In this document: positions 1 to 60,947 of the stretch, piece by piece | Layout of the letters: each line of letters begins with the position of its first letter | How positions within the stretch are numbered: position 1 is the stretch's first letter | Assembly: GCA_024137785.1 (NCBI GenBank) | Contig: JAHRHZ010000056.1 | Coordinates: 25,267,163-25,328,109 of the forward strand | Length of the DNA stretch: 60,947 nt | Origin: Ginglymostoma cirratum | Taxonomy: Eukaryota | Direction: 5' to 3' | Program-made: the position numbers and the translations under genes | Notes under the pieces: model-generated | What the model was told of the DNA's origin: nothing | What the model saw: only the letters and a program-made list of their open reading frames with translations | Database searches by the model: none

Positions 1-36
1 ATTTCTGATGAAGGGTTTAGGCCCGAAACGTCAAGT
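1..36 (+). ncRNA. Minimal type I hammerhead ribozyme motif (PLE family A)
   Basis: ATTT-CTGATGA-A-GGGT/TTAG/GCCC-GAAA-CG-TC-AAGT: conserved CUGAUGA and GAAA boxes, stem II, palindromic ACGT, GUC site, 4-bp stem I. Confidence 0.7.
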
Positions 37-131
37 TTTCCTGCTCCTATGATGCTGCTTGACCTGCTGTGTTCATCCAGCCCCATGCTTGTTATCTCGG
101 ATTCTCCAGCATCTGCAGTACCTTTTATCTC
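1..131 (+). mobile_element. 3' terminal (pseudo-LTR) segment of a Penelope-like element, truncated by the window/scaffold edge
   Basis: Same sequence as the terminus of the GIY-YIG PLE at 24480-24580 (reverse complement). Exact reverse complement of 59727-59857. Confidence 0.85.
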
Positions 132-989
132 AGTGACATCATTAGCATTGTGTTGACGGATTGTTAATCCTGACATTGAATTATAACTACTTCCCCAGCC
201 AAAACAAATAAAAAGAAACACAGATGAGCAGAGAAATATAATTCTCATTGCAATAATCAAAAAATAATTTTCCATATGTTTGTGTATCAGCGTTTTTTTA
301 GGTTGTGTGTGTTGTGGCTGATGGCCAGCACTACTGCAGAGGATGAATGTTCTAATGGTAATTGCCAGAATGTTAATCTTTACTGAATGGAGGCCATATG
401 AGGTTTGTTTCAAAACGCAACCGGTCTTGGCTGTAAGTCTGCCCTTTAGCGCTTGCTGAGCTGCTGGATTACAGATTGTGGGATTCTCCGAGAATTTTGG
501 ATATAATGTGTTTTTCATTCTGGAGAGAATGCAAGATATCTTGTGTGCAGTAGTGTGAAGTTGAAAATTTTGTAGTTTGTATCTGCAAATTTACCCGCGT
601 CTTGTCAAATGTGTGCTCTTACAATTGATATTTAAAGTGAAGATCGTCTATGTAATGATATAGGAGGTTTAAGGTTAAACAATTTTTGAGTTGAGGTACT
701 GTGCAAGATAATTGAAATGCCTCTCAAGCTATTTCAAGGTAGGAACTTGTCTATCTACCAGAGTTTTATTTTTAATTATTCCAAACATTACTTTTTTTGA
801 TGCTTATGAAGTTGAGCTTCAGTTAGGGGTAGCTGTGTGCTTTTACCTGTTTTGGAACTTGTTAAGACTGGTAAACACATTTGACATGAAATCCTTATAG
901 CTAATGGGCATGAATGATGCATTCTGTCAATTCAGATTTTAATTCAGGTACGTATAGCCAATTACTAGCAAGTTGTCCTACCTTGTTCT

Positions 990-1110
990 AGACATTGCTT
1001 TTTTATCACATGTTTTGATATGTTACCGTGCGTCTCTGGGACGTTTGAGACTTGAGCCCAGACTTTCCAACTTAGAAGCAGGGACACTACTGATATGTTG
1101 CAAGACCACT
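990..1110 (-). mobile_element. Short (~120 bp) tRNA-derived SINE-like repeat
   Basis: Similar to copies at 4640-4755, 16392-16505, 23295-23395 and 43795-43910. The better copies show A-box and B-box-like (GGTTCAAGTCCC) motifs. Confidence 0.55.
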
Positions 1111-1137
1111 TAAGTGAAATGAACCTCCTTCAGATAG

Positions 1138-1235
1138 AACAAAAACAAAGTTGCTGGAAAAGTTCAGGTCTGGCAGCATCTGTGGAGGAGAAAACAGAGT
1201 TAACGTTTCGGGTCCAGTGACCCTTCCTCAGAACT
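1138..1235 (-). mobile_element. 98-bp PLE-derived mini-element (family B) with 12-bp TSD
   Basis: Flanked by perfect direct repeat TCCTTCAGATAG (1126-1137 and 1236-1247). Homologous copies at 22587-22684, 23186-23273, 42356-42489 and 54983-55095. Confidence 0.8.
1198..1235 (-). ncRNA. Minimal type I hammerhead ribozyme motif (family B)
   Basis: Minus strand AGTT-CTGAGGA-A-GGGTC/ACTG/GACCC-GAAA-CG-TT-AACT: perfect stems I and II, intact core. Confidence 0.75.
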
Positions 1236-2074
1236 TCCTTCAGATAGGTTATGATGCACTATTGTGGAAGGTGGGATTGAAACCTTGACCTTAACGCCCA
1301 GTGGGAGGGCCATTACCTCTGTTTCACAAACGCACTTTTTAGAGCTCCTCTTTGCACATTTAATTGAATGCTGATTGCGGACAACGGCTACGTATGTCCA
1401 AAAAATAGTGAAGACCAATGTGTTTTGCTTGAATGAGATATGATCCGTTGTCATGCAAAATTTGTGCAAGACTCATTGAAAATTGCTGTGTATTATGCCC
1501 TCTTGCACCCAAATCGGGTCTAAACAGTAATTTCCACTCCACTGTATACCTTGGGCTGAAATATTGTTTGATAATATCATGTGAAGCACCTTGGGGTGTT
1601 GCACATTGTTGTTCATTGTAATCATGTTCCAGGCCGGCAGATAACAGCCAGTGTGTAAATCGAGTTTGACATCCCTGGCTTAAGAAATCTAGAAGTAGTT
1701 TCCTTCCTCTATTCCCTGTGTGGAAGCCAGCAACTTCAGCTGAGTATTTTTCCATATTGGCATGACCATAATTGTGTCCCACATGTTGTGTACCTACTCC
1801 ATGTGAAAATAAATAGCAAAATCAATTGCAGCAGCACAGATAATTTGTTAATGCAATGAAGATTTAAATGCTGAAGCTGAAAGCTTGGTGATTAACTGTA
1901 GACTCAAAGGAGAAAAATCATTTCTTTTTCACAAACCACTCTTCGTGCTGTTTTGCTAAGTCAAAGGCACTGTGTAAATGCAGGTTGTTGTTGTGGTTTA
2001 GTAGATTACAGTAGCATTCCTATATTCTACTCCCTTTATCTATTTTTCCCACACTGCCTTTGGAGTGATGATGA

Positions 2075-4020
2075 CATTGTGATATTGCTGCTTGACTGGT
2101 AATCCAGAGACCAAAGTAAAACTGAGGAGTGGAGTTGGAATCCCACCCTGGCAGATGGTAGAATTTGAATCCTATAAAATTTGGAACTAGAAGTCTAATG
2201 ATCATGAAATCATTGTTGATTGATCACGAAATGATTATCAATTATTAGATGCAGATAACAAAGATGGGTGGAGGAACATGTAGTAATGAGGAAATGGGGA
2301 GGCTGCAGAAGGATTTAGACTGGCTAGGAGAGTGGGCAAAGAACTGTATTCCATTTGCCAATGTGGGAGGTTATGCATTTTGGTAGGAAGAACAGAGGCT
2401 TAGACTATTTTCTAAATGGGGAAAGACTTTGTAAGTCTGAAGCATGAAGGAATTTCGGAGTCCTTGTTCAGGATTCTCTTGAGGTTAACTTGCAGGTTCA
2501 GTTGGCAGTTAGGAAGGCAAATGCTATGTTAGCATTTATTTCAAGAAGGCTGGAATACGAGAACAGAGCTGTCCTGCTGAGACTGTATAAGCCCCTGGTC
2601 AGACCGTGTTGGGAATATTGTGGGCAGTTTTGGGCCCTGTATTTAAGAAAGAATGTGCTGGTGTTGGAAGGGGTCCAGAGGGGGCTTACAAGAATAATCC
2701 TGGGGATGAAGGGCTTGTCATATGAGGAGCAGTTGAGGACTCTGTGTCTGTACTCAGTGGAATTTCAGATGATTGGGGGGGTGGGGGGGTGGAATCTAAT
2801 TGAAACTCACAGAATACTGAGACGCCTGGAGAGTCTGGGACCTGAGGACACAGCCTCCAAGTGAAGGAGCAATCCTTTAGAACTGAGGTGAGGAATTTCA
2901 TCAACTAGAGGGGGTGTTCAATCTGTGGAACCCTTTGCTGCAGAAAAGGCTATGGGGGCCATGTCATTGAGTTTATTTAAGACATAGTAATTAGTAAGGC
3001 TTGATTAGCAGCAGACCGCAAGTTATGGGGAGAAGGCAGGAGGATGGAGTTGATAATCATATCAGCCAGGATCAAATGGCAGAGCAGATTTGAAAGACTG
3101 AATGGCCTAATTCTGCTTTTGTATCTTATGGTTGTAACAAAAAATCCGGTTTGCTAAAATCCTTTACAGAAGAAAAGGTGTGGCCCCTTCCTGATCTGGC
3201 CCATGTGTAACTGCAGACGGTTGGAGCTCTGGTTGACTCTTAACTGTCCTCCAAATTAGTGTAGCAAGTCATTCACTTTTATTAAACATAAAAGGGATGA
3301 ATTTGATTGATGCCCTGGCATCAACTTAGGCACCTGAAATTACATTGGTCAACTCTGAAAGACCCCTCACCAATTATTGAGGATGAATGCTGAAATTAGG
3401 AGAGCTATTTCACTAACTAATGTAGCAACAGTCTGATATCGTCTGTAAGGTGTGACTCGTGACTATGACTATGTCCCAGGCAACACCACCTTCATCTCTG
3501 TGCATGCTCTGTGTTACTGGCAGGACAGACTGGGTAGAGTTGGCGCAATGGCATATTTTTGGAAGGGAGTTTCCCAGGGAGTCCTCAACATTGACCTGGG
3601 ATCCCATGAAATCTTGTGGCATTAGGTCAAACCTTGCTGATCACCACATACCAGTCCGCTGTCTCAGATGATGAATTCTCTGCCATGCTGAGCACCATTT
3701 GGAGGATACACAGAGTTGGTAAGGACCTGAATGGGGTAGTTTAACGTCCATTACTAAGAGTGGCTCGACCACATTACAGCTGACTGAGCCAGTCAAGTAC
3801 TAAAGGACATCGCTGTTAGACTGGGTCTACACAGGGGTTTTTGGAGCCAACAAGAGGTTAAACAAAACTTAACCTCATTTTCCACAATCTCCGTGTTACG
3901 GGTGTATCTGTCCATGAATGTATTGATAACAGTGACCACTGTCCAGTAGTTTTGGAGAAACCGCATCCCCACATCATGTTATGTCTCACTATTACCTTGC
4001 TCAATGGGATAGACTTTGAA
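2075..4020 (+). mobile_element. 5' part of a non-LTR retrotransposon (RTE-X/CR1-group-like) with tRNA-like head and decayed APE endonuclease; interrupted by a CR1 at 2245-3133
   Basis: 2075-2222 plus 3135-3270 match the head/body of the SINE at 15365-15695. From about 3370 the sequence reads as a degenerate APE N-terminus (KLGEL..QQSDIV), with later GxFNV-like and SDH motifs. Confidence 0.55.
2245..3133 (+). mobile_element. CR1 LINE 3' fragment (RT C-terminus + 3' UTR)
   Basis: ORF 2490-2864 (KANAMLAFISR..LYKPLVRP..EYC.QFW..LEGVQR) is CR1 ORF2. Typical 3' end TGAATGGCCTAATTCTGCT. Confidence 0.9.
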
Positions 4021-4029
4021 CAGGTGACC

Positions 4030-4600
4030 AGACAGAGTCTAATGAGCACCTTAAAGGAAGAAAAAAAAGTGAATAGATGTGGAGAAATCTGGGGAGAAAA
4101 TTCTAGAGATTGGGGCCGAGGCAACTGAAGGTATGGCCGCTGGTGGAGCAATTAAAATCATAGATGCTCAAAAGGACAGAATGAGAGGTGTCCAGCTCAT
4201 GGAGTGGTGTGACTGGAGTTGGGCTCAGAGATAGGCAAGTATAAGTGCATGAAGAAATTTGAACGTAAGGTGGAACATTTTAAACTTGGTAAATTACTTA
4301 GTTGTGGGTCACTATAGACCAGTGCACATAGGGATTTGGGCAGGGGGCTGGTTGGGGTCAGGTCTCTGTGCGGGGGGATAGCTACTGTACACAGGGTACA
4401 GGCTCAGGCCAGGAGCAGAACTGAGTCCCATGGTTTCTGTCCCTGGATGGGTGACCAGGACTTAGTGTCATTTAGGACACACGGTCAAGTTTTAGAAAAT
4501 GTCAAATTTATAGAGGGTGCATTGTGAATGACTGGCTCGGTGTGTAATGAAATTTTGAGTCGAGAGGTACTAATGACATGGATGAGGGTTTAGGCTGCAT
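4030..4600 (-). mobile_element. L2-like LINE 3' fragment
   Basis: Reverse complement resembles the L2-type 3' ends at 13425-13830 and 45810-46060. Confidence 0.55.
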
Positions 4601-4639
4601 TTTGGATGTCTCTGTGGATTTGGTTTTTATCACCTTCAG

Positions 4640-4755
4640 GAGAGCTCTTGAGGCACAATGCTAATGTCTTTACCTCTGGTCTAGAAATCCTGAGTTCACA
4701 CTGCTCCAAAGCAGTGTTCTTAAAGTGTCTGAACAGGTTGATTAAAAATATCTAT
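4640..4755 (+). mobile_element. Short tRNA-derived SINE-like repeat
   Basis: Ends CTGAACAGGTTGATTAAAAATA, like 43795-43910. Confidence 0.55.
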
Positions 4756-5883
4756 GCCACTTTCAGGTAGTGCATTTCATATCTCAGGAAATTTCCCCAT
4801 GCTGCTTCTCCAGCCCCTATGCCAGTTAGCTCAAATCTATGACCTCTGGTTACTGACCATCTTGCCTGATGAACATGCTTTTTTTTAATCAACATCCTTT
4901 GTTATTTTGACTGTCCTTATTAAATCACCACTTTTCTTTCCAAGGATCTAACACAATGGCAGAACAGATTTGAGCAGCTAATTGTTCTCATCCTGATCCT
5001 ATGTTTGTACTTTTTAAAAAACAAATAGCAGAAATGTAACTAAAAAAGGCTATCTTTACTCTATTACTTATTTCAGAGTGAAGTTATTTTGACAGTTAAT
5101 TCATTTCACACCGTTTGCGTGTCTTTCTGCATGTTCTACTCCTCTCACATTTTATGATTGCTTACATTTTTGGTTTTTTTTTGTTTGGATTCTTATAATG
5201 CACATAACTATAATGATCATGAGATACAGCCGCATCAGAAAGCGGGCAGTAATTCGACACGGATGCGCAGGGTGGATTTAATCCCTATTTTGAATTTGTG
5301 CACGTATCTATATTTTTATGTTCCTGGATTAGGTACCAATTATATTTTTAAAAAGTAAGACACATGACAATTTTAAAAACAAGCGTAGAGGTGGTAGCAG
5401 TGTAGGAGTTTCTCTGTCATACAGCTGAGGAACTGAGAGATATTAAGTTGAGGTGCTCCAGTAGTCTTGCTAGGAGGATGATGTAATTGGTGCATGATAA
5501 ATTTGTATTTTTACGTTATAAATGTGGGAAAAGAAATTTATAATGAAATATATGGTAAAGCATGATGACATGAATTTATGTAGGCTGGAAACATGTCTAC
5601 ACTTAAGTTAACATATTTTAATGTTCAGACTTCCCTCTAGTAACAGCTGAGGAAAACAACTGCATTTACGTAGAATCTTTCATGATCTCAGCACAATCAA
5701 TTAAATGCTTTGTTTGAACTTCTGATGTAGGAAATCATGAAAGCCACGTTGTGCGCAGCAAGTCCCACAAACGGTCCCATTTTAGTACTTTTAGGTAATG
5801 CTGGCTGAGGTATAAATTTTAGCCAACACATCAGTTCACTTCTCTTTGACCAGTGATAGTGGCAAGACATCATCAAAATAGTT

Positions 5884-6218
5884 TGAGATAGTAGGAACTG
5901 CTGATGCTGGAGGATCTGAGATAACAAGGTGTAGAGCTGGATGAACGCAGCAGGCCAGGCAGCATCAGAGGAGCGGGAAAGCTGACGTTTTGGGTCTGGA
6001 CCCTTCAGAAAAAAAAAAGGAAGGGTCTAGGCCCGAAACGTCAGATTTCCTGCTCATCTGCTGCTTGACCTGTTGCGTTCATCCAGCTCTACACCTTGTT
6101 ATCTCGGATTCTCCAGCATCGGCAGTTCGTACTATCTCTGAATCAGTTTTATCCCCATTGTGAAGCCACTTCTGAGGATGCCTATTTTGAAGAAGTTGCC
6201 CTTCTCCCTATGGAAAGA
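5884..6218. mobile_element. Fold-back (inverted pLTR) PLE family A insertion with 13-bp TSD
   Basis: Inverted arms ~5885-6006 and ~6020-6138 around an A-tract. Direct repeat CATCAAAATAGTT at 5871-5883 and 6219-6231. Confidence 0.8.
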
Positions 6219-6814
6219 CATCAAAATAGTTAAATTTGTCATTTATTTCATTATTGATTGTAGGAACATTGTGTGCGAGTTTGCTACTATTTTTGCCTGC
6301 ATTACCACAGAAGTTTCATGCAAGCAATAAATAATTGTAAAGCTTTTTTCTGTATTCAATTGCTCAGTTGTCCCATCAGATGAGACATTTACATGCTGAA
6401 CTTTAAAGTATAAAGTTCAACTTTGGTGTTTAGGCAATAAGCCTCAACAGTGCCCCGACGGTGGGAAGTGTTACAGTTTACTGATCGGCTACAACTGTTA
6501 GTTTGTCTGATGGTCCAATTAGATATTCACGACCTCACATTTATTCCACTACCACCTGTTTTTGCCTCAGCCATAAGGGTCTACTGAGGCTTTTGTTACT
6601 TCTGTTACCAATTATTACTTCTCTGCCCTTTTCAATGGCTTCCTGTGCTCCATACACACAAGCTTCAACCTGTCTCAGGACTGAATCCCACCCTCTCATC
6701 ATTCATATTTCTATTGATCCACGCTGTTTCATACAGTCAGCATGTTAAGTTTAAACCCCTTGACACATCTTGAAATCTCTCCACTGAATTTGCCGTACCA
6801 TACCTTTGTGTTAG

Positions 6815-7355
6815 CATGCGTAAGAACATGGCCCTTCGAGCCAACTCTGCCATTCAGTAAGATCACGGCTGGTCTGATTCTAACCTCTACTCCACATTCC
6901 TACATATCCCTGAAAGCTTTCATCCTTTTGGCAATCAAGAATTTATCTACCTCTGCCTTAGAGACAAAAAAAAATCAAAGAATCTGTATCCACTGATTGT
7001 TGAGGAAGGGAATTTCAAAGACCTCTGAGAGAAACATCTCTGTTTTAAAGGGCACCTCCTTATTTTTTAAGCCATGACCCCTATTTCTAGATTCTCCTAT
7101 CCTTCTAATGTCCACTTGGTCAAGTCCTCTTAGGATCTTATGTTTCAATTAAGTCACCTCTGACTCTTCTAAGCAACAGTGAACGCAGGCCTGGCCTTGC
7201 TTCATAAGGCAATCCACTCATTCCAAATGTAAGTCTAATAAATTTTCTCAGAACTGCTTCTAATGTATTAACATCCTTCTGTAAATATGGTGAACATTGC
7301 TGTACACAGTGTGCCAAATGTGGTCTCGCAGATGTCCTGTATAACTGAAGCATAC
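6815..7355 (-). mobile_element. CR1 LINE 3' fragment
   Basis: ORF 7138-7353 (LQLYRTSARPHL..CVQ..SPYLQKD..RGDLIET) plus CR1 3' UTR. Confidence 0.85.
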
Positions 7356-10300
7356 TTCCGTGGATGACGTGTTTTGGAATATTTAATGTTTCAGGAACTT
7401 GATAAACATCATAAACAACAAATTACATTTAAAGCAGTGCTGAACCATCGAATGGGGGTGATGGGGAAGGATATAAGCCTGTGCAAGAACTCTACATATT
7501 GCTGGGTTGACAATCCCAGTTCATTGATGAGGAAATAGACATTAATTGTGTATGCAGGGGAAGGAAGAGTAACTCTGTACACCACCTATTGGCCAATTGT
7601 GAAGTGGCTTAAGTAGGGATCTGCTGGCAAGATGGGAGTAGAGAGTGATGCAGGTGGGAATGCAAGATGCTTGTTTTAAAAGAAGGCTTTGTGCCTCCTG
7701 TTTTGTTCAACTGGCAATAAGTTGAATTGGTGATTTGGTTTAGATAATTGTAGTTCTATTCAATCTAAAGCTAGAACTACAGGCTGTGATTTAAACTGGA
7801 AGGTGGGGAATGCTGAAAAGCAGGTTGTGCGAAACATTAATTTACCTCTGTGCATATCGCATGCAGTTTATATGTTTTTAGCATTTTCTGAAGAGCTTTT
7901 CAGAAGTAATACGGGATAATATTTCCCACAACTTGTTTGTTCGTGAAAGGGTTAAGTTGGTGTGAAGGAAATGAGATGTTTTAGCGTCAAGATATTTACT
8001 GTCCCACTGCAGCTGCAAGGTTTTGCGTAGACACCTGGTGGTGTCGAAAGCACGGTACTCTCTGCACAACGACTGCAGTAAATGGCTGGAGCTCCTGCTG
8101 CTTTGTTCCATTTGTTCTGCTGTTAGACCAGTTCGCTGCTGTCTTTGTCTCCTGTCGAAAATGCTGCAGTGGCTCCTTCAGTGGAATTTGTGTAACCTTC
8201 AGTGTGAGTGTGGTACAAAGGTGGGTGGTGGTCACATTCTTTCTGGGGAATAGTTCCTAAGAAATTGTGGTTGGATCTTTGTACTCAATCATATTTGTGT
8301 GTGTGTATCAGATGCCAGGACAGCATGACGACGAGTAAAATAGAGGAGGGAGATCGGGAGAGGGAGGCTGGCTGTATTGAACAAGGAAAATTTGGGAAAA
8401 GGGAGAGAAAATTGGTGAATTGGTGTCTTGTAAATGGAGATGACAAAAAGTGAGTGTGATGTGTATTTAGTGTATCCATAGAATAACGGGTGAAGAGAAA
8501 TGCAGTTGAGGACTATTGTGCAAAAACAGTAAGGTGAAGTGGTGCAAAATATTGACTGATGACTAGATTTAGAATTCTGTTAGTGGGAGGCAGAAAGAAA
8601 TAGAGAATAAAACTGAGGAGAAAATAAAGAATAATCAGGGTAACAGGCTGCTGCTGTCGACCTGTAGATCAAATGCCAGCAGTGCAGAATATGCAAAACT
8701 TACTCCATGATTAAATCATCATTTATAGCACGTGTCTCTTTCAATGGCTTACTGCCTAAATTATATGATATGCTAATGAGAGAGAATGGCAAATCTGTCT
8801 CTTATACAATGGAAACAAAATGGCTGGTTATTATTGCGGTATGCAGGCAAAGTACCGATTGTAATTAAGAATGTTTTGCTAAAGGAAGGTAATAAGATAG
8901 AACTCTTTAAGACATAGGTTGCTGTGGCATGTGGCACTAGTTTCATTCTAGCTGCAGTGCAGAACTAATTTTATTGCAAAGACAGATGAAAGAAGAGAGG
9001 AGTTGTGTATCTTATCCAAACCAGCCCTGTTGATCTGAATTTTTAATATGTTCACAGCTGGAGGGGAGGGGTTGCAGTGGAGGAAATCATCCAAATTAGG
9101 TGCTGTAAAAATATTCTGGTAGCAAGTTTGTGTATAACTGTTGCTTCATGAGATGAAAAGCATCCATATTTGCCAAAATTGAAACCAAGGTTTCCCATTT
9201 CACTGGGTTTTTTTTTTCTGCAGTCTCATTTCAGTTTTCACAGGATCCACATTTATTTTCTTTGTCTTGTTGTCTTAGATCAACCTGGTATTTCACTAAT
9301 GGAACAGCATACATTGAACAAGTGGGTTAACAGTGGGCTGATTGGTCATGGAACTGAAGAAAATAGAAAAGGGTATATTCCACGAAAATCTTAGTTATTG
9401 ATTATGTAATGTCATAGATTCCCAATATGATATACTCCCAAATGAATCCTTTCCATATAAAGGTTTGAATTAAGTTTCACTATAATAGGATACTTGAACT
9501 AGAGAAAAAGGTAACATCTGTTGTTTAAACATATTATGAGGAAGGGGCCAAATTTTATCAATAAATTTAGGCTTTTAGAACTACTTCTTTAACTGAAATT
9601 GTTGAGCATCCCTTTATTATAAATTCAAGTTTGCAGAATAAATAGAGAAGGTGAAGTATCTTTTTGGTTAATCACTGCACAAACCAAAATCTGGAAAAGA
9701 ATGGTTCAATGAACTGTAAGAAATTGAGCAGTTAATGCACTTGTGTGTGTAGCTTTGTGGGATCCAAAGTATGCACGTATTTTATATTCTGAATCACTTT
9801 AATCAACGATGTTAAAATTCTGGGAGATGAATATAATCATAATCCACATTGTTCAAGGCAGGCAATTTTTTTTTTAGCATTTCCTGGTCTGTGTACAAGC
9901 CAAAATTATTTTAATTTGTGATGGATGAGAAACTGAACTACCTGACAAATCTTTACTGTGCCTACAGTTGAAAAATCTATATTGAGACACTGTTCTGTGT
10001 TTGTGTGTATGTAAAGGAGCTGCTAAGATCGTAACAATCATTAGTATTAATTTTTATTACTTTAGTTAACCTAGATTGTGCTCTTATTATTGTCTCCCAA
10101 TGTCAGCAGCAATTAAATTCCCATAATTGTTTTGCCTTCCCAAAATCTACCTTGTTCCATTTTCAGGAATCTATCCGTCCTCGCACCTTGGTTTTGATTT
10201 TCAATGCCTTGATAGGCCCTCGCATACAATTCCATTCTGCAATCGTAATTGCTTTTAACTGCTGCTATGACAACTAATTCTTCCCTGCTATACTTCATCC

Positions 10301-10834
10301 CTGCTACATGCAACTTTTATTTCTATCATGTTTTATTTCTATAATTCTTCACACTCTATTGTTGAGGATCCATTCTGTTGTTCTTCCATGTGATAAGCAA
10401 CTTTCTCCAGTGGTTTAGTTTTTTTGTGGTTAAAACATTGCAGATCAGTTGTTATCTTTTCCCAGATATTTTTTTGGATTATATTTTGACCCATTGGCAT
10501 TAGAGAAGGAAATTGTACAAGTTCCAAATTCTTGTGCATTTCAGGTCGACAGGCACTTTGGAATGCAGTAACTTTGGTGAATCAGCACCATAGAATGAAT
10601 ACAGCAAAGAACGAGGCCACACAGCCTGACAGCAACTTGGTCAGTTCCGTAATCCCAGCATGTCCCCTGAAATTGTTCTCTGTTCAGATAATTTTCAGAA
10701 TTATTTTCAAAGTTAATTCATATGCAAGAGCTTTGTGGAAATTGAGGTTTAAAATGGTGAATTCAATTGATAAGATTTTCATTCAGTTTTAGCTGAGCAT
10801 CCATTGTTTACTGTACTATACGAAACATATACAT

Positions 10835-11735
10835 GTCTCAGGCTGCAGTGTGGTGATGATCAGCTGGTAAATTGGGTAGAGCAATGACAGATGGAATTTA
10901 ATCCTGATAAGTATGAGATGATGCATTTTGGGACTAGTGTTAAGGGAAGGATATTCACAATGAATGGTGCATTCCTCAGGAGTACTGAGGAACAAAGGAA
11001 CCTTGTTGTGGAAGCCCATAGATTGCTGAAGGTGTCAGCACAGGAAGGCAGGGCAGGTAAGAAGACATTCAGGATGCTTGCCTTCATTGGCCAGGACATA
11101 GAATATAGGAGCAAGGATGTCTTGTTACAATGTCATAAAACATTGATGAGACCACTGATGGAATATTGTGTGCACTTCTGGTCGCCATACTATTGGATGG
11201 ATGCAATTACACTGGAGAGGGTGCAGAAGAGATTCACCAAGATGTTGCCTACGATTAAAATTCTGTTGTTAGGATAGGCTGGGCCTCTTTTCCTTGAAGC
11301 AAAAGAGGCTGAGAGAGGGGATGTGACTGAGGTCCACAAAATTATGATGTGGAAGTCCTGGTGTTGGACCAAGGTGGACAAAGTCAGAAGTCACATGACA
11401 CCAGGTTATAATTGCCCAACAAATGTTTTTGAAATCATGACCTTTTGGAGCACTGCTCCTTCATCAAGTTTAAGGCGAGGAGTAAGTAGTTTAGAGGAGA
11501 ATGGAGCAATTTGTTTTTCACCCAGAGGATAGTAGAAATATGAAACATGCTGCCCGAGTGTGTGGTCGAGACAGGCAATATTTAAGCAAAATGTGGATGA
11601 GTACTTAAAATGCCAAACACCAAAATGTTGTAGGCTTTGGACCCAGTGCCGTTAAATGGGGTTTGTGTAATTTGGTGTTTGTTGGTCGGCATAGACGTGG
11701 ACCCAAGAGCCTGTTTCTACGTTGTATGACTATGT
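10835..11735 (+). mobile_element. CR1 LINE 3' fragment, interrupted at ~11345-11470
   Basis: ORF 10891-11277 (MEFNPDKYEMMHFG..EYCVHFWSPYY..LERVQKRFTKML). Confidence 0.9.
11345..11470 (-). mobile_element. Short PLE-derived element (family C) with degenerate hammerhead motif
   Basis: Minus strand 11436-11470 reads TTGATGA-A-GGAGC/AGT/GCTCC-AAAA-GG-TC: same architecture as families A/B, perfect stem II, core mutated. Confidence 0.5.
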
Positions 11736-12496
11736 ATGTAATTTAGACCATTGGCCAATCAAAGCTCAATTTGAATCATTATACTTAACAACTGTATAAT
11801 ACCTTTTTAATGTTGAAAAAAATATCCCAAGGCATTTTTAAATGGTTGGTTTGGAAAACTCTGGTAGTACCAATGGAACTTGGTGCTGTACCCTGTATTG
11901 AGCTTGGAATTTCAGCTGGGCATTTCTAGTTTAATGATGGCTGGCTGTAGGACTCTTGAACTGAAGTTTCTTCTGTTGTGCCTCTAGACCACGCCACAGT
12001 TCTGAAATGGCTCTAATCAAAGTCCCAATTGCATCCTTTTTTTTTGCCTCCGGTTTTGATACAATTGATAAAAGCGTGCTCCTCTAGTAGTTGCCCAGCT
12101 GGCACTGTCCTCGCCAACTTCCATTCTTAACTGTTTAATTGTAGTCAGAGAGTCTGCAATAACTTGTCTTCCTGCTTCTACGCTACTACCTCTTGATTCC
12201 ATCAATGATCTATCTTTTGCTCTTGCTCTTTCACGTCCATGTGTTGCCTCTTAGTGGTGAGATCTGAAGGCAAATCTGTATACCAAGGACACCTAACTGT
12301 ACCTTACTGTCTCTCGACTCCTCGCCTGTCTTTAAATTATTAGATTGCTTTAAATTATTACACAGTTAATACAGGATAGCCGAATGTTTTTGGTCCCAGC
12401 CATGATCTGTTCTCTAGCCACTGACTCAGGCTAAACCAGGTTGTTCAGAGCATGGTATATTTGACATCGAGATGATCATCTGACCACACACCCAAA

Positions 12497-13050
12497 TAGT
12501 CATACAGCATGCAAACAGGCACCTTGGTTCAATTTGTCTTTGTCAGCCAGGTTTCCCAAGGTAAACTATTCCCACTTGCCTGTGTTTGGTCAATGTACCT
12601 CTAAATCTTTCCTATTCATGTACATGTCCAAATGTCTTTGAAATGTTGTAACCTGTATCTACCATTTCGTCTAGCAGTTCATTCCTCATATGAACGACCT
12701 TCTGTGATTAAAAATGTTGCCCCTTGGGTCCCTTTTTAAATCATTCTCCTCTCACCTCGCTAGTTTTGAACTCCCTCACCCTAGGTAAAAGACCCTTTGC
12801 TAGTCATCCGTGCCCCTCGTGATTTTATAAACTTTTATAAGGTAGTCCCTCAACCTCCTATGCTCCAATGAAAAAAGTCCCAGCCTATCCAGCCTCTCTT
12901 TAGAATTCAAACTCTCCAGTCCTGGCAATATTCTGGTAAATCTTTTCTGAACCCCCTCCAATTTAGTAATCTCCTTCCTATAGCAGGGCAACCAGAATTG
13001 GACACTGTACTTCAAAAGTGGCCTCACCAATGCCCTGTACAACTTCAACA
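12497..13050 (-). mobile_element. CR1 LINE 3' fragment
   Basis: ORF 12800-13051 (LKLYRALVRPLL.YSVQFWLPCYRK..LGLFSLEHRRLR). Confidence 0.9.
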
Positions 13051-13224
13051 CGAAGACCGCCTATTGTCATGTATGTAACATTGTGCTTACCTTGGCTCTT
13101 CTAACTGCAGCAACCATCTGTGCCTTTGTTACCTCCCAATTTGACCAATATAATGCACCCTTGACCAGCTTCCCACAAACTACCCTCTTTGAACTTGAGA
13201 TAATTCAAACGTCCACTTAAAATA

Positions 13225-13415
13225 CAGTAAAAACAAAATACTGCAGCTGTCGGAAATCCTGAAATAAAACTGAAGTGTTGGCAAAACAGCAGGTTTGGCA
13301 GCATCTATGGAGAGAGAAAAACAGTTGACATTTCGCGTTGGAATCATATTCAACATGAAACATTAACTCGGTTTCCTTCTGTGCTGATGTTGCCAGACGT
13401 ACTGATTTTTCTCAA
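13225..13415. mobile_element. Old fold-back PLE-derived element (family B-like)
   Basis: GCAGGTTTGGCAGCATCT... followed by an inverted ...GATGTTGCCAGACGT segment. Confidence 0.55.
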
Positions 13416-13829
13416 TGCTTTACGTTCACCAGTCACCTCTGTGTTGCCTAACCTACATCAGTTCACAGTTGCCTCAATTTTAAAATTCTCATTCTTGTTT
13501 TCAAATCTCTTCATGGCCTCTCTCACCTCTCCCTATTTCTCATTTTATCCAGTCTCCAAAGCTCAGAGTTATTTACACTTACTTGACCATCCCTGATTTT
13601 AATCACTTGCATTCAGTCAACATGTTTAAAACTCGAATTCCATCCCTGAATTGCTCTGCTTTTCTATCTTGCCCTTCGTCTTTAAGGCACTCCTCACAAC
13701 CTACTGGTTTGACACTGTACTTTTAGTCAACTATTCCAGTGCCGCCTCATGTAACTTGCTGTTATATTTTGCTGCATAACACTGATTTGAAGTTTAATGC
13801 ATCTGAGGGCACTATACAAAGATGTGACT

Positions 13830-13910
13830 AGAAATCGCAGCTGGTCAGGCAGCGTCTACGGAGAGAAAGCAAGCTAACGTTTCGAGTCTAGATGACTCTT
13901 TATCAGAACT
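13830..13910 (-). mobile_element. PLE-derived mini-element with hammerhead motif variant
   Basis: Minus strand 13872-13910: AGTT-CTGATAA-A-GAGTC/ATCTA/GACTC-GAAA-CG-TT-AGCT (stem II compensatory change; G8 mutated). Confidence 0.65.
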
Positions 13911-14814
13911 GTTGTTGTGGTGCCTTAGTGATCTTTTTTGTGAGATTATAATGATTGAGCCTGATTATAGTGTGCATGTAGTGAACTGGTTAAGGAATAA
14001 ACAGTGGTCAGGACTCCAAGCTTCCTGCTCCATAAAATGTTTGAACAAAAAGTCTCCAATCACTTCTCATTTTCTTGCGATGGTTCCGCTGGACTTCTGC
14101 TAAGATTCTCTATACCTGGGGGAGGATATTTGATTATTCCAAGATATTTATTGTTATGAGAAAACAAAACTTGGTGAATTTTTGGTAGCAATGCACGTCA
14201 TTTTGAGTTGAAGTTTCACCTTTAAATAAAGTTAAACTGAGCTTGTATTTGCCATATTCCTTCTGACCTTTCTCCTAAAATTGTGTACTTGTGCACTGGT
14301 ATGATTTCATACATGCTGATGTGTCTAGAGAATGATGCAAGTGTTTTTATCTCTTTAATAGTATCATCATACCTGGGTCCATTTTTGACATTTTGCCATC
14401 TTCAAAGTATGTGTATGAGCTACAAAAAGTACTTTGCTCAGAAGCTGTGCACCTTTAACAATTGGAAAACAAGATGATAAGAACCATGTAGTTTGTAGAC
14501 TGTAGATCTCAGGCGCTATTAATGTCCTTCATTTTGGTGAAAGACATATACTGTAGTGTCTGAGTTGTACTTGCGGTCTGGTCAACTTTTATACTAAAAT
14601 GCAAATTTGTTTCTGACTGCATTTCACATTTGCATACTATTTTACACATGGGCAACAAGTGCTGGCTTTGCAAGTGATGCTCTCATTCCATGTAAGAATA
14701 AGAAAAATTATGTATGTGTATGAATCTGATCATTTTGTTATTTTATCTCAAGTCCCAAAACACTCCGGTTTTCTGACTACATGCACCCTAGAGCTTTCTT
14801 CTGGAGTGTTTAGA

Positions 14815-15310
14815 CTTTTCTTAGTTACACATGAGGCCTGGGCATTGCTGGCTGGCTAGCATTCAACCTGCCCATGAGAAGATAGTCGTCAGCTGCCTCC
14901 TTGAACTGCTGCAGCCAAATGCTGTTGGTTTATGCACAATGCTGTTAGGGAGAGAATTTCAAGAAATTGAGCCAGTGACAGTGTAGGGATGGCGATATAT
15001 CTCCAAGTCAGGATGGTCAGTGGCTTAGAGGGGAACTTGCAGGTGGTGGTGTTCTCGTATATCTGTTGTACGTGTCCTTCAAGATGGAAGTAGTTATGGG
15101 GTTGTAGATTTGGAAGGTGCAATCTAAGGATCTTTGGTGAATTTCTGCAGTGAATCTTGTAGATAGTACACACTATTGTTACTGAGCGTCGGTGGTGGAT
15201 GGTTTGGGTCTGTTGCCAATAAAGGGAGCTGCTTTGTCCTGGATGGTGGCAAGCTTCTTGTGTTGCTGGAGCTGCATTCATCCAGGCAAATGGAGAGTAT
15301 TCTGTCATGT
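14815..15310 (-). mobile_element. RTE-X/CR1-group-like LINE 3' fragment
   Basis: ORF 14889-15308 (EYSPFAWMNAAP..HHRRSV..CTIYKIHC). Same family as 32490-33540 and 36830-38140. Confidence 0.75.
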
Positions 15311-15364
15311 TTCCTGGATGTTTAAATTCATTGACTGCTGCTTCCTTTCATAAAGGATTTTTTT

Positions 15365-15695
15365 ACTATTCATTAACAGGATGAGGGCGTCGCTGGCTAG
15401 TCAGCATTTATTGCCCATCCCTATTTGGCCAGAGGGCAGTTCAAAGTCAACTGCATTGCTGTTGAGTCATATGTAGGCCGGACGAGTTAAGGATGGTAGT
15501 TTCCTCCCATAAAAGGACGTTAGTGAACCAGATGGGTTTTTTTTTTGACAATCGGCAATGGATTCATAGTCGTCATTAGGTTCTGAATTCCAGATTTTTT
15601 AAAATGAATTCAAATTTCACCATCTGCCGTGATGGGACTTGAACCTGGGTCCCTGGATTAATAGTCCAGCGATAATACCACTAGGCCATTGCCTT
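15365..15695 (-). mobile_element. tRNA-headed SINE with tail shared with the RTE-X-like LINE
   Basis: Minus strand begins TGGCCTAGTGG (A box) ... GGTTCAAGTCCC (B box) and ends GGGATGGGCAATAAATGCTG..GCCAGCGACGCCC..ATCC..ATGAAT. Confidence 0.8.
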
Positions 15696-15729
15696 ATTCA
15701 CGATGAGGGTGAGAGTGGGGTGCGTAATT

Positions 15730-16890
15730 ATAGAGTAGTAGAGATCTATAGCACAGAAAAGGTCCTTTGGCTCATGTCCATGCCAGTCCAAAAACAACAA
15801 TCTACCTATTCTAATCCCATTTTCCAGTACTTGGACAATAGCGTTGTATGCTTTAGCATCACAAATACACATCTAAATACTACTTTAATGCCTTGACAGT
15901 TTCTATGTCTACCACTCTTACAGGCAGAGTTCTAAATTTCCCACACCACCACCCAAGGGTGAAAATGTTTTTCCTCACCTTCAAGGGGAAAAGTTTCTTC
16001 CTGTCCACCCTATGTCCCTCTGCTCTCAGGAAAACACCACCAGTCAGTCCAATCTCCCTTTATGACTGAACCTCTGCCAGGCTATAGCCTGGTAAGTCTC
16101 CTCTGCACCCTCACGTCCCCCCTATAATGGGGAGATGCACACAATACTCTAGCTTTGACCAAACAAATGTTGTACGTATTTCTCCTTAAACCCTCTTCTT
16201 TCAACTAATAAGGGTGAGTATCCCATATGCCACCTTAACCACTCTATCCACCTGCCCTAATAGCCTAAGGGACTGATGTATGCGCATCCCAACGTTCCCC
16301 TGATCCTTGGTGCTTCCTAGGGTCCCACCATCCTTCATGTATTCCCTTGCCTTGTTTGTCCCGCAGAATTGCGCCTCCTCCCATTCATATTTTTTCTAAT
16401 CAACCTATTCAGAGATGTTATTACATACCTCCTGGAGCAGGTGGGACTTGAACCTGGACCTTCTGATCCAGGGGTAGGGACACTTGCATAACGCCACACA
16501 ACCTCTCATTTATCTGGATTGAATTTCATTTGCCCCAGATCAGACCATCTGACTAGCTTGTTTATATCCTCTCATAGTCGAAGGTCATCCTCCTCGCTAT
16601 TTATCACCCTCCCAGTTTTTGGAGAATTTGCAAACTTCCTGATTAACCCTTCTACATTCAAATCTGAATCACACAAACAGCAAGGGCCTGCAACAATGAA
16701 CTCTGTGGGGCCCCTCTGGATACAGACTTCCAACTGGAAAAACACCCCTCACTTTCTGCATGTTGAGGATCCAATTTGCCAGATTTCCTTGAATCACATG
16801 GGCACTTATCTTTTACTATCTGTCTCCAATGTAGGGCCTTATCAAAAGCCTTGAAGTCCAAGTGAACTAAATACGCCTAGTCACCTCTTC
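15730..16890 (-). mobile_element. CR1 LINE fragment (RT + 3' UTR), with tRNA-like SINE inserted at 16392-16505
   Basis: ORF 16658-16861 (DFKAFDKA..WKSVSRGAPQ) and CR1 3' UTR. Confidence 0.8.
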
Positions 16891-17104
16891 AAAAAATTCA
16901 GTTAGGTTCAATTATGGTGTAGAAATCTTATTAATCACTGCTAATGAAAGCAGATTCTACTGTAACTTTGTATAGGTCATTTGGCATACTATGCAGGGTC
17001 AAAACTGGATGTAGTACTGAATTGGATGACTCTTTCAAAGAATCGGCATCAGCACAATGGACCAGATGACCACCTCCTGTGGTTCAAGTTTCTATTCTAA
17101 GTGT

Positions 17105-17447
17105 TTTCGTAGAATTGTTACGGTATGGAAACAGGCCATTCGGCTCCACAAGTCCACACCGTCCATCTGAAGAGCATCCCACCCAGACCCATTCCCCTAC
17201 CCCTGTATTTCCCATGTCTAACCCATCCAACCTAAACATCCTCGGGCACTACGGGCAATTTAGCACGGCCAATCCACCTACCCTGCGCGTCTTTGGACTG
17301 TGGGAGGAAACCGGAGCACCCAGAGGAAACCCACACAGACACGGGGAGAACATGTAAACTCCACACAGATAGTTGCCCAAGGGTGGAATTGAACCTGGGT
17401 CCCGGTACTGTAAGGCTGCAGTGCTAACCACTGAGTCACTGTGCCCC
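17105..17447 (-). mobile_element. HE1-type V-SINE (elasmobranch), near full length
   Basis: tRNA head GGCACAGTGACTCAGTGGTTAGCACTG..GGTTCAATTCC, V-domain GGAGTTT.CATGTTCTCCCCGTGTCTGTGTGGGTTTCCTC, CR1-like tail GGCCTGTTTCC. Confidence 0.85.
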
Positions 17448-17549
17448 CCACCCCCGATTGTTTGTTTAAAAGTGTATTTGTTTGTAAGTGTAGTTCAGTC
17501 GCATTCAGAAATGAAGAAGATCATATGGCAGGTAGTTAACATTTGAAAA

Positions 17550-18158
17550 GAGATAGTAGGAACTGCAGATGCTGGAGAATCTGAGATAACAAGGTGTAGA
17601 GCTGGATGGACACAGCAGGCCAAGCAGCATCAGAGGAGCAGGAAGGCTGACGCTTCGGGCCTAGACCCTTGNNNNNNNNNNNNNNNNNNNNNNNNNNNNN
17701 NNNNNNNNNNNNNNNNNNNNNNNNNNNNNNNNNNNNNNNNNNNNNNNNNNNNNNNNNNNNNNNNNNNNNNNNNNNNNNNNNNNNNNNNNNNNNNNNNNNN
17801 NNNNNNNNNNNNNNNNNNNNNNNNNNNNNNNNNNNNNNNNNNNNNNNNNNNNNNNNNNNNNNNNNNNNNNNNNNNNNNNNNNNNNNNNNNNNNNNNNNNN
17901 NNNNNNNNNNNNNNNNNNNNNNNNNNNNNNNNNNNNNNNNNNNNNNNNNNNNNNNNNNNNNNNNNNNNNNNNNNNNNNNNNNNNNNNNNNNNNNNNNNNN
18001 NNNNNNNNNNNNNNNNNNNNNNNNNNNNNNNNNNNNNNNNNNNNNNNNNNNNNNNNNNNNNNNNNNNNNNNCAAGGGTCTAGGCCCGAAGCGTCAGCCTT
18101 CCTGCTCCTCTGATGCTGCTTGGCCTGCTGTGTCCATCCAGCTCTACACCTTGTTATC
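17550..18158. mobile_element. Fold-back PLE family A insertion spanning the assembly gap
   Basis: Perfect 88-bp inverted repeat (17584-17671 / 18072-18159). TSD TAACAT(T)TGAAAA at 17537-17549 and 18159-18170. Confidence 0.8.
17672..18071. other. Assembly gap (400 N)
   Basis: Run of N. Confidence 1.
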
Positions 18159-18362
18159 TAACATTGAAAAAAATTGTTTTTCACTTGAAGTCTCTGATAA
18201 TGTAATGATTTCGTTTTGAATCCATAACTTCTGCTATCAGGTAATCACCCCATTGTCAGCAACATACTTTCCTCCTGCATTTGTAGGCCTAGAGTTCATA
18301 CTTAAACCCACACCTATCTGAATTCAGCAATTTCTGACAAGTTGCCTTAAGATTTGAACATT

Positions 18363-18625
18363 AGGGAGGCGATGGTTTAATGATCATTTTACTGGACTAG
18401 CAGTCCAGAGGCCTCGGCACATAGGTTCAAATGCTGCCACGGCAACTGATGGAATGTAAAATGAATTAATGAATCTGGAGTATAAAACTCAGTCTGGCCT
18501 ACAAGATTCTAGACCCATGAGAATGTGGTTTACTTTCACCTGCCTCAGTAGTGGCCTAGCAAAGCCAGTCAATTCAAAAGCAAATAGGGTAGGCAAAAAG
18601 TGCTGATCTTGCTGGTACAGTGCCA
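18363..18625 (+). mobile_element. tRNA-headed SINE (same family as 15365-15695), internally deleted
   Basis: GGACTAGCAGTCCAGAG..GGTTCAAAT head and GGGTAGGCAAAAAGTGCTG tail. Confidence 0.7.
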
Positions 18626-18639
18626 GGGATTTGGGTTTG

Positions 18640-18920
18640 TTTGCAGCCTTAGGTGACTGTCTGCGTGGAATTTGCACATTCTCCTTGTGTCTGCGTTGGT
18701 TTGTTCTGGGTGCTGTGGGTTCCTCCACATTAGGTGGATTGGCGATGATGAATTGCCCCATAGTGTCCAGGGATGTGCATGCTAGGTGAATTAGCCGTGG
18801 TTAATGTGGAGTTTTGGTAATAGGGGTAGAAGTTTGGGTCTGGGTGGGAAGATCTGCGGAGGGTCAGTGCAGGCTAAATGGCCTCCTGTGGCCTCTGTCT
18901 ACACTGTTGGGATTCTGTGA
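18640..18920 (+). mobile_element. HE1-type V-SINE, 5'-truncated
   Basis: V-domain GTGGAATTTGCACATTCTCC.TGTGTCTGCGT and HE1-like body/tail. Confidence 0.75.
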
Positions 18921-20384
18921 TCCTACAACATCCACATCCTGTGAAAGAATAATGAAAAACATAAAATGGATCCATAAATGCCTTTGGAAGAAGTTTTGGG
19001 ACGTACTATAGTACTCTTTTACTAGCTTCTTTTATATCATTTTATTCTACGTATGAATTTTAATTAATATATCAATACCACAATGGCCCACTTAACTTCA
19101 GCAACCTGCTATAAATGCTTTTACTTGCAATTGTTTACTGTAACAGCTTTCTCATCTGTAGCAGGGGCTGCATGCCCAATATCATATAAAAATTTTCCCA
19201 AATTGAAATGGATGGTGGCTGATAGCCATATATTCAGTGAGGAGTGTTAGAAGATGTCAACGAATTATATTGCATATCTTGATTGTGTTGCCACCTGTGC
19301 TGTAGAAATGCATGTGAACTGTTGACAAATACATGTTAACCTGGAACATGTAGACAGGCTGCATTGGGAACCATTTGGCATCAACCATTGCATGCTGTAG
19401 TTGATTTCTTTTCTTAAGTTTGATCAGTGTGCGTCTGGGACAAGGTCCTGGAGGTACTGTCGCCATGATTCTTCCTGGTTATCTCCTTTGTACCAAACAG
19501 GGCAAAACTTCTCATGTCTTCCTTATTGAGTAGCATAAAAGCTGAAAATTATGTAAATACTCAGCAGGTCAGGTGGAACCTGTGGCGAGGAAAGCAGAGT
19601 GAGTTTTCCAGGTCGTTCAATTGTTGATCTGATAAAGTGTATTCGAACTTAAAAATTGGCTTTGATTTTACATAGCCTCATGGGGCGCTGAAGGTGGGAA
19701 GGAGAGGATGAAGAATTGGGTGAGGTGACAGGGTTCGTATACTTATTGCCTTCCTCCTTTTAATGACAGGAAAAGTGGTAGATCCCTCCCACTTGAGTAG
19801 CACTCATGGGACTAAACAGCTGCTGGGTCTCCAATTAGTATGTGGACCCTTGTCACTTGAACCCCACGTGAAGGCAATTAATTACCTAATGCTTAAGTTT
19901 ATTCAGATCTTGATGATTTTGCTTGTGACTGTCCACTGTGGATGAAGCTACTGCTGCTCTGAAAAATGGCCATGAAATTCTCCCAAATACCTTAAGTATT
20001 TTCAGCATCTGCATTGCTTTGTTCCTTACTTAATATTCACTTTGCTGTCAAATATGGGATCTGGGCAACTTTGTAATTTTCCAACAAACTCTGTTGCCTG
20101 TGCAGTGCATTATTCATCTTTTCAACTTCATCCATTAATTTTCTCCAGCTCCAAGCAGCCTGTTGATGTGAGCATTTTGAGCCTTGTAAACAAAATTGCT
20201 GCAATTTTAGCTGTCTGTGTGCGGTCACTCACAATGAATGTTTGCATGCTATGGATTTACTCATCACAATTCATTTGAGTGACTGCACAGGAATTACCCA
20301 ATGCTTAAAAGCATTTGTAAATGAATAATAATTGAACTTAATAGGTATGAAATCAGCTCTGCTCTCCAGCGGTTCAAGAGTACT

Positions 20385-21083
20385 TGCAGGCGAGCTGGCC
20401 TACACCAAGTCAACCCAAGATGCAACACCTGCCCACACACCAACTCCTTCACCTCCATCCAGGGCCCTGAACAGTCCTTCCAGGTGAGACAGAACTTCAC
20501 CTGCATCTCCTCCAATCTAGTCCACTGCATCCAGTGCTCCCAATGTGGTCTTCTCCATGTCTGTGACCGTTTTGCTGAGCATCTTTGCCTGGCCTGTAAC
20601 GGCCAGCCTAACCTCCCGGCCTTCGCCTATTTCAAGTACCCTCCAACTTACCCTCCAACGTGTCCGTCCTTGGCCTCCTCCAGTGTTGCAGTGATTCAGA
20701 ACGCTAATTTGAGAAACAACACCTTATCTTCCACCTGGGCACTCTACTGCCCGGAGGGCACAACATTGAGTTCTCCAATTTCAAATAACCTTCCCACTCA
20801 TCCCCTGGCTCCCTTTCCAGCCCCACTTCCTCCCATCCGTTCCACCCACTGATCCTCCCTTCCAGCTACTAACTGGATTCATCCCTCCCATTGACCAACC
20901 AGGTTGTACCTATGACCAGTGTCCACCAATCACCAACATTCCACTGCCCCCCTCCTTTATCTTCAGCTCCCCCTAACTCCACATCCAGCCCTGAAGAAGG
21001 GTAAGATCCGAAACGTCTTCTCCTTTCCTCCAGATACTGCCTGACTTGCTGTGTTCTTCCAACCTCCTGTTTGTCTACCTTGG
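20385..21083 (+). mobile_element. Penelope-like element 3' fragment (GIY-YIG region + pLTR with hammerhead motif at 20991-21017)
   Basis: ORF 20484-20852 (FTCISSNLVHCIQCSQCGLL..RFAEHL) is homologous to 24748-25209. Terminal CTGAAGA-A-GGGT/AAG/ATCC-GAAACGTC. Confidence 0.8.
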
Positions 21084-22149
21084 AAGTCTTTGCTCAGAAC
21101 TGATCTAATTCGTAATTAAAATTGTATCTACTTGTGCTGCAATATTTGCTTTCATATGTGTGAAATCTGATTTTCACGTCACTAGCCCAGTGGCCCAGCC
21201 CTTTATTTAAATGGATTGGCCTCTTGCCTCTTTGACAGTGGTATTGCCAAAGTGTATAATCATTGGAAACATAACTTAGGCACCATAAGGCGTCTCTTGA
21301 CATCATTTAAAATTCTGCTGCCCGTGTTTCCATGTCCTTGATCACCTACGTGGACTCTGGAACAAACAATGCCTTCCAATCCTTTATACCTCCTTTCCTC
21401 TGTGATCTCTTCCAACCCCATAAATCTTCAAAATGTCTGTGTCAACCTACCCAGCAATTTTATTTGGAAGGCACAGATGATTCGTTTAAATCTGTGGTCT
21501 CGTTAATTTTCTTTTTGGTTGGGCTGACCACGACATGACCTGTGCAGCAGTGTTTGGGTACCTGTGCGGTTATGTGGATTAGTGGAAGCATTGATCTATT
21601 GCCATCTAATCCTAACCTCTTGAGCTCCCCCCATTTTAATTGCACTAACTTTGTGGCAACTCTTTAGCTATGTAGGCTCAAACATCCAGCATTCCCTCTG
21701 TAACCTCTGCATCTCTTTACGTTTTTTTTTCTCCTTTTAAGGCTTGGGTCATCAGTCCAAATACCACCACCTGTGGTTTGTTGTCAAATCTTGTTTAATC
21801 ATGCCCCCTGAAATATTTGTCTTTAACCTAAACTAAGTTCCATCTGTAAATACAAATTACATACTACACTTTGTACGACAATGTAGGTCTATCCAATTGT
21901 CTGACTTGCGTAGATATAATTCAGTGAAAAGGACGTGATTGTTTGTTGGTCGTCATTGGCATAGAGTCATAGTCGTAAAGTCCTATAGCAGAAACAGACC
22001 CATCGGTCTAATGGTGGGGGGCTGTTTCGATGCTGTATTACTCTATGAAAACAACTAGATAGACTCAAAGGGCTGATTTCATCTTAAGGTATTCAACACA
22101 TATTCAAGGTTTCATCGCTTATGTTGCAGGAATAATGATTTTCCACTTA

Positions 22150-22490
22150 ATGGGGTGGACGCTGAGTCAATGCTCCCTTTTGTGGGGGTGCTTAGAACTA
22201 GTGGACACAGTCTAAAAATGAGGAGTTCCCCATTTAGAACTTGCATAAGAATTTTTTCTCTGAGGTTCATGGAATTCTGTTCCCTAGAAAGCAGTGGAGT
22301 TAGGTCATCTGAGTTAGATATATTTTTGATCAGTAAAGGAGTCGAGAGAGATCGGTGAGCAGATGGGATAGTGAAGGTGAAGCCATTGTTAGATCAGCCA
22401 TGATCTTATCAAATGGAGGAGCAGGCTGAAAGTCTGAGGGACTGAATGGCCTATTCCTGCCATTGGCCTGCCCCTAAATCTTGTGTTTTT
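22150..22490 (+). mobile_element. CR1 LINE 3' end
   Basis: RTSGHSLK motif and CR1 3' UTR (AGATCAGCCATGATCTT..GAATGGCCTATTCCTG). Confidence 0.8.
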
Positions 22491-22586
22491 CTATTGACAG
22501 GTTTGAGAATTTGTTTCTGACGGGCTGAGACCATAACTTCCCTAGGAAATCTTGATGCATTTTCTAACCGTTTGTGTTTTTCTCGC

Positions 22587-22684
22587 GAAAACAGACGTTG
22601 CTGGAAAAGCTTAGCAAGTCTGGCAGCATCTGTGAAGAAAAATCAGTGTTAAAGTTTCGGGTCCGGTGACCCTCCCTCAGAACT
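22587..22684 (-). mobile_element. PLE-derived mini-element family B
   Basis: Near copy of 1138-1235 with the same boundary at CAGAACT. Core A9 mutated. Confidence 0.75.
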
Positions 22685-23163
22685 GTCTTTCTTTCTTAGT
22701 TCCCACGTTATCCTGTGAGTTTCAATGACAAAAAAAAATCTGTTGTCCTACTTTTGATAAGCTAAATATTACCAATTACCAAGGCTAGGTGCCAATGAGA
22801 TGCATAATTTAGAAATAGAGTGTATGAAGAACATACACGTATTTATCTCATACCTTTTTAGATGAGTGTAAATGCAAGGATAACAAAGGGAAGAACTAGA
22901 ATTAATGTAACATCTTACCCAACAGGATGACAAAAAGTCGTCTTCTTAAATAATAAATCGTTATTGAAATGTGGGCAAAGGTGGCATTGCAGTTCCTACA
23001 CACAGCAATTCAATGACTAGTTTTGCTGCTTTCAGTGTTAATTGAGGGAGGAATGTGTGGAATACTGGAAAAATGAAAAGTTTGCTAACATAAATCAGCA
23101 CCCGCAGCAACTTGGTTTTAAATTTCTTAGCCGTTTTCAGAGCAACTGGAGAGCAGGCTGTAC

Positions 23164-23273
23164 TAGTTCAGCCGTCAGTTCGGCCCTGGACCCGAAACAT
23201 TAACTCTGATTTTTTTCTTCACCGATGCTGCCAGACCTGCTGAGCTTTTCCAGTACCTTCTGTTTTTGTTCCT
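23164..23273 (+). mobile_element. PLE-derived mini-element family B, 5'-truncated within stem II, 13-bp TSD
   Basis: GAGCAGGCTGTAC at 23151-23163 and 23274-23286. Confidence 0.8.
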
Positions 23274-23849
23274 GAGCAGGCTGTACCAGACCTGGCTTGT
23301 GCCCTAGTGTTTGCGCCCCTACCATTGGATCAGGTTTCAAGTCCCACCTACTCCAGAGGTGGATCATAATATCCCTGACCAGACTGATTTTAAGCAAAAG
23401 CTCTAATGGACCTGGTTTTGATGAATGAGATAGGATTAATAACTGACCTCATAGTGAAGGTTCTTCATTGGCGGCAGTGACTATAAAAATCTGATGTGAA
23501 TTTTACATACAGTTTATGGGAGAGGAATATGAGTCCGAGGTTATTATTTTGAATTTATACATGGGCAATTATGAAGGCATGAAAGCAGTGCTAGCAAAAG
23601 TGAACCAGCAGCTTAGGTTAAAAGGGTACTAGAGATGGCACTCAACACATCTTCAAATGGTTGAAGTTTCTGAGCAATAATATGCTGTCTCAAGGCCTGA
23701 TGCTGGTCATCTTCATGATCTGGCAGGGCCTGCACTCAAACTATTTCATGCATTTCTCTGGTTAAACCAGCCTCAGTCATCTCCCTTTGACAGAGGGATT
23801 GTACAGTCCAGTAAGACAATGACTTTACCTTTGTTACTGGACTAATACC

Positions 23850-24270
23850 TAGAATGAGCTGCTTGCCAAATGAGGAAAGGTTAGACAGGGTAGACCTGTC
23901 TCTTCTGGAGTTTAAAGAGTGAGAGATGACTTAATTGAAACATACAAGATCCTGAAAGGATATTTCATCTTGTGGGAGAATCTGAAGTTGGAGGTAATAG
24001 TTTAAAAATGTTGTCCGTTTAAGACAGAAATGAGGAAACCTTTTATTTTCTGATGGCATTTGTGTGAATCTTTGGAATTTCTTTCTTCAGAAGGCAGCGG
24101 ATGCAGAATCTTTAAATATTTTTAAGGCAGAGGTAGATAAACTCTTGATTACCAAGGGGCTGAAAGATTTTCAGGGATGCGCAGGAATGTAAATTTGAAA
24201 TCAGATCAGCCCTGATCTTATTAAATAATGGAGCAGGCTTGAAGGCTGTGTGGTCTGCTCTTGTTTTTGT
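23850..24270 (+). mobile_element. CR1 LINE 3' fragment
   Basis: GATGACTTAATTGAAACATACAAGATCCTG (DDLIETYKIL) and CR1 3' UTR. Confidence 0.85.
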
Positions 24271-24479
24271 TTGTATGATTATAGAAATCTCCTTGGTCTT
24301 GTTTCTCTCTATCTTTGACGTCTTCATTTCTACAACATTCTAAAATAACTGCACACTCCAAATTCTTGACTCTTGAACATTCCTGATTTTATTTGCCCTG
24401 TATAACTGAAGCATAACCTCCCTGCTGTTAAGTTCAATTCCCCTCCCAAGTAAAGAAAGCAGTTGCTATTAGCTTTCAG

Positions 24480-25588
24480 AGATAAAACGTTGTGGAGCTG
24501 GATAAATACAGCAGGCCGAGCATCATCAGATGAGCAGGAAAGTTGATGTTTCGGGTCGAGACCCTTCATCAGAAATGGGGGAGGGGAAGGGGATTCTGAA
24601 ATAAATAGGGAGAGAGGGGGAGGCGGATAGAAGATGGATAAAGGAGAAGACAGGTGGAGAGGAGACAGACAGGTCAAAGAGGCGGGGTTAGAACCAGTGA
24701 AGGTGAATGTAGGTGGGGGATAGGTCAGTCCAGGGAGGACGGACAGGTCAAGGAGGCGGGATGAGGCTAGTGGGTAGGAGATGGGGGTGGGGCTTGAGGT
24801 GGGAGGAATGGTTAGGGAGGTGGGGACTAGCTGGGCTGGTTTTGGGATGTCGTTGAGGGAGGGGAGATTTTGAAGCTTGTGAAGTCCACATTGATACCCT
24901 TGGGTTGCAGGGTTCCCAAGCAGAATATGAGATGCTGTTTCTACAGCTTTCGGGTGGCATCATTGTGGCAATGCAGGAGGCCCAAGACGGACATGTCGTC
25001 CGAGGAGTTGGGTGGGGGTTGGGGTGGAGGTGGGGTGGGAGCGAGTCGAAATGGTTCGCGACTGGGAGGTGTAGTTGTTTGTTGCAAATGGAGCGTAGGT
25101 GGTCTGCACAGCGGTCCCCAAGCCTCCGCTTGGTTTCCCCGATGTAGAGGAGGCCACAATGGGAACAGCGGATGCAGTATACCACATTAGCAGATGTGCA
25201 GGTGAACATCTGTTTGATGTGGAAGGTCTTCTTGGGGCCTGGGATGGGGATAAGGGGGGAGGTGTAGGGGCAGGTATAGCATTTGCTTCGGTTGCAGGGA
25301 AAAGTGCCAGGTGTGGTAGGGCTGGAGGGGAGTGTGGAGCGGACAAGGGAGTCAGAGAGTGGTCCCTCTGGAAAGCAGACAAGGGTGGGGAGGGAAAAAT
25401 GTCTTTGGTGGTGGGGTCGGATTGCAGATTGCGGAAATGTCAGAGGATGATGCGTTGGATTCGGAGGTTGGTGGGGTGGTACGTGAGGACGAGAGGGATT
25501 CTGTTTTGGTTGTTATAGCGGGTAGGGGGTGTGGAGGATGAGTTGCGGAAATGCGGGAGACACGGTCAAGGGCATTTTCGATCAATTA
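24480..25588 (-). mobile_element. Penelope-like retroelement (family A), 5'-truncated; GIY-YIG endonuclease + pLTR; ~15-bp TSD
   Basis: ORF 24748-25209 (FTCTSANVVYCIRCSHCGLLYIGETKRRLGDR.ADHL..PVANHF) is a GIY-YIG domain. TSD GCT(A/C)TTAGCTTTCAG at 24465-24479 / 25589-25603. Hammerhead motif at 24541-24576. Confidence 0.9.
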
Positions 25589-26464
25589 GCTCTTAGCTTT
25601 CAGTTGTCAAGTTCTGCAATTTACTCCCTAAGCCCTCTGTGTCTCTACCTTGATTTCCTTCTTGAAACCTTTCTCTTTAGCCAAATGTTTGGCCATTTGC
25701 CTTAATATCTTCTCATGTGGCAAGGTGACAAAGTTTGTTTGATAACACCTGTTGTGTACATTGGCATGTCTTAGTATCCTAAATGATATGAATATTATTG
25801 AGTAGAGATATGGGATTTTATTTTGCATCAGGCTGATGAGGTGTATTTTGCAGAGCTGAAGGCATGAAACAATATCATATTAGTTTATATTAAATCTCCA
25901 AGTCTGTGGTATGTGGTTTGAAAAAGCATTTTTAAATATCACGTCCCTGTCAGTCTAGTGATGTGTGTTCTTGGAGCATATGTGCTGTAGCACAGGCAGC
26001 ATTTACTTCCGAGCTGCTGTTGCTGTGAGAATCTATTTGGCCTTGAACTGTTGCAGTCCTGGTAATGATAGCATTTCCATAGTGCCATTAGTCAGCTATT
26101 TTAAATTTTATGACCCAGTTACGGTAAAGAAGGCGGTATAAGTACAAATCAGAATTGGGTTCCACTCAGCTGAATCTTCCCCTCCCTAGAGGTCACTGCA
26201 AGGACAAGTTGTGGATCGAGTTGGTACTGGATAGGTACCTGCCCATTTCCTGACACCAGTTAGGGCCCTACAGCCTCAATGGGCAACTGCATAATTTGGT
26301 CCAATTTCTCCCCTCCCAGGCAAATGAGGAAAAGGCACAGTTTCCCTAGCAGGGAAACCAGACAACACGCTGCAGTTTTTGGTATGAATCCATTTGCCTC
26401 AATTGGGGTAGTTGTGGGCATGAAAGGGGGAGTGGAAGTGAAGTGGCTGCTAAAATCGTCCACT

Positions 26465-26700
26465 CTGTGTCTCTACCCTCTCCCTTCCCCACTCTTTCCT
26501 CCCTACTTTTCTCCTGCCTGTCTGTCAATGCCCTCCTTTTTTTTTCTTGCTATCCCATTGCCCCCACCCACCCTCATGTCATGCTGTCCCCATTGCCACC
26601 CCTGTCGTCCCCCCAATTGTCCCTTGCATACCTCACCTCTTACACCTCTCCACTCTTGCCCCCTTGCCTTCCTCCCCCTCATCCTCCTTTCACCCCTTGA
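26465..26700 (+). repeat. Pyrimidine (C/T)-rich low-complexity tract
   Basis: Strong C/T strand bias over ~235 bp. Confidence 0.7.
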
Positions 26701-28860
26701 TTGCAAATAATTTATCCACTTCTGCCTTACCAGTTTTCAAAGATTCTGTTTCCACTGCCTTTTGAGGAAGAGAGTTCCAAAACTTGAGGGTCTTTGAGAA
26801 ATTGTTTTGCCTTTCTATGTCTTAAATGGTAACTTTATTTTTTTATTTGAGATCCTGTCAAGCCCTTCAAAATCTCATATGTTTCAATCAAGTTGACTCT
26901 TGCTCTTCTAAACTCCAGTGGATAGAAACCTAGCCTGTCCAATCCTTAAGACAACCCTTTCATTCAAGGCGTTAGTCTAGTAAACCTTCTCTGAACTGCT
27001 TCCAGTGTATTTATATTGTGCAATAAGGAGACCAGTATTGTATACAATATTCCAGATGTGGTTTCACAGTACTCAGTATAACTGAAGCATGAACTCCCTA
27101 GTTTAGTATTAAATTTACCTTGCAATAAATGATGACATTCTGTTAGCTTTCCTGATTACTTGCTATGGCTGCACACTGATCTGTTCTGACTCATCCACTA
27201 GGACATGCGGATCTCTCCATATGTCAGCACTTTACCTCTGGCTCTCACTATTTAAATAATGTGTTTTTAAAACTTTTTTTCCAAATTGGACAGTTTCAAA
27301 TTTTCCCCACTCTTATTTGTTGGATCTTTGCCCACTCACTTAACCTATCTAGCTCTCCCTGTAGTGTCTTTATGTCCTCTTCACTACTTTTAGTCATCTG
27401 TGTCAGTGTCAAATTTATTAACTATGTCTTTGCCTTCATCCTATTCATTTAAATTGTAAATACAGTAGTTGAGGTCCCAGCATTGCATCCTGTGGCACAT
27501 AAATTGTTACAATTTGCAAAAAGACCCATTTATACTTGCTCTATTTCCTTTTAGTTACCCAATATTTTGTAAATGTCAGCGCGTAATCCAAACCATGAAC
27601 TTTTTTTTTTCCTGCAATAACTTTAGTTGTGGCATCTTCTCAGATGCTTTCTGGAAATCTACATAAAGTATATCCATAGGTTCTCCATTACCCACGGCAC
27701 ATGTAACTTTTTCAAAGATCCCGAATAAATCGGCTCAATGCAGTTTTCCTTTCACAAGTACCCTGCTATCATGTCTTTAATGTTTCCCTCTGACAAGTGT
27801 CATGCTTACTGGCCTGTAGATTCTTGCTTTCTATCTCCCATTTTTGAATACAGTAGTTACATTTGCTGTCTTCCAAAGTCATAGACTATTCAGAATATAG
27901 TGAATTTCAGAAAATCAGAGCCAATGCATCAACTATCTCACAAGCTGCTACTTTTAACATCTTAGAATAAATTCTGTCAGACATGAGGAGTTGACAGCCC
28001 AGAATTTTAGCAATTTCCTCAGTACCACTTCTCTGGTGATATGAATATTCTTGAGTTCCTCACTCCTTTCAATTTCCTGTTTTACAATTATTTTTGGGAA
28101 TTCACTTATCTTCTATAGTGAAGGCCAGTGCCACAGATCTGTTCAATTCATCTGTCGTCATCTTATTTTCCACGGTTAATTCCTCAGACTTACGTTCCAT
28201 AGGGCCATCGTACATTGTGTTAATTCTTATTATTTTGGCTGACTTTCTCATACTGTATTTTCTTTTCCTCAAATCTTTTAGTCATTTTTTGCTGCTTTAT
28301 TTTTTACCTACCACCTATTTTTCACAATGATTGGCTTTTACTTCAAGCTCGATACTTTCGTTAACATTATTAGTTTACCACATGGAATTTTTTTTTATTT
28401 CATTAGAATGTATGTATGTTGCATATTCTGAGCAATTCCTCGAATGTCACTCGCTACACCTCTATCGATCTATCCTTCAATTTAATTGGCAGTTCACTTT
28501 AGCTAGCTCTGCTTTCAAACCCTCACAATTGCCCTTCTTTACATGTAAAATACTAATCTTGAACACACTTTTCTCCCTCAAACAGAATGTAAAGTTCAAC
28601 AATGGTTATTTAGGGGCGCTGTCATTGAGAGTTCATTAATCAATCCTATTTCAGTGCACAGTTCCAAGTCTAGTGTAGCCTGCTGTGGATGGATCCAGAA
28701 TATGTTCCTCTAAGGAACAATCCTGAAAACATTTTGTGAGCTTCTTATCGAGGCTTCCTCTGTTCACCTGTTTTTTCCTGTCTGAGTGTAGGTTAAAATC
28801 CGCAGTGATATTGCCTTACCTTTCTGACAAGCTCCCATTATTTCCTTCTTTGTGCTCAAG
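26700..28860 (-). mobile_element. Long, degraded CR1 LINE (ORF2 endonuclease to 3' region)
   Basis: Minus strand shows the remnant DFQKA at ~27645-27665 and the CR1 C-terminal region at 26850-27150. Confidence 0.75.
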
Positions 28861-28969
28861 TTTTGTTTTCAAAGTTGCTAATGAGTCTGCCTTACTTCAG
28901 AAATTATATACCTGATCATAGTAAGTTACTTATATTTAAGTTCATTGAGTCAATCGTAGAGTATTACAG

Positions 28970-29196
28970 CATGGTGGGGTTTGGTTAGTTCAGTTACTTA
29001 AGTAACTGATTTACAGTGTTGCTAATAGCTTGGGCTCAATTTCCTTACTCGCTGAGGTTACCCATGAAAGACTGTCCTTTTCAATCTCTCCCCTTACCTG
29101 AGATGTGGTGACTGTCAGGTTAACCCACCCCTCAGTTTTGTGTCTCAAATGAGAGAGCAGCCCTATCATTCAGTAGGACTATGGCAACTTTATTTT
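28970..29196 (+). mobile_element. tRNA-derived SINE (distinct family) inserted in a CR1 3' end, 8-bp TSD
   Basis: TATTACAG at 28962-28969 and 29197-29204. Partial related copy at ~23755-23830. Confidence 0.6.
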
Positions 29197-30380
29197 TATT
29201 ACAGTACAGAAAGAGGCCCTTTGGCCCGTCTAGTCTGTGCTGGTTGTTAAACACCTCAGTACTCTAATTTTGCTTTTTTGACACTTGGCTTCATAGTCCT
29301 GTATGCTATGACATTTCAAGGGTTCATCTAAATATTTTTTAAATGTTGTGATAGTTCTCACCTCTCACCACCCTTTCGGGCAATGAGCTCCAGATACCTG
29401 TCAACTTCTGGGTGAAGAGATTTCTTCTTAAATCCCCCTAAACCTCCGTCTCTTGGCTTAAACATATGCTCCCTGGTAATTGACCCCTCTACTAAAGGGA
29501 AAATTTATTCCTATCGACTGTATTTATGCCCCTCACAATTTTGTAAACCTTAATCAAGTATGTCATCAGCCTTTTCTGCACCAAGGGAAACAACCCTAGT
29601 CTGTGCCTTTTTTTTTTTGTAATTGAAATGCATCAACCCAAACACCATCCTGGTGAATCTCCCCTGCAGCCTCCAGGACAGTCTCATCTGTCCCATAGTT
29701 TAGTGACCTGAAGTGCATGTAGTAGGTCAATTGTGGCCTAGCTGCGCATCCTGTACAGCTCTATCATAACCTCCAAGCTCTTGTATTCCATACTACAACT
29801 AAAAAGGCAAAAGTTCCATATGCCTTTTTAGTCACCCTATTCCACTTGTCCTGTTGTCTTTGAACATCCAAGTAAGGTTCTGCTGATCCTCAGTGCTACC
29901 ATTCATTGTGTACTACTTCGTCTTGTTAGTTTTCCCAAAATTCATTTCTTCACATTTTTTAGGAGTAAACTCCATCTGCCACTGGTTTGCCCATCTGACT
30001 TGGTTGTCTCTGTTCCTGTAATTTAAAGTTTCCTCCTTGCTGTTTATCACACTTCTCAAAAGACACAAACATTGGTACTTACTGATCAAATCTCCGACGT
30101 GTGTGTCCTCCAAGAGGCCAGCAGCAAACCCTCTGATATTCCACTGGACACAGGTTTCCAGGCACACACACTGCAGACTCTGGCTCCTGCACTTTTGCCA
30201 ATTTGGATCCAATTTGCCAAACTGATTTGGATTTCAAGGCCTGTCATCTTTTAAACCATTCTCCAATGCAACACTTTCTCAAAAGCCTTACTGAAGGCTA
30301 CATCAATGCATTTGTGGTATGACCCACATCCGCACACTTAGTATCTCAAAAATTAAATCAAATTGTTAGACATGATCTTA
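29197..30380 (-). mobile_element. CR1 LINE fragment
   Basis: ORF 29913-30212 ends WANQWQMEFTPKKCEEMNFG. CR1 3' UTR near 29200-29400. Confidence 0.85.
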
Positions 30381-30879
30381 GGAAAGTCAATTTCTTCACA
30401 ACATATTACTGCCTCTTGATTGCCATTAAATACCTTGTGGCGTTATTACTACAGAAACAAAGTCAGATGAGGGTATAAAAGGTATAAAATTTAGTTTATG
30501 GTCTTTAATTGGCTACTAATGTGAGAATTTTTTTAAAAGTATGTTAAAAATAACAATCCTCCATTGTAATGGCATGAATTGGATCCTTTTCATTTGATAA
30601 GGTATTAGTGGCAGCCCATTTATGAACATTGGGAACTCTGGGATACTTGACGAACACAGTAGGTTAGCTTGCCCTCAGTTTAGATCCCATATTAAAGGTG
30701 GTGTGTAACATAAGTGTTTGGAATGTAAGGTTACACAGCCTGGTCTCATTGTGAACCATGGGTTATCCCATCCACTCAGACCAACTTTGGTTTCACCTGA
30801 TCCCACCATTCATCATTGATATTATGTAAGCTTATTTCAGAACCTGAAGGCAACACTATACCAGATCCACAAGGAACGA

Positions 30880-31560
30880 ATATAGCCTGTGTTTGAAAAG
30901 TATTGACTTATTACTTCCCTGTGAGGGTAAATGTCAGTGCAATTCAGCATCAACTCTGATGTGCCAATGCATCCTTTGGTCATATATGGAATAAAGTGTT
31001 TGATCTCAAATCCAATCTTCCTGTATGCATTGGAGACATGGACAATATACAGCAGATACTGTCATCTTTTGTGAAATATCACCAGCAAGGTCTTTGCGAA
31101 ATCTTGCAAGTCCACTAGTGAAAGAGGTGCTCCAATTTCAATGTCCACTCATGAGCTGACGTTTGCAGTAACAATACACTGGTTGTGATCATTCAGCTGT
31201 TTTCCAGACCACAAATTCTACGTGCCTGACACAAATCTTGCAAAACAAGTTCTGTACTCTTGAGCTTCACAGCAAGTGGTTAAGAGGGCAGAGGGAACAC
31301 TTCAAGCATGTTCGTAAAGCTTCCCTGAAAAATGTAATACTTCCACTGACCTGTGGGAATCTTAAGCCCTACAAGATTGCCCAATTTGACAAAGAAATAT
31401 CCACAAAGGAGCCAGTCATTTCAAGCACTTCTGACTGCCCCAGATGACACTAATTGCAAACAGGAGGAGGAGCATGTGAAAACCCAAGAATCCCACTTAG
31501 CCTCTTCAGCAACCTGCCTGCCCTGTCATAAGGATTGCGATTTCATATTAGACTATTTTT
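30880..31560 (+). mobile_element. RTE-clade (BovB-like) LINE 3' fragment
   Basis: Remnants LYALETWTIYSR, YHQQGL.EILQVH and RGQREHFKHVRKASLK are typical of the RTE ORF C-terminus. Confidence 0.7.
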
Positions 31561-32109
31561 CACTTAATGACTCACAACGCTGGAGTGGAAGAAAGTCATC
31601 CTCAATCCTGAGGAATTACCTTAGGGAGAAGGCTTACTGCTCATAATTAATTTATCACACATTTTGTGGACTAAAATAATTAGGTGGCAGAAGTATTCCA
31701 AAAGAAAATCAAAACTTGGCATCTATCTTATTGATTCCAATTTTTGAATTAAATTTAATTAAATGTCAACCGAAATTTACCCTGCATCAGGACCAAAAAT
31801 AACAGCAATACCTTGTACTAAGAATGCTGCTAAAGCTTAATTTTGACATTTGAAATACTCTGCACTTCCTCATCAGAGCCATTAGACTGAAAATAAACGG
31901 TTTAACATTCAGCAAGAGCAGTAGGCAAATGGGTTAAAAGTTTGTACAACAATATCCCACAGTGTAATTTTCAAAGTAGCTGATTCAGATAATAATGAAG
32001 ACGATTAATTACTGTCCCTGTTCTTAAAGATCTTTGTAATATCTCCCAACAATTCTAAAATTAATTCCTCAGACTTTCTTTTCATCAACCAGTGCCAAAA
32101 TATTTTGTC

Positions 32110-32185
32110 ACAGAAACAGAAATTGCTGGGAAAAATCAGCAGGCCTGGCAGCATCTGTGGAGAGAAAACATTTTGGGCCCCAGTT
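32110..32185 (-). mobile_element. PLE-derived mini-element family B fragment
   Basis: AAATTGCTGGGAAAAATCAGCAGGCCTGGCAGCATCTGTGGAGAG. Confidence 0.6.
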
Positions 32186-32489
32186 TGTAGTCACTGCGTG
32201 AGAGTCCCAGTTTATATTTTAAGAAAAGGTAGATAATAATCCCTGCTGTTTCCCACTCAAAAGTTGCCATCTCTTGTTAGTGCTGAATTGTGATCAAATA
32301 GCAATGACCTGCTCACTGAGACTCTGTGTTCCATCATGACCACTCAGCTCCTCACTTCATTTACAGGCTCAGACCAAACATCTTGAACTCCTGAGGTAGG
32401 AGAGAATGATTGTTTTGATACTAAAACAGCATTTGGCTGAGCATAGCATCTAGGAGCACCAGCGAAAAAGAGGGCATTGGGAAATGGGG

Positions 32490-33540
32490 GGAACTGTCCA
32501 CAGATTGCCGTCATATGCAATACTAAGGAAGTTCGTTGTGATTGTTTGAGGTCAGTCATCTCAGTCCCAGGACATTGCCATAGATGTTCCTCAACCATCT
32601 GCAGCTGCTTCTTCAATGACTTTCCCTCATCATAAAAGTCAAAAGTGTGGATGTTCGTTGAGGATTCAGCACAGTTCAAGACTACTTAGATACTGAAGCA
32701 GTCTATGCCCACGTGCAGCAAGACCTTAACAAGAATGAGGCTTGAATAATTACTTTGAAACATTAGGCCTTAAAATTGTACTGTGCAATATTACTGGACA
32801 AGGGATGACAAGTGGTAAGGGTCATTGATACCGCACAAGTTCCAGGCAGTGGCAATCTTCAACGAGAGAGAATCTAACCACCACTTCTTGCCATTAACAT
32901 TAGGAGCTGTCAAAAAGAGTTCAATCAGCCTTTTAAATACGTGGCTACAAGTAGAGGTCAGAAATTAGAATTATTTGGTGGTCATCTCACCATCTGTTTC
33001 CTCAAAGCTTGTCCACAATCTACAAAGCAAGTTAGGAATGAGATGGAATATCCTCCATTTGCCTGGATGGCTACAACTCTGGCAAGAACGCCCTCAAGAA
33101 ACTCGTAGTAATCCAGGGAAAAAGCAGGCTGCTTAATTGGTATCCTGTCCACTTCCTACAACATTCACCCCTCCACCAGTGATATACAGTGGAGCTGGTA
33201 TGTACCACGACAAGATGTGCTTGCAACAACTCTCCAAGGCCTCTTCCACCGAACCATCCAAACCCATGGCCTTTACCATCTGATAGGACATATTGCATGA
33301 AAACCACCTCCTGCAAGTCTCCCTCCAAACTGAACACCAACTTGGCTATTCCTTCACTACTGCTGGATCAAAATCCTGAAATTCTTTCCCTAACGGCTTT
33401 GTGGATATGTGTCTTTACTGCATGGATTACTGTGGGTAAATAAGACAGCACACCACCATCATGTCCAAGGAAAGTAGAAATGGACAGTAATTGCTTGCCT
33501 AGCCAGCCCAAGTCCACATCCTATGCACAAATGAAAATAA
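32490..33540 (+). mobile_element. RTE-X/CR1-group-like LINE (RT + 3' end)
   Basis: Decayed SCFFND..MFVED RT motifs and MEYPPFAWMA. 3' tail matches the SINE tail. Confidence 0.75.
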
Positions 33541-34599
33541 AAATTGTCAAAATGTGAAAATTTAACAGTTGTTAGTTAACTAGAATATTTGTTTGCATTT
33601 GTGAAGTCTAATGGCTTATTTTCTGCTCTAGGTGAGTTATATTTTCTCATTTTGGCAAATTGTTGTTAATTTTACAAAACAACTGTAATTTTCAAAACAG
33701 CAAAACTATCTACAAGGTGTGACCACTACAGCAGTCCCACATCCATGTAGACTCAGACTTGAATGGAAAGGTGGTAAAATGAGAAAGAGATTATCTCTCT
33801 ACAATTTCTGAGGTGGTTATAGGCCCTATTAACTTACCAATGTCAAAGTGAAACAAAGTTAAATCAACTTTAAATGTGACCTGATTGAGTATCTGTATCC
33901 TCGTTCATTCTAGTGACATAATATAATATTTCTCATGAGTGTGCCAAACTAATGTGACTATCAACTACTCAGTTGCCCTTTCACCTGTCGTGATGAATAT
34001 CTGTGCCCTTTAGCTGCCTGTTATTTAATGTCCGTCATCTAGTCACACAAATATTTATGCTGTTCAATTGTTCTGACATAAATAAATCTGTGATATTGTG
34101 CATTATGTGGACACTGTCTGTTGCCCTAAAGTCCTGGCTCAGTCAAGAATGGTACCACTGTGCCAGGAAAACTCCTGACCTATTTCCTTGCATCTGAATC
34201 TTCTCACTGTCTATTGAGATGATCAGTAATGAGATGATCTTCAAAAGAAAAATAGTGCCCTCACTGGCATATCTGTGGGATTGTTTGATACTTGCAAATT
34301 GGAACCCAGCCCCTGCAAAGAAAATGAACAATCCATTAATTAAATGAACTATTCTTTACGGTAGAGCAAGTCAGTTTTCCTGTTGACGTAGACTTCAGGA
34401 CTGTTTATTGGTCATGTTTGATATAATGAGAAAGGGCAGCCTTATTAGCTGCAGTGTGCTGAAACCACTTTTAAGTTGATTTTTGGTGACAAATATTGAA
34501 ACAGTGTTAGCCTCTTTATATAATAGACAGATGCCATACATAAAATCTCCTTATTACTTTCTCCTTTGAAATGAATATTTTGCATAGCATTGTCTGGAT

Positions 34600-34915
34600 T
34601 TACTAACATCTTTTAAGTCTGAAGATCACGGCTTCAAGTCTTATGGAGCTTGAACCTGTAAGGACAGTACTGCATTCTTAGACGCATTGCATTCCATGTG
34701 GAATGTGAAGTGAATACCATTTCCCTTATAGTGGGCATTTAAAGATCTCAGGGCAGTATTTTAATAAAAGAAGGGGAGTTCTTCTGTTCAATATTTATCC
34801 CTCAACAAATACCCGGATCACCAATGATTTAATTTAAAATTGTTTGACTGCCAGATTTGCCAAATGAATTGTGAATATGCTGCAAAAGTAATTCAACCAT
34901 AAAGGGCTTTGGGAA
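34600..34915 (+). mobile_element. Deu-domain SINE remnant (SacSINE1/AmnSINE-like)
   Basis: AAAGATCTCAGGGCAGTATTTT..AGGGGAGTTC..CAATATTTATCCCTCAAC resembles the Deu core. Related remnants at ~5700-5870 (-), 22960-23080 (-) and 52860-52990 (-). Confidence 0.55.
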
Positions 34916-34919
34916 GTTT

Positions 34920-35090
34920 TTTGTATTCATCCATAGGATGTAGGTGTCAGTGGCCCAGCCAGCATTGATTGACCATCCCTAATTGTCTAGAGGGCACTTA
35001 AGAATTAACCACACGTTTCTGTGCTTTTGGATTCTAGGTAAGACTGAATAAGGTTGGCAGCTTCCAGAAAGTTTCTAGTTTCCAGATTTT
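34920..35090 (-). mobile_element. 3' part of tRNA-headed SINE
   Basis: Reverse complement of the tail seen at 15365-15460. Confidence 0.65.
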
Positions 35091-35094
35091 GATT

Positions 35095-35570
35095 CTGGGC
35101 TCCCCCACCATTTGGGAGTATTCTTCCTGCATCTAATCTGTCAGTTCCTATTAGAGTTTTATAGGTTACTATGATATTCCCCCTTGTTCTTCTGAACTCT
35201 AGTGAATACAATACTCACTGTCTCAATCTCTCCTCATACGTCAGTCCTGCTATCCCAGGAATTAATTTGGAAACCTTCGTTCCACTCCCTCTATAGAAAG
35301 TATGTCCTTCCTCACACAAAGAAACCAAAACTACACAAGCTATTCCAGGTGTGACCTCACTAATGTCCCGTAAAATTGTAGTAACGTATCCTCGTTCCTG
35401 CCCTTGAATCGTCTCATCGTGTAGGCCAAAATACAGTCTGCCTTCTTTACTGCCTGCTGCTCCTGCATGCTTACTTTCAATGGCTGGTGCATGAGGGCGC
35501 CTAGGTCTCGTTGAACATTCCCTTCTCTCAATTTACAGCTATTCAAATAATAATCTGCCTTTCTGTTTTG
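35095..35570 (-). mobile_element. CR1 LINE fragment
   Basis: ORFs 35340-35546 (QRDLGAL..LVRSHLE) and 35005-35211 (YSLEFRRTRGN). Confidence 0.85.
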
Positions 35571-35869
35571 GAGTCTGTCTTCCTGTTATTGAAGCAAGGT
35601 TCTTCAGTATTGTATCTAACTATGCTCCTGCCACACTCTGACTTTGCCGAGAATTAAGTCCACTACACTCTTCAATCAGACTAGTTTTATCGCCGGTGCT
35701 GGCTTTGCTATTCTCACAGATGAGCAAACTTGCAATGTTAAAAACATCAGGCTGAATAATACTTTTGGAAGACTGCTCCATGAATTGCAACTTTTTAATG
35801 TCAGGTATTTTATTTCAAATTCACGCTCGGAATCCTATATTTCAGCAAATTCCCCAGATTCCAGAAGTA

Positions 35870-36790
35870 ATCATAAAATGTAAGACGTAGGAGCCTATTG
35901 AGTCTGCTTCCCCATTCTGAGGTCATGGTTGATGTGATAATCTTCACTCCACTTTCTTCCATTTTTTCATAACTTTTGTTTCCCTTACTAATTAATCTAT
36001 CTCAGCCTTGAATATACTTTATGACTCAGGCTTGACAGCCCTCTGCTGTAAAGAATTCCACAGATTCACTATCCTCTGAGAAAAGAAAGTCCTCCTCATC
36101 TCAGTCTTAAATCTGTGACCCCTTATTCTGACATTATGCCATCTGATCCTAGACTCTACCACAATATGATACAACCTTTTCACAACTACCCTGTTGAGTC
36201 CCTGAAGAATCTTGTGTGCCATAGTAAGGACTGCTTTCATTCTTCTCGATTCCAAAGACTAGAGGCCCAACCTACTCAACCCCCCCTTCATTAGGCAGTC
36301 CCTGTATACCTGGTCTTCGTTTAGTGAGCCTTCTCTGGACAGCTTCCAATACGACTATATCTTCCTTTACATAAAGAGCCCAGAACTGTTTGTAGCATTC
36401 CAGCTGTTGTCTGACTTGGGCCTTGTGTACTTTTATAAAATCTTCCTAATTTTATAACAAACGCAGAAATTACTGGAAAAGTTGTGCAGGTCAGGCAGCA
36501 TCTGTGGCGAGAAAATAGTGTTTCAAATGCAGTGACTCTTCAGAATTGGATTCCATTTGGCTCTCCTATTACCTGGTCTACTTGAATGCTAGCTTTGTGT
36601 TTCGTGATTGAGAGATCCCAAATCCTGTTTTGTAGCTTTGTGTTGACATTCTCCATTCAAATACTATTATTCTACTCCATTCTTCCTGCTAAAGTGCATA
36701 ACCTAACATTTTCCCACATTATATTCCATCTGCTGAGTTATTGCCCACTTGCTTAATCTGTCTCTATCCCTCTGCAAACTATTTGTGTCA
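35870..36790 (-). mobile_element. CR1 LINE fragment, interrupted by a PLE mini-element at ~36455-36548
   Basis: ORF 36019-36255 (FKTEMRRTFFSQRIVNLWNSL). Confidence 0.85.
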
Positions 36791-36829
36791 TCATTGCCAC
36801 TGGCATTCCCATCTGGTTTGGGATGGGAC

Positions 36830-38140
36830 ATCCTACATATTCTTGAGATGTGGGCATTACTGGCTTGGCCAGCATTTATTATCCATCCCTAGTTGCCCTG
36901 CAGAATATGGTGATCTGCCATCTTAGAGATATAGTCCATTTTGTGTAGGTACACCCACAATGCTATTAGACTGTTCATCACTGGAGAGAAAAGATGTGTG
37001 TTGATGTGGTGCCAATCAAGCGGGCTGCTTTGTCCTGGATGTTGTCAAGCTTCTTGAGTGTTCTTGCAGTTGTACTCATCCAGGTATGTGGGCAGTATTT
37101 TGTTGCACTCTTAACTGGTGCCTTGCAGATGGTGAATTAGCTTTTGAGGAAGTGAGTTACTTGCTCCAAGATTCCTAGCCTTTGACCTGTTTTTGTAGCC
37201 ACATTATTTATATGGCTGGGCCAGTTCAGTTCCTGATCGGTGGTAACCCTTGGGATTTTGGCTTAGGGGAATTCAGTACTGGTGATGCCATTAAATGTCA
37301 AGTGGTGATGTTTAGGTTCTCTCTTGTTAGAGATGATCATTGCCTGTCACCTCTGTGGTGTGAATGTTACATGCCATTTGTCAACCCAACCTGGATATTG
37401 CCCAGACCTTGCTGCATTTGGGCATGAACTTGTTCAGTATCTGAGGAGTTGTGAATGGTGCTGAATATTATGCAGTTATCAGTAAACATCTCCTCACTTG
37501 ACCTTATGATAGAGGGAAGGTCATTGATGAAGCAGCTAAAGATTGCTGGGCCAAGGACACTACCCTGAGGAGCTCCTGTAGTAATGTCCTGGAATTGAAA
37601 TGACTGATTTCCAACAAGCATGACCATCTTTCTTTGTGCCAAGTGTGACTCCAGCCATCGGAGAGTTTTCCCTGATTTCCATTGACTCCAATTTAGCTAG
37701 GTCTCCTTGATTCCACGCTCTGCCTTTATGTTCAAGACAGTCACTCAATGAGGTCACGAGCTCCGAGATCCTGGCAGAATTCAAACTTGGCGTCAGTGAG
37801 CAGATTATTCCTAAGCAAGTGCTGCTAGATAGCATTGTTGATGACACCTTTCATCACTTTCCTGACGATCAAGAGTAGACTGGTGGGTTGGGTTAGTATT
37901 TGGCTGTGTTAGATCTGTTCTCCTTTTTCTGAATATATCTGGCATCTACCCAACAATATGGAAAATTGCCCAGTGTTATAGCTATACTGGGACTGCTTGG
38001 CTAGGGGTGTGGCAAATTCTGGAGTGTTTTAGATTTATTGCTATTGCTGGAATATTGTTAGCGCTCAAAGTTTTTACAGTGTCCAGTGTCTCCAACCATC
38101 TTTTGATATTGTGTGAAGTGAATCAAATTGGCTGGAGATC
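36830..38140 (-). mobile_element. RTE-X/CR1-group-like LINE (RT domain to 3' end)
   Basis: ORF 37367-37642 (GAPQGSVLGPAIFSCFINDLP..MFTDNC) covers RT domains 4-5. Confidence 0.85.
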
Positions 38141-39739
38141 ACATCTTGCAGCTTAAAGTTTGGCTGCTTTGAGGACCATCAGTAGTAACAAACTTGTAAT
38201 CTACCACCATCTATATCCACATAGTGCATTTCCTCATTCTGGTTAGTATTAATCAGGTAGATTAAATCTGTTCAATGAGCAGTGTGGGGGAGCATATCAG
38301 GAGCACTTCCAAGCATGACATCAAATTAGAGAACCTCCTGCTGAAGCAACATCACAGGGCAGTGTGCATGCTGAACTGCAGAGAACTATGTTTAAGATAG
38401 AGTTAAATCCACAATCAATGGATCAAATCAAAGCTGTGGAGTCTTGCTGTATGCCATTGTGATTGATGAACAATTAAACAACAAACAGGTGGATGAGGCT
38501 TCACAAATGTTCCCATCTTTGAAAGTGGTGAGACCCAACAGGTGCTGAAGCATTTGGAACTGCCTTCTGCTTCCATCAACCAAATAGATGAGTGCCTGAT
38601 ATTTCCTTTGTAAATGCTAGAATGCAAATTTGAGGAAATGAGGAACTAGTTATACTGTGTATTCTGGCCTTTCATTTCAGACTTGTTCATTAGGGTCCTC
38701 GTCTCTTTGACAACCCTATTTGGGTTTCATATTTCTCAGTCATAAAAGGTTAGAGTCATTTGGTGCATTGTGATACTTTGCTGTTGTTACAACTTTAGCG
38801 TTCATTTTCCCAGGAAAAAAAATCAGCCTTAATAAAAGTTAGTTAAGACCATTTAACATTTACCCTGATCTGAAAGCTGCAGAATTGCTGGAAACTAATA
38901 TGTTGCTGCCCTTTAAATGCAATGTTGTGCAGCAAAGCTAATATGAATCATGCAAATAAAATTTATTGCCAGGCAACATAGGCTTATCTCTATGCAGTAA
39001 TGTGTGGGATGTTGTCACAGGATTAATTTGTCATCATGTCCTGGAGCAGGAGAAGCATGAAGACAGAATTTTATGGAAATCTCAAATTGTCAGGTATGTG
39101 TGACATTAAAAACAAATGGATTTGATGTTCTACTTTGGAAAAGGCAAGGACTTCATTAAACAAGAGAAATTTAATTTTGGTAAAAGTATTAGTATTATCA
39201 AAGCTCAGCTCTCCCAACTGTTGCTATAATGTAAACTAATTGTTAATCAAATTATTTTCTTGTGTCAAAGAAATGTTAATGTGTAATTTGATTCAGCTTA
39301 AAGTAACTAATAATAATATCCTATCCAGTTCAACTTCTGAAGCAAGATTTTATTCAATGAGAATTTCAATTATTTGCATTAGCACTCTTTGCAAGTTAAA
39401 TTGTTTCAGATGTGACTGAGTTTGACTGGTAGTTTAATCACTAAAAAATTAAAGCAGTTATCTTGATTTTTATTTGTGAGCTGCTATTTAATATGTGCAG
39501 TAAGCTTGAATCAAGGTCAAGTATGTCCATGCCAATCTCTCAAGCAAATTCCTGACTCCAGTAAAGTGCCCTGAGTCTTCGGGTTTTTGTCTTGTGGATG
39601 TAGAACCTTGAACTGTGGCAAGTTAAGGACTTTCACTCCCCCATGCCAACTCGTGCTCCCTCTCACATCCCATGGCCTTTCAATGCAATATACACCTACC
39701 CACCCTCTAAAGTCCAATGCCAATGTTGTGCCAACTGAT

Positions 39740-39970
39740 AGAATTAGGAGTAAGCTGCTCAGTTTGTTGCACTTGTTCTGCCATTCAGTTAGATTATGGT
39801 TCATCATTTACCTCAATGCAACTTTCCCAAACTATCTTTATCACTTGATGCCATCAATTTCTCAAAATGTAGCAATTTCTGCCTTGATCATGCTTGAATT
39901 TTCATAGCCCTCTGGGGTAGAGCATTCCAAAGAACCCACCACCCTTTTAAATAAAGAAATTACTCTTCAT
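39740..39970 (-). mobile_element. CR1 3' end fragment
   Basis: CCCTCTGGGGTAGAGCATTCCAAAGA and CR1 3' UTR remnant. Confidence 0.65.
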
Positions 39971-41429
39971 GTTGGACATTGGATACTAGCACACAAGCAG
40001 CTCTACACCTTCTCCAACACCAAAGAAAATTAAAGATGATTTAATTTTATATAATTTTGGTGGATAGGGGAAATTGCAGTATGATTGTGTTTTGTGCAAG
40101 TCTCATAGGAACTTTAAGCATTGTACCTCTATGCAAAATTCGAATAAGATGCGCTTACTAAAGAAAAGGGAAAGGGAAGGGATCTGCTTGGAAATCTATT
40201 TTTGTTTTCAAATCACATAGAAGCCCTTTTAGGCATAGAGGGACACAATAGAATGGTTGTAGTTACGTAGGCTTCAGTGACACTTGGGCTCCAGCATTCA
40301 TCCATATTGAAACTTTGAGTGGTTTGCTGAATCACATTTATGTCTTGTCTGTATGGAATTGCCATGTATTGTTGGATTCTATAGTTTATGTAGCTTTGGA
40401 AAGATGCTATCATCCTTGTTTATTAATTTAAAGCTTATCCTGGATGTAATTCAAGCTGACCTCATCTGGGCTATGCTTGACCTCTTCCTTGCGAACACAA
40501 GGTACCAAGATTCTGAAAGTACAGCGTGTGAAGTTTATTTGAAAGAGTGCGTTGGAGACAACTGTTGTATATTGTAGTATGTGCAGTTAAACTTGGCCTA
40601 TATTCCAACCTGAATCTTAGTGCAATTGTCTTTGCGCCTTCTCTAAGGCATGGTTAAAGTTTTAGATGTTTAAAACAAAATCTAAGATAACATAGTGAAT
40701 GAACACAGCTTGTGCCATTTAAAGAACAAGATATCTGTCAAGAATGTTACCTTGACTGGGAGTTCATGAGAACAAACAATTTGCTCTGTATTAATGCTGT
40801 TCTAATTTTCAGAGTTTGGGCAATAGTAACTGATTTGTAAGATCATTTTTTAAAAAAAAAAATGTCAAATACTAATCTTCTGTGAAAACAAGACTTTGGT
40901 ACATCCTGCATTGATTCCAAATGTTTTGAAATTTATCCTCTAGAGTTTGTTCAAATTATTAGTTAGTATTTTTAAGAAGAAACAGTTAGATGTTGAAGAA
41001 ATAGGCTCATAATGCTTACAGAATAGACAAACTGCACGTACTCTGCACGTTCAAATTTCAGTTCAAAGTCACAGCTCTAGGCAAAAACATTAAACATTGT
41101 CACACACCTGTGGGTGTGGTTTAGGCCTCCAAATGCGTTCAATAAAATTTGTATTTGAAATGAATTCAGAATTGGACAATGCATTGATGGAGATATTACT
41201 CTTGTGTCCATAAGACAGAACTTACCATAAATTCACATGGGTTGTGATCAGCAGATTAGCTCAGCGAAATGAATTTTGTGCATCCAAGAAAGTTCACCGC
41301 TGCATTATGTCTGACAATCAACAAGGGGTCAGGCTAAATGGGCCGAATTTAGTGATCATTCTAATGGTGAGTGAGGATCCATTTAAAAGTGGTCGGAATT
41401 TATTCAAATTCAACATTGTTTGAAAGGCA

Positions 41430-42860
41430 GCAATGTGAAACAGCTTAGAGATCTTCAATGGGATGGAATTTAATAACATGACCATCACTGAACTGTCAGA
41501 GGTCTGGGGTTTATCACTGGTCCAGACTGATTTCTGGTCAACCATATAAATACTGGATTCCCCCTCTCTGATATTGTCGGTCTCCCTAAATCAACTGACA
41601 GCAGCGGTTCTAGAAAACAGCTCACCACCACCCACTTAAGGACATTAAATGCTGCTCCAGCCAGTGATGCTGATATCCTATGAATACATTTTACAAAACA
41701 TGAGACGTAAGGGGTAGAACAATAGAATATCAGTGGGAAGTGTTGATAGAAAGCATTTAACAAGATACAGACCAATTCATTTCCTTGAGCAGGTTATTGT
41801 TAAGTGAGTATTGTTTGATAGTATTGTTGATGACACCTTTCTTCAAATTGCTCTAATTTGGAGGAGACTAATTGGTTTGGTCGGATTTATCCTGCTATTT
41901 GGGGACGGGACATTCTTGAGCAATTCTTTACGCTGCCAGATTGTCAACATTCTAATTGTATTCGAACAGCCTGACAAGGGTGTGACCAGTTCTGGAGCCC
42001 AAGTCTTCAGTACTCACTGGAGCCAAAATATTTACTCTGTTTTTCTCCTCAAATGCTGTGAAACCTGCTGAGTTTCTCCAGAATTTTCAGTTTTTCTTTG
42101 GTACTGGAATGCTAGAATGACGTTAGGGCCCATAGCCTTTTGCAGTATCCCATGCATTCAGCTGTTTTGAGATATCTTATGGAGTAAGTTGACTGAAGAC
42201 TTTCATCTGTGACGCTGGGGACCTCTGGAGGAGGCCAAGATGGATTGTCCACTTGGCCTTTCCGGTGGAAGATTGTTTCAAATGCTTGAGGCTTGTCTTT
42301 TGTACTGATGTGCTGGACTCTCCCATCATTAAGAATGATGCCCAGAACATAAGAATGTTCTGAGAAAGGGTCACTGGACCTGAAACTCTGGATTCTCGCC
42401 ACGGATGCTAGCAGACCCATTGAACTTCTCCAGCAATTTCTGTTTCTGTCTCTGATTTACAGCATCCGTGGTTCTTTTGGTTTTTTTTTTTAAGAATGGG
42501 GATATTCGTGGGGCCATCTCCTTCAATGAGCTTTATTTCTCAGTCATTCACGGCTGAATAAGATAGAACTCGAGAGCTTAGATCTGATCACTTGAATATA
42601 GGGTAACTTAGTTCTGTCTCTTGCATGATCCTTATGCTGCTTGGCATGCAAGTATTTGGGTGTTATAGCTTCACCAGGTTGATCCTTCATTTTTAAGCAT
42701 CCCAGATGCTGAAACTAGATGTTGAATCTGGGTTGATGCCCTAGGTTGGTGGAATGGTAATGTGGAGGGCACACTTGAGCCTTACTGATAGTGGTTGAAT
42801 GGTTGAATAAAATATTGCTGGTTTTGATAGACCACAGTACCTCATGGACGCCCTGTTGTT
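41430..42860. mobile_element. RTE-X-like LINE fragments (41430-41700 plus; 41780-42860 minus)
   Basis: 3' tail GCCAGTGATGC..ATCCTATGAAT at 41660-41690. Minus-strand linker region ILNDGRVQHISTKDKPQAF. Confidence 0.65.
42338..42489 (+). mobile_element. PLE-derived mini-element family B nested in a LINE, 9-bp TSD
   Basis: TTAAGAATG at 42329-42337 and 42490-42498. Degenerate hammerhead GTTCTGAGAAAGGGTCACTGGACCTGAAAC. Confidence 0.7.
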
Positions 42861-42899
42861 AAGGAAATCCCTGGGTAGAAGGGCTTACCTTCTGAAGAA

Positions 42900-44230
42900 A
42901 GGTTGAATGGATTTGATTTCATCCCATTGGATGTGAGAAGAGTGAGTTGATCTTATTGAAACATATGAAATCCTGTGGGGTCTTATAAGGATGGATAGAA
43001 AGCGGGGAATTTGTTTTTTCTTCTGGGGGAGACAAAGACTTGGTGAAAGTTTGAGAATCTGAGTTCTCTATGTAAAGTCTGAGCTGAAGAAAAACTTTTC
43101 TTCCTTCAAGGGTGGGTGTTAGTTTATGAAAGATAGGATAATATAATTTATTGAAGACTGAGTTTGCTTTTTGATACGTGAAAGATTTGAGCCTTGTGGA
43201 GGCCAGGCAGGAAAATGGAGTTGAAATCACGTTATCTTGGTCCTCCTGCTCCTAAGTCCTATGTTGCTGTGGACAGAGATGTTGGTATTATTAAATGAAT
43301 GTACAAAATTATGGCAAATAGATTTCAGTGTAGACACAGGTGTGGTTGTCCACTTTGGACTCAAACAATCAAACAGAGTACTTTGTAAATTGTGACAAGT
43401 TGGAAATAACAGATACTAAAAGTCGTTTCTTCTATAAAGCCTGGCACTCCATTAAATATTTAGAATATTTCCTATATATGTATTCTTGTAAGTAAACCAT
43501 TAGAATCTCGTAGACAGGAGGGGGAAATATTCCAAAAGCCTTAATAGAAAACTAGTGTGCAAGGGGTGGAGATTTATTCTTCAGCTATACAAAGCCCTGA
43601 TTCACCTACACCTTGAGTACAATGAGCAGTTCTGGGCATCGACCTTTGAAAGGATATATTGATACTGGAGGATGAGTATTTTGTTCAAGAGTTGACCTCT
43701 GAGGTGAGAGACGCAAACTAGTGCTGTGTTCCCTTGAATTTACAAATTTAACATCTGATTTGATTGCTTTTAAGCTATTAAAGGGAACAAAAAGTTGTCT
43801 TGTGGCACAGTGGTAATGTCCCTCCTTCCGGATCCAAGAGGCCCAGAATCAAGTCCCACCTGCTCCAAAAATGTGTAATAACATCTCTGAACAGGTTAAT
43901 TAGGCAAAATAGGTTAAGTTTAAAACAAAACCAAATTTCTACTTTTGGAGGAGAATGTAGGAATGTAAGGAGCAGGGTGAGAAAAATAGCTGATTTTCAG
44001 GAGTGAAACAAGGAAGCACTTCTGCAAAGTGTAGCAAATGTATGGATTACTCTTATGTAAATTGCAATAGATGTCAGTTCACTTGTTAATTTAAAATTCA
44101 CGTAGGATCAACAAAAATCAATCTGTTAAGTGTTCTGGGCCAGAGGTGTTTATGTGGAATTGAGTCACAAATCAAGAAGATCTTATTGAGTGGTAGAGTA
44201 CAATCAACAGGATAAAGGGAGCTACTGCTC
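42900..44230 (+). mobile_element. Two CR1 3' fragments (42900-43270; 43300-44230), the second with a tRNA-like SINE inserted at 43795-43910
   Basis: Remnants DLIETYEIL and LQLYKAL..LEY.EQFWA. Confidence 0.75.
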
Positions 44231-46061
44231 CTATATCGCTTAGTTCTACTGTTTACATTCTGTATGCTACTTAGCATAAAAAATGTTAACCTCTAATTTA
44301 GTGTGTATATTGCCATGAGAATCTGTAGATATATGTAAACCAAATTAACACGTATTTAACAGGTTAAATTCTATATCTAATTTGTGATGGAAGTGAAAAT
44401 CTTTTCTGTCTTTGTTTTGCTATATTTAGTTTTCCGACTGAATAAGCAACACAGTCAGCTCTTATATTGTTGCCATTCTAATTCTTTAATTGGCTACCAG
44501 GTCAATTAATAATGGAAGATGAAGTTCCTTTATTTTCATAGCAAGGATGAAGGTCCCATTGCACATCATTGCACTCAGGCAGCATAGATCAAAATTTTAT
44601 AAGAATTTACATTACGTCTTGAAAGGAAATCACCATTACAACAGACTTGATCTCAATATTTATATGAACTGAAAATAACCTTTTATATAGGATCTTTGAT
44701 TCCCGAAAGCCTTTTAAGTCAAATAGATGTTTTTCCCTGCTTGCTTTGGAGTAGTTTGTTGCTTATAATATTCTAATGTGTGGGCTTCTAGTTCTGTGGA
44801 AATTTTCTGGATGGTTTAACTGAGAAAAATTACTTTTGTAAGCTGATTCTTCGCAGCTCTAAGTGCTCCCATACTGCTTGACATGCAGTGAGTTACTTTG
44901 AAATTGAAGTCAGTGTTGATGAAAGGGAAATGCAGTCTCCGTTTTTGCACACAGCAAGATTCCACGAGCTGTCATGAGATTCATAATGAGTTCACAATTT
45001 GTCTGGTGGAGTTGGCCTCCCTTACTGCTTTTAGCTACATTATCGTCTTACCCAACAGTTGCCATTTGACCTACCACTCTCCGCTGAAGAATTTCACTTG
45101 CTTGGATGAGTGCAGCTCCAACAGCACTCAAGAAGCTCACTTGCAACCACCCAGCGCATAGCAACTGGCTTGACCAGCACCTTAGCTGCTACCTTATGCA
45201 GGCTACGTTTTCTTGACTGGTAAAGTGTTATTTAATATGATCAGTAAAGTTGCATGCATCCATAGCAATTGCTGATGTATGTTTTAATTCATAGCAAGTG
45301 CCATCAACTTCTGTAATTTTCTGATGCACCCTCCTCTGTGTCACCTGAAGATCCTATACACTGAAATGTTTAGTTGCCAGTCCTGTCTCTCCCTCAACTA
45401 TCTCTCTGTGATGGCAACAGTATGTGTCATTCTATGTGTCAATTTACATACTTAACTTCTCTGTCTTGCCTATAATACTCTGACATTAGAGGCTATCCAG
45501 CTTTGCCTTACCCCGTCAATCCCAACAAGACTGAATTTTCTTTGTCTTGTTTCCCTTACTATATTATCCTGTGCCTCCTTCCCATGCCAAGTGAATTTAA
45601 ACTACCCCCAGCAGCACAGTCAAACCTACCTTGAGAGTGTTGATCCTATTTTTGGGTCTAAACGTGCATGATTTTGCATTTTAAACAAAAGGCTCGTGTT
45701 ATGGAAAGGTGACCTCAATCAGGGCTTTGTTACCATTAAACGTGACAATCCTAACACATCTGGTCAGCTTTCTACCTCATCTTTTTGTAAACTTGAGCTC
45801 ATATAAAACTCTTATGCCGATCTCCTAACTTGTGCTGAATTCTGGTCACTCAGTGCCCCTGTGCTTGCTGACCTGCATGGTTAAGCATTGCTTCATCCTT
45901 GTTTTCAAATACTTCTGTGACCTTGCCTTTCCCTACCTCTCTAATCTCCTCTTGCCATAAAATACTTCAAGTTTTCTCTGCTCCCCCAGTTCTGGCCTCT
46001 ACTCAACTAAGTATCATTTATTGCATCATTGGTAGCTGTGCTTTCAGCAGCTGTGGCTATT

Positions 46062-46727
46062 GAGTCGAGTTATTGCGTAGATTTGTAGCTCGGGTTGTGG
46101 ATGCTGTAATTGGTTCGTTGGTTCATTAGTTCACAGACGTTTCATTACCCTGCTGGGTAACATCATCAGTGCAGCCTCCGATGAAGCGCTGTTGTGTTTT
46201 CCTGCCTGGTATTTAAACTCCTGGGATTGGTTGGAATTGGTTACCTCATTTCTGGTTTTTCTTCACAGTGGTGTGTATATATAGGGTCTAATTCTATGTG
46301 TTTATTGATGGTCTTCTTGGTGGAGAACTAAGTCTCTCTAGAAATTCCTGTGCTTGTCTGTTTGGCCTGTCCTAGGATCCTTTGTTGTCCCAATTGAACT
46401 GGTGGTTCTCATCCATGTGAACAGACACGAGTGAGTAGTGGGCATGTCTTTTTGTTGCTAGTTGGTATTCATGTATTCTTGTGGCTAGCTTCCTTCCTGT
46501 CAGTCCAATGTAATGCTTTTTTTTTGGACGTTGGTCCCTATATATACACCACTGCAAAGAAAAATCAGAAATGAGGTAACCAATTCCAACGGACCCAGAA
46601 TTTAAATGCCAGGCAGGAAAACACAACAGCGCTTCATTGGAGACTGCACTGATGATGTCACCCAGCAGGTTAATGAAATATCTGCGAACTAACAAACCAG
46701 CTTGGCAAGTGAACGAACCACAGTACC
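46062..46727 (-). mobile_element. Penelope-like element (family D) with inverted pLTRs and GIY-YIG fragment
   Basis: ORF 46372-46695 contains HYIGLTGRKLATRIHEY..HQFNWDN. Inverted repeats ~46100-46283 and ~46538-46725. Confidence 0.85.
46132..46173 (-). ncRNA. Minimal hammerhead ribozyme motif (family D)
   Basis: TGCA-CTGATGA-T-GTTACCC/AGCA/GGGTAAT-GAAA-CG-TC-TGTG. Sister copy on the plus strand at 46645-46686. Confidence 0.7.
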
Positions 46728-46969
46728 AAGTCTAGAATTTTCTCCTTAACCTTTCCACCTTCTTTCCTCCTATGAGATGTTCTTTCAAGCCTATCTGTCG
46801 CAGAACTGCTTGCACATAATTGTAGTGAAATTTACTGACCTACCTGTAAATTATCATGTCTGATTTTGAGTGCTGACAGAATTTAAATCGTATAATCATA
46901 AAAAAAGTTAATCATGTTAAAAGTTAAATGAAGAGTCATTAGTCAATGGAAATCCTGATCTGAGAAATG

Positions 46970-49960
46970 GTTTCTGCTATCGTTGCTTCTGTAGCATATC
47001 TCCATCTGGGCTGCAGAGGAACTTCAAGTGGGAGTCCATGTAGATACCAATAATATAAATAGAATGAAGAAAAGGTTCTGCTAATGGAATATGAGCAGCT
47101 GGGGCTAAATCGAAAAGCAAAAACAAAAAGATGATAATCTTCAGATTACTACCTGAGCAATGAGTAAATGGGCACAGTTTTAAAGAGATGAATGTGTGTC
47201 TCAAAGATTGGTGTGAGAGAAATGGGTTTGAATTCATGGGACATTGGGACTGACTAGTACTGGGGAAGAAGGGAGCTGTTCTAGTGGGATGAGCTGCGCC
47301 TGAAACATTCTGGAACAAGAGTTCTGGCAAATTTCCCGACTAGGGATGGGGATAGGACTTGAAACTGGGGGCAGGTATGTTCAGTTTCATGGAAAATTGG
47401 TAGATCAAAAGCAAAAGAGCAATTAGGATTACATGTTGATGATAGGGTTGATTGTTAGTAGAAAATAAAAGAAAGGGACAGAATGTGTGAAAGTTATATT
47501 GCACCAAGGGACCATAGACATGTAGCAAAATTTGATAACAGGGCAAACTTAGGGCTTTGTACCTTTAATGCGTGAGGAATTCTGAATCGGATAGAAGAAA
47601 TGACGGTGCAAATTGAGGTAAATTGGTATGATCACACACAGAAACATAGTTACAAGGAGATCAACATTGGAACCTAACATTCAGGGATGTTTGAACTTTT
47701 AGAAAGACAGAATGGATGGAAAAGGGTAGTACTGTTCATAAGAGTTGCTAAGAGAACCGTTGTAAGACTTGATCTATGTTCGAGTGATGTAGAATCCATT
47801 TGGTCAGAGGTTTCTTCCTTGAAGAAAAAAAGCAAGGGAAAGAAGAATTGGTAGGAGAAACATTAAGAGCCTAAACATTAGCCAGTCTGTGGGAAAGGCT
47901 ATAAATCAGCATATCAGAGCATATTAATTGGGTTAATCAAATTAGAAAGTGAAGCTATGACATTAAATTCATAGTGCATTAGGAATAGTTTCCTAGAACA
48001 ATATGTCATGGAACCAACCAGGAAACAGGCTATCTTGGATCTGATAATTGGTAATGAGGCAGGCTAATAAATGATCTGAGAGAAAAAATCCCCGAGGATG
48101 TGGGAAGCTAAAGAATTGATTGCTGGGCCCTTGCTAAGATATCTGTATCATCGATAGCCACGGGAGGAGTGCAGGAAGATTGGAGTTTGGCTAACGTGGT
48201 GCAATTATATAAGAAAGGCGATAAGGAAAAGCCAAGGAATGATAGACCAGTGAGCCTGACATCGGTGCTGAGCAAGTTGTTGGAGGGGATTCTGAGGGGT
48301 AGGATTCACATGTATTTGGAAAGGCAGTGACTGATTAGGAATAGTCAACATGGCTTTGTGTGTGGGAAATCCTGTGTCACTAACTTGATTGAGTTTCTTG
48401 AGGAAGTGACGAAGAGGATTGATTAAGGCAGAATGGTGGACGTTGTCTGTATGGACTTCAGTAAGGCATTTGAAGGCCGATTAGCCTAATATGTATTGTC
48501 GGAAAAGTATTGGAATCAATTGTTAAGGAAGTAATACCAGGACATTTGGAAAGTCACAGTTGAGTCAGAATGACTTCATGAAAGGGAAATCATGTCTGAC
48601 TAAATTTTATTTTTGTTTTTTGAGAAAGTGTTAACCAGAATGGATAGAGCAGAACCAGTAGATGAGTTATATATGAACTTCAAAAAGGCATTCGATAATA
48701 TTCCTCGCTAAAGGTTACATCATAAGATAAGAGCCTACAATGTTGGAGGTCGTATATTAATTTGTAAAGAGAATTGGCTCATTGGGAGGTAACAGAGAGT
48801 GGGGTTAAGGGACAACAGCGTGGAGCTGGAGGAACACAATTTTTATTTTCTGAAGAAGGGTTCCGACTCGAAACGTCAACTTTCCTGCTCCCCTGCTGCC
48901 TGCCGTGCTATGTTCCTCCAGCTCCACATTGTGTTTTCTCTAACTCCAGCGTTGGCAGTTCTTACTATCTCATGGGGATAAGGGACTCCTTCTCATATGC
49001 CAATGTGGTTTCACAGGGATCAGTGCAAGGTGAGCGACTGTTTACAATGTATATTAATGACTTTGAGAAAGACAAATGTAGCCAGATTTGTAGATAACAC
49101 TAAAATGGGTGGAAAGTCAGGTTGTGAGAGACGTACAAACGGTTTACAAAGAGATATTGATAGGTTGAATAGTGGGCAAAAAGTTGCTAAGTAGGGTATG
49201 ATGTGGGAAAATGTGAAGTTCATTTTGGATGGCACAACAAAAAAATCAGTATTTAAATAGAGAACAACTGCAGAAAGCTGCAACTCACAGAGACTTGGTA
49301 TTTATACACAAAATACAGAAAGCAAGCACAGGTGCAGCAGGGAATCAGAGAGGCTAATAGAATATTGGCCCCTTTTTCAAGGGGCTTGGAGTATAATAGT
49401 AAGGAAGTTTTACAGAAACTGTACAAGGTTCTAGTGAGATCATATCTGGAGTAGTGTGAGCAGTTTTGGTCCCCTTATTTAAGAAACAATGTTATTTGTT
49501 GGAGGCAGTTCAAAAAAGGTTCACTAGGATGATCCCTGGTGTGGAGGGATTGTCGAAGGTGAAATAGATTGGGACTCTACTCACTGGAGCTTAGAAGAAT
49601 GAGTGATAATCTTATTGAAACATACAGGATTCTTAAGGGGTGTGACAGGTTAAATGCTGAAGTGTTTCCCCTCATGGGAGAATCAAGGACCAAAGGGCAT
49701 AGCCTTAATAAAGGGAAACTAATTTTTAAGTCCCAGATGAGGACAAATACGTGCTTGCTTGCTACGGAAGGCTGTGGGGGCACAGTCCTTGGGGGGCATT
49801 TTAAGGCTGACATGGATTCCTGATTTGTAGTGAAATGAAATGTTACAGGAAAATGTGGGAAATAGGGTATGTGGAATGTCGGATCAGCCATTATCCTGTT
49901 GAATGGTGGCGCAGGTTCAAGGGGTGGAAGAACCAATTCGTGATTCTATTTCTTATGGTT
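46970..49960 (+). mobile_element. Near full-span degraded CR1 (ORF1 SGNH esterase, ORF2 APE + RT, 3' UTR)
   Basis: MNVCLKDWCERNGFEFMGHWD (esterase-type ORF1), LY.NA (APE start), NFKKAFD, FVDNTKMGG, GLYSLELRRM. Confidence 0.85.
48814..48972 (+). mobile_element. Partial fold-back PLE family A insertion in CR1 RT, 14-bp TSD; intact-core hammerhead at 48846-48881
   Basis: TGGGG(T/A)TAAGGGAC at 48800-48813 / 48973-48986. CTGAAGA-A-GGGT/TCCG/ACTC-GAAACGTC. Confidence 0.8.
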
Positions 49961-52900
49961 TTAGTGTCTTACCAGCGCACAATCTTCAGAGTTACAATGA
50001 TCTCTCCAGTGCTACATGAATATAAACAAGGTGACGTGGTGATATTAGATGTTGTTTTTCAAATTATATTTTCCCAGAGTGAGCGAGAACCAGAACTTAT
50101 TTTTCTAGAAAAAAATCATTTTAAAAAAATCACAATTTTAAACTTTGTTGTGATAGGACTTCCCTTTTATTTCATTTTTTGTGACTGTGATGCTTGCTGC
50201 TTCACTAGAGAGTAACTGATGCCCTGAATGCTCCTTGAATTTTTCCAACGTGGTGAACGTTTGAAGCTGTCACTTGCATGATGTCTTTCTTGGAACCTTG
50301 TCATGGATCTACTCGTAGTTAAATAAAGCTCAGTTATTTCTTTGTTACAACCATCCTGGAATTTTGGCAGATTGTTATAGTCATTGTTGTTCTCTATTTG
50401 ACATTGTTTTTAAAAAAAAAAAAACTTCTTCCGGTCATTTAAAAAAAAGTTTACAAATATCCACTTCTTACATTGACATAAGTTTTGGAGCCTGCAAGGT
50501 TCTTCTCCAATCCAGTGTCAGCTGCTTTTCCTCCTCTTCTGAGGCATAGTTTAAAGTCTGGAGGCATTGATAGCAGGTTTCACCATGAACCTCCTGGTGT
50601 GTAATCCGATTCACGCGTGTTAGGATGAACCAAGTTCTAGTTAGTGCTTTATTGATAACTGGCATTGTATTAGTCTCTGAGAGTATGTTGAAAACCCTGA
50701 AGAGTCCTGCTCATAGCACCACCATATGATAGCATTATAAAAGCCACATTCTCCATCTTAACTGGAACTACATGAAACATGACATACTGATGAAGCGTGC
50801 CGATGTTTGTAACCAGTAACTTTCCCGAAAGTAGTTTCAGGGACCTCAAAAAAAATACAATTTGCTGTAAAGCTTAGCTATCTGCTTTAAAACTAATGTT
50901 GAAAAAAGTTTTCTAAAAAAGAAAAGTTAACAAAAACTTTCTGTAAAGATACGTCTTTGAAACAAACGGCTGTTTGTGCAACCTCCGTTGCTAAATTAAT
51001 TTTGACAATAATCCTCTGTCAGGCAACTTGTGTTTCAATTGGTGGTTCTAGGAGCAAAAGATTCTTCAAGGAGCTCTGCTACATTAAACACAACCTTGCT
51101 TTATGCTGGAGACAGATCTATTTTTGTCAATGTGTGACGCTGTCAATGCAACATAACTGAATTTAAGTTTGTGAAGACTGGACAGATCCATATCACAGCT
51201 GTATGTCAGCAGAAATCCCCATCTGAGGGCTTCATATAATGCAGTCAGCATTTTCAGATTCTGATACAGGACAGATCAGTATATGTCTGGACAGATGGTG
51301 CAAAAGTAGATCATTATATTGTGTTGAAGGATATGTGAATTTTAGCCGTATTATAATTTTTGGAATTTGGATTTCACAGATGGGTTTTGGGTACTTCTGT
51401 AAATGCGTTTCCTTTGTTTTCATAAAATGAGTCTGTCTTGAACATAGTGATCTTAATCCAATATTTGTTAGAAAACAGGTGACTGCAGACTCCCTATGGT
51501 GTTAATAGAAAGATTATTATACTGATGGGTTTATTTAAAGCCATTATGTTTGTTTTCAGTTCAGAAGAATCTAGGATTGAGCAAGTTTGTTTTTTATATT
51601 GTTAAGACATCAGAGTTCACTTGAGAAGTAAGTATATTTTCTCACATAGGAACCTTTCAGGGCAGATCACACAACCAGTTACTTCAGTAAAGAATGTATT
51701 TTGTGAAACTTCCAAGCCGGGAGTTTGGTTAGAAATATGTAGCTGATTGGAACCGAGAAAGTTTATGCTGTCAGATTTGTGAAAAGGCCATGTCTGTACG
51801 CTTAGAAAGGACTCATTGTCTCATCAAACAATCCACCTCAACTAAACTACTGTGAATCAGTTAGGTAGAAATGTAGAGTTCAGATAGGGTTGTAATTTTG
51901 TCTGGACTTGAGTCTCTGTAATGGATTGTGACAGGAAACATGTTGATTTCCTGTGTACAATAAGATCATTTGAACTGTATTCTCTCTTTGGATAGCTTAG
52001 TTTGTTTTCCTACTTCTGTGGAATCAGCTTCTGTTCAAGAAAATCTTCAGCCTTGTGTGAATATATCTCATCGACTAACTACCATGTTTACTAACTAAGC
52101 AGCAAAAAATGTTTTGTGAAGCCAGGTTTCATTCTGGGCTCTGACTTTTCAGTAGTACTATCAACTAGGATCACAACAATTTTAACCAACTGAATTAGGG
52201 ATATGTGTCAACCTACGTGACTGGACAAGTACAAATCGGTGCTTCTTTCTGGGAATATGTAATTCAGGTGTTTCTTTTTTTTTTATCTTGGTATACAGAC
52301 TGAATGAAGAAAGAAAATGGTGAGCAAATATTTTGAGTAAAAATTAATTGTTATTTTGTACCTCCCTTTTGTGATTTTGAATGGTTCGTGGAACGTATTA
52401 GTTTGAATAATTCACCATGTAACAGCCACCTTGAGCTTGTAGCTTGGAAAGGATGACGTGTGCTTTACCATGATTTAACTATGTAACACTTGGATAGATA
52501 CGGTTTTTCATTTTGCAGTCAGACTGGTATTCTGTGACATTTCACTACCTTATGACATATTCCCTGGGCTTCTATTGCCCTATTTTTCTACCAAAATTAA
52601 GATTCTTTTTATCTTCGTAAAATTGATATAATAATGCAGGCATAACAAAAACCTCATTGGAAAATTAAGCCAATTAAAAATAGTTTGTTAGGACATAGTC
52701 TAATGGTATTCAGTGACAGTTTATAAATATGTTACAACAAATGTATTTCTACTTCCCGGTTGTTATATTAGAAACTTTCTCTATCACATGACTTTTTCTG
52801 AAAGAGGAATGTGTAATTAGTTACAAGACTAACATTTGGTAAACTGACACTTTCAACTCCCAGAGCTGCTTCACTTTTCTTGAGGGGTTGAATGAGGCGG

Positions 52901-53479
52901 TTAATGGACCTATCTGTTCTATATTTTTAGTGAATACTGATCAACCCCATTCTCTCTGAGGATCAAAGAACCAGTTCTCAGAATTCAGGAAATTTTGGAG
53001 ATTAGGACCGTATTGACCCAAATATAATATGTTACATATTTTAAAACTTTTTTTTTAGTAGCAACTGGTAATTTAAAAGACTTCCAGAGTTTTATTCTGT
53101 GATATTGGGCAGGGTGTATTGAATAAATGATAACTTACCATCAGCAGTATGGAAAATGGTAATGTCCTGGTTTGTAGTGGCACCTTGTGGCCCGCGCTTC
53201 AAATTTTGAAAGGGTGCAGGGTATGAAAAGCCTGGCATGTATCAATTTGACTGGTGACACATCTGTTAAAGAAAGGAACTCTGCGCAGAGCCTCAGTGTG
53301 GCAGAAATTTCCTTTGTGACTTGGAAATGTTCAGTGGTATGAAACATCCATGATAGAATAATCCTTAATTCATGGGAAAACTGCTGTTGTCCCAGGTGTC
53401 TGTAGTTCATTGTGTGGCACTTGGAAATTATAGCAATCTGGTGTGAAGCCTTGGTAAAACGTATACAACCTTCTGTGCA

Positions 53480-54095
53480 GCACTGAGCTTAAACTTAGGT
53501 AATGAAGCATTGCTAACTTCATAGTGAGCAATCCTCAGGAAAATAGTGATCAAAAATGACAATTCATGTTGAGTATGAGAGTGATGCACCAAAGTCCAAA
53601 ACTAGAGTGTTAATGCCTATTTAGGTAAGTTTGTAAAACATGCTGGCTAAGTAATTAAATTAAAAAGGTAAGAAGAGTAGTTAAGCTTTAGGATTGGGAG
53701 GCTTTTAAAATCTAGTAGAGTTGCGAAAAATATAAGGATTATTGAATATGGATGAACTATTAGGAAATGTAAAAGGAAAATTTTACAGCATCTATACGTG
53801 TAAGAAGGAAAAGTCACTGTCCCTTAGAGGATAGGACAGCAGAAATTGCAATTGGAAATATGCAATGAAAAGTTAAATATTTATGTATCTACAGATGTAA
53901 AGAAACAAAATACCAGAGATGGTGATGTCACCAAAGATTTAAGAAAACATGAAGAGATTCAACTAATATTAATGGAGAATAAGGACAAGAGAAGTTAATG
54001 AGACTAAAAGCAGACTAAAATCTCCCAGACCAATGTCCTAGGCTTATAAAGGAGGTGACAGTAGAGATGGTGGAGACACTGGTTGAGAGTTATCA
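53480..54095 (+). mobile_element. Degraded CR1 ORF2 middle region (continues ~55100-55170)
   Basis: GNSD-like remnant and LK.D.SP.PD-like remnant (AAAGCAGACTAAAATCTCCCAGACC). Confidence 0.6.
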
Positions 54096-54111
54096 GGTCA
54101 AATGATCAAAA

Positions 54112-54980
54112 ACATGATCTTAGTGAAAATTTGTAGCTCGGGTTGTGAATGCAGTTGTTCGTTTGCTCGCCAAGCTGGTTGATCCATGGTTTGCAGATGT
54201 TTCGTTACATCATCATCAGTGCGACCTCTAAACGAAGCATTGGTGTTCTGCTCTGTTCCGAATTTATATGATCCTTTGGTGTGGTGGGTCTTATCACTTC
54301 CCGTTCTGGTTTTAGCAGTGGATAAGCTACGTGGACAACACATTCATAATAATCAAATGCAGAAGAGTAGAAGAAACCCACCAATTTGTTAACAGCATCT
54401 TTGCAAGCATAAAATTCCCCGGAGAGGCAGAAAACAACAAACAGCTTCCATTCTTAGTCGTAATGGTAGAGAGACTAACTAACAGCGATTTCCAGACCTG
54501 AGTGTACAGGAAGGCCCCACAAACGGACCAAATCCTGAACTTCAGTAGCAGCCACCGCACCTTACACAAGCAGGGCTGCACTAAGACACTTTACACGAGC
54601 CATATCACACTGCAACACCCGAGAACTCCAGAGAATGGAAGAGGAACACTGACATAAGATGTGTACTGACAATGGATACACAAGAAGTTGCATCCGCTGA
54701 TGCCTACAAAAGAAAAGAGTCAGAGGACATGGTACGACAGAAGACACTAGTAATGCTACCCTACATCAAAAATATATCAGAAATGACTTTTTAGACCACA
54801 TAGGATCATGATTGCACACAAACCCACATCAACACTGTGTCAAACGCTATCAAAGACTCAAGACCTGATACTGACAGTAAACAGGACTAACACGGTGTAC
54901 AGAATCCCATGCAGTGAGTGCAATAAACATTACATTGGACAAACTGGGAGGAAACTGATGACCAGGATACACGAACACCC
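54112..54980 (+). mobile_element. Penelope-like element (family D): inverted pLTR (54112-54325) + RT C-terminus/GIY-YIG
   Basis: Remnant LPFLVV..VYRK.PQTDQILNF and ORF 54808-55011 (TVYRIPCSECNKHYIGQTGRKLMTRIHEH). Confidence 0.85.
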
Positions 54981-54982
54981 AT

Positions 54983-55095
54983 ACGAAGGGTCACCGGACC
55001 TGAAACGTTAACTGATTTTTTTTCTTCACCGATGCTGCAGACCAGCAACTTCTGTTTTTGTCCCTGATTTACAGCGTCTGCAGTTCTTTCGGTTT
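54983..55095 (+). mobile_element. PLE-derived mini-element family B
   Basis: GAAGGGTCACCGGACCTGAAACGTTAACT... Confidence 0.75.
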
Positions 55096-56984
55096 GCATA
55101 TGGAACTGAATCTTGCACTGAAGGCAGACACTAATGTGAAGGCTGACGATCCCATTACAGAAAGGCAAATTGTATGATGTGATATCAGTTTTACAAGTAT
55201 AAGTCATACAGTCATGGATTCTTGTATTGGTACCATTGTGAGAATTTTTTTTGTGCCTGAATTTGTTTGTAACATGTATTTGGTAAATTTATTGCACTGA
55301 AAGTAGAGAAACTCCAAGGAACGTTTCTAGGCAGGTTTTAGTTTGTTGGGCTTGTGTGTAATGTGGGATCCTAGATATTTGTATTGGTTGTATTGTTTGA
55401 GTCTGATTATAATGGATCCTGTAGTGAATCCTGAGCTGGTTACATACATGCTTAGCAACTAATTCTGGTGCAACACCTGTAACAATTTTTTTAACATAAT
55501 TTTGTTGAATTCCAAACTTTTTTTGTTCATTAAACAGTAATGATAAAGCTGTGTAGTATTTTTTGTAATCAGAATGGGACATATTGCGTAGCATTATCAT
55601 TTGAAAACAACAAATTATGGTTGTTTGGAGGTACAATATTTAACTGCGAAGTAGAGAGGAAAACTAATCAGTTTTACTTCTGTGGGAGAGTTAGATTTTT
55701 AAAAATTCACTTTCCATTCTATTGCAATTATTTTCAAGTTTTGAAATTATTTTGCAGCAAAGAATTTTTTTCCCATCTACAGGGAAGTATAAAGGGCTTT
55801 AAACTAGATGAGAGGCGAGAGATTGAGCTTGGGTAATGGAATAAATTAAGGGATAGAGTCATGGTAGGACTGCAAAACATTAATGAGAAGTGAGGTTTTG
55901 AGAGGAACAGAGGGAAAACAAAGAGGAGAATGTACCAATAGTCAAGACTAGATGCTACAAAGATCTAAATGTGCATAGCATTCATGAAAAAATGGGCATG
56001 TTGACACAAATACGTATGATTTGGTAGATATAATGGAGATGTGGCAATATGATGATATGGATTGCATTCTGAACATTAAAGTATGACATTCAAGCAGAAT
56101 AGGAAGCTGGGTAAAGGTGGAAGAGTAGTGCTTCTAAACAAAGATGGTGTAGGTGCAATCGTTAGAGATGATAACTTCCGGAGATCTGGATGTAGAATTA
56201 GTTTGGGTTGAGATGACGAATAGTAGAGGAAACAGATCAGTTGTTGAAGTGACTGCAAATTCCTGAACTGTTGTAGGAAGAAATAGACAAAGAAAAACAA
56301 ATTGGTTCCTTGTCGTAAAGAACTGGAAATAATTATGGATGATTTCTAATCCCTACATAAACTGGAAAAATCAGATTGGAAGTAATAGTTGCAATGAGAA
56401 ATTCAGAGATCACTTTCAAGATAGTTTCTTAGAATAGCGTGAATTGGAACTGACCAGTGAGCAGATTATAGTAGACATGGTATTGTGTAATGTGATGGGA
56501 TTAATTGATTACCCTGAGAATTAAGGCAGCTTTGGGTTGGAGTGATTGTACTATGATTGAACTTTTCATCCAATTTGTAAGAGAAAAATGGGCCTAAGAC
56601 TAAGGTTTTAAAGTTTTAAACAAAAGACAGAAATTTGGTTGTGAAAGCTGAGGTTGCTGATGTAAATTGGGATATTAAACTAGGAGGTAGATCAGTAGAG
56701 AAACAGTGGAAAACATTTTAACACATATTTCTGAATATGTAATAAGTAATCCAACTATGTAAAAGAAACTTATAAGCAGAAGATCCACCATGTAACGAAA
56801 GAAGATAAGGAGAGTATCAAAGTTAAAGAAAATACACAAATATATGTGTAAATGAGTGGTGGGTCAGGTGATTGGCCAAAATATAAAGAACGTCAATGAG
56901 TAAAAGATTAATCAGAACAAATAGTTTACCGCGTGAAAGGAAGCTAGCTAGAAATATAAAAACAGATAGCAAGGGTATCTGTAG

Positions 56985-58790
56985 TGTTATAACACAATCT
57001 GTTCTTTATTGTTTTTTCTTCTGCAACTAATTTTTAAAATTAATTAGAAAAGTCTGGGATTCTGTATAAGATTCATGATTCAATCCAGGGAGGAGTGATT
57101 GTGATAACCTCACATAACTTTCATCACATTACAGACCTGCTGCCGAGGTTTGACGTAAAAGATGTGGAAGTTATTTTATGAGAAAATAGCAGCCAGAAGG
57201 GGCGGCTTTGAGCCTTCTGGACGTCTCCAGTAAGTTTGCTCTGAAGATGTTTGCGTCCCCATCAGAGGAGACCTCAAGGGTACAAGACACTGAAAACGGC
57301 AGCTTTAAACGTTTGTGAACTTGTCCCGGAGGCCTATTGGCAATGATTAAGGAGTCTAAGCAAACAGCCGTCAGACATACTCAGAGTTCAAGACCGAGAA
57401 GCAGACCAGTTTTGACAGATGACTTAGGGCATCCAGAGCACAAACAGTTGATGAAGCTGAAGAGACATTGTTTCGTTGGATTTGCTTACCACCAGCAATC
57501 AGAATGCACGGTAGGGAACAGAAAGCTGGTGATGCTGGGTAAGCAGCACAGATGGCTGATGGCTGATGGCTGAGCTGTTCCATAAACTCTCATCCCCAGG
57601 TTTGAGAAAAACAGAAAATAGGAGAGTAATACAAAGGCAGTTATCCAGAGTAAGGAAGAGACAACTGTGCTCAGAAATCACCGCCTCAAGCCAAAAAGGT
57701 AGTGCTTGAGAGCAGAGGACAGTGCAGGAAACTAAGGTTTTTTCACTGTGGTAAGATAGAGCACAATAAGTCAACGTGCTTGAAGCTACATGGGAAACCA
57801 GTTGGGGCCATAGGCATTCAGCATGGAGGAGTAGGAAAAAGAATTAAGAAAGAAACCACCTTGAACCAGTCAGTAACGGTGACTCTCGTAGAAAGGACCA
57901 AAGTGAACCCTGTGCAAAAGGCAGGAGGAGATAAATAAGTGAAAGGGATTTTTGTCAAAAGGTACAGTGAGGCCTTTTGCTTCTAATTCAAGGGCGAAGC
58001 CCATAATAATTTAAGGATTCAGAGACATCCCAATCTTTACAATTGAGGGATGGTTGATTCTTTCCATATGAGAATCTAGTGAAGACTAAGGTACCAATAA
58101 TTGGGGTGGGTGGAGTTCACACCCCAGATTCATAAGGTAAGATAAAGCTGGACTTCAACACCATGTCAGGGGACATAAGAGTATGGGTGACAGACACTTT
58201 GCCAATCAGCAGAGTAGACCTGCTGTTAGGGATAGACTTGGCCGGATTGAAAGTATTTGCCTCACCCCTCCTAACAGAGGAGCCAGGAGATAGAGATGAG
58301 ATGAGATGAGACCATTAGAAGAGGAGGTTCTAGTTATCTTCCCAGTCTGTGAAACGGCTTGGTGAGAAGAATCGTTAGAAGAAGGTAACCATTCCACAAA
58401 CAAGTGAGAGGATGCCTGAAGCTATTGTGGGGAAGGAGAAAGGACTGGAGGGAATGTTTGAAATGACAACATTGATCGAGGCCAGAAAGTCAGACCCTGA
58501 ACAGAGAGAATTAGCCACCTGTGCTAATTTAGACGTTGAATTGGAGGGACTCCCAGAGTTTTATCATATGAATAAGAGTGCTGTGCTGATGAGGAAGTGG
58601 AGATCTCCTCATAGACTCGCAGAAGCTAAATGAAGATGTGGTGCAGTTCTGCAGAATTTACCACTTGTCAAGTTGTGGGCAAGCTTCAACATAAGATTAA
58701 ACTGGCACCCTAATCTCCATACTGGTTTACCTAGGTGTGAATTGATTGTATTGGCCCTTTGCTGAAGACCAGGGCCAGGAAGTCTGTGCA
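56985..58790 (+). mobile_element. Ty3/Gypsy (Gmr1-like) LTR retrotransposon internal remnant: gag zinc knuckle, protease, pre-integrase region
   Basis: (F)FHCGKIEHNKSTC (CCHC knuckle, first Cys mutated), KPII..RDS.TSQSL protease-like remnant, LIEARKSDPE..VLMRKWRSP. Confidence 0.7.
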
Positions 58791-59726
58791 TGTTAACAGT
58801 CATGGACATGACCACGAGAAAGCTACCATGGATTGAAAAAGTCGATTCATATCTGATTATTCTGGTTATGTTTCTGGAAAATGCCACTAATGTGGTAGAT
58901 GAGGAATGTCTGTGAATGTTATTTAAATGCCAGAAGGTACTTGTGAATGCACCACTCAAGGGACCATTGGGAAAATGAATGGTAATGGAATTAGAGGCAA
59001 GCATTTCACTTGGGTAGGGAATTGGACAGCAAGTAGGGATAATGGCATCAGAATGCTATTTTTGGGATGTGATTAGTGATGTTTCAATTTTCTAAGGTAC
59101 TTATGACTTTGAATAGAAAGTCAGATGTCTGAATTTATTGACAGATTAAACTGTTGAGTGGAACAGTACGTGGTGTGAAAGAAGCATAAAATTGCATAGG
59201 GAGATAGAAAAGTGAGGGGACCAAAATTTGGCAGGTGGAATGAAGTGAAGTCACTCATTTGGACCTAAATGCTCCTAACTATCTTTTCTCGAAATAACAA
59301 GGAGAAGAGAGATTTTGGAGCCCATGTGAATAATTTTGTAACAACTAATGAACAGAGGTAAAAATAAATGTATAAGGCTAATTAATGTTCAACTTCGTCT
59401 TAGGGAGTACTAGAATAGAAAGGGTCAGAAAGCAAGCTAGTGTTGTATAAAGCTTTAATCAGTTTATATCTGAAGTACTGCATTGAGTTGTACACTGCAC
59501 CAAAGGATGAATGGGTTGGTCTTAAAAGGGATGCAACACAACTTCACCAGAATGATATCAGAGCTGAAAGATTTTTGTAACATTTCTGATATTTTACTTA
59601 AGTCTGTATGACCTTGACTTTAGAAAATTAATGATTGATTAAATTAAGGTTTTTGAAGAGTATTAACAGATTTGACAAAATCAATTATTTTCTATAAAGG
59701 GTGCATCAACCATAATGTTAGAGCTA

Positions 59727-60040
59727 GAGATAAAAGGTACTGCAGATGCTGGAGAATCCGAGATAACAAGCATGGGGCTGGATGAACACAGCAGGTCAAG
59801 CAGCATCATAGGAGCAGGAAAACTTGACGTTTCGGGCCTAAACCCTTCATCAGAAATGGGGGAGGGGAAGAGGGTTCTGAAATAAATAGGGAGAGAGGGG
59901 GAGGCGGATAGAGGATGGACTCCATCCGATAGAGGGCTCCATCCCCGCCTCTTTGACTTGTCTGCCTCCTCTAAACGTCAAGTTTTCCTGCTCCTATGAT
60001 GCTGCTTGACCTGCTGTGTTCATCCAGCCCCATGCTTGTT
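59727..60040. mobile_element. Young fold-back PLE family A insertion with perfect 15-bp TSD
   Basis: ATAATGTTAGAGCTA at 59712-59726 and 60041-60055. Arms identical. Hammerhead at 59822-59857 (minus). Confidence 0.9.
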
Positions 60041-60178
60041 ATAATGTTAGAGCTAAGCTGTTTGAGTAATGCCAGGAAGAAGCGCTTCAGGTGAAGGCTG
60101 ATGGAAGTCTTTGATCTCTCCTGTTGGGAAGAAAACTGTTTGAAACAAGGGATCATTTATTTCAAAACTACTTATTGA

Positions 60179-60330
60179 TGAGATCGTAGGAACTGCAAAT
60201 GCTGGAGTCTGAGATAACAAGGTGTAGAGCTGGATGAATACAGCTGAAGAAGGGTCCAGATCCGTAACATCAGCTTTCCCGCTCCTCCGATGCTGCCTGG
60301 CCTGCTGTGTTCATCCAGCTCTACACCTTA
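60179..60330. mobile_element. Small fold-back PLE family A element
   Basis: AAGGTGTAGAGCTGGATGAA ... TTCATCCAGCTCTACACCTT inverted. Degenerate hammerhead at 60244-60274. Confidence 0.8.
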
Positions 60331-60815
60331 GTAATGAATGAATGTAGAACCAAGGTTAGTAGATGGAATTAGCACACAGATCAAGACTAATCTGATTGAA
60401 TAATGAAGCAAAATCTAGGAATTTAAAAGTCTGTTCTTGTTCCTATTACTTGAAGCCTTTATCTGGTATGGCTCATAAACCGTGATGAGGTTGATGTAGA
60501 TTTAAGGTCACAATCTCATACAAGTTATGTGTCCATTCCTGTATAGAATTCATGAAGTCGCCAAGTTTCCAGACTGCCTGATGCTTGCAGGAGCCATATA
60601 CCATCATTAAGTTGGGGTGCTTGCATTAGAAGTGATAAATTCTTGTTTGAGAGAGATTGGTGGATTTAGAAGTAATGGAGAGAAGCCATATATTTTGATC
60701 AAAGCTTCTATTGCTAATAGATGTAGGTAATTGCTTTAATGGGTATGTAATTTGTGTTGAGTGAGTTCTCAGACTTGTCAGATTTCTGTAAATAGGTAGG
60801 AGATTGAGTGTATCA

Positions 60816-60947
60816 GAGATAAAAGGTACTGCAGATGCTGGAGAATCCGAGATAACAAGGTGTGGGGCTGGATGAACACAGCAGGCCAAGCAGCAGCATA
60901 GGAGCGGGAAAGCTTGACGTTTCGGGCCTAGACCCTTCATCAGAAAC
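60816..60947 (-). mobile_element. PLE family A terminus truncated by the window edge; hammerhead at 60912-60947
   Basis: Minus strand GTTT-CTGATGA-A-GGGT/CTAG/GCCC-GAAA-CG-TC-AAGC. Confidence 0.85.

Follow-up and report, generated by a model that had tools for sequence, protein, structure and literature searches.

Solo minimal hammerhead ribozymes have been described in truncated metazoan Penelope-like elements (PLEs) by Cervera and De la Pena (2014, PMC4209133), and these are close to the insert reported here. They share with it a minimal type I core, an unpaired base before stem II, and a palindromic ACGT that replaces helix III; they lie in both flanking repeats and are mostly dispersed singles, considered 'probably related to truncated PLEs'. 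The available parts of that paper do not report a defined 5′ boundary.

The nearest biochemical system is Poseidon from Anolis carolinensis (Frangieh et al. 2024, PMC11167929), which resembles the present family in having two adjacent internal reverse transcriptase (RT) start sites, a 30–40-nt tail, a hammerhead just upstream, and extension of both strands on uncleaved RNA. The steps after internal initiation are unvalidated (PMC11167929). Several features set the present family apart from the available account of Poseidon: the RT start sites are inside the ORF in Poseidon and in the 5′UTR here (the ORF likely begins at +174), a Neptune-type Cys linker is present in this protein, and neither the 5′ run-off peak nor the A+B pairing seen here appears in that account.

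Non-LTR retrozymes, like the insert, are non-coding, carry type I hammerheads and derive from the pLTRs of PLEs (PMC7229834; bioRxiv 10.64898/2026.07.22.740005). They form tandem 150–450-bp repeats that give circRNA and mostly contain canonical hammerheads, whereas the insert is a dispersed monomer of less than 140 bp, without arrays or a lineage of its own. How PLEs rebuild a promoter-bearing pseudo-LTR has been stated as an open question (PMC2377424).

The insert at 1138–1235 and its predicted hammerhead

We analysed a 60,947-nt stretch of the Ginglymostoma cirratum genome (contig JAHRHZ010000056.1), hereafter the window, which includes a 400-N run at 17672–18071. A preliminary description had reported a 98-bp insert between 12-bp target-site duplications, composed of a complete hammerhead and ~60 nt of tail. 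The sequence bears out the insert and its duplications. With position 1235 numbered +1 on the minus strand, the features are as follows.

1126–1137, no strand assigned: duplication copy on the 3′ side of the element, TCCTTCAGATAG
1138–1235, minus strand: the 98-bp insert, +1 to ~+100 of a Neptune-like Penelope terminal repeat (R) with a 3-nt deletion; a solo stub to site A
1138–1197, minus strand: stretch from the ribozyme to tail site A, without the 36-nt extension to site B
1198–1235, minus strand: predicted minimal type I hammerhead (from sequence and pair counts), in the form described in PMC4209133
1235–1232 with 1201–1198, minus strand: stem I, AGTT/AACT (+1 to +4 with +35 to +38)
1231–1225, minus strand: core CUGAGGA (+5 to +11), followed by one extra A
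1223–1219 with 1214–1210, minus strand: stem II, GGGTC/GACCC (+13 to +17 with +22 to +26)
1209–1206, minus strand: GAAA (+27 to +30), followed by CGT, U17 and AACT
1236–1247, no strand assigned: duplication copy on the 5′ side of the element, TCCTTCAGATAG

The repeat match reaches 16 of 17 bases (1121–1137 against 1231–1247), so the 5′ junction has microhomology and the edge of the element may lie anywhere from +1 to +6. The target at 1121–1137 itself looks like a ribozyme head (minus strand, TCTGAAGGAGGTTC), a likeness that would account for 5′ microhomology and could be due to chance.

The hammerhead has a CUGANGA and GAAA core, stems I and II and a palindromic remnant of helix III, with 60 nt after the ribozyme. 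The hammerhead and its tail therefore stand as first described, except that the ribozyme is minimal rather than complete, helix III being absent. By hammerhead numbering, we take the cut to fall between 1202 and 1201, after +34, at a GUU triplet. Among the predicted ribozymes this triplet is GUU in the family of the insert (family A) and GUC in a sister family (family B). Rfam gave no match to the insert at gathering or E-value thresholds, and in single-strand folding the insert folded no better than shuffled sequences (z 0.20). Over 13 copies, stems I and II were paired in 93% of cells, compared with at most 52% when slid; a two-sided change was found at only two pairs, each in one sequence, and the covariation support is modest.

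No empty site for the insert was found in contigs from public runs. A contig of public run X12 spans the junction 1137/1138 with 10 differences in 200 nt, and the X12 organism therefore also has the insert.

The parent Penelope-like element

The insert is the hammerhead-bearing end repeat of a very abundant autonomous Neptune-like Penelope element. We searched the 4.36-Gb genome, and among the best 30 DNA matches (the first being the window itself) six extend 185–795 nt upstream in shared sequence, two more hold a short piece of that sequence, and 13 have an abutting inverted arm. The closest other match (97%) runs on into endonuclease-coding sequence, and the sequence upstream of the block encodes a GIY-YIG C-terminus. 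A GIY-YIG protein query gave 123,179 first-look candidates. In 19 of 20 fetched endonuclease loci, the query locus included, the block lies ~250–260 bp (~257) past the stop codon of the RT/GIY-YIG ORF. A search with an N-terminal piece of the ORF gave 30 loci, 10 of which have the block directly before the ORF and colinear with it; the 3′-terminal and 5′ positions were seen on different copies. This agrees with the preliminary description in that the machinery is a PLE RT/GIY-YIG protein.

The block is ~137 nt long and holds the hammerhead, site A at ~+100 and site B at +137; the ORF likely starts with an ATG at +174. This single ORF combines a PLE RT (DKG motif, here DKGG, with further RT motifs), a Cys linker and, at its C-terminus, a GIY-YIG domain. 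Its relatives carry RVT_1 and GIY-YIG, and the top named matches come from cartilaginous fishes. Pfam was weak on decayed pieces (GIY-YIG, E = 0.021) and blank on a frameshifted 508-aa piece. The linker reads C-x4-C-x2-C in three loci (L039, L042 and L050); a CX2-5CxxC linker between RT and endonuclease is named for Neptune and shared with Nematis (PMC8557442). An optional 30–40-nt tail and inverted 5′ copies, both traits of endonuclease-bearing PLEs, are present. This sequence context makes the block both the 5′UTR and the 3′ end of an autonomous PLE, which we call Neptune-like solely from its linker. Sequence shared past site B was not found among the sampled and endonuclease loci; the ORF-side loci do show such sequence.

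The insert itself is ordinary in kind, a solo end repeat of a Penelope-like element. As a solo stub it is likely inert, because it has neither an upstream promoter nor a second hammerhead. At 1178–1200 on the minus strand (+36 to +58), an ATG is preceded by TTAAC, a run of pyrimidines and CAG, which together resemble a strong 3′ splice site; this ATG opens a 30-codon frame that, in full-length copies, shares the phase of the main ORF.

End positions and the pairing of arms

To the window we added fixed 200-kb blocks picked regardless of content, giving a sample of 810,337 unmasked bases; three of the seven blocks were all N and were excluded. The sample holds 218 matches (116 in family A, 99 in family B and 3 in family C). 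Arms that were short, low-scoring or adjacent to N were dropped (17 A, 16 B and all C), and natural long copies served as the reference for mapping the remaining 99 A and 83 B arms. Each inverted insert contributes two arms, and the arms are not all independent events.

In family A, 45 of the 99 arms end in the 7-nt interval from −2 to +5 (20/44 solo, 25/43 inverted); of the remainder, 33 end further in, nine at −4 to −28, and 12 at −97 or beyond. Family B behaves similarly, with 32 of 83 arms ending in the same interval (19/28 solo, 13/33 inverted) and 22 long. Expressed per 1000 nt at risk, family A has 135 ends in −2 to +5 versus 6.8 in +6 to +60 (a ~20-fold difference), 16 in −40 to −3 and 2.9 in −250 to −41; the corresponding values for family B are 98 versus 5.1, 7.8 and 3.5. 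Of the family A arms that reach +5, ~68% stop within 7 nt, whereas the available account of PMC4209133 reports no defined boundary, and about a third pass the boundary (21 of all 99 arms). A shared 5′ boundary, unlike random truncation and upstream of the cleavage site, had been proposed from the window's copies; both parts hold in the sample, the peak lying at −2 to +5 and the predicted cut after +34.

Three other sources of the peak were considered and rejected. When natural long copies were cut uniformly in simulation, 24 ends were recovered against 22 true in family A and 20 against 17 in family B (n = 330 each), so an alignment edge artefact is not the cause. The 5′ ends are not cleavage products, since only 4 of 99 fall at the cut, and the flanks of solo copies share nothing, which excludes an unseen upstream subfamily. 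Genome-wide there are 18,022 exact 19-base heads, 5,097 of them with the upstream CRTC of the long element.

The 3′ ends are bimodal, at ~+97 to +101 (site A) and +129 to +137 (site B), the signature of the PLE tail. Solo copies on the peak have both lengths (8 and 8 in family A, 7 and 10 in family B), and site A is probably a reverse-transcription start. Flanking duplications scoring at least 10 were found in 9 of 72 solos versus 6 of 216 swapped controls, both on and off the peak. Among 10 ORF-bearing copies, two begin at −1 and +4 and five begin 35–210 nt upstream.

The other copies in the window are listed below.

13229–13405, no strand assigned: head-to-head inverted pair of partial copies
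13832–13910, minus strand: older solo copy, 5′ end −1; stem II GAGTC/GACTC (a two-sided change)
22588–22684, minus strand: solo copy, 5′ end −1, site A
23188–23275, plus strand: off-peak solo copy, starting at +19
32110–32170, 42014–42098 and 54985–55095: off-peak copies, starting at +40, +18 and +10, respectively
36453–36547, minus strand: degenerate solo copy, 5′ end ~−1
42357–42490, plus strand: solo copy, 5′ end +2, site B, 8-bp duplication TAAGAATG
59733–59920, minus strand: sister family B copy extending 62 nt upstream of +1, with TATTTA at −31 and CCA(+1)TTT

The four copies originally cited as sharing the boundary do so (13910, 22684 and ~36547 at −1, ~42356 at +2). Five more family A arms in the window, absent from that earlier list, begin at +10, +18, +19, +23 and +40. 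Sister family B (ATTTCTGATGAAGG) has the same architecture and occurs at 24509–24576, 59733–59857, 48848–48922, 5936–6006 and 59984–60319; upstream in this family, TTCAGAA and TTCTGA could base-pair and mask the ribozyme core. A third hammerhead family, which looks unrelated, is found at 46169 (minus strand), 46649 (plus strand) and loci L221–L280; it reads GCTGCA CTGATGA...GAAACGTCTGC, with TTTAAATA upstream, its long copies predominate and a sharp 5′ peak is absent.

Head-to-head inserts combine an arm ending at A with an arm ending at B in 14 of 14 callable pairs, out of 23 examined. A second set gave the same pairing in 22 of 24 callable pairs (30 examined), making 36 of 38 over both sets, where independent site choice would give A+B in about half. 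That the tail occurs at only one end is known qualitatively (PMC8557442; PMC3846280). The strict pairing argues against simple fold-back of one cDNA and suggests that two nicked strands prime on one RNA or on one asymmetric dimer. At three junctions (L005, L284 and L307) +35 is the last position of the inverted arm, which has AGTT in common with the other arm's head; the complementarity of stem I may therefore direct where some inversions join.

Origin of the 5′ boundary

The long copies of family A carry an AT-rich TATAAA at −29 to −24 and T(−2)C(−1)A(+1)GTT, each column being shared by 10–12 of 12 copies. Those of family B carry TATTTA at −31 to −26 and CCA(+1)TTT in upstream sequence that differs from family A. 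We take these motifs to fit a TATA box and initiator, judged against the consensus without scoring. With a TATA-like box starting at −29 to −31 and an initiator at +1, +1 would be a Pol II start. A depth step of ~16-fold across +1 in the contigs of X12, one of a set of public runs most of which are only presumed to be RNA, is no more than consistent with the peak. A putative TATA box and initiator have been noted in rotifer pLTRs (PMC3846280), and the Penelope promoter of D. virilis is TATA-less with a start within the pLTR (PMC2377424; PMC8557442).

We lean towards the view that the stub is made by the element's own RT, which would prime ~100 nt inside the RNA and run off its predicted 5′ start. 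The endonuclease would nick both target strands ~8–16 nt apart; uncleaved RNA would be primed at A by one target end and at B by the other, and each cDNA would extend towards the RNA 5′ end. On RNA beginning at +1, a start at site A or B in the 5′ repeat would give 100- or 137-nt products ending at +1. Head-to-head joining of both cDNAs would produce an inverted mini-insert, while a single surviving cDNA could join the other target end, often by microhomology, to leave a solo stub with a duplication, as at 1138–1235. For long copies to arise, the cDNA would have to transfer to the 3′ repeat copy, or the RNA would have to be tandem or circular; given the boundary-passing arms (21/99) and the 5 of 10 ORF copies that begin upstream, such an extra step must be assumed.

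Retroviral minus-strand strong-stop DNA is primed near the RNA 5′ end, is a run-off copy of the terminal repeat, and needs transfer to go further. The stub under the run-off model would resemble it in priming, run-off and transfer; it would differ in that nicked chromosomal DNA primes, that a tRNA primer site and integrase are lacking, and that the short product is itself inserted. We put forward more tentatively the fuller proposal that the stubs are integrated strong-stop products, involving capped terminally redundant RNA, priming by both target strands at two fixed sites close to the RNA 5′ end, and a pseudo-LTR promoter rebuilt by retrovirus-like strand transfer to the 3′ repeat. If true, it would supply a mechanism for both pseudo-LTR regeneration and head-to-head inversion, recorded in some hundred thousand genomic copies.

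Evidence bears on run-off from both sides. Ends are few at the cleavage site (4/99) and at the 3′ base of stem II (6/99), which we count in its favour, and the Anolis PLE, which in vitro starts at two adjacent internal sites in the 5′ part of the RNA, close to the pLTR–ORF junction, and extends both strands on uncleaved RNA, lends support by analogy (PMC11167929). Against it, C at −1 not preceded by T at −2 occurs in 4,377 heads, compared with ~1,500–2,000 expected from flank composition, an excess of templated C that RNA beginning strictly at A(+1) does not explain. G at −1, as a copied cap would leave, is about twice background (0.88 versus 0.39–0.46), but this signal is confounded by inverted arms, 18 of 30 such loci being inverted junctions where the G possibly belongs to the other arm. 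In the third family, among the best matches (59 of 60 loci), only 4 of 59 ends lie near the putative initiator and 44 of 59 extend at least 70 nt, which supports a start-site peak weakly and a stem I peak not at all. By analogy, the only Penelope promoter mapped so far also speaks against run-off, being TATA-less and internal (PMC2377424).

The templated C at −1, and a spread of ends over −3 to +5, would fit a boundary that is a cut or joining site, where the cDNA is trimmed by the GIY-YIG enzyme or a nuclease of the host, or where AG/AGTT microhomology determines the junction. Microhomology is present at many junctions, that of the 1138–1235 insert among them, and the enzyme from Anolis has a preference for ATT and cuts close to the junction of its own ORF and pLTR (PMC11167929); family B begins ATTT. 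We consider this explanation unlikely, as family A starts AGTT rather than ATT, short AG/TT words occur throughout the repeat without peaks, and the AT-rich box at ~−30 in both families would be left unexplained. The ribozyme fold, which the preliminary description had favoured as setting the 5′ end, seems to us a somewhat poorer candidate still. Here the RT would stall at a folded or protein-bound hammerhead, and in both families A and B the peak does coincide with stem I's 5′ strand; the Anolis hammerhead needs protein to cleave and so may be protein-bound (PMC11167929). Since the fold and the predicted transcription start coincide, position alone cannot separate them. An RT moving 3′ to 5′ would, however, meet the stems at +38 and +26, where only 4 and 6 of 99 ends fall, and the fold would already be unwound by +4; stem I is just 4 bp and AU-rich, and the third family, whose stem is longer, has no end at the stem I boundary in 59 loci (one lies at the core start). 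It is very improbable that the boundary is a 3′ splice site at which the last exon of a spliced RNA starts, even though family A long copies show a branch-like CTGAC, pyrimidines and CAG at −1 to +2, and the D. virilis Penelope intron ends at the 5′ end of helix I (PMC4209133). The same peak is present in family B, which lacks AG at +1 to +2; several duplications directly adjoin the boundary and no exon lies upstream, and solo copies have no common upstream sequence.

The insert had also been proposed to be a defined non-autonomous, retrozyme-like element, which would move in trans from a short or circular RNA of solo or tandem units. Solo copies with duplications do exist, at the frequency given above, animal retrozymes do come from PLE pLTRs (bioRxiv 10.64898/2026.07.22.740005), and a 137-nt head-to-tail joint occurs in one or two low-depth contigs in each of three runs. 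This reading is nevertheless already largely refuted, and we give it very little credence: the same block ends an autonomous PLE, and copies routinely extend into longer homologous sequence, an outcome that the preliminary description had named as refuting, with 12 of 99 arms reaching at least 97 nt upstream. In a 62-row, 105-column tree (a short alignment of low resolution), solo, inverted and long copies are mixed with no solo clade or lineage apart from coding copies; solo rows changed label 22 times versus 19.7 when shuffled (nearest-neighbour p = 0.34), and the nearest neighbour of the window copy in this weakly resolved alignment is a long copy. Hammerhead-bearing tandem repeats are nearly absent as exact patterns, with one exact tail-to-head junction genome-wide for each of two patterns (diverged arrays would be missed) against the 18,022 exact heads. 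Monomer ends lie off the cleavage site, off-peak copies also have flanking duplications, and a solo copy has no upstream box. At L026, L207, L281 and L282, segments of the repeat are duplicated locally in tandem; such duplications are rare and may be seeds from which retrozyme-like arrays grow. Short hammerhead inserts that lie dispersed can pass wrongly for retrozymes.

We found no literature, among mostly open papers and outside repeat databases, that describes the A+B rule or a 5′ peak at a predicted start; the novelty of both may be affected by Fig. S2 of PMC11167929. The kind of object is known, and the population pattern is a testable mechanistic signal that may matter more than the object. 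The sharp 5′ stop at a predicted start and the near-strict A+B pairing yield two concrete predictions, open to 5′ RACE and to the in vitro system that already exists, and the stubs would record how a poorly understood class of elements copies itself.
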